In this document: positions 1-64,000 of the stretch, piece by piece
Layout: the number at the start of each line of letters is the position of its first letter
Position numbering within the stretch: the stretch's first letter is position 1
Assembly: GCF_036321535.1 (NCBI RefSeq)
Contig: NC_087436.1
Location: forward strand, 28,894,001-28,958,000
DNA: 64,000 nt
Direction of reading: 5' to 3'
Origin: Camelus dromedarius
Taxonomy: Eukaryota
Position numbers and translations under genes: made by a program
Notes under the pieces: generated by a model
The model's input: only the letters and a program-made list of their open reading frames with translations
Databases searched by the model: none
Told to the model about the DNA's origin: nothing

Positions 1-689
1 TTTAGACTAGTAATCTTCTCTATCGATTTTGATTTTTATATTATCTTAAATCCAGAGAGAATTTATTTCATTCTAAAAACATAGATTAAAATAACCAAAT
101 AATTCTCTATCTCATTAGTTGCTACCAAGAAGCTCTCCAAACACTTGCAAAAATTTTTGAGTACAGGTAGGAGACAAAGAGTAAGGGATAAGAAGAATAT
201 AAATTGAAATTTTATCAATTTGTTATGTTATAATCTATTCTGCTCATCATTCTGAAATATTATCTTTTATCTTTATCTTAAATAATGTATCATATATATA
301 AAGTCATAAATAATAGTAAAACATTATTCTGTTTGTAACATTAAATGTTATATATAACATTATATTAATATATATATATAAAATATTGACATACCACTTT
401 ATAGATTGCAAATGTTTTTACCAAATTTAATCTACACAACAACGATGTGAGAGAGGCTTTGTCATTAAATTGCCTTTAATAGTTTGTGCAAAAGCTTCTT
501 AACTCCTCTGGGCCTTTGTTTCCTTATTATTAAAGGAGGGAAGTATACTAAACGATTTCCAAGCTTCATTCTAGCCAAAAAAATAATTAATTTTAAATAA
601 AGATGGCAAGTGCCATAGACTAATAGTCTATCTCCAAAGTAGTTTTCTTTTCTTGTCACACAGCTACAGGTGGTATTATGCACTATGAT

Positions 690-1680
690 TTGCTTTAAAC
701 ATCTTTAAACATGTATATATCACATGCCATAAAAATTTACCAATAAAAAGTGTACGTTCAGTGGCTTTTATTATAGTCACTGTGTTGTGTAACCACGTCA
801 CAATGTAAGTTGAGAATATTTTATCACCACCCTCCACAAACCCCATGCCTATTAGCCATCCCTTCCCACACTCACACCCAGCCCTAGGCAACCAGTAATC
901 TTTCTCTTTATATAGATTTGCCTATTCTGGGCATTTTATATACCTGGAATTATATAATACGTGGTCTTCTGTGACTGGCTGCTTTCACTTAGTATGTTTT
1001 CCAGGTCATTCATCTTGTAGCATGTTATGAGTACATCATTCCCTTCTATTGTTAAATAATATCTACTTTTATGGATGTACATTACCTTTGCTTATTCATC
1101 AGTTGATGGACAAATTATTTGTCTCTCTTATGAATAATCCTGCTATGAATATTTGTGAGCAAGTTTTTGAGTTGAACATATATTTTCATTTCTCTTGAAT
1201 ACAGAATTATTGTGCTATATGTTAACTCTACGCCTACTGTTTTTAGGAACTGCCGAACTGTTTTCCATAGAAGGTGCAGTGAGAGTGTTCTGGTCTCTCC
1301 GCTTTCTCACCAATGCTTGCTATTTTCTGTCTTTTTTGTTATTATTATTATAGCTATCTTAGTGGGTATTAAATGGTATCTCATTCTGGTTTTGACTCTT
1401 TCCCAGATGACAAATGATGATATGTTTTCATGTGCTTGTTGATCATTTATGTGTCTTCCTTGGAGAAATGTCTGTACACATCTTTTCCCCACTTATTATT
1501 TGGATTATTTGTCTTTTTATTGTTGAGTCGTACAGTTTATATATTTTAGATACAAATATTTTATTAGATATATAATTTGCAAATATTTCCTCCAACTATG
1601 GGTTGTCTTTGTGGTTTTTTTTTTGATGGTGTTATTTACATCATTTTAAATTCATTGTAGTCCAAATGATCTATCTGACT
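690..1680 (-). mobile_element. LINE-1 3' end (L1MB/L1MA-like), degenerate ORF2 C-terminus plus 3' UTR
   Basis: Antisense L1 3' motifs such as ctaggcaaccagtaatct...atttgcctattctgggcatttt and gtggtcttctgtgactggc. ORF 1307-1492 contains MRYHLIPTKIAII, matching L1 ORF2 [13 protein letters not shown]. Confidence 0.9.
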
Positions 1681-3550
1681 TCCTTCAGTATTTTCTCTTT
1701 GTCTTTGATTTTTCTGCCGTTTGACTATCATATGCATAGGTATAAATTTGGGGGTATTTATCTTGTGATCACTGAGCTTCCTGTATCTGTGGTTTGATTT
1801 CTGTTATTGAATTTGGAAGATTCTCAGCCATTTTACCTCAAGTATCTTGTTTGTTTGTTTGCTTCTTTTTACTCTTTCTGATATTCCCATTAAGCATATG
1901 CTACACGTTTTTGAAATTGTTCAGCACTTTTTGGATACTCGGTTCTCTCTCTCTCTTTTTGTCCCTGCTTTTTAGTTTGGGATGTTTCTGTTGACATAGC
2001 ATCAAGGTTACTAATTCTTTTCACACTATTTCTAGACTCCTGAAGATCCTACCAAAAGCATTCTTCATTTCTTTTACAGTGTTTTGGGTTTTTTTTTACC
2101 ATTTTTTTCTGATTCTTCTATAGAGTTGCTTACACTACCTGTCTCTTCTTGAATGTTGTCCATTTTTTACATTAGAGTCCTTAGAATAGTAATCATAGTT
2201 ATTTCAAATTCCTAGTCCAATAATTCCAAAATCTGGACCATATCTGGTTATAGTTTTGTCACTTGCATTGTCTCTTCAGATTGTGCCTTTTGCCTTTTAG
2301 CATGCATTGAAAATTTTGTTGAAAGCTGGACATGCTGTGTCAGGGTATCAGGTACGAAGACTGAGCTAAATAGGTCCTATTGATGAACTGTGGGGAAGAG
2401 AGGAAGCATTCCATAAATCTATGATTAGGTCTCAGTCTTTCAGTGGGTCTGTAACCCTGGGCTTTGACCTTCATGATGTTACTGAGTCCAAGCTCATACT
2501 TCTGGCCACACGTCGGGCCAATAAATCAAGGGACGAGCTGTCGGAGCAAGGAATAATGACTTTATTTAGAAAGCCAGCTGACCAAAAGAATGATGGACTT
2601 GTGCCACAAAAAGCCATCTTACCCACGTTTGGATGCTAGGTTCTTTTATAAAGCAAAAGGGGGAGGGAGGCAATGAGGTAAAGTAAAAAAGGTGGTAAGT
2701 TGTTGCAAATATTTCCTGGTTCTAGCCAGACTCTGGAGGGAAGGTGTTAATTTCTTCCTGCAGCCAATCATAGGTAGACTTGGCAGGATGCTCCCTGTGA
2801 GCTTAAACAAAGGTCTTTTAGCTTCATGCTCAGACATAGGAGTCAGAGTTCCTGGAGATGGGCCATTATGTATTCTTTAAGCTATGGGTAACATCCCTTG
2901 AGTGATTAACTGTAGCAAAAGCAATAGAATACAAAGGTTAAAGTAAAAGAAACATCTAATATGGAGTCAGATTTGTTCTTCCCTATTATAATAAGTGCTT
3001 CTCACCTTTTTTTTTTTCCAGCACTTTAAGTAAGAACAGAAGCCCAGTCGTGGCTGGAGTTGGGTATTTCCCTTACTCTCTGGTTGGTTAGGCTCTGGTA
3101 AATAGTTTCTCCTTTGTTAAAGAGAGCAGAGAGCTCTGGGCTACTGCAAAATCGTTACTTTTCCCATTACCTTGCCAGAAGCAAGAGGAGGTTTTCTTTG
3201 ATCTTCACCTTGAGAACCTGGTAAGGCTCCTGGTAGTAAAACTGGCAAAATTACAGGACATCCCCTAAGGCTCAGCCTCCAGAAACCTTTATCTCTCAAG
3301 CTAGTGTACAGCTAGTCTCCAGCAACTAGTTATTTATCTTTTAAGTGTTCCTTTTTATTTCTATCTCTAGCAATATTTTCTGCTCCTGGTAAACCATGCT
3401 TCTCAGTATCGACCTGTCTCTCCAGTTTTTGGAGCCTCCAGTTTGCTCTACAACCTCAACAACTAAGAACAGTTGTTGATTTCAGTTTGCTCAGAATTTT
3501 TCTTATTGTGAGAACAAAACTGAAGATTTCCAGGCTCTTTACATGTTACA
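1680..3550 (-). mobile_element. Old LINE-1 (L1M) ORF1/5' region, interrupted by the LTR at 2477-2990
   Basis: Antisense L1M ORF1/5' motifs (gaatttggaagattctcagccatt; atagtaatcatagttatttcaaattcc). The sequence ctttgaccttc|ataagtgcttctca reads through across the LTR. Confidence 0.75.
2477..2990 (-). mobile_element. Solo ERV1 LTR, MER41-like laurasiatherian family
   Basis: Begins TGTTACTGAGTCCAAGCTC and ends GATTTGTTCTTCCCTATTATA (TG...CA terminus with one change). 4-bp TSD atga/ataa. AATAAA on the minus strand (tttatt near 2561). Resembles the MER41-type consensus as I recall it. Confidence 0.8.
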
Positions 3551-6500
3551 AATCTCTAAATGATGACATGTTGTGAGTTCTTTCTGTGTTGGCTGTTTGC
3601 AAGTGATTTACACATTTGAGTGGCCAAGAGCCGTATATAAGGACACAAAGGTTTTCGCTTTACGGTGAAGAGCAGTATTATACAGGGTGTACATTTGTTT
3701 GTGGTCAGTAGAGATCATCATCGGCAGATTGCTCAAAACCTATATTTCTCCTCCCACAAAGATGGTGTGTCCTTATGTTCTCTAATTATTCTCTGCTCCA
3801 TTGCTACTCTATAGTCTGAGTGCCAAATGCTATCCACAGAAGGGCTCATGCCCAGGGTATGTATTCAATTCCATTCCTCTAAATAAAGAATATTTACTTT
3901 CGTCCTTGAAAGTACTCACTCTGATATGAAACTCCAGGAGACCAGTCAGTTTCTTCCCGCACCTGGTTTGACCATCCTTTACGTGACAGGCCTGCCTCAT
4001 GTACTGAGACTCACTCTTACGGGTGACTTTTAGATTTGCCTAAACTAGAATTTGTGTTTCTGGATTTTTTTCTTCCTTTTTGGAGGAGGATTAAAGAAAA
4101 AGACAGCAGGCTTCCTTTTATAAAGTTTCTCACCACCATAGTTATTATTTCTTTGTTTAGACTCAGAAATATCAAAACTCATTACTGCATGGGTGTCTCT
4201 TTATTAAGTAGATACTACAATATTATTGTATTATGATGAGCTGTTGTGGATATGATAATAAAGGGTAAATTCAGACATCTGTGAGTAGGAGGTATCAACT
4301 GAAACTGGAGTCATTTTTAGTGGGGAATATGAAATTTGGAGGACTTTTGAGACATAATAGTAACTACCTCTAGAAATAAAATTGTAATCTCTAAAATAAA
4401 AGATAACTGTGATCTGGTTCAAAACCTATGCTCCACAAGACAGATTTAAATATATATATATTTCTTTTTATCCTTCTGAAATGTTTAAATTGTTATTTGG
4501 AAAATTCCATTATGTCTCATCTGCACGAAAAAATTAAAGGGGGCAGAATTTTGATGTTGATTTGTCCAGAGCACTGATGAACACAATTATGCACCTTTGA
4601 AAGCCAAATGTTGATGTCTGTGACAAGTGAAGGAAGCTGTAATTCTGTACCACAGAATGTGGGCCACTGGATCACTTGCCCCCTTCTCCCTACCAACAAC
4701 CTGGAAGCTACACCTTATAGCATCCAACCTTTGTAGTCTGAGTTTCAACAACCCAGACACTCTCCAAACTGAAAAGAAAATGTACAGAAAAAGATATTTA
4801 TAAAACTTCACAAAACATGGCTCACGAACCATTTTTGTTAGAATCCCACGAGCTCTTTTAAACGTACCGAGTTCCATATCCTATTTTAGATCTAGTATAT
4901 GAGATCTTTTGTCTTGAGATCTGAGAAATGGCATTTAAAAAGAATTCTAACTTAGAACCTTGGCATCCTAAAGTACCTTCATCTGCTAAAAAAAAAAAAA
5001 AGATTTGAAGTTTAGGGATGATTCTACACAATTATCCTTCTTTAGATATTGAGTGTCATTCTTTCAAAGTGTAATGGTACAGAATGTTTTGGTACAACCT
5101 GTTGACTAACAAAACTATCTCTAATATAGTTATATTTTATGAACTATTGTGAAATATTTTAGAAAATTTCACAGGAGGATGATGTATGTAATTTTAGGCA
5201 GTTTTCTACATCTAGAATAACTTGTCTACATGGTAAGAAATCTACACTTATTTGATAACTCTGAAATAGAGGCTTTTTATAATTCTTGAGCAAGATCTAC
5301 AAAATTAGCTTTCTCTTTTAGGTATGTTGTAGTTCCTAAACTCATATTTACACATAATCTGCTAAGTTATCACTGCATCGTATTGAATGCTTAGATATTA
5401 AATACTTATTTCAGAGATGAGGGAGAGAGTATTTGGCAAGAGAGGGAGAAACAAGACAACTCCATTATCACTTGATAGAATCTGTTGTATTTTACTAAGA
5501 TTCAAACTAATAAATATTTTGGATAATTATCTTTGTTCTTCTGATACTGTGCCAACTTCTGTCATAGGTAAGCTCCTTCTCGTTTGGCTGTAGATGTAGT
5601 ATAGGTGATGGCAATGGTCTTGGCCACCATCTTTATAAATTAGTGGTAAAAGGAGCCAAGGAAGTAAATGCCAGAACAAAACAAGAAAAAAATTAATGAA
5701 TGAAACAGGTAACACTCTGAAATCCCAGGTTGTAAATTGCATCAGCCCAGTGCACTTACTAGCCCACATCTGAACAAATATAAATAATCTTGACAGCTTT
5801 TATTCTGTTCATTGGAAAAATATTGGATCATATGGACAGTTATATTCTTGCGGATCGGGTGACCAGTTTCATAACCTCTGAAGTTGTCCGAGCGTTTTCA
5901 TCCTGTGCATATAAGATGTATTTTCCCAATTATCTTCCTTGGCTAAAACACGGTGTTGGTGGTTTTTGTTTTGGGGTTTTTTTTAGTATAGAGGGAAACA
6001 AAGGCATGAACTTACTAGAGCTGGACTGACAAAGGCATAATAAACATCTAAGTAGGCTTTCATACCTAATTAATCTACTACTTGTATAGATTCCGAGTTT
6101 ATTTCTGCCCACTTAAGACCCATCTACTTCCCCCAGAGCATATGAGAAATGGCATTTAAAAAGAATTCTAATTTAGAATCTTGCAACATATGCTCAAACG
6201 GAAATACAGTGAACATCTTTCTATGATAACAATGAATTTTCCTATATATTGACCTTTTTACTCCATGATATTTCAAGTGAAGGTCACTGGTCTTCAACCA
6301 AGGACACAGGATAAGCAGAAAAGAGCATGAGCAGTACAGAAAGGATAAGCCATGTAATTTGAATCAGCCTGCTGAGAATGCATGACAAATATGTATACAT
6401 AAAATATGACCAACTGAACATCTGTGTTTTTCATGATCGAATTCCAAATGGATATGACATTATTTTGTAATATTTAGATTAAATTATATTTTGATAATAT

Positions 6501-8099
6501 TTTGAGTAAAATATATCCATATAGAGAAAAAATAGAAGTATAAACTACACATGTTTTTATCAATGGGTAAGAATCCTTATTCTAAGTTATTTAATTTTTT
6601 CTTAATTAAAGCTAAAATTCTACTGAGAAAGAGGTAACATATACTTCATTCTTATGTACTCTCAATATCTTCATACGACTATATTGATTTGAACTTTTAT
6701 TTCAGTATCGTATTCGAACTAAGTAGATACTTATACTGTTTTATTGGTTATATATTTTTCTAATAATTAAGAAATTGGTATAAAATAACAGGCAACATAC
6801 TTTTTTCTCTCTCAAACACATAAAATCTTAATGATTATAGCCTGGTTTCTGAATGTCTTTCAATTGCTTTTAACCAATTGCTACTTCCTTATCCTATAAA
6901 TTATCCTTATTGAATAGACTTTCATTTAATTAAATTAAGATACACTTTGTTCTTTATTTTGAAAGTCTGCACAAGTACAGCTTCCTGGTAACTGCTTATG
7001 ATTTCTTTTGGAATATTCAAACGACTCATCATGTTCCTGTTAAGAAAAGGTTTGCTAAAAAAAAATGTAATTCAAAAGAGCCATACTAATTAATAGTCAT
7101 TGGTATTGACATAGCTTCTGCTTCAGCAATCCTGCATAGAAATGAAATTAAAATCATAAAAACAGAAAAAGACATGCAGATGCATTACGGAAAGCAACAC
7201 ACAGGAACCAGAGCAATTGACAATCAGCTTTAATTACCTTCTCATTTTTCTCTTTTATGCACAATCAACAATGCTGTCCTTTTCTTTTATTTACTCTGCC
7301 ATTTATATCAGTGTTAACCAAAATCTCACCAAAGTACTTTTCCTTTACCTTATATTTCATATCCTCAATTTTTCTGAAGTTATTTACAATTATGAAAGCT
7401 TATAAAGAGTCCTTCAGCAATCTAATTGTTTTTGTTTAGACTGTTATAAATGAAGAAAATAATTTATTAAAATAGTCTTTTATCTTTTTTTCTGTGTGTG
7501 TGTTTGTAGTTTAATATATATATTGAATCTGGCAACTGAATCAAAACTTTATGCAATTGTTATGTTAATAGATATAAGGGTTTAGAACAGAGAATTAATA
7601 TGTAAGAACAGTGTTTGCATTAAGTGGAATAGAAGATACGTAAACTTGACAATGTATCCACAGAACTGCCTGACGGGAAGAAGGCGATTTACTAACATTG
7701 GTTATAAAGGTAGGTTATGAAGTAGTTCTTAAATATTTTATTTTAATAAAAAGTATATTTTAATTAATAAAGCTAAATAAAATAAATTATTATATCCCTA
7801 TTCCATTACCTCTTTTCAATTTTCCATGTGCATTTCAAAAAACACTGCATAGTTTATCTAGATGCAAAGTTCATTATATATTCATAGAATTTACCTTATT
7901 AGTTGAGTCATTTGTATATTTTAAGCTTGTAAGTGCTTACATAGAGTTTAACCATCTCACTTGTCTTGGTCTGAAAGTGATATGTTCACATCACCGATCT
8001 TTACTGCCCTTCTGTTAACTCCTTGTCATTCCTGGCAATGGTGTTTTTTAAGATGGCTTCTCTCTTATTTGTTTCGTGGATATTTATGACTGTTACATG

Positions 8100-8560
8100 T
8101 TAATTATGGAAATTGTATTACTATATTATGTAGTGCCTTTAGTTTTGTTGATTTTGTTTTTCTGTGCATTTTACCTTTTCAAATATCAATCTCAATTTCT
8201 CTTTGTCTTGTATTTGCGTGGTGTAACTCCATCCCTCCTTTAATTCAGTATCTTTTTCTTTTAGGTATATATCTTCTGCACACATAGAAAGGTTTTTATT
8301 TGCAAGCCATTCTGAAAAGATTTGTCTTTTAAAAGAGGAATAATCCCATTTACATTTAGAGGTATAACTTAGTATGTTTGGTCTTGTGTCTGCCATCATT
8401 TAATTTCGTATTTCCTTTGTTGTGTTTTATGCGGTGTTTTTCACACACCTGGTCTCTTTTTATTGATATTTTTATTTGTATTATTTTGTATGTATTTGTT
8501 TAGGCACTATGGAAACTTTATAATTCTTTTCTAGTGGTTACCTTTCTCCTAATCTTTTGA
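8100..8560 (-). mobile_element. Degenerate L1 ORF2 endonuclease N-terminus
   Basis: ORF 8139-8399 (MADTRPNI...FKRQIFSEW...YLKEKDTELK..GW) aligns by eye to the start of L1 ORF2 (MADLNPNISIITLNVNGLNSPIKRQRLSEW...HLKYKDTERLKVKGW). Confidence 0.8.
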
Positions 8561-8619
8561 AGAGTATTTTCCATGGTGTTTCTGCATGTCTGTTTAAGTT
8601 TTTGTTATTGACACTCTTT

Positions 8620-9025
8620 TTAGGACATCTGTATTGCAAATAGTGTTGGAAGATTGAGAGAGTGGCTTCCTTCAGAGAAAAGGGTATATTTGTTTCCTGA
8701 CCCAGACAATAAAGATAATGACTCCTTCTGTAGCAAAATTTGGGCAGGTTTTATAACAGCCCAAGTTAAAAAATTGAAGTTGCCTAAATTTGGGGTTCTT
8801 TAGCTGTGATGTGAACCTACCGTGTGTGCAGCATCCACCTGTCCCCTTCTCAGCATCACCCCCTTGGGACCTGGGGAGTAAGGGAGGTGACGGAAATGAG
8901 AAGCTCCTTCTGCCTGATCCCATAATCCTGTCCTTTGTCACTCAGGAGTCTCTTGTCTCCTGCCAGCTTCTAGGAAACTGACAGGCTAACTCGTTAGCTT
9001 GCAAGTAGGATAAGGTTTCAAGTCT
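8620..9025 (+). mobile_element. ERVL-class LTR fragment (MER77/MER21-group-like)
   Basis: Motifs tttggggttctttagctgtgatgtgaacc, caggagtctcttgtctcctgccagc and terminal ggctaactcgttagcttgcaagtaggataa. Subfamily assigned from memory. Confidence 0.65.
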
Positions 9026-11212
9026 TTCATATTTCTTGCCATTATGACATTCATTTCCTTTCAGTCACCTTAGCATTACTTCCACTCAGTTTGTCATTTC
9101 ATAAATATCTTTTGCCTCCTGCCTATTATTACCTATATGCAATGGATGGGCTCACTCTGCCTTCCCCTTTCTCTCTTCATTCTTCTATAATTTATATCAT
9201 TATTTTTTTTCTTTGTCAGGTCATATAACATTTTATAAGTCTTCCATTTTTATCCTGTCTTAGATTATGGTCAGAAATGTTCAATTCTCACCAACTGTAC
9301 TTTTGCCCAAATAGGACTAAGTAAGCCCATATAGGATGGTGAGGAAAAAAACGGGGGATAAATCTAAAACAACACATAGCCTAAGGATGATTTGGTGGAC
9401 TTTCTGAAATGTGGATCTGGGAAGATGCTACTGAATTCTTTAAACGTATGAGGCCAAAAAAGTAAAAAGTAGTGAAAAGTAGGTTACAATAAAAAATAAA
9501 TCTAAAAAAAATTTTTAAATAGTATTTCTTACTTAAGCCAGTAAGTACCAAAATACCCTTTTCCCCTACCACGTATATCCTTGAATCACAGCGTCACTCA
9601 AGTCATGGCGACAAGATGACGTATCTAAACAGTCAGAGGTTTGAAAACTGCATTCCTTCTTGTCTTTGGACCCAAAATTAGTTCAAAAAGCTAGCACAAT
9701 GGATAAGGGCAGAGGCAAAGGTAAGTGTTTCAGGTCCTTCATGCTGTCAACCCCATTTCTTCCTGATCACCTGCCTTTTCACCTGAGTTATATATGATGG
9801 AGTCCTCAGAATTTTAAATATGAACTAAAAGTTTAATGTCCTCAGACAGCTTGACATTTAAAGAAACAATCTAAAAAGGCTAAAAAAAAAATTAAGAAAC
9901 TTGATTTCTTTTTTTGAAAATTTATAAAAATTTAAATTACTTATCTCAGCAATGCCTAGTCAGCCCCCTTCACTCTTATCTCCAATTACTCTGCACCCTC
10001 TTTTGGTAGATTAGAGGGAACCAAAATATAAGAGAGAGAGCTTTGCTCCTGGATGGAATAGGTATGATTATTGAAAATTAATTGCAGTAAAATTTCATCC
10101 TTTTTAATAAGACCATGAAGATGAACAAGAAAACATGCACATTAGGCCATTCTACACTTTCACAGAAAGAGTAATATATAAACTCCATCTCACAGAAATC
10201 AGAAACTACGCTTTCCTTCTACAACCAATAATAAGCACCTCTAGAGTTAGAATGTTTGAATGCTTGAACATATTTGCTTCAACTTGATTTGCTATTTTAA
10301 GCCAGGATGGAAATAAATTATTGTATTTCATATGCCTAATTTATTAATTTCACTACCGAGAAAGTAAGTGGGAAACCTTAACACACCCTGTCTCTGTTTG
10401 TTCACTTCCACCAACTGCAGCACTGTGACTTCTAATCGCATCTCAGGCTGCCTGCTCTGGGCCCAAGCCTGCTGTTTCCCTTCATCAGAGAAAGAGATGT
10501 CATTCATCATTACGTGAGGTGGAGCTGGAGTCAAAAGATTTCCAAATAAATCCGGAATGGCAGTCAGTTAGTCATTACTTTCACAGCTTGTCCATACATC
10601 TCTAGTTAAGTGAATGTTTATACACTTACCCTCCCTAAAGGCCTACCAGTAACTTCGGGAAACATGGTGACATAGAGCCGTGCCACAGCTCTGTTGCAAA
10701 CTCTGTCTCCAATGGCAGTTAATCAAAGGATGCCATGAGCTCAACAAAACCTCTACTAACACAATACAGTGAATATCTGCTGTGAATGTTTCTGCTATAA
10801 ATCTTGTGAATGCCTTTTGCTTTAGCAGACAAACTATTAATGAATTCAACTCGCAGTCAGGAGAACACAAGCAAAGCAGCATATTTCACGATGGCTTTCC
10901 AATCAGACTCTGAAGCAACAATTATTATATTTTTGAATATTACATTACATATGGAATATCATGTTAACCCAATATTTGATGAGAAGCAGAGAGTTACATA
11001 AATATCAGCCATCAGATACCAGAAACAGTCATAATTTGAAGCCATAGCAGAAAAATAAATGTATGTATATAACTTCCTTTAGCTTAATGACAATTACTTT
11101 TGTCCTTCTGGAATACAGTAAAAATTAATTCCTCGCTGTGGCTAACAAACTACAACCAATTAATACTATTTCATTTCTTTTGATGTTAGTTATACTGTAC
11201 CTTACTATGCTA

Positions 11213-11215
<3 letters not shown>

Positions 11216-11256
<41 letters not shown>
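11216..11256. repeat. (TA)20 microsatellite
   Basis: Perfect TA run seen directly. Confidence 0.98.
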
Positions 11257-11260
<4 letters not shown>

Positions 11261-13289
11261 TTTCATTACTAATAATTGATTGGAGAATAATGATGTTAGT
11301 AGTTCTAAATGCTAAATTCAAGATGTCACTTTAAAATATAAATTAAAAGTTATTATAGCTACCATAATGATTTATGCAGCACATCCTAAGATGAATAGTT
11401 TGTGGTTGGCAGCAACAACTGTGCTAGAGCAATCAGATATTATTCATAAGGGACACGTCATAAAGAAGTACAGTTTCAAGCAAATTGCGCTGCTACTCTT
11501 CTTTCTCTCTTTTTTATTTTTAGAAATATTGGAAATATATTAGTTTTTATCTAGAAATATGACTCATTTGGATTTCCCATATCTGTGCTGAGTATGAAGG
11601 CTTCTTAATACACAAGCAACTCATAACTACATTCAAATCTAATGCATAATTCACAAAATAAAGCTAAGTAGTAATTTAATGGCATATGTTATTTGGAACT
11701 GGCAAGATTTGGTTTTGGTATTAGAATATTAAGTTAAATACTCACACAGTATTCACCATTCTTCTCTAAACTCCTTAATTATTTTTTAGTATGGACAGAA
11801 ATACTGCTTACTAATCTGCTCTTGAAATAAAGAACTTGCAGCAAAGAAAAAGTGGCCACTGCATAGGTTAACTTTCTATGCACTTAAAATAAGCAAGTAA
11901 ATAAATACATGGAAATAAAAAAATAAGCATAGCATCTGTGATGTTATTAAAAGTATTAAAATTAATGTTTGAGAAATGCTTAAAACACCTGGCATATGTC
12001 AAGCTTTGTGTCTATATATTATAAATAAATTTTAACATTATGTGAGAATAATTAAATGACTAAAATAAAATCATCACCTTTAAAGACTGCCAAATAGATC
12101 AAGCTATCTAAATCTATATATATAATACTTCAAGTATGCATTCTCCAATTAGGTAAATTGTAATTTTGATGAAAAGTTTATTTTATGTAATTTATTTCCA
12201 ATAAATTAAAAGAAAACCCTGTACAACATAGTAGATTCATAAATATTTAGTAATAACAGAAAAATTATGTCTGTACTAGTTGTGCTTATGTTGTCTAGGA
12301 AGGAAACATCTAAATAATATAACTAAAAAGAGTCACTATAGAAATTCTTCATTTAATTTAGTGCACTACACATTATTCTTAATGTGAAGTGATTCTAGGA
12401 TAATTTCCATCCATGTATGAGCTTATAAAAAATATCATATTTATTTTTAAAGTTAATATTTTCAATCCTTTTATTAATTTTATTCTTAGTTATAGTGTTA
12501 TGATGATAACACAAAAATTCATATGGATATGTTAAAGATATAATGTGTTTCCCAGGAAGGGTATAAATAAATATTATAAATAGTCTTTTTTGTGTGGAAA
12601 AGTGTAAGAGATAGAAAACCCAAATGATGTACATAGGTACTGGTAGAAAGGTGAGTTAGACATCACATAATTCACATTCCAACTTCCCTTTTGTAATACT
12701 TTCACTTACTTAAAAATGCATATTTGAAAGCTATAAATATGGAGGACCTTATGTACCTGTTAATTTTTTTACTGTGTTTAAAGTGATTATTAGTAAAGTG
12801 ATTTGAGGGGAAGATTATTCTGAGGAAATTTATCATTAAAGAATTCTCTTTTAGAATTAACTATTTAAAAATAACTTTCTTATATATTTCTATTTAAAAA
12901 ATTTCTCCTTGTACCATGATAAAATATGAGAAACTGGCAAGTTAAAAAATATCTTTCAGATGGCATGTTAATACTCAATAGTAAGGTAATTTAAGTTCTA
13001 ATACTAAGTACATCACCAGAAAACAAATGTATGTATTTGATCAGTTATGCCTCATGGTATCTAGTTTTTTTCTCAGAGAAATCTAGTTTTATGTGTTTTT
13101 TTCCTACGAACTAACTCATATATGTGAGTTTAATTCAATTAAACTATTAAATATATTGACAAATAGCTTAATAAAAATTAACGTGTGTAATATACCTCTA
13201 TCTGTTATACTTATTTTGCCATGGGAATAAATATTTATGTGCCACAATTGGACTTCTTAATTTAAATAAGGAAGAATCATGTCAGGAAC

Positions 13290-13735
13290 CAGTGCTTATC
13301 CCCTAAAACCTGTCTTATACTTCTATCATAGAAATAGGAAATTTGACTCAGCATAATGCAGTCCGGTTTAAAAGACAACAGATTGGCCAGCTTTCCTTAC
13401 AATACGCCCACATCAGTAAGTTCTGGCCAAACAGATAATAAGTGCTTAGAGAAGCCTCCTTGAATATTTCTTCACATACACTTGATACTACCCCTTTTTC
13501 ATATTTTTGTTTATCCTCATCCAACCCGAAACGTATACTCTGTCTTCAATCCAGAGGATGAGAGCAAACTGGTAAGCTTGAAGAAGGCTGGATGCCTAAG
13601 GAATTTGTGGATCAGAATTGCATTTTACAAACTCTGTAAGTCTACCTGAGGGGAATACATTTCTATCTTAGTTGTGCCACCTTTATTTTAGATTTTTCTA
13701 TTGTCCATAGCCAAATAAAGTCTTACTTAATATGG
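13290..13735 (+). mobile_element. Old MaLR LTR (MLT1-type), degenerate
   Basis: Contains taagttctggccaa and gaaggctggatgccta, and a 3' end ttctatcttagttgtgccac...atagccaaataaagtcttacttaatat typical of MLT1. Confidence 0.55.
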
Positions 13736-13839
13736 GAAAGAACGAAACAAGTCATAAATACACTTGTAAGATTGAGGAGACCTCTCTTGCCATTTGTGCA
13801 TCTCTTAGAGAATTACGCAATTATTTATTGGCTCTACAC

Positions 13840-14012
13840 TGACGTCAAATCTGGCAGAGGACTGCATTTTTGTTTGGCCAATAAGCTAAGAATGGTGTTT
13901 GTATTTTAAAAGTTTGTAGAAAAGAAAAAAACAGAATATATGACAGATTATATGTGGCCTGCAAAACCTAATATGCTATCTGGTCCTTGGGAGTAAAATT
14001 ATCTGGACTCTT
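13840..14012 (+). mobile_element. MER58-type hAT-Charlie DNA transposon fragment
   Basis: Contains aagctaagaatggtgtttgtattttaaa and atgtggcctgcaaaacctaatatgctatctggtcctt. Confidence 0.75.
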
Positions 14013-14619
14013 AATCAATAAAATACCAGGTTGCATCATTCTCTGACAAGGTCTTCTTTGTCAGAATATCATTATTTTGCCTTTAGCCTTTTTTCCTTTA
14101 CGATAAGATGAAAAAGCTAGTTCTGTTGACCATGTGAAGCATGGACCCAAGGCACTACTGGACTCTGAGCTTTAACTAATATAGTCACCTAGAGTGTGTG
14201 AGGACAGCCATTGTCATGGCAGCCCATCCAAGATGATAACTACAAAAGTGTGATAAAAGAGCATCAAAGGTCTACTTAGGAGATCATATTTAAACGCAAA
14301 GCCTAGATTATGCATGTCTAAATCTAGGAATGACAACTGAATAGCCTGCCATGAATCTATAAACACTCACAAATATGAAGAAAACACTTTACAGCTAATG
14401 TCAAGTAATCAATATAACATATGTAATGATTGGGGAAATAAAAAATATGAAACATGTTCGTTAAGGCTATTCTACAAAAGGCAATAATAAATATAAAGGT
14501 GGAGGTGCTAGAGCATTAGGGAAAAATTACTATTGTAGGTGAAAATTTTAGGCTTTTGCAATATTCCAGTGGGATATTTATTTTTTTACTTAAGATATAT
14601 TTATTGCATGCCTACCTTG

Positions 14620-15086
14620 TTGAATTGACTCTGGCAGCCGTGTAGGTATGCCACTTGGATATGTTTACAAGAGAAAACCTGCTCTGCGAACTTTATCAGC
14701 TGACAATTGAGGTTACAACACTTAGAATCTACCATAGTGTTCTAGGCAAGAATGCACTTCCTCTAGGCTGTTCCTGCTAATAACTGGGCATGGTGCAATG
14801 CTGGGGCCTTGTTTCTGGCCAGCATGGGACTTGTCTAATAGGTAATCCTTGCTCTGAGGTTCCCTGTTGGCATGGATGAGATTTTTTCAGAACTGCATCA
14901 GTAGCTCATCCAATGGTTCTTCTTTACTTGTCTTTTCATAGGTGTCAAACCTGCATCACAGATTTGAAGACTCTCCCTAATATGTCTCTCTCTCTCCTTT
15001 GACTTTCATAGACTTCATCCTCAATAAATCTTCTTCATTTCTAACTCAGAATTGTTACTTGCTTTCCCAGTAGAATTACACTGACA
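14620..15086 (+). mobile_element. LTR16-like ERVL LTR
   Basis: Contains ttttcataggtgtcaaacctgcatcacag...gaagactctccc and ctcaataaatcttcttcatttctaactc, and ends actgaca. Confidence 0.7.
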
Positions 15087-15195
15087 TATTGACTCCCATT
15101 GTATAAATAATAAATGTTGACAGATTTCAAAATGAAATCTTTTTTTTTTCGGTACCAAAGGTAAATCTGGAGGGCAATGATCAAGTGAGGAATAA

Positions 15196-15510
15196 ATATA
15201 TTAACTTCTTGTTGTTGCTGCAACAAATTACCAAAACAACTTAGTAACAAACTAGACAAATTTATTCTCTTAAAGTTCTGAAGATCAGAAGTCCAAAAGG
15301 AGTTTTATGGAGCTAAAATCAAGGTCTGAACAGGGATGTTTCCTTCTGGAGTCTCCAGATAAGAACCCATTTCCATGTCCTTTTCAGCTTCTAGTTGCCT
15401 TCTGTATTCCTTGACATGTATCCTTTCCTGCATCTTCAAAGTACCTGTCTCCAAGCTCTGTTTCTGCCATCACTGCCTTTTCCATTGTAGTCAAAATTCC
15501 TTCTGCCTTT
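15196..15510 (-). mobile_element. MLT1 (MLT1C/D-like) MaLR LTR fragment
   Basis: ttgctgcaacaaattacca...aatttattctcttaaagttctgaagatcagaagtccaa...gctaaaatcaaggt...ttccttctggag matches antisense MLT1. Confidence 0.85.
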
Positions 15511-15636
15511 CTTTCCCACCCTCACACCCTAATAGCATCACTTTTTTCCTTGACATAGACTGAAAATAAGCTGGAATAGCTAGACTACTCTGATTAAATG
15601 ATTCTCAAGAAGACATCACAGAAATTAATGAAATCA

Positions 15637-15790
15637 GTACGGGAAACTATATTCAATAGCTTGTAATAACCTATAATGAAAAAGAATATGAAAAAGCATA
15701 TATGCATGTGTGTGTGTGTAGCTGAAGCACTGTGCTGCACACCAGAAACTAACACAACATTGTAAATCAGTGATACCTCAATAAAAAATG
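15637..15790 (+). mobile_element. Severely 5'-truncated young L1 (camelid/cetartiodactyl 3' UTR)
   Basis: Contains aactatattcaatagcttgtaataacctataatgaaaaagaatatg...acattgtaaatc...tcaataaaaaa. Exact 12-bp TSD ttaatgaaatca at 15625-15636 and 15791-15802. Confidence 0.92.
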
Positions 15791-17199
15791 TTAATGAAAT
15801 CATATCCAGTTGAAATCAATGATTCAATAGTATTTTCATCTCTGTGAAGAAAAGAAAGAAGGAAGCAAAAATTCATATCCAGCACCAGAATTTTGAATAG
15901 GTACCCAAACTGAGGTTTTCAAACCAGCTTAGCCAGATATGTCAAGGATTAAAACAGACTACTTTTTAATTTTGTTTTGTTTTATTGGTTGACATTTACC
16001 AACATAAAATGACTATTGAGTTAACAGGTATGTGAACATTGTGTGGAGCCATGAAATCTGCTTGTTCTCCCATGGACTAATCCCTTTTCTCTTGTGCTCA
16101 GTAACATAATAGGCCACAGTTCATAGGTATGCAATAGCAGCTCGCATTGTACAGATGGAATCAATAGCATAATCCTATTAAATTCTGCAAAACAGTTTAC
16201 TTTATGATGTAAAGTGGAATTGTGATTGATTTTTAAAGTAAAGTGTAGTTCTATATTCAACTCAGGTAAGAATAACTTTTAGAGCAGTAACTTTCTCTTT
16301 GTGGATCCATTGTTTTTCTTCTATTTTTCTTGATGTTAAAAATAAATTTTGCCTATGTGGCCTAATTAAATGACATTGAATTCTGGCTTGTCTTTTCACT
16401 TAAAATTGCCTTGGCTTTGTACCAGCTTCTAAATAGAGAACTGAATGTCTGCTTTTAAGTCAGCTACTTACTCTGGAACTTTCCTGGTCAAAAACAATAG
16501 CTCTTAGTCAATGGCAAACTTTCATAACAATTTCTTTCCTTAAGTCCAGAATTATTGTAAAAATTTATAAGCAGTCAAAATTACAGTATACCAGTATTTC
16601 TGTTCAGCCTTTTTTCTGACTAGTCAATTGACCATAATATACTAGTTGATTCCAGTGCCACATTAAATGCCAAGTATTTTTATTATCCCTCCTACAAATG
16701 CATGTAATATAGATGCCAAATTTGTAATATTTACCAACTCTTCCACATATGATTAAAATCTTAAGTTGATTTTAAGACATCAGTCTTAAGGATATGATAG
16801 TTTCCTTAAACATCTTTTAAACACCATGAAACTCTTTGGAAACGTGAAGTACAAGTTTCTCTGAGTGGAATGCATGTGGTAAAATAAGTCCATTCATACT
16901 AAGTAAGAATCCAATTGTGTCCATGGCAAAAAAAAAAAAAAAAAAAAAAAAGATAACATAGTTTAAAATCTTGACATTATGTCCACTGTCCCATGAGCCA
17001 AAGATACATTCCAAGTGTATTTCCAGCTTAGACTTGATGACTTCATACCTCAACCTGAAGTACATAAAATTCATTTCATTCAGTTTCCTCAAAGACAGTT
17101 CATATGCAAGAAAAGAAATAGCAATCTGTATTGGCTCAAAATAGCAGATTAAGTACACATGTTTGCTTTCTTTTTAGAAATGAGAACGATTATTTAAGA

Positions 17200-18005
17200 G
17201 CACATAAAAAGTTTTTTAAAGTGCTGAAACAAGAAAATGTTACGTGGTGGACCAAGAATTGTAAGAAAAAATATGAAAGACAGAGGCAAAAATACTTGAA
17301 ACAAGAAAAGATATTTCAACTCAAAGCATGCCCAGAAAGGCCATCTGCAAAAGACGGGAGCAGCTTGAACAAACACTAGAGAGGAAGAAGAACATTACAG
17401 CTAAAAATGTAACCCAACTCCCAAGGTACATTCTTAAAAGAAAGTGAAGAAAGAAAGTTAAAAGTCATGATATCAGCAAATATACACTAATGTGAAAAAC
17501 TATTACAAGTTAAATTGTATGACATCAAAATACTCAAAACATTTTTTTTTAATAAAAAGGAGGAAGGGACAGAAACAAAATAGTCACAGGAGATGAGCAT
17601 AGCTCTAAGTCTTTAGCAGATCAAACAAACATAACATTATAAAATATTTGGAAATGCATGAATATAGAATACTCGAGGAATTTAATAGAGTTAACATACA
17701 CCATTTTTAATATCTATGATGTACTAACAAAATATAAAAGAAAAGCTAATTTTCAAAGAAAGAGTGCCAACTATATTTTTTATCACAATGGAATAATAGT
17801 AAAAATAAAAATACATTTCTAAACTCCTTAATAAAAAAAGAAATCAAAATTCTTACAAAATAATTAGAAATAGAGAAAATAAATGTAATACATAACACAA
17901 CCTGTAAGATTCAAAACCTGATATAAATCCAAAAATTATCAATATCAAATGAGAAAAAAATACATTTATTTAAAAGTCAAGAAATTAGAAAAAGAACAGC
18001 AGACC
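17200..18005 (+). mobile_element. Highly decayed L1 ORF1/ORF2 remnants
   Basis: A-rich, with motifs tatcacaatggaataa, ttagaaatagagaaaat and caagaaattagaaaaagaacagc. FFKVLKQEN resembles the L1 ORF1 C-terminus. Confidence 0.55.
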
Positions 18006-18431
18006 TAATGTGTTTCAACTTCTATTCATTCAATAGTCATAGATATTTTTCTAAATAAATAATATACGAAATACATGCTCAATGTAGCTGCATACACATC
18101 AACTTGAAAAAAAATAGTTCACTGTGATGATTTGTAACAAAATGAATGTGAAGTGATATTACATTTACATAAGAAGAAACAGTCTTTGTAAAAAAATCCA
18201 GATATAAAAATAAAACAGATATTTTGTGATTTGCCACCTTAAATTACACCTACTTGACTAGAATCAGAGATGAAAGTGATAGATTATTACGATGTTGAAG
18301 GCAGAGCCCGTGTGGTTCACTTCTCCTGGGAGCACATTTGTATTGTAACCCATGGGAGTGACTATGCCTTGCCCAACTCTTGCTCATTCACAAAGATGGC
18401 AAGGTGATTCTCTCTGGATTAGGGCCATGTG

Positions 18432-19030
18432 GTTGATTCAGATACCAAAGTGTGTAAGCAACAGGCAAGAATCCACATAGGTTGTTTCCAAGTAAGATCA
18501 CTTCAGACAACCCTAGCCTACATCTCCTCTTTTTGATGGATTCCACAAACTGATTCTCCACTTCTTCTCTGTCACTGTCCAGTGTGGATCTACTACTTCA
18601 TCTATGTCCAACAGGTAAAAACCAGCAAGTACAAAGATCTCCACCAGTTAGTGCCTAGAGTCCAAAACCTCTTCCAAAATTGAAAAAAAAAAAAATGGAG
18701 AAGGACAGGTAGAGTTTTATTTAAAAATTATTTTAAAACTTCAGCACTCAATATACAAGTAGGCACTTTTCTTCTATTCATAAGGAATTCCTCAGACCAA
18801 CCTCAAGAATCTACTGTGGCCAAGGTCTTCTGGCAAGTCACATCACCCTCTTGGACTTCATTGTACATCTTCCAAACGAGGGTATAATGTTTTCTACTCA
18901 GCTTCTTTAAGATGTCTGTGTACATGGAACACCATATGGAAAGCCAACTAGTTAGCATCCCAACCTCTGTTGGTTCCCTCATTCTACATCTGTTGCTATG
19001 GCTTCCACTGCACAAGCACTGGGCAGCTCA
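18432..19030 (-). pseudogene. ABHD5: Partial processed pseudogene (retrocopy) of ABHD5/CGI-58 covering 5' UTR and exons 1-3
   Basis: Minus strand 18579-18442 translates [46 protein letters not shown], versus ABHD5 [46 protein letters not shown]. 18964-18885 gives LTSWLSIWC and, after a frameshift, HLKEAE*K, versus LTGWLPTWC...HLKEAEEK. The start codon has decayed to ATA (18999-18997) in a CpG-decayed 5' UTR. Stops, frameshifts and no introns. Asn at the nucleophile position distinguishes it from ABHD4 (GHSLG). Confidence 0.92.
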
Positions 19031-19384
19031 CAAAAGGCAGTATACAGCTGGAATCTCCAAATCTTTTGATGGTATACCTTCCTCAATAGCTATTTCTTGC
19101 TTGCTCATGTATTTATTTTTTTTTATTTATTTAAACACTATTCTTATATTGAGATTTTTAAGTGCATTGGAGCCCTGTCCTCTTTTACAATTGCAAAACA
19201 TACTTTTAATAGCATAGTATAATCTATTTTTTAAAGTTAGGACAAAATAGCAGTGACCCACTCAGTCCTAACGTAATTTTTGAGTGCTACATTTTTTGTG
19301 GCCTTTTCAAATTATCCTAAGGCTTTTAATCTATTTAAATTTTCCACTTGTTTCTTATGTATATATTAAATACATTGCTCAATT

Positions 19385-20290
19385 AGGGTTGTTTCAGGAA
19401 TGCAAGTGTAGCTTAGTATCCGGAAGTCTATTAACATTTTCTAATACATTTTAACAGTTGTTCAATAATTGTTGAAAGCCTATAAAATTCAAAAAGTATT
19501 CTTTAAAAATTTTTATTTAACAAAATCCTACTACAAATATTTTATTAAATGTGAAAGCACTAAAATATTAAGTTAATATCAGGAAGTAAATGAATTCTTA
19601 GGTCTCACTATTATTTTTACCTTTTTTATTTAAAAAAATTCCATACTTACATAAAAATTGGAAAATTATTACAAAGAACTCCCTTATAATGCTCATCTAG
19701 ATTCACCAATTAACATTTTGCTACATTTGCTTTATCATATTCTATATTTATATACTTATAAGTAAAATACAAGAATGTTACTAAAATATTATTATATAAT
19801 ATGCAATCCAAATTCAAATATTGTCACATTTTTCATTAATGTCTTCTATCACAATTTTTCCTGTAATTATTAAATTCATATCACTCCTCCATCACTTCAA
19901 TCTGTAAGAATTCCCCAGCCTTTTTTTTCTAAATGATACTGACATTAAACATGGTGTCAGAGATCAAATGTTGCTGTACAGTATGTCCTACAATTTGGGT
20001 TCACCATATTTAATATAGGGGGTACTCAATGCAGTGAGAAAATTAAATAAAGCAATATGGATAGATGGTAGAAAAGAAGATAATTTTGTTCAACACTTGA
20101 TTATATACTTTAAAAATTTTAAGATTAGTAGAAGTGAAAAGGAAATTTGGTAGGATTGCTACAAGAATTTGGTAGGATTGATACAAGAATTTTCAAAATC
20201 CAAATTTTATTTTAGCAATAAATATCTATAATAAAAGAGAAAATATTTTGTTCAAAATTCCAACAAAATGTATTAGAAACTTACGAAATA
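19385..20290 (+). mobile_element. Decayed L1 ORF2 (RT region) fragments, interrupted by an antisense L1 3' end
   Basis: gggttgtttcaggaatgcaag resembles L1 gggatttatcccaggaatgcaag. Also ggtactcaatgcagtgagaaaattaaataaa. Confidence 0.6.
19620..20010 (-). mobile_element. L1MC/L1ME-type 3' end
   Basis: tacttacataaaaattggaaaattattacaaagaactccc...ctagattcaccaattaacattttgctacatttgctttatc. Confidence 0.7.
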
Positions 20291-20769
20291 TACGGAGCAT
20301 TGCTTCAGTGCAAAATATAGATAGTATAGTGTTTCTTTCCCAAACCCTTTTAAGAATTTATACAAATATTGAGGAATTTTTGAAAGGATAAAACTTGGAA
20401 GTCAGAAAAGTGTAATAGAAAAAAATGCCTCTCCTTTAATCACAATTTCTTATGTCTTAACCCAAAATAAACAGTTATTAAGTGGTGCTATTCAGTTGTT
20501 AAGTAACCATAGAAACATATTGCTACTGTATAGACAGAGTCTATCTTTGGAGGACAGTGCCTGTGCTGTAAGTATTGCAAAACTTTTAATATCACTCCTG
20601 TTACAAATTACAAGCTGCATCAGTTTTTTCCAAGGCACTTATTTTCCACTTATCTGTACAAAGGTTGAAATAAACTGGAGGCAGTAAAGAATAGTAGTGA
20701 ATAAAAACTTTAAAATTTTCATCTCAAATCTTAGGTTTTTCAGGTTTTAAAACCCATTTTTATCCATGC

Positions 20770-20925
20770 TAGTCATGTAATTTTGGAATATTACCAAACT
20801 ACTCATTTCCTTCAACTGTGTAGTGTGCACAAAAGGTTCCAGGAATTAAATGATGTAAGATATGTTAAAAACCTTGTATATTGGCTGGCAATAAGCTAAA
20901 CACAATACGTATAAATTATTATTAA
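20770..20925 (+). mobile_element. MIR SINE fragment
   Basis: ggaattaaatgatgtaagatatgttaaaaacctt...tggc...cacaata...tattatt matches the MIR 3' half. Confidence 0.6.
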
Positions 20926-22767
20926 ATAACAATTAAATTGCTACTAAGTATTAAATTTTCAAAATTCTAAGCTTCCATTATCAGTCTTTTTTAGGAGAGA
21001 TGCACTGATTTTTTTAAAATGTATCTTCCAAGTAAAATGTAAGTAATTTCTGCTTATGCTCACAAAAAATATTCTTCATTTTTACTAACAATAAATGCAA
21101 TAAATTAGACTTCATTGATTTATTAATATAATTACATTTCTATTAGTTCTCTAGTTACACTGACAACGTTTTACATCAAAGGAAAGATAAACTAATTTGG
21201 AAACCATTTAACTTGTTTCGTATTTAAATAAAAGGATTTTTTGAAATCTTAGAATTAGATTTTCATGCAAATCAACTGAGTATATAGGGCTATTTTAAAT
21301 ATATGATCTTAAAGAAGCACAAAATTTATCATATTTATCTAAATATACATACTCATACATATGTGTATATACATATATACATACATATATAAACATATAC
21401 ACATATATCTATCTCTAGCAAATTTGGATGTGGCAATAAAAATGAACAAATTACGCTGACATTAAAAATTTGGGGCAAATTAAATCTTTCCTATTGGAGC
21501 AGCAGGTATGGAGTCAATTACAATTTCTTCATGAATATAACATTAACAAAGCATAAGATTCTAAATATAATACACTTGTCATAGAAAAAAGATTGAAAAA
21601 TTGTATTAATATAAGCAAAACAGCATGAAGAAAAGGCATATCATATTAAAAATCATTTAGTTGACTCATATATTTTGAATGTGAAGAACAATTTTAGCGT
21701 ATACTAAAAGGTACAAAGCTTTCCACCAAAATTTGTGCAAAAGCATCTTTGCAGCAATTTAGAATTGAATGTTTAGGAGCAAAGAAACATTGTGTTTGAT
21801 GGATCTGGTAATGCTATTTTCAAATACACTTTTTTATATAAATTTGAAATATTTATTTATGTTCGTTTATATATACTTAGCATTATCACAGGTATATATT
21901 GACATTATCAGATGCAACTGGATTATCTCCTATTTTTAGAAGATTTAATTACAACATTGGCTCACAGTTAGCCTCTTCTAATCACAAGTTCATATAATTG
22001 AACGAAGCTAATTGAAGGTACCAAACCATGTCAGCATGTCAGCTAATAGAAAGAAGTTGAGTCCCCATGGAAAATTAAGTCAATGGAATTCAAAGTGACA
22101 CTATGTTATTAATCAAAATCTGAATTATTTTCTTACTAACAAGTATAAAATGAAGCTACACTTGGGATTTTGTTTGTCCCATAAAAATATATCGCAAAAT
22201 AATGTTCTTGTAGTAGATTTAACTTTCAGATCTCCTATTTACTTTCTGTATAATCAATAAATTAACTTGTTTACTATTAGTATTTAACAATAAATAGTTT
22301 ATGATTGATGTATCAAAAAAGAAGGCTGAGCACAAGTTTGCAATCTAAAATAATACAGTCTTGGCATGATTTCCACCCCACCCCAGATACAATTATATAC
22401 TACTTTCTACATGTATTTCTCAAAACAATATTTTCAAAACAATATTCAAGAGTTGTTATTATGTGAATATACTATTTAAATTTTACTTTCTGTAATATGT
22501 TTCTAACATTCCTCTGAATAATCATTGGTGATAGTTGTCTTGACTAAGTGTTGGCATCTGAATCATGTATTCTTTCATTTCCAATGAAAAATCTCAGATT
22601 GTTGAAATGTGAATATAGTCTCAGAGAAAGGAGGCAGGGATGGTTTATATGCTACTGTATTATAAAATCATTATTTAGTAAGCCATTATTTTTTCATGGT
22701 TCTTTTTAACATGATCTTCATCCATGTTAATTACAAATATAATCTCTCAGTAGAGCTGATAGATTTT

Positions 22768-23155
22768 ATTTTATTTTATTTTATTTTTTATATAATTAAA
22801 ATTTTTAATTTTTTTTATGTTTTTGCTGGTGAATTTTTAACACCTTTATTGTGGTATGATTCCTGTACAGTAAATTACACATATTTCAAATGTACAGATG
22901 ATGAATTTTGATAGATGTATACACTAATGAAACCACCACCACAATGAAGGTAGCTAACTCCCCAAGAGGTGCAAATTTTGAATTCCCGATTTATCCCTTC
23001 CCACCCCCCTTACCCTCTAATAACCATAAGTTTGTTTTCTATGTCTGTTAAGTCTGTTTCTGTTTTGTAGCTGAGTTCATTTGTGTCCTTTTTTTAGATT
23101 CCACATATAAGTGATATCATATGGTAGTTTTCTTTCTCTTTCTGGCTTATAATGC
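22768..23155 (-). mobile_element. TSD-flanked truncated L1 insertion with chimeric 3' end
   Basis: TSD agagctgatagatttt (22752-22767) and agaactgatagatttt (23156-23171). T-rich tail on the left. Young L1 3' UTR motif tttagattccacatataagtgatatcatatggta. Confidence 0.88.
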
Positions 23156-24269
23156 AGAACTGATAGATTTTAAATTGTCTTACCAAATTCAATTGCAAGT
23201 TATTTTTTTTAATCTGTCAAGAGAAAAAAAATCCCTGGAGAGATTAAGGTTAATTCATTTCATGCTTTATAGGCAGTGAACTGAGAATCATGCACATTAT
23301 ATATATATATATATACATCAAAAAAGTTTCGAATTATTTTTGTCCATTTTGAAGTTTTTTTTTTATCAAAGACTTGAACTGACTTTTGAGTAAGAATAAC
23401 AAGTGATTTTAAGAATAATGAATGTGTAACTGCATAGGTCCTTTCAAGGTAAAGCCTAGGGTTAAAAATGAGGGATTTGAGGCTAATTACGCAGGAAGTG
23501 AGTCAGAGAGAGGTAGCATTTTCCAAACATATTGCCACCAGAAAGATGAAGTTGTCTGCCAGTTTCTCACCTTTATCTGAGCTAAAGTCACTCAATGTTA
23601 ATTGCTTTATTTTACCACCTGCTAAAAAAGTTGTTTAGGGAAAATGCCCCTCAGCTTCTTTCAAAGATTCTTTGTCTTTTTAAAATTTTAAATACAGCAT
23701 TTGAAAGAAAATAGAAGACAGTTTATCCTGTAGGAATCATTAAGCTGACAAAAGTCTTCAAAGCCAGACCGCAGAAAAATGAGAGTCTGAGGCATTATTA
23801 TAGTCCTATCAAGGAAACTGCATTGCGATTTAAGGACTAAGGTAGCTGTCTAGTTCAAAAGCCATACACAACTACAGAGAGATTAGAAGAAAAATGATGC
23901 ACAGTTAGCATGTCAATAACTGCAGTATGCTTAGGCACAAATGGGCACTAAACCTGTTTTATATGACTCTAAATTAGTCAGTATGTCAAAGGAACTCACG
24001 AGTACTATGGTTCCAGTACACTAAGTTTTGGTAAAACGGATGCTTATTATTTGCTTATGGTGAACAAATGAAAAAGAATAAAACATGTTTTGTGAATGCC
24101 AGAAAATGATTACTGAATCTAGAATTCCAAACAATTCCAGCTAATTTGATGTTATAAAGATCAGATGTATTGTTTGCAAAATAGGCTTTGTGTTTCTTGA
24201 TCAAGTTTATAACAAACTTCAATAACATTTGATAAATGTTTCTGAACATCTACAATGCTCCTGGGAAAT

Positions 24270-24311
<42 letters not shown>
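24270..24311. repeat. (TAGA)n tetranucleotide microsatellite, about 10 units
   Basis: Seen directly. Confidence 0.98.
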
Positions 24312-24312
<1 letters not shown>

Positions 24313-24368
24313 ATTAATAAACAAATCTGCCCTGGAGATCCTAGTGGAGCTAACTGACTAATGGAGAG

Positions 24369-24773
24369 TGTTAGGGGGTGAATTTTATCCTCACAGAATT
24401 CATATGCTGGAATCTTAATCCTCCAGTCTCTTAGAATGTGAACTTAACTGGTGAAATTTTGAGTCTTTACAGAGGTATTCAAGTTAAAGTGAGGTCATAG
24501 GGTGAACCCTATTTCCATATGACTGGTGTCCTTATAAAAAGACATCATTTAGAGATGGATAAACATACAAGAAGAATATCGTGTGAACATAAAGACAATG
24601 AGAGAGATCTGGAAGAGATCCTTTCCTATACAGCCCTCATAAAGAACCAACTGTCAACACCCAGATTTTTGGAATTCTAGTCTCCAAAAATATGGGACAA
24701 TTAATCTCTGTTGTTTAAGCCAAGAAAAGTTGTTTGTGGTACTTCGTTATGTCAGCCCTAGCCAACTAATACA
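24369..24773 (+). mobile_element. Solo MLT1 (MLT1B/C-like) MaLR LTR, full length
   Basis: TG...CA termini (tgttagggggtgaatt...aactaataca), internal atatgactggtgtccttataaaaaga, and 5-bp TSD gagag/gagaa. Confidence 0.9.
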
Positions 24774-25259
24774 GAGAAGGTATACTAAAATACAAAATTA
24801 CAAAATATGTTGTGTACCCGGTGACATTAATTTAATTATAGATTGTATCACTTAGTATATCTTGATCCCCATCTTATAAATTTCTACTTTTTAAAGAGCA
24901 GGTCAAATATCAGAGCTCTCATCAAATTATTCTAAATATTTTGACATTCTTCCCCCCACTACTGTTTGTACCGTTTTAATGCACCTGATTGTTATTTGCA
25001 ATAGTCATTTTTCTATGTCATTTTTTTCATCAGAAATTTGTGACTAGCTGAATGTGACTTATGTAATGACATCTTTTAATCTTTCATTGAGCTTAGATGG
25101 CATTACCATAACAGACACTGCATGTTTATACGATGAATTTCTTTGCTCCTACCACATCACACCTATATCATCGGTTTTTCGGTTTCACACCTATATCATC
25201 ATAAGAAAAATTGTCCATGATGGACTCATCTCTATTTTAAATATGGTTAAATATCCATG

Positions 25260-26500
25260 AGAGTAGAAGTAACCCGGTTCATTGGATTTAGCTTTGTGGA
25301 AGTCATTGATGTCAGAACAAAAAACAGTCTCAGTCACATGGTGGAGTAGAAGCCCGACAGGAATGGCTTCAGGAGGGGATGGTAGGAGGGACGTCGGAGG
25401 CAGGAGAACAGGTGACCATTTTAGGAAATTTACGTAAGTAGAGAAATGTGGTCATTAGAGATACACATGGGTTTAAAAGAGAATAATGGGGGATTTTGTT
25501 TTGTTTATTTCTGGTTTTGTTTTTCTATGTACTTTTTTTAAAGTGAAGTATAGTTAGTTATAATGTGTCAATTTCTGGTACAGCATAATGTCCCAGTCAT
25601 GCATATAGATATAGATATAGATATAGATATATAGATATGTTTATTTTCGTATTCTATTCCATTAAAAGTTATTACAAGATATTGAATATAGTTCCCTGTG
25701 CTATTTCTGGTTTTGTTCTTAAGGTGGGGGTAGCAATGGTTTGTTTGCTGTTGGGTTAGACCCTATAGAGAATGGATATGGATGATGCAGGGAAACAAGC
25801 AATGTTATACTGGGGTCATGTTACTGAGCAGGTGAGAAGAGTTAAGACCAACTATATAAATGGCGGCTCTGGCCTTAGCTAGGGCCACAGATGGTTCATC
25901 CATAATAAAAAAAAAAAAATAGGTTTACTGTACCGGTCAAATATGTGGCAAAGGTGGTGGAGAAAGACTGTGTCCCTTCTGTTTTATGCTCCCACTGAAT
26001 GGGAGCAGGATGAGCTAGGGGAGTACAATATGATTGCTGGGCAGGGCAGCTTTAGCTTTTTAGCTTTTAATGAGATGACATTTAAAGTGAGATTTTCAGT
26101 GTTGCTTTGGGAGTTTTCTCCTAACCACGTCCCTCTACCAGGTTCAGGGAAGGAAAAGGTGAAGAATCGGTTTTAACCAGGCATATAGTATATCCAAGGA
26201 AATCAAAGTTATAGGAAGACAATGGAGATGAGGGCATATTTCAGGCAGCTTAAAGGGGTCTAGAATGTACGATGGGGAGGGAGAGAAGTGATAATGTGTA
26301 GGGTGTGATGGACAATGGGACGTGGCAGGATCAATGGATTCAAGGTGCTAGTGAGAGGAAAGTACGACTTGAGTCAGGACAATGGAGCAAATGAGCTTAC
26401 ATTATTGAAGACAGGGATCAGAGATTGAAATGACACTGAGATGATGAAGAGGTTGTTGTTGAAAATGACAAGTTTGAGGTTAAGATAATGGTAGTAAATA
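25260..26500 (-). mobile_element. LINE-2 fragments
   Basis: Purine-rich antisense L2 motifs ttggatttagctttgtggaagtcattgatg...cagtctcagtcacatggtggagtagaagcc. Confidence 0.7.
25522..25701 (-). mobile_element. 5'-truncated young camelid-type L1 3' end inserted in L2
   Basis: Exact 16-bp TSD tatttctggttttgtt at 25506-25521 and 25702-25717. Contains gttattacaagatattgaatatagttccctgtgc and an internal (GATATA)n expansion. Confidence 0.93.
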
Positions 26501-26729
26501 GACAAACATGAGTATCAAAGAAAACATTATGCTTTTGCCAGGGCCCCTATTATCGTGAAATAGTTAAAAATAGCCCAAGCTTGAAGCACACCAACCACTG
26601 AAAGTATGCCAAATTTTAAAATTTGTCATAAAGTTGTTCATAAAGGACTCAGCTTTTTATTGTCTGTAGAATCTATACTGTTGTCCACATGGTAAACTGT
26701 GTTTTAGAAAATTTGTGGTCTTTTCCTTT

Positions 26730-27660
26730 TTTTCCCCTAGCTCAATCTCATTGCTGTTTTATCCATTTTACTTGTTTTTCGGAAAGAACTAATTCTTCAT
26801 TTTGCTGATTCTCTCTGTTGTGCACTATTTTATTAATTATGCAATTATTTGCTTCATTTTCTTCCTTCTAATTTCTCTGTGTAACTTTGCTGGGCTTTTT
26901 ATAAGTACTTGAGAAGAATATTCAATTTTCAATAGGCTTTCAGAAGAATTATTCATTTACAGCCTTTTATGATTTTCAGTTTCTGAAGATACATTTATAG
27001 AAGTGGGACATTTTGCTAAAAAGTATGCCTTTGCACATTTTTTACATACTTTGGCTATATTTCTTAAATTGGCCTGCAGAAGTGACATTGCTTTTCTTGT
27101 ATCTTGAAAATACCATGTGAATCATTATTGAAAAAATAAACACACTTACCAATCTGATAAGCTCAAATGGAGTTACATCTTTCACTTACATGATTGCACC
27201 TTCTAATATTTAATATGTTATAGCAACTTTATATCTTTTTATAAACTATTTTCTTTCCCTTCGCACCATTACCTGTAGAGTTGTTCATTAATTTTATTGA
27301 TTTGGACAACATTCATATGTGTTAAGAACATCCTCTACTGTCACATAAATCATATAAACAAACACTTTTTACAGTTTGTCAATTTTAATTATACTTATGA
27401 TATTTTAATATACAAAATTTTTAAATAAGTAACTTAATATTTAAGTATTACTTATCTTTTCTGTTTTCTTTCAATCTTCTACTTAAAGATAACTTTCCCA
27501 TCCCCTAAATTATATAAATAGTAACCTATGTATTTTTATGATAAAATTGCATAGATTTTAAAATATTTGAGGTTTTTATTCATTTGAGTATTATGTCAAT
27601 TACATAGTTGCAGTACCATCATTAAATACCTCATATCTTCCATATGGATGTTCCTTTTTT
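26730..27660 (-). mobile_element. Old L1 (L1ME-like) fragments
   Basis: T-rich antisense L1 motifs (ttaccaatctgataag, ctttcccatcccctaaattatataaatag, tagttgcagtaccatcattaaat). Confidence 0.55.
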
Positions 27661-29169
27661 GGTATATGAATTAAGAGAAAAGTTAGAAAATGTTTGCTAA
27701 ATTGGGGGGAAAGAAGATGAAGAAAAACTACTTTTTAAAAAGTTAATATTTTTTGAGTCCTCCATCTTGTTCAGCTCTAGGATTAGGACTGTACCTAGTT
27801 GTATATTGTTATAGATATAATTTGTCGATTAATTGTATATATTTATTATTACTCCCTGAGAATAAAAATAATGACAGTAAAAACTAAACATATTTGTGTA
27901 TATTATTAATAAGCCAGGAACTGTTACTACTATGGTTTAAGACACAGGGAAGTTCAGAAACTATCAACAGCAAAATATTTTAGTCAATGCTTACTTTAAA
28001 ATATGCATGTTCTATGTCATTTGGATAAAGTTTTGCTGGTTTTCTTTGTGTTTTTGAAAATCTAAATTTTAAAATGTTTGAATACATTTATCTTTAAATA
28101 CATTAGCTTAAGATATACCTAGACTTCCTAGGTATATATATTATTTACTTCCTAAATTATTTTTACATCTTTCAGATTGTCTACTAAATCTTTAAGTTAC
28201 TTCCTGTTTGCGGGCAACTGACACTATTGAATTATACAAGGAAAAATAAAGTATCTAAAGCAAGCAGCCGAGATAATCTTATTTTAAAAAGAGACTGTGT
28301 TTATTCAGGGCAGACTAGACTTTAAAACTCTGAGTTTTATCAATTACCTTGTCTGCAATTTGTGCAAATCATATAAGAAAACCAGCAGCAGTTATTCTTA
28401 TACAAGTATTGTACATTGAAAACTGCTTCATAAAATTAAAGATCAGTTTAAACACCTCTAATTAAGTAGGCAATCATCTTCTTACATATATTTAAAATTG
28501 TCTCTGTGTTTTATGTATTACTTTGCTGTATTCTAAATGCACAGATTAGATTGCAAATAGCTTTTGTGTAATTTTATAATAATCTTGATATAAAAAATGT
28601 GGAACTGGATCTAAATCTTAAATAACAAGATTGAATTTAAGGCCAATGGAAATACCAAGTTGTAAAATGCAAATATATTTTTTTATTCTTTTCTTTTCCT
28701 TTTTCAGTTTAATTAGGTAGAATTATTAGTTTGACTGCACATATACATTATATTGCATGTAAATGCATAAATACAATATACTGCACATTTTTTAGTTTGC
28801 ATATATGTACCGATCATCATTTCTAAGAACAGATTAGAGCTTTAGCTTTTTAAACTTACATAATTATCAAAGGAATAAAGCTAACCACAAAATAAGAATC
28901 AATGGAAGGCAGTAATCCAATCATAAAGGACAGTCAAATATTTCTTTTTAAATCATATGTATACAGTTGAAAATTGTCTAAGTAATCCAGAGGAAATCCT
29001 ATTACAAAATGAGTTCTTTGTTCTACCACACCACTGAAAATAGTTATTCTTTTACCATCAGTGATATCTTAATTTTCAAATAAAATTAACAGTTATCTGA
29101 TTTATATATGGTACATCTCAATATTGGTTATTCCAATTTTTGAAAGTTTTCTTTTAGCAAAAGCAGTTC

Positions 29170-29810
29170 ATATAGTTTGAGGGTTAGTCATGTGGGATTT
29201 AGGAGGCCACTGCAAAATTGAATTTTACTCCAAATGAAATGGAAAGCCTTTGAAGGATATTGAGTATGTGTAAATAACATTTTTAATGAATCATTCTGAT
29301 GACCATGATGTGAGAAAGCAATATAGAAGGGGAAGGAAAGGCAGCTGGACCACCAAGGCAGCTCTTCGACTAATCAAAACAAGTTGTTGCTGCTCGGAAG
29401 AGGGTGACAGCAGTCGGTATGAGATGCCATCAGATTCTGAATATATTTTGAGCATGACATTAAAGGATGTGTAAATGTGAGAAAAAAAGTTGACTTCAAA
29501 TTATTTTTTTCTGAGCAACAAAGTTGGGTTTAGCATCAACTAAGATGGAAAAGCTGCATCTGGAAGAGGTTCTAACTAGGGTGTGGGAGATGGTACCAGA
29601 GTTCAGTTTTTGACATGTTAACAGTATGAGATGGTTATTATATAACTATGAGGGAATGAAGACAAGGTAGCTGGGCACAGAAGTCTGAAGTTCAGGACAA
29701 ATGTCTGAATGGATGTGATTTAATGCTGTAAGATCAGACGAGATCACTTTGCAAATTAATGCAGACAGAAAAGAGAAAAAGAGAAGAGGACCAAGGCTTG
29801 AGCCCAGTCA
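29170..29810 (-). mobile_element. LINE-2 fragment
   Basis: Contains ttttactccaaatgaaatggaaagcctttgaagga, cagattctgaatatattttg, gagttcagtttttgacatgttaa and agaggaccaaggcttgagccc. Confidence 0.85.
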
Positions 29811-30430
29811 TTTCCTCCTTAATCTCACTCACTCAAACTACTGGAAAAACTCCTAACTCTTCGCTGTAGTTTTAATCTCTATTGTATCGAATTTAATCTC
29901 TCCACAATTATGATAATTACTCTTCTACAAGTATTATTTCACATCTCCTAACTGTGAGAGAAAAAAAATGTGCAAAAATTTTGTCTTGATGCACAAGACT
30001 CCTAAGAGTTTGAGCCCAACCAATCTTTCTTATCCTTTGTTTTCCATATCATGCACTTATCTCAGTCTTATTACACTTCCAATCAACCAAAAGTCATCAA
30101 AAAGTTTCATACTCCTATTTCTTCATATGATAGTCTATTTTGGAATGCTCTTGTTAAGTGTTCACTCAATGAAATACCATTCTTTTCATTCGTGATTCAA
30201 GTCACCACTTTTATGTGGATTTTCCTGATCTCATTATGTAAATGTGTCCTTTCCTCCTCTGTACTCCTATAATACTTGCATGCTATGACTTAGTGAAAAA
30301 TTGTAAGTCTCTACTCCCGTTACCCTGTTGATTTCTTAAAGACAAATTCTCTATCTCATTGAAATCTATCTTGAGCACATAAGACAGTACACATAATAGA
30401 GTAGATATAAACTGAATGAAAAGAATGAAA
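29810..30430 (+). mobile_element. LINE-2 3' fragment, opposite orientation to the preceding piece
   Basis: Pyrimidine-rich L2 sense motifs ending in actgaatgaaaagaatgaa. Confidence 0.6.
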
Positions 30431-32949
30431 TGTTTCTATAAGAAAACATTAAATTATTTGAGCGTGTATGTAGTCAGTTTTTAAATTGCACATAAGTTGG
30501 TTATAAATATATCTGCTTTGTGGTGTATATTATGTAATAAAAAATATTATACATACTTATTACTAGATATGTGTTCATTTTATGGAATATTCTATGTAAA
30601 AAAAATTTATTATCTCTCTGGGTAGTGAATCAGCCAAAAGTAATGTGGGAATGTGCTCATTCTGGAAGAACTCCTTGATAACACATAAGATTGATAGAGT
30701 GAAGAACACTTTTTTAAAATATCGAGAATTAAAAGGAACATAAAGAAATTCAAATGAATAGACTGATTCAATACAGAAGACAAAAAATCAGTGTGTGTCA
30801 ATGAAAGTCTTTAATATAAAGCTATTTTCATCCAGGCCATTTCTAAAAATGACAAAATGAAATTCATCATTTGAAAAATAATGACATAAACAATAATTCC
30901 ATTCTAACTGTGGATATTGTTTTCAAATTGTTCCTTAACTGAGGTTGGATCATTTGAAGAGACCAAAGCAATCAATTCATTTGACGAGAGCTATGAGTAC
31001 TATAAAGTATTTGACAATGCATTCTGATATTTTCAAAATTGTTTGAGAATATAATCATGCTACAAGGACCTCAGATTAGTTCTTTTTTAAACTTTTTTGT
31101 GTGCTATGTCCTAGAAACATGTAAAATAATTTACCAAGAAAAAGCAGCATCAATATAACAGATCCAGTGACCACCAATGCTTTCGAATAACATTTTATTT
31201 TCTTATTTGAGAATGATTAAGTTGTTGTTATTAGAGCAAATATACTGCATTGCATAAATTCAGTGTTTTTTAACTTTTAATAAGTGGCAAAATTTCGAAT
31301 GATTTTTTTTTCAAAGTCTCAAGCAGTTCTTATCATTTCCCTTTCCTTCCCTCTCTCCCTCGGTCCCTCTCTCCTTTCCTTTCCATCCTTCCTCCTTTCC
31401 ACTCATCTTGCCTTCCTTCCACAGCTCATTTAATCAAATACATACTGAACGTAGAACTTAGTATTCTGTTGAGTAGGTATATAAATAAAATGGATGACAC
31501 AGTCCTGCCTTGGTGAGGTTATAACATGGTTAAAAACAAGGCATAAATACAAAAACCATTAAAATACGACCAAAGTCATATGATTAGGTGCATAACAAGA
31601 GACACAAAACAAAAATATTTAAAATGCTAACAGTTTCTGTGAATGGAGAGATCTGTGTAGAATTAGATATCCAGGAAAATTTTGTTTGGGAAATATAACA
31701 ATCGTATATACTCTTGAATAATGATAGGGTTTCTATATGAAGAAAGAATAAAATATATTAGGCAAAGGAAACTAGGAAGGTTTTAGGATATACAATCTTA
31801 ATATACAGTTAGATTGGGGATTAAACAAGAGGAATTTACCGAAATTCCTTCATTAGACCACAGCAGTAATTCAAGTGTGAAGTGGGAGGAGAGTTTGAGA
31901 AGGGATGAAAGTCAGATTACTCATGATGAGCAGTTTATATAAAATAAAGGCAACAGATCTGAAGAATTCTGACATAAAGGTGAGGACAAACGTGTCCAGC
32001 AAAAGCTTTTTTTTTTAAGTGAATAAAATCAAAGTTTGAAGTGAAAGGAGATAACACTTATCTTTCATTTAAGAATAAAATATATTGTAGAAGAATGAAG
32101 TAAATAGGAGAGCAAGTCTTTCTGTTATTGTAATTTTTTAGTAGTTCGAGAATGTATACAGTTGAAGACAACATTCAAAATGGATTTTTCAAAGAAGAAT
32201 TTAAAGAAAGATTAGTTAAGTAAATATCACTTCCTAGTATAAAGATGTCTTTCTGCTTTGTGACATTTTAAAGTTTTATTTAATTACATATAAGTCTTTG
32301 AATTTGAGTTTCCTAATTTAGCTTGTCATGTTTCGATTTGCTCTGAATCTATTTGCTTTGTGTCTTGTTGCCTAAAATATATACTACTTAAGTTAACCTA
32401 AGTTAACTGATCCCTAAAATATGCTTAATTGGAATTTTAGTCTCTAATGTGCTTTGGCTTTGGTATTACTGCTTGTAGTTCAATTAAATTCAACTAATTT
32501 TATCTTACAATAAAATTTTATCTGGCATTATGACATCAGAAAACCAAATTCTAGTATATAGAATTACCTCACATTGGTGATCAAGGCAGAACAACAAAAA
32601 CTGAGACTAGAATCACATGTGTAGAAGGGTTGTTCTCTTTAGGAAACTAAAGAATCAAAAGTATGAATTTGTGTATGATCATAAGGCAAAACCATATCCT
32701 CTGTAATTATTTTATTATTTTTAGATATTAACTTGGGAGATTTCCAGTATTGTTGACTTTTTTCCATCCACTGACAATACCCTTAGGAGTGAGGTACAAA
32801 TCCCAAAGTATATCTTCTCAGGCTTTCAAAGTGTTTTGAGAAGGGAGAGCACTGCCTGCAGGAGATACATCTGTGACAAAGAACTATCAGAACTCTGTCA
32901 CATGAAACAGAAATTTTCAAGTGGATAGCGCTTTGTTATTAAAGGACAC

Positions 32950-33232
32950 ATTAGGCAGCTCAGGCTGCCATAACAAATAACAAATTGCTGTAGAGTGGGT
33001 GGCTTAGACAACAGGGATTTACTTTCTCACAGTTCTGGAAGCTAGGAGTTCAAGGTCAAGGTTCCGGCTGATCGAATTTTTAGTGAGAGCTTTCTTCTTG
33101 ACTGGCTGATGAGCGCCATCTCACTGTACTCCGCTGTGGCCTTTCCTCGGCACATGCATGTGGGGAGAGAGACAGCTGTCTCTGGTGTCTCTTTCTTACA
33201 AGGACACTACTCCTATAGGATCAGGTTCCATC
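32950..33232 (-). mobile_element. MLT1A-like MaLR LTR
   Basis: gctcaggctgccataacaaata...ggtggcttagacaacag...ttctcacagttctggaagctaggagttcaaggtcaagg...cttacaaggacact. Confidence 0.9.
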
Positions 33233-33239
33233 TGCTTTT

Positions 33240-34610
33240 TAGGGCATCACCATTAAATAAAAATTAGGTTCACCAGACATGTGAGGAGAGCCTCTGAAAT
33301 GAATGACAGACACAAAAGAAAGCTATAAAAGTAATTTTGAAGAAGGAGAGCAATGTAGGGGACAAAATAAAAACATAAAATTAAAATTCAATCAAAATAC
33401 ATTAAAATTAAAATCAATTAAAATAATATTAAAATTGAAACAATAATATAATTAAACAATAATTGCTATCTTCAGAGAGAATTTAAAAGATGAGATAAAA
33501 ATGATATAATAAACAAAAAACATTCAACAAATAAGAGAAATACCCTTGAAAATAAAAAACAATAAAACTGATTTAAAATTTGAAAGATTAAAAGATAAAA
33601 TTTAGGAAATACTCAAAAAGTAAAATAATAAAAAGATAAAGTATTTACTTACTTTGTATGCTTTCTTGGGCTGTAACTGGGAGATACTTTTGATCAAAAT
33701 AAGACAGTGAACTAAGAAAAAGCAAGATAGGGAATTAAGAAAACAGAAGGTCAAATAGAGGAGAGAGGTAGAAGTATTTCCTGGCATGATGGTGATAGAA
33801 AATGTTAAAATGCCATTTCTGTAGCACGTCTAAGAGTCCACACTTGAGCGCAGAGCAGAGGTGGGGGCAGTCTCCAGGAGAGTTATATCCAGTGGTGTGC
33901 TGGTGAATGTTTGTCGACCAACATTCAAGAAAAATAAATAAATATAAAAGCCCTATTTTGTAGCATTTGATCATTTCTGTGGCATAAATACTCCTACCAG
34001 GGCTGAAAATGTGACATTATTAACCTCTGATTTGGGACGTTTTTTGCACAATCAGTTCTCAAGAGTTGGTTCAAGCCAGCATCAGCATGCCACTTACATA
34101 TAAGGAAAAAAATAATGCTGAGCAAGTAAATTATCTTATCTATTTGACCCTTAAATAAAGTGTTTTATATTCCATCAGAGTGTCTGAGAATGAATTAATT
34201 ATGGACATATAGAAAACTAAACAAAAGAGAACAAGGCGGTTATTAACTCCAGGAAGGCTAACAAGTAAACTGACAGCCAGGGGAGAAAATGCAATATAAT
34301 TATTGATTTAAACAAAAGCTGATATAATTACATTAGTAGGAGCACCAAAGGAAAGTGAAGGCTGGAAAGTGTGAAAGTTTAAAATATTTATAGTGAAGAG
34401 AATCAATGAATAATATCCAATTTTTTTTTAAAGTAAGAAAGAGAGATTTAGAAGCATAAAAAAAGCACTATAAGAAACCACCCACGTAATTAGAAGTCAA
34501 CTCTAAGGAATAAAAGGGAGGCTTAGGAATGTGTTTTCCTCTTAGGACCTTTGTGGTGCTATTTGAGCTTTTAATCTACATGTATTTTTGATAAAATTAA
34601 ATTTAAATTT
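33240..34610 (+). mobile_element. Decayed L1ME/HAL1-like sequence hosting a MER63 insertion
   Basis: A-rich ORF1-like tract (caccagacatgtgagga; aaataagagaaatacccttgaaaataaaaa) and ggttattaactccagga. Confidence 0.5.
33890..34095. mobile_element. MER63A-like hAT-Blackjack MITE
   Basis: Terminal inverted repeats cagtggtgtgctgg and tcagcatgccact. Internal tttgtagcatttgatcatttctgtggcataaatactcctacca. Confidence 0.85.
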
Positions 34611-35879
34611 AAAATTGGATAAACACCAGATTATCTTCTATTTAAAAAAAATAGATACGTGCTTTGTTTTAAATAATGCTGTTTCATTTTAAAGTATTAC
34701 TCAAATTTTTTTTAATGTACAGAAATATGGAATCAAGAATTTGGAAGAGGTAGCACATTCATTACAACCAGTGAAATTTTATTGTCTAAAACGTTTCTAA
34801 TATGGTCATAACAGCAAGCAGACTTTCTGTTTAGGACTTTTGTAACATCTGGCTCTGCTCATTCCAACCATTGTCTGTCTGCAGCTGGGAAAATAGCTTC
34901 CAGTGGCCAATTGCCATCTTGTCTGTGGTCTTTTCTCGACTCCCACTCTCACTCCTCCTCCTTTTCAACGGTCAGTAGCATTCTTCTATGACTTCTTCTA
35001 GCTGTTTTCCACTGTTTCTTAGGAAGGAAATTTATGAAATATATTTCAATGCCATTCTTCATTTGGGCTCTTTGGCAATCTATCTACTGTAATTCCTCAA
35101 ATAGTGAGCCATTTGAAATTCATTGTTGGCTAGTTTCCTGAGCTAATTCATCATTTTTTTTCCTATTTCTACGTTTTTTGGCAATTTCAATCAGTTTTTG
35201 AGATTAGTGTTGGGAACAAAGGGACTGTTACTCTCTCATAATTCCTATTGGTTTTATATTGGTCTGAAATCAGTAAGAAAAAGCAAACAATTTTGAAAAG
35301 CAGAAATAAAAATGTTTTCAAATAAAAAATCTGTTGTTTTGTAAAAGGCATATATTACAGTAATGTAGATTACTTTATGACCAAAATAGGGCCATATTTC
35401 AGTACCCCAGGCTATAGTAAATATGAAAATGCTGGGCTTATATTTTGATATAGTAACAAAAGTCTCTCCAGGAAATGTCTGACAATTATAGCAAAGTCTT
35501 TATTCTTAAAATTTCACCTGAGCACAGCTTTATTGCCCTTTTTAATATTGACTATGTGTCATAGATTAAATTGTGTTTTATTTATACTCATATACTTTCA
35601 TTATTCTTGAGATTTTACATACTTTCACACATTCATGAGCAAATTGTATTTTTCTTTTTTTAGAAAGTCAGTTTTTTGCCCATGTTACATTAACATCTTC
35701 ATCTAATTTCCTAGCATTTCACTCATAAATTATGCTTGTTTCAACTATACAGGTGAAGCATCAAACATAACATTTTATATTTTAAAGTTTTCAGGGAAAA
35801 CATCTCTTACGTAAAATGTCAACTATTCAGCAGAATCTGTTTTCTTTAAAAAAAATACTGCTATGACAGAAACTGAGTT

Positions 35880-36002
35880 TATTTATTCATTTATTTGACT
35901 AATATTACTCAGACAGCTCCTATATGCTGATACCATTCCAAGAATTTGCAAGAGATTAGTGAACAAAACAGGAAAATATCCTGTTCTCATCAAGCTCCAG
36001 TT
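35880..36002 (-). mobile_element. L2 3' end
   Basis: atttattcatttattt...ctcctatatgctgatacc...agtgaacaaaacagg...cctgttctcatcaagct. Confidence 0.8.
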
Positions 36003-37164
36003 AACACCACATTAATAAAAACTACATGTCATATTTAAATTGTATTCATACACCCTACCTTCTTTCATTTTTTCATTTTTCCAAGTTAAAAAGTTGTTGT
36101 TTTACAATTCTGTGAAGTCTCACTAATTAAAGCTTTGTTTATGGCTTAACACTAAGAATTACTCAAGCTGTCTAATATTAATTATCACTTGAGATAATAC
36201 AATGCAGGCATGTTTACTTTCCAGTATGTGAAAATTAGCATTAGTTTTAGTATTCTAGTAAACTCAGAGGATATTTATTGCATGTTTTACTTCATTTGAT
36301 GAGTCCAGGTGTGTCTCAAATGCATAACATAAAAAAGTTTAGCCCAAGTCTTTTTTTAAATTACTTTAACCCCTTACACACTGTGACTAAAGGCACTATG
36401 CAATTTTTTTTTTTCTGGCCTTCGACTATAATGTGATACAGGAACATTTAACAAGCGCAAGGTTTATATTTGCCATAGATATCATTCAACATGAGATTTT
36501 AAGAAGAAATAACCCAAGGATTTCAAGGAAGTTCTAACTTCACTGTCATGCACAATGGTTTACAGTTTGAAACACAAATTTGGCTAAACTTATCTCAAAC
36601 CTGTATTTTGCCAGAGTAATGAGATTATATCTGAGCAGCTGTCCATGTTCCTTAGGGAACTTTCTCTGTGGATCCAAAGTGTTGCTTGATATTTTACATA
36701 ACATATAAGTAAATGTAATAGGAATCACAATGACTTAGTGGCCACCGTAACAAAAGGTGCTGGATCTGATACCAAGAAAGTGATTCTACTTCTGACCCTA
36801 CCCAACAACCCAGCTTGAGAGGCTTGCCACTTTGGCCTCACTTTATAATTTATAGAATGAAGCTGACTGGTTAGAAAATCTATAATGTAATCACAACTGA
36901 CTCTAAATTATATGATTATACATTATGTGTGTGTATGTATATATATACATATATTGTTATATATATTATTGTATTATAAATAATATTGTCACATATTATA
37001 TACAATATGTAACATACATATTACATATACATATACATGAAAAAATAAAATAAATGACCAAAACATTAGGAGTATAATCTAAAATGTTGATGTCTCTTCT
37101 AAGATTTTAATTAAAATATCAAAAATTATAGTTATCAGGTAGAATGGACTTCTCAATGCTCTGG

Positions 37165-37372
37165 AAGGCAGTATAATGTTGTGGGTGAAAGAGAATGTCT
37201 CTGGAATTAGATTGGAATTAGGTTTGTCTACGTACCCACTAGCACAATCAGGATGATGTCAAAAAGTAGATCATAGGGTTATTCCATTGCTTGAGTGAGT
37301 TAATGTATGCAGAAGGCATTAAACTATACTTGGCGCACAATAAGCATCCATAAATGCTTAACTCATATTAGT
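37165..37372 (+). mobile_element. MIR SINE
   Basis: aggcagtataatgttgtgggtgaaagag...ctctggaattaga...catagggttatt...tgagttaatgtatgc...tggcgcacaataagcatccataaatg. Confidence 0.8.
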
Positions 37373-39699
37373 ACTTCCAACATCATTGTTAGGTAAAAGC
37401 TTCAGAAAGTCCTTGCAAAATTGTGTATTTTTAAGAGGCTGACACAGCTGACAGAGATTCTAACTCTGTTAACCACAAGTCACGAATGTATCTTCTCATA
37501 TATAAAAAATTTTGTCTACTTATTGATAGCAACTGAAATAAGAAGATACAGTAGCCTTGCTACGTGGAATGTGACTTTCATGATTAATAAGTTTGTTTTA
37601 TATAATATCCTTTTTCACTGTTTCTATCATTTTTCTCATATTTTAAAAGTATTTGACAACTTAAAAAACTGAGTAAAATATTTAAATGTATGCAGGCTCA
37701 TATATCAAAAATTCGAATGGTTCAACATATTTAAGATGCACGCACTTTCTGCATGCTTATTATATGTCAATAAAAGTTTTCTTCAAAAACTTTTCTTTCT
37801 TAGTAAAATGCAATATAAACTCAACATTAATAGAAATGGTAAAACCAGGATGGAAAGCTAGTCTAGCAGTAGGAGGTAGAGAGGATGATTTCTTTCATGT
37901 GACAAAAAAAAATTGAGTTTTATATATGTTAATTCTCAAGTGAAAAATGTCAGTGGCAGTGAAATTTGCATGCCATTACCTCAGCCTTCAAACAGTAAAA
38001 ATCCCTGGAGAATTATATAGTTAAGAACTGTGTTGCAGGTCTACATTCTGTTTAGCGATCTCAGAGGACCATTGCCTTTTCTTAAGTATATGCTTCTCAT
38101 TTTCAGGGTAAAGAGTCATGTAAAAAATGCCCATGTGAAAAAATAGAATTGGATATAGGTGTAACATGTGGTAGAAATACGAATATATTTAGCCCAGGCT
38201 CTGAGTCGTTTAAGCACATGCCCGAAAAAAAGTCTTCTATCATGAAAAAGTTGACTGTAAGTATATTGAATGGGACAGATTCATGTATTTACCCAATTGT
38301 GTTGAAGGAAAATATATTGCTAATGCAAAGTTTCATATATATATAAATGCCTATATTAAGAAATAATATATAACGTAGAATACATAACATGATATTTAAT
38401 GACCATCTATATTCTACTGTTTAGAAATATGATGATGTACACACAAACATGCAAGATGTATACTTCAGTAATTATATGTATACACATTCATATGAAAGAA
38501 ATCATGATGCATATCTTGAAATTCAAAAGTTTTATCACTTAAAACTTGTTAAAATTTAAGAGATTAACATTCTATTGTGCTTCTTAACATCATTTCGTTA
38601 AATGATTGTGATATAGTCAGCTCAAGAGAATGATTAAAGAAATAAACATGTATTTATTCATAAATTATATCATTAATTCTATGCCACAGGTGCTTTATAA
38701 TCAACTCTTTATAGTAGCATAGAAACTGTAAGTGTTTTTTGATAGCAATATAAATTCAAATGAGATTATAATCAGTAACATACTTGTTTAATTGTTCTAG
38801 TTTTTCTATGATATTCATTAGTCCAATCAGATTATTCGAATTTTTTTCCTAAACAATGTATCTGCCTAATCTTGAATTTTTTTAACCAGTTCAGCAAATA
38901 TTATAGTAGTTAGGTGTATGGTTTCACAGGGAAGCTAAACACAGTTTTACATTTGTATGCTATTTATGTATACATACACAAGTCATTTAATATTAAGTAA
39001 GTTATTTACAGCAATGCTGGAGTGAACATGCCTGTTAAGGAAAAAGTAAACTTATATAGTGAATCTATTGTAGCAAAGATGATTCTGTAGAGGATGTAGG
39101 AATGTGCTTTGCTGAGAAATTATTTTCCCAAGAAAGCACCCAGGGTTAGAATCAGATAAAGTTAGATTTTTATTCTTCAAGGACCATGTACTCACAATCT
39201 GACCTTGATCAAGTAGACCTTGTTCTCAGCATCCATTTTACCACTGACCACCCATGTGCCTTGGTATTTAAAAGCTCAGTTTCTTCAACATCAAGTAGCA
39301 ATTACATGCATAATTTTCAATATTGTAAAGATTACAGAATTGCAATAAAATGCTTAGCTCACCCCAGTGTACAGTGACTGTTGTTATTGCTGTCAAGTTT
39401 CTCAAAGGTACACGTGATGAATAGTATATAAATAGTACTTATTGATAAATGTTTTCAGGATTACCATCTCGTAGAGAGTGGCAGAAGGCAAAAAAACACA
39501 GTTCCACCCTCACATGTTCATGGAGTGGAGTTAATAGTCTGTTAACAAAAACACACAACAAAAGTGAAAAGGAGCCACTAATAATATACTTGGAACAAAT
39601 TTAAAATGTTATGCATGTAACGAATAAGGCATCCTAATGGATGTAGATTGAGCAGAGTGGGCAACACCCTTAGATCAGATCATCAGTACTTTTCCAAGG

Positions 39700-40560
39700 T
39701 GTTAATATTTAAATGGATGTAAAGGGATAGAACCACTATGTGAAAGCATGATGATTGTTGGCAAGGATATGGAGTAACCGACGCTTCTGCACTGTTGGAG
39801 GAATGTAAAATGGTGCAGTCACTATGGAAAACAGTATGACATTTCCTCAAAAAAATTAGAAATAGAATTACCATATGATCCAGTAATTCCACTTCTGGGT
39901 ACTCAAAAGAATATCCAAAAGAACTGAAAGTGGGGTGTGGAGGAGATGTTTGTACACCCATGTTCAATGGCAGCATTATTCAGACCAGCTAGAAAGTGGG
40001 ATCAACCCAAGTGCCCATGGACAGTGGATAAACAAAATATATATACATACAATGGAATGTTATTCAGCCTTAAAAAGAAGGAAAATTCTAACACATAGAG
40101 CAACATGGATGAGTCTTGAGGACATTAAGCTAAATACAATAAGCCAGTCACAATTAGACAAATACTATATATTTCCACTTATATGACACATCTAGTGTAG
40201 TCAAATTTATAGTAACAGAAATTAGAATGGTGGTCACCAGCGGCTGGGGGAGAGGCAGAAATGGGGGCTTGTTCTTTAACAGGTATTGTTTCAGTTCTGC
40301 AAGATGAAAAAGTTCTGGAGATCTTTTTCACAGCATTGTGAATACACTTAACCCTACTGAACCTCACACTTAAAAATGATTCAGAGTGGGGAGGGTATAG
40401 CTCAAGCAGTAGAGTGCATACTTAGCATGCACGAGGTCCTGGGTTCAATCCGCAGTGCCTCCTCTAAAAATAAATAAAAATAAATAAATCTAATTACCTC
40501 CCCCCAGAAAAAGAAAATGATTCAGGTGCTAAGTGTAATGTCATGTGTATTTTACCATAG
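39700..40560 (+). mobile_element. L1MA/L1MB 3' end (ORF2 C-terminus plus 3' UTR), interrupted by a SINE
   Basis: Contains gaatgtaaaatggtgcagtcactatggaaaacag, atagaattaccatatgatccag, caatggaatgttattcagccttaaaaagaagg and caagatgaaaaagttctggagat. Confidence 0.93.
40385..40513 (+). mobile_element. tRNA(Ala)-derived camelid SINE (Vic-1 type)
   Basis: ggggagggtatagctcaagcagtagag (A box) ... gtcctgggttcaatcc (B box), with A-rich tail taaataaatctaattacctcccc. Exact 12-bp TSD aaaatgattcag at 40373-40384 and 40514-40525. Confidence 0.92.
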
Positions 40561-43260
40561 TTTCTGTTTGTTTGTTTTTTAATCACGGTGATATGGCTTT
40601 AAAACAAAGGGAACAGCTTTAATGAATATCCAGAAGAGTGGGGTGGGAAGAAAACAAGGCAACTTAGTACTTTCTGGAGACTAAAAGGCCAAAGTTTAAG
40701 AAGCCTCCATTGTTAAAGATTATCCCAGGTCTTGCGGGCCATTATTAAGAGTTTTAATACCGCTCAGTGTAAAGTAAGAATGTATTGAAATGTTCCAGAA
40801 AGATCAACAACTTGGGAAGATGCCTCTTGTTTCTTACTGGGACTCTGACCAACTCAGAAACACGTGATAGATCTAAAAGGTGGTCTCTCTACTGAATAAC
40901 CCAGTATTAATTGTCAAGAAAATATGTTATGAGTTCAAGAAAGGAAAGATAGTCACCATTGGCTATGTTTATGGGACTTACAGGGCCTTTCTGTAGACCT
41001 AGGAAATAAAAATAATCACCATTCCTTGTCATCATCCTTCACCCCAGACCCAAGGCAGGCTCTGTTAGGATGCCTGGGAAACAAAAATATTCAGAAAGAT
41101 TCACTGAATTTGAGAGGAAGGAAGGGAAGGGAAGACAAAGGAATGGTTAGGATAAGAGGAGGAAAGGAGGGGGAGGGAGTGAGGTCACATAGCAACAAGG
41201 CAGGAGGCAGAATCTGAGAGGAAATTTGGTCAGGATAGTAAATAGATGTTTTAGGAAAAGTATGTTTAATTTTCATTTTTACGTTGTTTGCATTGCTGCT
41301 TGGTAAATGTTCTCCAGCTTCTTAATACCTCAGATAATCTGCACGTGTACAAATGCCTCATATAAGTATTTCAGAGAATAAAAATCAAGGATCATGTTGG
41401 GTTTCTTGTCTGGCTCAGTGAGGTAACTAAGAAAACATAACAGCCAGATGAGAAAGAAATGCTTGAGAAAGGGAGTTAGTAATGAAAAGCTGAAACTTCA
41501 GATCGCAGAGAATGAAATCCCTTAGGAAGCCACAAGACTTTCAGGAAAGCACTGGATTACCCACATGATCTGGGTGAGGGTAGCTGAGCCAGTCTACATT
41601 TCAGAGGGCAGTGCGACATCAGCTGGCATCTGAATTTAAAATAAATGAATAAAAAGCAGGACTTGAGTACTCCTTAAAGTTCTGTTCTTACATTCTCCTA
41701 TGGAACTCACGAGAGCAGAGTGTGTGTAGTTCACCAATGCTGACTCATGAAATGTGCTCAATAAATATGTGTCTGATAAAGAATGAGTACCAGTTCCAAA
41801 TTTATTACCAAATGATGCCACTTTCTCCATGGCCTTCTAAATTGGAAAACATCTCTTGACAAAATTTGCACCCACCCACAATCTCCTCCACTTCATATTA
41901 ACCCAGGAGAAGCTGCTTCTTACGATGAGATGATGCAACTTCAACTTCTCTCCACCTAGAAAGTTGTTAAGGTGTCTTATCCTTCTGCTTCATCCGGATT
42001 CCTCCTCTCCTTCATCCAGAGTTTTGTTTCATGAATAATCTGTTCTCCTAAATCATCTTCTACTTTCTCCTTGTTATTTTGCTTTCCCCCTGCCTTCTGT
42101 AAGAGTAAGAGTAACCCCCTGGCGATGGGCAAAGAGACACCTGATTGGCGGTGCTGCTCTTCTGTCAGTCAGGGGCAAAGTGGGTGTCTAGCCCTTTTTC
42201 CATCTTAGCTTGATGCTTGGGTTGGTGGCCAGAGTTGTTTCATGCCTGGGGGTCCGGGAAAAAAAAAAGAGAATAAGTGTGATATCTTACAAGCGTCAAA
42301 TAAATTAGAAACAAAATATCTCTGGAATTTGTTCATTTTTTCAGCTATCTCCTTATTCTGACCCTGTATTATCTATCAAATATCTTGACAAAAAATACTA
42401 TTTCAAAATTAGCCTCTAAATATTTTGTAAACGTGCATATGTTTTATGTATTATTAATTCAATAGTAAGTATTAAAAAAAACTCAATATACAGTATTTTA
42501 ATAAAGGGCTTCTATCGACCTAAAATGTTCAACAATATTCCAGATGTTTTAGTAAGAGGTAATTGATGTACTTTGACAATTTGACTAAATACATCTCCCG
42601 AAGTAGAGTTTTTGTGAGAATCTATTCTGTAACTATATAACCACGCTGGTCCTTATTCCAGTCCAACTGGCACATCTTTAACTAAAGACACTATTTCTTG
42701 ACATTTACAACACCTGTGTGCTTAGGCAAGTTTGTGCTTATATTTTCTTACCTAAATCACAGAAATTATATCTACTCTACAAGGTTTTAAATGAAATTGT
42801 ATATGCAAATCATTATGCATAGAATTGATATTCAATACATATTTTTGTTAATTCACTGATTCTGTTTCTCAATTTAAGCCTCTGAGTATAGCCTTTGCCT
42901 TTCACAAATGCTTAAGAAACTTTAAAAAAAAAATAACCTGTTTTAAATTTCAAGTTAGGCAAGGGAGTCTGAAGCCTATAGTTAAATAATAATTTTCAGA
43001 ACATGAAAATTTGGAGGATACAAGAATATTTTCATATATCTCACTTCTAAAGTGCAGTAGAGAAGCCCTGCTATATTATTTAGGTGGAAGGGAACAGATT
43101 TACTTAAGCAGTTTAAGACACTCTGTAAGAGGGTTTTATTTTAAGGATGTCAATGATTTAGAGTTTGAACACAACAGGACACTGAGACAGAAATCACTGC
43201 ATGCCAGAGCCTCAGCTAGAGTAAGGCAGCTCGGGGTCTCAGCTGCAGTACTTTGTAACT

Positions 43261-43291
43261 TCTCCCCCTAGTGGCTGCCGTGACAATTGCA
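43261..43291 (-). promoter_or_regulatory. Candidate CTCF binding site with upstream module
   Basis: Minus strand reads TGCAATTGTCACGGCAGCCACTAGGGGGAGA. The core matches CCAC(C/T)AGGGGGCGC at 12 of 14 positions, and TGCAAT lies 17 nt before the CCAC. Confidence 0.65.
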
Positions 43292-44489
43292 TGATTGGTG
43301 CAGCCCAGACGACAGTTTAGATTAGAGGGTATAGTTACACATGCTTATTTTCCTGGGGCTGAGACTGCTCAGAACTCATATTGCCTTAGAAGCAGAGTAT
43401 AAATGCACTTGGATTTAAACAACTGTTAATATCAATGCAGAACATTAGGGAAGAAAGAATTACTTTAATTGTCTCATACATTTCATAAAAGAAATGAGAG
43501 GCTTAGGAATAAGAGGGTATTTGTTAGTTATAACTTCATCATTCAGTTCTATCAGTTTATCTGCAATATTTTAAAAAGTGTCTTTCTAAACTATCTAACC
43601 TCAAGAGAGACTGGATAAATAGTAATACATGGTTAAAATGTATATTAGGTAAAAATGTGGTATGATCCTTAGTTTACTAATTAAAAATTCAAATTTGAAA
43701 ATTTTTCAGTTATTTTGTTTTCATCAAGTATATATTTTGCTCCACATGTAAGAATATATTTCCAGGGAAATGTATATATAAAATATCAGGAAATGTCTCA
43801 CTGTAAATTTTAAAATTATGTGCTATATCAATCCTAAGAAGATTAAAAATATTAATCATACACAAAATTGGGTAAACCATATCTGTTCTCCATTTAAATA
43901 ATTCTAAGATACCCACATCTAACCTACAGTGAACACTTAAAATGTGTCAAAAAAGTATGAAGTTGAAAATAATTTGTAATGACTACAGTGATTCTGCATT
44001 CAAATACATTTTAAAGTACAGATTTCATATAGACAAATATGGATTCATGAAATATTTATTTTCTGTAAAAGTAATTCTGTTTGCTAATTTTAACAAATAC
44101 ATTTTCTCTGTAAAAAAAAAAAAAAGTAAATTCAGAAAAATAGTAAGGTGGTTAGACCGAATACTTAGAGAATCATTAATATTTAGTATATATTTTTCTA
44201 CAAATAAATACTACTTGCACACACATACATACATGTATATAATTATATATGATTTTAAAAGAGGACATATCATATATAACTTTTGTAATCACTTACTGTC
44301 TGATAAGTACTTTCTGTATTTTTAAATATTATTCTAAATTGTGGTTTATAATGGCTGCATATGATCTTATCATATATATGGATATTATATATAACTAATC
44401 TTTTCTGCTAGACATTTGAGTTTGTTTCAATCCTTCATAAAATTATGCAATAAAATTTCTTATTAAAAATCTATACCTGGTGCCAGAAA

Positions 44490-45510
44490 CATGGTCCTCT
44501 AAAAATGATATATTGGACTTCAGCAGAAGTAAAATCTTTTGTTCTGGGAAAGACACTGCTAATAAATAAAAGGGACAAGCTAAATACTGGGAGAAAAAAA
44601 TTGCAAATCACATATCTGAGTAGCTAGAATATACAAAGCTCTCTAAAAAGCAACAATAAGAAAACAAATAAACCAAGCAAACAATGCATAAAAGATAGGA
44701 ACAGACACATTACCAAGAGGAGATCAGGATGTCAAGTGAGACCATGAAAATATGTTCAACATCATTAGCCACCAGGCAAATGAAAATTAAAAACACAATG
44801 AACTCCCCCTACACACCTATTAGATCCTCTGAGTACAAAGCATTCTGACAATACCAACGATGTAAGCAGCTGGATCTCTTATACACTGCTGGTTGGAATA
44901 CAAAAAGGGACAGCTACTCTGGAAAATTGTTCAGCAGTTTCTTAAAAATTACACCTGCACTTACTTTATGACTCAAGAATCTCAGAATACCTGCTCTACA
45001 GATGTGAGAACTTGCATACACACAAAACGCAAACAAAAATGTTTATAGCAGCTTTGCTCCTAATTGTGCAAAACTGGAAATGCTGCAAATGGCCTTCAAC
45101 AGGTGAGTCGATTAACAAACTGAGGTATATCCAAACAGTTTGATAATACTCAGCAAGTGAAAAAGAACAAACTTTTGATACCCACAATAACTTGGGCAAA
45201 TTCCACAGGCATTATGCTGAATGAAAGAAGCATGTCTCAAAAGATTACTTACTCAGTGCTTCAGTTATATGACATTCTGGAAAAGACAGAATTATGGTGA
45301 TGGAGAACACAGTAGTGGCCAGAGGTTCAGGGAGGAGGGGGGAGTGAATATACAGGACAGCATAAGGCAGTTTCGCGGGTGATGGAATTGTTCTGTGTCC
45401 TGTTTATGTTGGTGGTTACAGGTGTGACGCCCGTGCTGACATTCACAGAACTTCACTCCATAAGGAAAGAAGTCAGTTCTGTTCTTTGAATATTAAAACT
45501 TTTATTTTTA
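44490..45510 (+). mobile_element. L1MC/L1MD-type 3' end (ORF2 C-terminus plus 3' UTR)
   Basis: Contains actgggagaaaaaaattgcaaatcacatatctga, aatgtttatagcagctttgctcctaattgtgcaaaactggaaa, ggcattatgctgaatgaaagaagc and gggtgatggaattgttctgt. Confidence 0.9.
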
Positions 45511-48500
45511 AGTCACAACATATTTACTGCTACTTTAAAACAGTATTACATCGGGTTAAAAATATATGTGCATCTTTTATTATTACCTATTGCCTTTGGA
45601 TAATTAAAGTAGAGGCAGTGAATCAAAAGACAGTATCATTTTTTTAATAAAAACATATATTGGGACATTTGCACTTAATCTAAAATACAAGGGTTGTCCA
45701 TTTCCTACACTTTCATCGACACTAAATCTTAGATTCTTTTATTTTTGCCATATTTTAGGCAGAGTTAAGCTATATTTATTATTGTTTAGATTTATATTTA
45801 TTTGCTTACTACCGGGTGTGATATTTGATTTTATATTCTAATCCGTTTGCATTATTCACACTACTTCCTTTCCTTCTGTGATATTTTATTAAGGAAATTT
45901 CCACCCTAGAAGAATTTGATATAAACAATCCGCTTGGCATTGCTTTTCCTCCAGTGGTCAGGAAATTTTCATTTGTTTTGAATCATTCCCTAAATGGAGA
46001 CGCACAATTAGGCTACTTTGAAGACACAACTTCCTGCATGCGATGAGTCGTTTATGTCTCTCTCATCTGCTTAGCCTTGAATAACAACAGTGCTGTGAGC
46101 TGTCAGTGACTAGGGCGCAAGCTGTGAAATTACACCGTGTAGAAAATTTGATTGTACTGCAAAGACTTTGCACAAGACAAAAGCATAGATCTCTCTTCAC
46201 ACAATTCCAGGCTCGTGCTAATGACTCACACTGTTGCAGGGCAGCCGCCAAGAAAGGGTGTAAGAGGCCTAATGAACAGAAGAGCCCCAGTGCCTGACCA
46301 CCTTCTGCTCCGGAGCCTTTTAGCACCTGGATCACAGAGCGGCCTGTAAAATCAGGCTTCTGATGAAACCGGTTCACTCTCACCCTCTGGGGCTTAACAC
46401 AAAGGCTTTTATTCCATAACATGACAAGTGATTAGAAATTTTCATCCAGTTCATTAAAGTAGGCTACATAGTTCTGTTTAGGAAAAGGACTGAAAATTCG
46501 AATGGCATTTTGCAAAGTCTGGATTACCCTCTAAACATTACCTGTAATTTTCGATGTATTTTAATAGCATACTTATTGAATATGTGCTTTTGTACATGTG
46601 TCTGCCCTGAGCGTAAAAGACTTGAAACATTCGAATTGAAGACACACATCCTTCTGAAGTCCCTTTGTTTTTATCCTTGATGTGATCACAGGTCTGCTAT
46701 ATCACTGTATGCCTGCATCACTTTAATATATAAGATGCAAATAGTATAATGATATAACATCCTGCAAACTTTTGCAAATAGACATGCTAAAATTATTGGA
46801 TTTCTTGCAGGGTCTTTGAGAAAAGGAAAGGAACTAATTCAGTGTTTGTGTGTCAATTTAAAATTAAAAAAAAAATTATTTCCAAGGGAGCACTACTGTG
46901 AAAGTGGGGTAATTTATACATGTGAGCAAAAGTTCAATGTATTTTCCATTGACCATTTGCAATATCTGACATCTTTGTTTGCCAAGGCAACAAGTATATA
47001 GTTGTCATGTAAATGATAAAACAGTAGAAATAAAAGTTACACATCCGTATAAAACTAGTCTCCTGACTAGTATTTCTTTTAAGAAAAACAGAAATTTATG
47101 GACAATTAAGAAGACTAATTTACAAGTATGCCCATTATCACTTAGTTATGACCTCCTTAAAATAATTCTGGAAGATCAATAATTTTTTTCCCAAATCACA
47201 TGGATAAACTAATAACCAAAAGCTTCCTAAATGGTTTAAATTTAGTAAGTTATCCACCGAAATAATTATATTATAAGAAAGACGATGTTTGCCTGCCTTT
47301 GCCTTGTCCCTCATTTCCACCCTCTTGTCAGTCATCGTCTCTCTCCACTTCTCGTATGTCTCTGAGCTGAACCCCACCTCATACTGCTTTCTCTAGGACC
47401 AGCACAGTCCAAACACCTCTTCAGTCTGGAGTGCCATGCTAATGCCCCATTGGACATTCTCAGCCTGACAGTTTATCCACTCATTAGGCTAACAGTGGAT
47501 TCCAGGTCAAATTCATGCAACATGCAATATTTTAAATTTACTTTCCTAAAGATAGTAATCCTATCTCTGTGGCTGTGAAAGTTGATACCCCTTCTACACC
47601 AGATCTGTGTAAGGCAGGTACCACGCCACAGGTGGGACACGAGTTTTCACCATGAATAGTCCTTCATAGTACATCTAGCCCTACAATAACACTTAAGTTA
47701 TTACCTCAACTTAGTAAATTTATCAACGATAACTTGAATCGTGGTATTAGTGAATTCTGAGGATTCAAAAGTTCCATAAAGAAAATTATTAAATCCAGCC
47801 TTTTTGTTAAAATACAAAATGTGGAAAAGAAAAACGTTAATAAGTTATATAAATGTTAAAATGGATAAGCTCATTAAAAACCCATTACTTCTATTGCAAT
47901 ATCAGTAAAAGCTTAGTAAGTTGTGATTAGGGGCCAATTTTCCAGCTGAAGCTTCTTGTGCTTGCAAAATGTAAACAGGAAGAAAAGGCAGTTTGACATC
48001 AAAATTGTGGCACAGCCAGATTTCATTCCACTTACAAAAAATATATAATAAGCTAGGTCTCAGCAAATGTCATTTTTCATTAGTTTTTAATATTTTACGT
48101 TGTAATATAGGTGGAAGATTTTATGCATACAAGGTATATATGTGGAAGCACATAGATGCGGCCACATAACTCATATAACAAATGCTTACCTTAGCTGCTT
48201 TAATTCCGATCTTCATGTGGTGGAATGACTATACTATGGAGCCTTTCTTCCATTGACTTTTCAACCGTTGCTACCTTATGAAATGTCAGGAGGGTTTATT
48301 AAACTGCTTGCTGAACAGACATTCTTCAACAAGCATTGCCTAGAACAACCATCGCAAAAAAAAAAAAACATGGAAACAACAACAAATATAAAGGTCTGAT
48401 TTCTCATAACTGCACAGCATGCTCAGCTGTTGCCATTTTTCAGACAATTAAAACTGAACCAAATTTATGGAGCCTGATTCATGGAGTTCTTAAAACAATT

Positions 48501-49619
48501 CTGTCTCCATAGCATTTGATTATTTTCTAGTCACAATGTAGTAGCTCACAAGGACCATTTTTATCACCCAACTAGGACAGCATCACCCACCATCCTGTAT
48601 TTAAGAAGACAGCTCTCTGGTGATAACAGAATGACGGTGTTCTATGATTGCTGTTAGCTCTCTTGACTTGACACTTACAGTTTAGTAAAATCCATAGGTT
48701 ACACTGAGTAGATTTCAAGTGTGCCAAATATGACATTCATGGCAAAGCTTTAACACCTTAAATATCCTCATTTTCCCTAATATGTGAAACCCATCCCATC
48801 TGTCACTTTCCAAAGAACATACACATTTTGGATAATTAATTTTTGTAACCCCAAATAAAATGCCACAGTATTTTAAAGCTGCTCCTATCATCAGCGTTAC
48901 CAAGACAAGAGATAATGGAAAGGATGCAATAACTCAGTACATCTCTGTTCCTTACTGTTTTGAGATGCTTGCAGACACATTTTCAGTGTTCTTGGCGTAA
49001 ATTCAGACTGCCATTTGGCAAAGAGCACATAAGCCTTCCTGAGCATCAGCTCTACGGAAGATGTCACAGACCAAGGAAGAGAGAAACACTAAACACTTCA
49101 AAGACATTAACAGCCATTAACAAAAAAAGAAAAGAAAGAAACAAAAACACTCCTGAGCAATTCTGTATGTTTTCAACGTTTGAAAACATTCGAAGGTTAA
49201 TCAAAATTTAGTTTGGAAGAGCAGAGGACACTATAGGTATTTCACTGTTGTAATATTATTTATCCAGGCTTCTATGGATAAACATGCTACTTAAGACCAC
49301 ATAAAACAAAATGCGTGATTAGGGGTATGTGATTCTGAGGACCTGGCCTAACATGATATGCACTGAAAATGAGCCTCAGGAGGAAAGCTTGATGCCCAGC
49401 TTTCACTCTGATGCTGAAAATAGCTTGTGATGTTCTAAAGAAACAAGAATTTAAAGCTGATTCTGGCCATGTTATTTATTTGTTTATGAAACATGTTACC
49501 AGTCAATATAATAGGCATAATTGCATAAAATGTTTTGTACTGATACGCAAATCTTGAGACGTTTTATAATTGATGTTGGATAATAGAGGTTCACTAATTC
49601 ACATTGCAATAGAGTTTTC

Positions 49620-51250
49620 TGGGATCCAGTAGAAAAATGGGGTCCTTAATAAAATGAACAAATGTAACACTGCATTAAAAAAGTCAACTATAGTCTAGTA
49701 ATTAGACACACAGCTAAAATAAAACAACTTAGAAAGATTAAAAATATTAAATGGAAAGCAATATACAGAGCATATATTTACAAATAGAAATCTGATTATA
49801 GTTATTTTAAAGAGGCAAAGCACCATTCAAAGAGTTCTATACAGAACAAAGGGAGATATTTATGTTAATAAAACGTTCAATCAACCAAGATGATGTAATA
49901 ATCTATTAAGCATATTACAACAAAGTATTGAAATATGTTAAAATTGTTAGAAGTAAAATAATATTTTTATTTTTTTAATTTCAAATTGAAAAATGATAAA
50001 TATTGAAAATCTACGATTTTAGTGTGAGAAATTAATAGCCTTTGAAAGAACAGGTCATGTAGATAGAACATAAGTAAGGATACAGAAGGTATGGATTACA
50101 CCATTAGGATTCCTTTTGTCTTTATATATACAAAATAAAAATTATAACTTTGTACGTATATGGAATATGTAACATTTAAATACCCACAGAAAATTCACAA
50201 AATTAGACAAAATAAAATATTTCTATATTCCAAAAGACAGAAATCATTCCAGCTACATTTTTATTACAATGCAATAATATTTTGAATTTATCGAAAGAAC
50301 TGACAAAAATGAATCCATAACCAGGAAATCGTTTGAAATGCTTGTCCAAAAGAAACTCTTAAATTAAAAGGAGATCAACACTGATGGCTACCACTAAATA
50401 TTTTCTCAGAGTGTGTGGGAAGCCACATGGTCTAACACTCCTGCTCCACATCGGGCCAGGTGTGAGCTTGAATCCCAAGTCTGTTCTTCCTAAAAGGGTG
50501 ACCTTGTTTAGTTTACTTCACCTTATGTAAGAATTGAAAGTGCTTAGCGTAATGTTTGTACAAAGACACCCAGGAAATATATAATTTATTAACACATTTA
50601 CCAGAGGAAAACATGGACCCTTAAGCACATTCGTTAAAAATAAGAAAGACAGGAAATAAATATTCAACTCAGTACATTTATAGACAAAAATTCATTAGAA
50701 ACACAGAAGAATGGCATTAATGAAGATAGAAGGGAAATTAATGAAAATCATGACTAAATGACCATTGATTTGATCAATAACATACAAATCTCTTTCTATG
50801 GAAAGATCAATCAAATAAACTACTAAGAAACTCAAAAATCTAAAAACAGTATTCATTAACAAAATATTATAGGTGAATACACAAAAATGCTTTAGCTTTC
50901 CCATATGTAAATATAATACACAACAGATAATATAATGGGGAATAAAAGAACACATTCACAAGAGCAATGATAACTATAAAAAAATTCAGGATTAACCTTA
51001 ACAAGTAACTTGCAAAACCACATACAAGAATATAAAACTTTATAAAGAATACGTACCAAGAATTGACTGTAGAGAGAGATGATACTAAACTTCAGAATGT
51101 GAATTTTAAATATTTTAAGTATGTTAGTTATAGACTAAATTTATTTATTTATTTATCAACTCAAAGCAAACTCAACAGAGTTTTTAGTAGGAAGAGATAA
51201 AATGAGGTAATACATCATAAAAAAACAAATAACAACATCTCTCCAAATTT
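49620..51250 (+). mobile_element. Old L1 ORF2 remnants with a MIR fragment at about 50410-50590
   Basis: EN-domain-like motifs (aacaaagggagatatttatgttaataaaacgttcaatcaaccaagatgatgtaataatc). MIR motif ttgaatcccaagtctg...gtgaccttg. Confidence 0.65.
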
Positions 51251-51264
51251 AAATACAAGCTATA

Positions 51265-52576
51265 GAGTAAAGACAGTCTCTTAAGCCAATAGTGTTGGGA
51301 TAACTGGCCAGCTGCATATAAATCAGTGAAGTTAGAATATTCCCTCACACTATAGACAAAAATAATCTCAAAATGGCTTAAAGACTTAAACATAAGACAA
51401 GACATTATAAACCTCTTAGAAGAAAACATAGGCAAAACATTATCTGACATAAATCTTAGCATTGTTCTCCTAAAGCAGTCTACCCAGGCAATAAAAATTA
51501 AAGCAAAAATAAACCAATGGGACCTAAATCAACTTATAAGCTTTTGCACAGCAAAAGAAACCACAAACAAAACAAAAAGACGACCTACAGAATGGGAGAA
51601 AATAGTTGCAAAAGATAAGACTGACAAAGGCTGAATTTCCAGGATATATAAACAGCTCATACAACTTAATAAGAAAAAAACAAACAACCTAATCCAAAAA
51701 CGATCAGAAGATCTAAACAAGCAATATCCAGTGAAAACATACAAATGGCCAATAGCCACATGAAAAAATGCTCAATATTGCTAATTATCAGAGAAATGTA
51801 AATCAAAACTACAGTGAGGTATCACCTCACACCAGTCAGAATGGCCATCATTCAAGAGTTCACAAACAATAAATGCTGGAGAGGGTGTGGAGAAAAGGGA
51901 ACCCTCCTACACTGTTGGTGGGAATGTAGTTTGGTACAGCCATTATGGAAAACAGTATGGAGATTCCTCAAAAGACTAAAAATAGATTTACTACATGATC
52001 CAGCCATCCCATGCACCCTAATGTTCATAGAAGCACTATTTACAGTAGCCAAGACATGGAAACAACCTAAATGTCCATCAACAGATCTGGATAAAGAAGT
52101 CATGGTATATTTAAACAATATACTACTCAGCCATAAAATAGAATGAAATAATGCCATTTGCAGCAACAAGGGTGGACCTGGAGAATGTCATTCTAATTGA
52201 AGTAAGCCAGAAAAAGAAAGAAAAATACCATATGATATCACTTATATGTGAAATGTACAAAAAAAGACAAATAAATTTATTTACAAAACAGAAACAAAGA
52301 CATAGAAAACAAACTTATGGATGCCAGTAAGGGAGGGGGATGGGAAGGAATAAATTGGGAATTCAGGATTTGTAGATACTAACTACTATATATAAAATAG
52401 AAAAATAACAAGTTCATATTGTATAGCACAGGGAACTATATTCAATATCTTATAGTACTTAGAATGAAAAAGAATATGAAAACGAATATATGTATGCTTA
52501 TGTATGACTGAGGCATTAAGCTGTACAACAGAAATTGATACAACATTGTAAACTGACTATACTTCAATAAAAATAA

Positions 52577-52631
<55 letters not shown>

Positions 52632-52633
52632 AT
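51265..52633 (+). mobile_element. Young 5'-truncated camelid-type L1 (about 1.37 kb; ORF2 C-terminus, 3' UTR and tail)
   Basis: ORF 51814-52146 [13 protein letters not shown]...[18 protein letters not shown]...W is the L1 ORF2 cysteine-rich domain. 3' UTR tgtatagcacagggaactatattcaatatctt. (TAAA)n tail. Confidence 0.97.
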
Positions 52634-52634
52634 A
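52575..52634. repeat. (TAAA)n microsatellite derived from the L1 poly(A) tail
   Basis: Seen directly, about 14 units. Confidence 0.97.
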
Positions 52635-53479
52635 CAAACAAACTATGAGAGAGAACTTATTCTGCCACATATGAAAATTGAAATTATTATGTCCAGTGAT
52701 AGGGATTCAAATCACACTATTTGTTCTGGAATAGTCATGTGAATCATCATAGCAAGTTTATAAATTTTGGATATTTAATTTTCCAGGATAGTTTAGATCA
52801 GTGAAAAGCACTCTCTTCTATCCAAAAACTAAGTGGTCTATTTAATTTGGGGAAACAAATTCATAAAGCACACAAAAGTAAACTCTAAAATTTTTCTTTT
52901 ATAAAAGTGAAGTGGAAATCAGATCATATAAAATTTTTAAATAATTATAGGGAATATTTTTATAATCTTTATGTCAGGACGTTTTCCTAGGAAAAGCATC
53001 AAACCAAGGCCCATAATTGGAAATACATTAATGTACTTAATTGAATTAACTATTTAAGCCTTCTCTCTATCACAAGACTAAATAAAAAAGTTAAATTAAA
53101 AATGTCAGAGTATGAAAAAATATTTAGAACATAAGTAACAATGAGAAAACTAAGATGCATTATATATAAATCTCTCCAACACATCAATAATTCAAGTACA
53201 CACACATATATACATTCACGCACACACACTCACATACACACACGAAATAACAGAAAATTTCCTGGAAGTGTAAATACCAAATTGATAACCACGATTACTT
53301 CTCTGAAGGAGAATTATTTGAAAAGAAGAATAAAATTTTGGGCTTCTACTTATTTACTTTTTATTTTATAATTATTTTAATTATAATAATGTGAATGCAT
53401 TTTGACAAAATTTGTAAAAAATTAATGTTAATCATTTGAAGTTGGGAATACTCGGTATTCTCATTAACCCTTAAGCAAA

Positions 53480-54930
53480 AAATAAAGGTAGCTACTCCTC
53501 AGCATATTTAGGTAAAATAGCTAAAAACCAAAGATAAAGCAAATGTCTGAAAAATAGCCAGGCAAGTGGACAGATTATATTCAGAGGAGCAACAGCTAGG
53601 CTTAGAGCTGGCCTCAATCTCAACAGTGGACATCAAAAATCAATAGTAGGTTATCTTCAATGATTTTTTATAAATGACTGCTAAGCTAGAATTCTATCCC
53701 AACTTCAACATACTTCAAAAAATGACGGAATAAATTTTCATAAGAAATAGCTCAGGAAATGTTTCACCCTATACTTTAGGCAAGGGAAATATTTCCAAGT
53801 AAAAATTCTAAGACTGAAGGAATAGAGATGGAAGAGAAAGGTAAACATATGGACAGACATCCATTAATATCTGTAAACCCTAGATTGTAAGGTGTGTCTT
53901 GATAACCCCTTGCTTAGTGTGAAGGGGCAAAGTGCACGTAGCTGAGATGTTGACAGTAAGGATTCCTGTGTTTGTCACTAGTGCAGTCACTAAAGAAGAG
54001 TGAAAGGGGTATAACTACTAGGCTAAGAAGAGGGGGAAGATAACTCAATCATCAGAAGTAATGTATGAAAGGAGAGAGACAATAATAGAATATGGGGAAG
54101 AAACAGAAAGCAAATAGTAAGACAGTAAACTTAGAAAAAGATGAGACTAACTGCATTAAAAGGAAAGGGACTTAATTCAATTGTGAGATACAGAGTGTTA
54201 GAGTAGATTAAAACATAATCGAATCATCTTACGCTTACAATTTCCATTTACAAATAGAAGAATTCAGATAGTTTGATTGTAAAAGGGAGAACTGGAATGG
54301 CTTCAAACACTAACCAAAAGGAAACTCACTGTTCTCTTATATCAGATAGTGCTGATTTTAAAACAAATATTTCTAAAGAGCACTAAAGTATAATGCAAAA
54401 AGTTCCATCCATTTGGAATGTATAATGATTACACATCTGTAACATCATAATATGTTCACAAAAATTATAAAGCAGTATTGCTAAAACTAAAAGTGAAATG
54501 AAGTCACAATCACAGGGGTAGATTTTAACAGAGCTATCACGCAGGAATCTACAGAAAAAGACTAAAAATAAGAAAATGTATAAAACCTTGAAACCATGTT
54601 TGACAAATTTGAGTACACCAATATATACAGAAAACAACTAACAACTGTAGATTATACATTGTTTACAAGTGTGCACTAAAAAACTAAAAGTTGACCATAG
54701 GTTTACACAAAAAAAGGAACTTTCAAGGAATGTAAAATGTAAAACAATTCAAATTTTACATTGGTGCAATTAACTAACAAGCCATAATAAAATTTAATTG
54801 GAAATATTAAAACGTAATTTCTATGTAACAGAATAGAATATAAATTTCTAAGTAACACTAGGTCAAACAGAAATCACAGTGGAAACTGGAAAACATTATG
54901 ACCTTAATAGGTAATGGAAACAAAAAGGGG
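53480..54930 (+). mobile_element. Old L1M ORF1 C-terminus, inter-ORF region and ORF2 endonuclease start
   Basis: Contains aaccaaagataaagcaaatgtctgaaaaatagccagg, ctagaattctatcc and caaacactaaccaaaaggaaact...atatcagatagtgctgattttaaaaca. Confidence 0.75.
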
Positions 54931-54971
54931 GCTTTTGAGTTGTTAGTAGTGTATTATTTATTCATCTAATA

Positions 54972-55144
54972 CAGGGCTGGCTGCAAAATGTGTGGGGCCC
55001 AATGCAAAATACAAACGTTGGGCCCCTTGTTCAAAACTACTAGGAATTTCAAGGTTGTAGTATCAACTACAGAATTTCAAGGTTACAGTTAAACTAAGTA
55101 CAGGACCCCTCTAAGGTGAGGCAACATCCACGAGGCTGACCTTG
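54972..55144. mobile_element. MER45A-like hAT-Tip100 MITE
   Basis: TIR-like ends cagggctggc and gctgaccttg. Internal ggggcccaatgcaaaat...gggccccttgttcaaaa...ggaatttcaag. Confidence 0.85.
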
Positions 55145-57968
55145 CCTCTGTAGTCACTTTGTAATACCTCCCTGAGATGTAATTGATGTTTCAATCAATT
55201 TTTTCTATGTGTGTTGTACTTCCCAATTAAATATACATATATATATATATATATAAAATATATATGAAATATATTTTTTAAATGCTGAGGTAGTTACCTG
55301 GGCAAATTAAACAAAATAGCTTGTGATGGAAGGAAAAAGTAGAACCTTGTACTCTTAAGATCTGTATTCTCTTCTCACTGTCAGGTGAATATCTGTTATG
55401 TCTCTGTACTTTTGTTTTAGAAACTTTGTTTCCAAAAATAAAACTGAAGCAGAGTGGCCTTGAAGCAGTCCTCATTCCTAGTTTCTTGGAGGTTATTGTT
55501 GGACGGCTTCCTAGGAGATGGCCATCTACAAAGCCCTGAAGAAGTTTGGGAATAAATGTGGAAATGTGTTTGTGATGGAGACAAAGAGGAAGAATAGAGT
55601 GAAATCATATAAAAATATTTCCCAGCAATTCATTTCTTGACATTATATTTAATCAGTAACATTGTAAAATATATATACCAAAAGTTTTTTCTAAAATGGT
55701 AAATTCACATGTATTTTTTCAAATTTCTACTTAACTGTGACAATGCAAAAATAATACTTTGATATATGACCTCCTTTTAATATTTGCTAAAAACTTCTTG
55801 CAAGAAGTATCAGGTGTGTAGATCAGAGAAGTGATAATTAGCAAGGTTTCTACTCTACTTAATCTTACACCTCTCTTGCATAAAATGAGGCATTAGCTTT
55901 CTAAATTTATCCAAATGAACATCAGTCGAGGTTTTAAGATGCAAAAATAAAATGCCATGAGGAAGTTGGTGAATTATGTCAAATTTCACAGCTGAGATGT
56001 GTATATATAAAGATTACATGCTATATCAATTTTATTTTATTGGTATCTTTCATTTAATGTCTAGTTTGGAAGGAGGAGCATCTGGTTTTAATGAGCTTAC
56101 ATGTGTTGATTTCTCTTCTCCCAAATAACACTGTTCATATAACACAAACTATTTGAAAAAAGTGCTACAGAATATACAAATAATCATGTATCTTTCAAAT
56201 AATAAAGACTGAATTTTTTTAAAGGTTTATATGTTCAATATCATGAATATATAAGAGGCCAGATACTGAGTCAGTTTCATCCCATGGAAGGCATCCTCCT
56301 GTCTGTGGCATTTCAACCTTAACCCCTGAACTGTTCGGGATTTTATGTAACAAAGAAAGCTTTGGGCAAAAAGATCATATATTTCTGGAATTCTGCCCTA
56401 GGCATAAAAAGCTCTAGGAAAAAAATGGAAACTTAAATTTTACATATAGAGTGTTACACAGCCTTTCTGCTTACACTATATTTGAAAGTAATTTCCATCT
56501 ACCCATCTATCCATTCATTCTTTAAAGAGCTATTTTAAGTACCTATTAAAGAATGCAGATGAATCAGATATAGTTTTTTAAAAAAGAATCATTACAGAGA
56601 TGTTGAAAAATGTAAATAAAACCAGAAGTAGAAATAACTTATTCTGAATTGAAAATGTATTATGTACTGATATTTAGCAAGGAATTTTACATCCATAATT
56701 CAAAGTAAATGTATCTACATCCTTTTTGGGTATGGCAGAGGGAAAACAAACACACAGAAAGTTTTGGCTGAAATCACCAAGTATGTAACTTACAGAAGAA
56801 GAGTTCACATCTATTCTAACTCCAGACCCCGTGATTTAAACTCAGTGTTAGATTCCAGCACCTAAGTAAGATAGCCCTCAACTAAACAGCATTATGATTG
56901 TGGCAGACAGTTTGCTTACCTTCCCTTTGGACTGAGAAAAGGCGTGACTGGGACTGTCAAGCGTGAGCTACATCCTCAGCCACGCTCCCCCATAGCACTG
57001 CTGACCTTCATTAAGTCAAGTAAATTCTAATCACCTCACTTTCCTCGAAATGAATATATGTAGATGTATCTCCCTTTCTTTCCTTTGAATGAAAAGCAAG
57101 AATTTATTAAGCAGACAATTTTCAAACCCAAATATCTGTTGCTAGTTACAATAATATATTGCCTTCTGAACATACCCCCTGCATAGCCATTTTATTATTT
57201 AACTTCAAGGCAATAGTCAGCCCTCCTCTTGCTTTCAAGGAGTTATTTTAAACACCATTTCTCCCATAGTGCATCTCCGGTGTACACTTCAGTCAAGAAC
57301 GTGTTCATATGTTGCTTTATTGTGCTACAAAATTGGTTTATTATACTGTACAGACTCTCTGCCCTCAAATCATTGTTGATCAGCACTAGAGTATCTGTTC
57401 TGCTTTTCCATGATACCATATTTGACGTTTAAATAGCATGTTGTTAACATATAATGAAATAGAAGTCTTTAAACCATAGTTATCATATTCTTTTCCTTTC
57501 TTTAGACTTAATTGCATTTCATTTCAGCATCTTACTTTCTTCCTCCACTGCAGACCTCACAGTGAGGTTAATACCCTGCGGTACATAAAAATGCATTTCT
57601 GAAGGAGGGCAGAAGTAAAAGGAGAGAAAGTGTTAAATAGTTTGACATTTTCTTACCACCTGAAAAAGGGCAAACACATTTCAGTATCTTATTGAAGACA
57701 AATGCCTGGCCTTTCACTCTTGGCTTCTCAGTGATAATAGCTGTGTTTCCTTACATGTTCATAGCACATAAAATATTTCATTGATTTGCAAACAGAAATC
57801 CTGTGTACAATCCAGGACAAATATGATCCTCCTTTTTACAGAATAGTATTTAAGTTTCAAGAATTCTGGAATTGCTCCCAGTTCACACTATGTGACTCTG
57901 GCCCCATGTCTTCCAAGGGCAAAGTGACCACATTAATCTCAGCTCTCTCCCAACTGCACATTTGTTGA

Positions 57969-58030
57969 TTTCTTTTCTTTTCTTTTCTTTTCTTTTCTTT
58001 TCTTTTCTTTTCTTTTCTTTTCTTTTCTTT
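57969..58030. repeat. (TTTTC)n pentanucleotide microsatellite, about 12 units
   Basis: Seen directly. Confidence 0.97.
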
Positions 58031-60489
58031 GTTTTTAAGATTTTTACTTTTATATCTGAATTTTACATTAGCTCCTTTAAATTTAATTAAGGTAAGATAA
58101 CAAATTAAGTGTCCAGTTTTTTGAATGAGATAATCCTGGATTCAAATCCAAACTTTGTACATGACTTAATTAGGTAAATTCTATGCTCCTTTGAAGCTCA
58201 CCTGGTCAGTTGCTGCAATCCCCGAGTAAAAGAACACTTCACACACAGTCCCACGCAGTGTTAAAAATCACGTTTAAGTCTGATAACGGGTTTTGTTTTC
58301 GATTGGTTAAATTTGTGATAACTTACTTAGATGTGGGTAATATAAATTACTTTTCGTGGCATCCTAAATAAAGACACTTAAAAGAGTATTTGCTGTAATC
58401 CTTATCAAATGCAGGAATCGAACTTACTACATTAGGTATTTTCATTAAAGAAAATTGGCCACTTTTAAGGCTCTCGACTCCATTTGACGGTTATTAAAGG
58501 TTTATTATCTATTAGTCAGCTTCAGGTTAGTCACAAATGTCGGGCCCAGCTCTCCAGATTTCATTCTTTGGGATTATTGCTCAGGGGGAGGAAGGAACTC
58601 TAAGCTTTCAATTTTTAGAACTATGTTATTTTTCTCCAAAATATTTATCCTGTGAATAAACCTTGGCTTCTTTATGGGCATCTGGTGTTTGTCTCTGTCC
58701 ATGGAAGTGATAGAGGGAAAAAGGGACACAGTCGAGTTTTCTATTTACCTAAAACATGGAACACCATAAGTAAACCTTCCAACTTAATCAAATGGACCTG
58801 ACAAATTTTCTCTTTAAAGTAACTAGAACTATTCTAGTAAGCTTTTTTTTTTTTGTACAGTTCAACACAGAGCTATCACTTTGAAAGGCATAAAAATCTC
58901 AGCATGCTACAAAACAATGCCCATATGTCCATTTTGAAAAATTGATACTTTATCCCAAAGACAAGAGAATTAAAGACCATTATTTCCATCTAAACTGTAA
59001 ATTAATGTATTTTAATAAATACAAAAGTACTCAAGATAAGTTCTTGAAAGTCTAATCATATAATAGTAAATAAAAACCAAACTGAATTATTCTCAATTGA
59101 TCTTCTACCATCATTCAAAGTAAGAAGTATGTAAATCTCACTAAAAATTCAGCATTTCTAACCCAAGAGTACAGGGAAACCAGTACACCACAAAAAGGAT
59201 GATGTGTCTATTTTGTGCTATGAATTACAGTGTGTGAATCTGGAAAAATTACATTTATTCCTGTTCATTTAAGAAGGAAGTTGTGCTACGGTGTCAAGAC
59301 CAATGGGACAGACTTAATCATCAAGTTCATTATCAAGCTAAGGCCAAATCTTTCAACCACTGCTATTTATTAAGCCTATACATCCTTCACAATATCTCAA
59401 AACACAATAACAGAGCTACAATACCTTGAAGGTCAGTGTTTCCATTATAACATGAATAGAACCAACCATTGTTTTTACTATTATTCAGATGCCGCAGAGA
59501 CTCAGAAGTGAAAGGGCATAAATGATTACTTTGAGTAGGTTATAGCAAGACTTCTGCACGACCCCATTGTCAGTGATCGTGCTGAACAAACCAAACTACT
59601 TCCAGTTTTACCAAAAATTGCCATGATTTCAAAAAGAAACCCCAATTTATATTGAAATTATCCTTCCTGAAGTGCTCAATAATTTCAGAAGCAGGTGGAA
59701 AATAGAAACACCAATAGTCAGAGACAATCAAATATCCTCCTGATTTTTGAAATCTTGATGCTGATAAACCACTAGTAAAAACATCAATCTTTGAAAAATT
59801 CTTGAACTGATTATATATTTTGAGGAAAGAGTTTGGAAGAACTCTTTCTCTGTCCTGCAAGCTAGGATATGGCAGAAGGACTCACTTTTGGAACGTGGTG
59901 CCATGAGGGTTTTTGCAGACATGCTCCCCAGGGAAAGAATTATGTTATGTTGAAAATTATTTTTAAAAACACCCATTTTTTTAAATATTAAAAAAAAGAA
60001 ATGTCTTATCCTCCATAATAATGTATTTAAATTATAAAAATAATAGATTTATTTAAATATACTTATGTTTATTTTTCCACTGCTACTGAATCCCTAACAA
60101 AAGCCATAAAAATTTCTGATGATCTGATAACAAAAATAGGACCAGCTAACTACTAATCTCAAGCTCCAAACTCAGATGTGCAGTTGCAATCAATTCATGC
60201 TAAATTTAATCAATTCAATTTAAAATTTATTTTAGTCAAATTAATGTTTTCATCAGACTTGAATGTGGGCTGTCGTGAGGGGAGCTTCCTTAGTCATTTG
60301 TTCGTGAATGTTCCTCCTCATGCACCCTAGTCCTCTGCTGTGACATGCAGTTTTCCAGCTGGTTCTCAGCCAGTTAGGTTGAACTGGACGTGGAAGCACC
60401 CTCTTCTTGCTTGTCAGTCGTGCAACATCTCACTTTTTGCCCCTTTTAGAAATAATTAAGGGAAGTTGTGTAAAGAAGTGATTAACAGA

Positions 60490-60660
60490 ACAAATTCAGA
60501 TTTCACTCTAACTACATAAGTGACCTGGGACAAGTTACTTAACTTTCCTCTCCCTCAGTTATCTGATCTGTAAAATAATAGTATAAACTATTTCATAAGG
60601 TTATTGTAAGGATTGAATACACATAAATCACTTTAAATATTGCCTGATATATAAGATGCA
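60490..60660 (+). mobile_element. MIR SINE
   Basis: Core gtgacctgggacaagttacttaactttcctctccctcagttatctgatctgtaaaat. Confidence 0.9.
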
Positions 60661-60734
60661 TTTGTTGGATCTCTCCCCGATACAATGTTAAAGAGCATCG
60701 TTAGTAAATGCAAAAATTTACATGTATAATCTTT

Positions 60735-60900
60735 GTATTATATTGTTGACTTACTATTATGTTGTTGACTCCATATCACACTTTTTTACAGAAGAGGAAA
60801 CTGAAGCCCAGGGATATTAAATACTATGATCAATATCACACCAAGGATGTCAAAGTCAAGATTTGAATCCAAATCGGCTGAGATTTCAGAGCATAAGTGT
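60735..60900 (-). mobile_element. MIR SINE (antisense)
   Basis: ttttacagaagaggaaactgaagcccagggatattaaa...caagatttgaatccaaatc. Confidence 0.88.
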
Positions 60901-61654
60901 CTCATTTCAGTTATAATTATTGCTAAATGTGGCCTTTCAACAATAATGCAGATACACAACCTCCATTAACCTACAATTTTTCTCCATGTGAAGATACTTG
61001 TTCTCAAATATCTGAACTATTTTAAAATAGAATGACTAAAGCAACAATCACTTTATGGTGATCTTAAACCCTCTAGCCAAAAAAAAAAAAGTATTTAAGG
61101 AGAAATCTATTTCATAAGGAATATGACTCACTAGTTTGATGAGTGATTCAGTTTTTTATAAATATTCTTGGTGATTTATTTTCATTAGCTTTTATAAGAG
61201 GAGTGATATCCACCTTCTCACCACAATTTCTTTTGTTATTCAGCCTCCATTCTGGAGTGAAGAAGGGGGCCTGTGACAGATGCACGGAAATACATGAAAA
61301 ACAATTTTTTCTAAATTTGTGCTAAAAATATCCTCTCCGTCTCTCCCTCTCTCTCATACACATACAAGCATTCATATATATATACACACACACATATATA
61401 TATACATACACGCACATATCTACACGTGTACACATACATGTGCATAGGTGTGTTCATATCCATGACCCTGGTGAAAACAATACATGGAAAATTAAAATCA
61501 TAGAAAACTTGAAGAAGATAATTTTCATATTTTTACATGGCATTGATTTTATAGAGCACTTTGCAGGTCTTTACTGTGAGTAGACTATTCTTTGCTCAAC
61601 TACAAGATTTTTAAATGCAAAAATAAACCTTTACCAATAGAATGTTCTTGAAGG

Positions 61655-61840
61655 AAAGTCGTGCTTGAACGTGGGTTAAAATTCTGACTTTACTATTTTG
61701 TTTTTGCATTAATTAACCACTTTGGAGTCTTTTAGTGCCTCGATTTATAAATATAATGACATCGATAACTACCTCAGAGAGTCTTGTGAGAATTAAGTTA
61801 GTTTGTGCAAATTTATTAGAACAGGGCTGGACACATGACA
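61655..61840 (+). mobile_element. MIR SINE
   Basis: gggttaaaattctgactttact...ataactacctcagagagtcttgtgagaattaa...ttagaacagggctggacacat. Confidence 0.75.
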
Positions 61841-62167
61841 GTTCTTTCTGTCATCTATTCTTTCTGCTTTTCTTAGATTTGACTTGTTGAACTCTGTTAT
61901 TTAACTTCAGTATAGAGAAGTTCACTATTACCATTTCTGCATTTTTGGTTTTTAATTTTTTTATTTACATTCTAGGAGAATTTCAATTTAGTTTTTTCTT
62001 CCTCAAGACTAACAATCTCCCTGAATTATTTTTATTATTTTAAACTATATTATTGACATCAATTTAATGTAACTACAGTTCTTCTTTCCATGCCCCCTCC
62101 CCATGGCTCATTTTCAACTCAGTGTCTTTTATTTGTATAATTTGGTTTCGGTGTATCTTCAGCTTCT

Positions 62168-62174
62168 TTTTCCT

Positions 62175-62258
<84 letters not shown>

Positions 62259-62292
62259 TCCTTCTTTCTTCCTTCCTTCCTTCCTTCCTTTC
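62168..62292. repeat. Compound (TTTC)n/(TTCC)n polypyrimidine microsatellite
   Basis: Seen directly. It explains the FFLS-repeat pseudo-ORFs at 62103 and 62122. Confidence 0.98.
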
Positions 62293-64000
62293 AGTATGTC
62301 ATATTGCTTTTTCTTCTCTTATCAAGCTAGAGAATAATGTTTCTTCCCTATGATGGTGTCTCCCTCTGACCAAGAGATAAATTTTCTGACCCAACATTTG
62401 CTAACAGACAGTAGGCATGGACTTTTCCTTGGGTGCTCTCATTTCCATGAATTAGCTGAGAAAATAAAGGCACAAGACAAACAAAAGCATGCACATGTGT
62501 AGAGCTGGCGGACTACAAGTCATAGAGGAATTTCATTTATCTTGGATAATATAGGACCTGCCCCTACTCTTCATCACTTATTTTTATTTTAAATAAGGAA
62601 TAAATGAAAATTTACAATATCTAATATGTCAGTTGCCAAAACACTTTCTTTTCACCATATCATGAAAGCTTAAGTATAAAGATCTCAATACTCTTTCCAT
62701 CAAATTGCGATGAGGGCTTCTTCAAATAATGCAAGAATTTTCTGTCTCCTTCAAAATGCAATATATTTGCTGTAAAAAGGTAATAGCTAGGAATTTTGAT
62801 GAGCAGAAACTCTGATCTCTGAGACAGGGCGTAAGGTTACAAGAATCTTTCACCTTTCGTAAGGTTGGCAGGTTTTTGTTCCGTTTCATAGAGCACAATA
62901 AGCTTAAACCACTAAACAGAGTTCTCAATGCAACACAATAGGTTTGTATTATATGGCCATTCCTCTCCAATTTTAGCAAGATTTATCATTAGTTACATTG
63001 TTAGACCTTGCAGGCTTATATATTTTTTTGTTTTTATTCATAGATACATCAGTGGCAGACTGAATAAACTTTATCACATGCTGATTTAACTATCTGTCAG
63101 AAATACTTCGGAGTTCTATAGCTACGTGATCAGGTGATGGACTCATGCAGCTGTCTTCCCTCAGTAAATATTTTATTTCTAAATATTTCTAGCAATATTA
63201 GGTGTTTTCTCCCATCCAAAATGAATTATTTAATTGTGCCAGTCATACATGAAAGTGGTCAAGATGTTTCATAAAAATTATCATTTATTTGGTTTAACTT
63301 TTAACTTCCTAAGAAAATGAAAAAGGTTGTTTTTTCAGATTTGTTCATTTTGTAAACTTCCAAAACTTTTTGAAATGTAGACTCTTCTTGCTTTGAGCTA
63401 TAATCTTTCCTCAGAAAAAAATGAAAACTCCTATGGTCTAGAAATATTTCAATCCTGGAATGTGATGCAGGGATGAAAAGTTAAAACAGTGGAACATATA
63501 ACTTGCAGTGAGGAAAGGACTCTTTATTTTTATCACAATTTTTAAGATCACAACTACTATGTCTAGGTAGGAAAAACTCCTCAAGAACAAAAGAGAAGAG
63601 TCTCATTCAATTGCTGTTCAAATGCCATATGTATATTTTTAAGTTCTGTATAAATCCTGAAATGCTTTTTTAGACCCTAGTAAAAGTGTTTTCTTTAAAA
63701 TAAACAGTGCACTGGGGCTTCAGGATGTTTCTTCCTGAGAAAGAAAGTAACTCTGAATCCTTAAATAACTTACCTTTCAGTAAAAGGTAGCCATGGGATA
63801 TGTTCACAGATGAGCACATGATTTATAGCACTTAAAGGCAAACTTGATGTTTTATTCATTGAAAATCATGAAACTGCCTTGAAACCCTTTCTCACAAACA
63901 TAGTCCCTCGTTTGCTTACTAAAGAAAAAGGAATATAAAGAACTGTATTTGAGAAGAGAACCACAAATACATTTCCCCCTAAATTTCCAGGATCTTCTGG

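Follow-up and report, generated by a model that had tools for sequence, protein, structure and literature searches.

Processed pseudogenes were reportedly described by Shemesh et al. in 2006 as archives of transcript isoforms. Retrocopies are also recognized as isoform archives in portions of two papers (PMC4772013; PMC5470649), and MIR elements are known to supply exons, with examples in excerpts on FGB, where an antisense MIR exon derives from intron 1 (PMC4615370), and on BLOC1S2 (PMC6822395). According to the part of PMC2394776 that bears on splicing, 121 of the 181 MIR exons in human are antisense, 84 of 100 MIR exons in coding regions bring a stop codon, the AG after the pyrimidine run is the most used SINE acceptor, and CTA/gtaagt is the main MIR donor. 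The locus described here probably brings these two themes together in ABHD5, a co-activator of ATGL that is mutated in Chanarin-Dorfman syndrome and whose Met1-Cys45 region binds lipid droplets (PMC9694394, in excerpt). In a window of 64 kb, by which we mean the whole stretch of DNA that was analyzed, we studied a decayed ABHD5 retrocopy that carries additional sequence close to the exon 2/3 junction.

A decayed processed copy of ABHD5

The minus strand at ~18434-19065 holds a decayed processed copy of ABHD5 made up of 5′UTR and exons 1-3 (Table 1). The locus had been taken as ABHD5-derived in the sequence-only reading, and homology searches bear this out. The read-through frame (X at stops) had 60 protein matches with E values of at most 0.001; the best two were an exon-3 ORF without a name and a sequence labelled as sperm whale ABHD5. 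In addition, tblastn with the whale ABHD5 as query gave an E value of 2e-19 at 18678-18442. A frameshift-aware alignment to codon profiles built from three mammalian ABHD5 proteins scored 199 bits and ran from c.44 to c.531. The lesions in this alignment are indels of one base, deletions (17, 11 and 5 nt), a T run expanded by 13 nt and a 90-nt insertion, and the reading frame is disabled by stops and frameshifting indels. A 69-aa piece returned nothing useful from Pfam or PDB and 0 matches in a word-indexed search, and alpha/beta-hydrolases led the Atlas search, all of them below 0.9.

Table 1. Features of the ABHD5 retrocopy and its insert (positions within the window).
Feature	Position	Strand	Evidence or remark
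ABHD5 5′UTR end and exon 1 coding part, decayed	18965..19065 (upper limit approximate)	-	codon profile
ABHD5 exon 2 (c.48-133), adjoins exon 1 directly	18881..18964	-	53.7 bits, 0/200 null windows as high
Insert, exon 2/3 junction	18791..18880	-	90 nt = 30 codons; boundaries uncertain by several bases
Insert part matching antisense MIR core-like copies	18832..18880	-	ancestral profile, ends at insert base 49
ABHD5 exon 3 (c.134 to about c.500-506)	18434..18790 (lower limit approximate)	-	codon profile
Relatively G+C-rich tail after exon 3	18260..18433	-	no ABHD5 exon matched

The 5′UTR and exon 1 together scored 34.7 bits (P0081) and 25.3 bits (P0087), in each case with 0/200 null windows as high, and scored more weakly against two whale templates (7/200 and 12/200). 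The exon 1 coding sequence by itself was equalled by 26/200 null windows, and no further significant ABHD5 match was found upstream of this part. Exon 1 adjoins exon 2 directly, which means that intron 1 was spliced out and that the locus is a processed copy; the c.47/48 boundary follows from c.47+1G>A (PMC3019207, in excerpt) and is also given by intron-1 read-through proteins. Exon 3 was recovered in two parts (26.7 and 137.1 bits, each 0/200 null windows) and is damaged by frameshifts, stops, the 17- and 11-nt deletions and the T expansion, which lies at 18683-18695.

Exons 4, 5, 6 and 7 were not detected, with 17, 37, 97 and 59 of 200 null windows scoring as high, respectively; the full alignment extends to c.531, but exon 4 alone was non-significant. 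The retrocopy thus has a 5′ end, yet its ABHD5 homology ceases within a few bases of the exon 3 end. Retrocopies normally retain the 3′ end, and the missing part goes back either to a non-canonical last exon in the template, to internal priming or to a later deletion. As a source of the tail that follows exon 3, an exon in pig intron 3 was considered and rejected (414/1000 null windows as high). No poly(A) tail or flanking duplication of the retrocopy was recognized, their decay being expected at such an age, and the 3′ end is undefined.

Among 229 invariant, non-degenerate sites, 51 have changed (22%; K2P 0.27). Judged by typical branch lengths, the retrocopy is probably at least as old as the placental radiation. 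The locus has no evident function today and looks dead. A 328-residue degenerate ABHD5-like protein (P0007), which has neither a Met start nor an insert between exons 2 and 3, is possibly a retrocopy from another animal.

Of 24 listed runs, four were compared with the stretch. In the DNA run, which bears a second organism label and may be a source of this DNA, one contig spans all of it with zero differences, too small a distance for dating the insert. Parts of the stretch are covered by three RNA or RNA-guess runs, in which DNA carry-over is possible; they contain no joint and do not establish transcription, and none covers 18755-18865, a gap that carries no weight. Junction joints were likewise absent from all 4 runs, which could not capture the diverged parent gene. 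The RNA or RNA-guess contigs (three runs, two studies) stop at 18358, 18374 and 18367, without a listed loose end, where the DNA run continues. As a sign of a transcript end at 18358-18374, these stops are a weak hint, one contig being a single read long and DNA carry-over being possible.

A 90-nt insert near the exon 2/3 junction

Exon 2 homology ends after HLKEAE*KTLY and picks up again at GIPYE*KK, with exactly 90 nt in between, so the homology break first noticed at ~90 nt has that length to the base. The exon 2/3 boundary, given earlier as c.133/134 in the Cys45 codon, is confirmed by two kinds of sequence. Exon-3 ORFs read through from intron 2 (P0002, P0062-67) leave ABHD5 exactly in the Cys45 codon and run as far as the exon 3 donor, and the isoforms without exon 2 that occur in horse, bats, loris and cattle have their junction in this codon too. 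The insertion point was estimated by sliding over 53 positions; c.131 was best, the 95% interval was c.123/127-c.135, and c.133 received a weight of 0.13-0.15. The interval takes in the exon 2/3 boundary, and the insert site is compatible with the junction, not pinned to it. By simple arithmetic, an interval of ~11 nt within ~490 aligned nt favors the junction over a random site by a likelihood ratio of some 20-70, a figure that varies with the number of junctions allowed. Nearly zero ABHD5 sequence has been lost or duplicated at the site. The GAG that was seen as resembling an exon end deserves little weight, as the boundary on the right could be off by several bases.

A target-site duplication around the segment had been named as a sign of later insertion, and none is present in register. 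Their absence says little, since in insertions of MIR age these duplications have decayed past recognition (PMC6822395, in excerpt). An 8/12 look-alike near both insert ends was rejected as a duplication, being out of register and the best of 289 offsets.

Likeness of the insert to antisense MIR

Three copies in the window (~60480-60620, minus strand; 60750-60900, plus strand; 440-570, minus strand), which were located by MIR motifs and are labelled as MIR-like on that basis, served as the reference, and they detect each other in leave-one-out searches. Against an ancestral profile, an estimate of the common ancestor of the three copies, the insert scored 21.1 bits (z 4.7), a value reached by 2/1396 tiles and 4/1000 shuffles. 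When the copies were held out in turn, they scored 29-34 bits vs 14.5-18.4 bits for the insert. The antisense MIR likeness proposed earlier therefore stands for the first ~49 nt under this profile, but it was faint or missing with plain scoring against the copies, which was not significant (500/2514 tiles and 64/2000 shuffles as high), with the strict 90-mer (35-535 of 2094 tiles as high across 12 parameter sets) and with nhmmer profiles, which did not report the insert. Composition-aware scoring on 100 nt placed the insert above all 5020 tiles and 3000 shuffles, a test in which 10 added bases are perhaps exon 2 and the scoring was picked after the plain scheme had failed. Used alone as a query against the 64-kb window, the insert gave no match.

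The insert is colinear with one MIR-like copy at 60/96 columns. An acceptor-like AG is found at 18870-18869, 12 nt inside the insert, where the copies have the AG of the pyrimidine run, and the MIR-like part is devoid of the flank that copy m1 retains on that side. MIR motif scans of public sequence collections yielded 0 usable copies (3 bacterial and 8 phage matches, with unrelated flanks), and Rfam returned three weak matches far under the gathering scores. Judged by these alignments, the first half of the insert (~49 nt) is probably an antisense MIR core. The MIR identity of the insert is moderately supported, with a signal that depends on scoring, and the last ~41 nt have no MIR support.

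The partial nature of the likeness, limited to the first ~49 nt and varying in significance with the scoring, would also suit filler DNA, in which the 90 nt came from an unrelated locus through a double-strand break or a template switch during reverse transcription and any MIR likeness is incidental or partial. The retrocopy does have several other large indels. These are, however, deletions or the T-run expansion and contain no foreign sequence, and filler DNA leaves the splice-junction position unexplained; we consider an origin of this kind quite improbable.

Timing bears on another possibility, namely that a MIR inserted at a later time into a canonical ABHD5 retrocopy, by chance close to the exon 2/3 junction, and has been trimmed since. 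The branch length of the insert (0.31; 0.08-0.60) is indistinguishable from that of the retrocopy (0.27), which leaves room for a later insertion, and the K2P distance of the retrocopy falls within the 25-35% divergence given for MIR in the excerpt of PMC6822395, so that the two periods may overlap. The insert boundaries also differ from the usual MIR splice sites, and the MIR likeness may continue into the last ~7 nt of exon 2. Yet such an event would have had to land within ~11 of 490 nt and to lose the MIR 3′ part while leaving exon 2 almost intact, and it left no in-register duplication. On balance we regard it as unlikely, although it is the strongest competitor of a splicing origin.

Several other elements were observed in the window. 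The reference copies at 60480-60620 and 60750-60900 lie ~150 nt apart in opposite orientation, and a further MIR-like candidate is located near 27901-27990 on the plus strand. Interspersed repeats with 66-85% mutual identity occur at 15630-15787, 22972-23149, 25500-25707, 39756-40185 and 51565-52608, and presumably represent L1 3′ pieces. A full-length SNORA48 match on the plus strand at 42114-42258 (55.7 bits; gathering score 50) is followed by an A-run of ~11 and looks like a retroposed snoRNA copy. A tandem duplication with a 22-nt unit (2.2 copies, 96% matches) lies at 20144-20192.

Intron 2 and the isoforms of the parent gene

The ends of ABHD5 intron 2 were taken from read-through proteins. 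The insert showed no likeness to the last ~110 nt of the intron (320/500 null windows as high) or to its first ~20 nt (330/500), the latter being a short query of low power. Since it resembles neither end, the insert is not a simple splice-site extension and, if intron-derived, would be an internal cassette. The same comparisons make two further origins very unlikely, namely a leftover of intron 2 retained in the transcript and a lengthening of either neighboring exon by use of another splice site close by. A view of this kind is favored by the end of homology near the exon 3 end, from which the template may have been an irregular transcript.

Of the pattern matches in DNA collections, 0/10 viral, 0/96 genome and 1/375 metagenome sequences proved to be relatives, the single one being distant (34%), and no mammalian ABHD5 locus was among them. 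Extra residues were present at the exon 2/3 junction in 0/106 stored ABHD5-like proteins having both exon motifs, a comparison that a stop-containing exon would escape. Among the 110 ABHD5 cluster members listed, 73 are canonical by a strict pattern, 0 have a gap and 37 are without one of the motifs.

Annotated ABHD5 isoforms were compared with the insert. The 50-aa isoforms of human and pig (P0186/P0185) were rejected as carriers of the cassette, as both result from skipping of exon 3: the tail in each species is reproduced by 16 codon combinations of its own exon 4 and by 0 of the other species. The human 84-aa isoform (P0187) matches a shifted frame of exon 3, the 308-aa isoform b (P0235) starts at Met42, and the 44-aa isoform 5 of chimpanzee and orangutan (P0190; PNI81130.1, PNJ74509.1) ends exactly at Lys44, which is the end of exon 2. 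This ape form may derive from an unobserved exon by which a stop codon is completed, or may be an incomplete model, and no tie between it and the insert emerged. In models from bovids, dolphins and Myotis (P0209, P0308, P0309, P0311, P0276, P0286, P0269, P0271), other exons are spliced to exon 3. As a source of the insert these upstream exons were discarded, with 172, 141 and 345-506 of 600 null windows as high, respectively, the first two being too short for much power. The Myotis upstream exon shows a weak likeness to a sense-strand MIR copy (26-34/600, one of three copies).

Consequence for the protein

The sequence-only reading assigned an in-frame stop or a frameshift to the segment. The former was found, as the insert today contains three in-frame TGA codons, but with a length of 90 nt it keeps the frame. 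Two other MIR-like copies also have a TGA where the first of these lies in the alignment, and this, combined with the 84/100 stop-bearing MIR exons in coding regions, makes a decay-targeted isoform likely. A poison exon, as suggested before, is in this respect plausible. The other outcome that had been put forward, a downstream start that drops the lipid-droplet anchor, finds no footing: no ATG of the insert is in frame with exon 3, the final complete codon of the insert is a stop, and Met42, where isoform b starts, precedes the insert. Were translation to end directly after Lys44, nothing but the lipid-droplet-binding region, Met1-Cys45, would remain.

A MIR-derived cassette exon as the favored explanation

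The processed copy, the insert, its junction position, its partial MIR likeness and its mismatch with both ends of intron 2 form the observed basis for interpreting the insert as a MIR-derived cassette exon that was spliced into the copied mRNA, an interpretation that we consider rather more probable than not. An antisense MIR would have sat in ABHD5 intron 2, from which a cassette exon of ~90 nt may occasionally have been spliced between exons 2 and 3. A minor ABHD5 transcript, with intron 1 removed and the cassette included, would then have been reverse-transcribed, putatively by L1-type copying, in an early placental or pre-placental ancestor. The cassette most likely held a stop codon, in which case the transcript would have been an isoform targeted for decay or mere splicing noise.

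Given the TPRT mechanism, the 3′ end is expected to be kept when a SINE inserts directly. The junction position, the antisense orientation, the near-zero loss of ABHD5 sequence and the missing MIR flank together support splicing, and in other lineages (bovids, dolphins, Myotis) the exon 3 acceptor is indeed joined to additional upstream exons. Some observations count against a cassette. The junction is best placed at c.131 rather than at c.133. With the usual acceptor AG 12 nt inside the insert, an acceptor further upstream must be assumed, and the main MIR donor, CTA/gtaagt, is not recognizable at the insert end, where boundaries are uncertain after decay. Furthermore, transcripts that are targeted for decay seldom serve as templates for copying. 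The retrocopy, the position, the orientation and the lack of a target-site duplication fit the earlier proposal of an exonised MIR, in which the source in intron 2 is putative and an acceptor other than the expected AG would have been used.

A far bolder version of the cassette origin would have a MIR exon that is conserved in intron 2 across placental mammals, gives rise to the 44-aa isoform of apes and serves as a splicing switch to reduce the ATGL co-activator; the retrocopy would then be an old transcript composed of 5′UTR, exons 1-2, a MIR poison exon, exon 3 and a non-canonical 3′ end. We give this scenario very little chance of being correct.

If intron 2 does hold the source of the insert, the retrocopy sets a minimum age for MIR exonization in ABHD5, and the intron would harbor a latent pseudoexon, in which variants deep in the intron might have an effect.

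Comparison with known systems

No paper on an ABHD5 pseudogene or intron-2 exon was found in the literature searched, and ABHD5 is absent from one supplement each of PMC11632617 and PMC2394776; exon lists in further papers may bear on novelty. The annotated ABHD5 isoforms resemble the putative insert-bearing transcript in that splicing is changed around exons 2 and 3, but they differ from it in kind: the 50-aa forms skip exon 3, the 84-aa form uses a shifted exon 3 frame, isoform b begins at Met42 and the 44-aa form terminates at Lys44.

Like the MIR exons described in the portions of PMC2394776 and PMC2879366 that deal with them, the insert is antisense in its MIR-like part, which probably corresponds to the core region, likely introduces a stop and lies early in the coding sequence. 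Unlike them, it has the common acceptor within its own sequence and a main donor that cannot be recognized, and it is known here from DNA alone. Similar to the pseudogenes that serve as isoform archives, the ABHD5 locus is a retrocopy with spliced junctions and carries, at an exon-exon junction, a segment absent from the canonical mRNA. It differs from these in being ~22% diverged, in having no detectable exons 4-7 and in that the intronic source is here putative. Taken together, the insert is real and probably a new example of two known phenomena, retrocopies that record isoforms and MIRs that supply exons.
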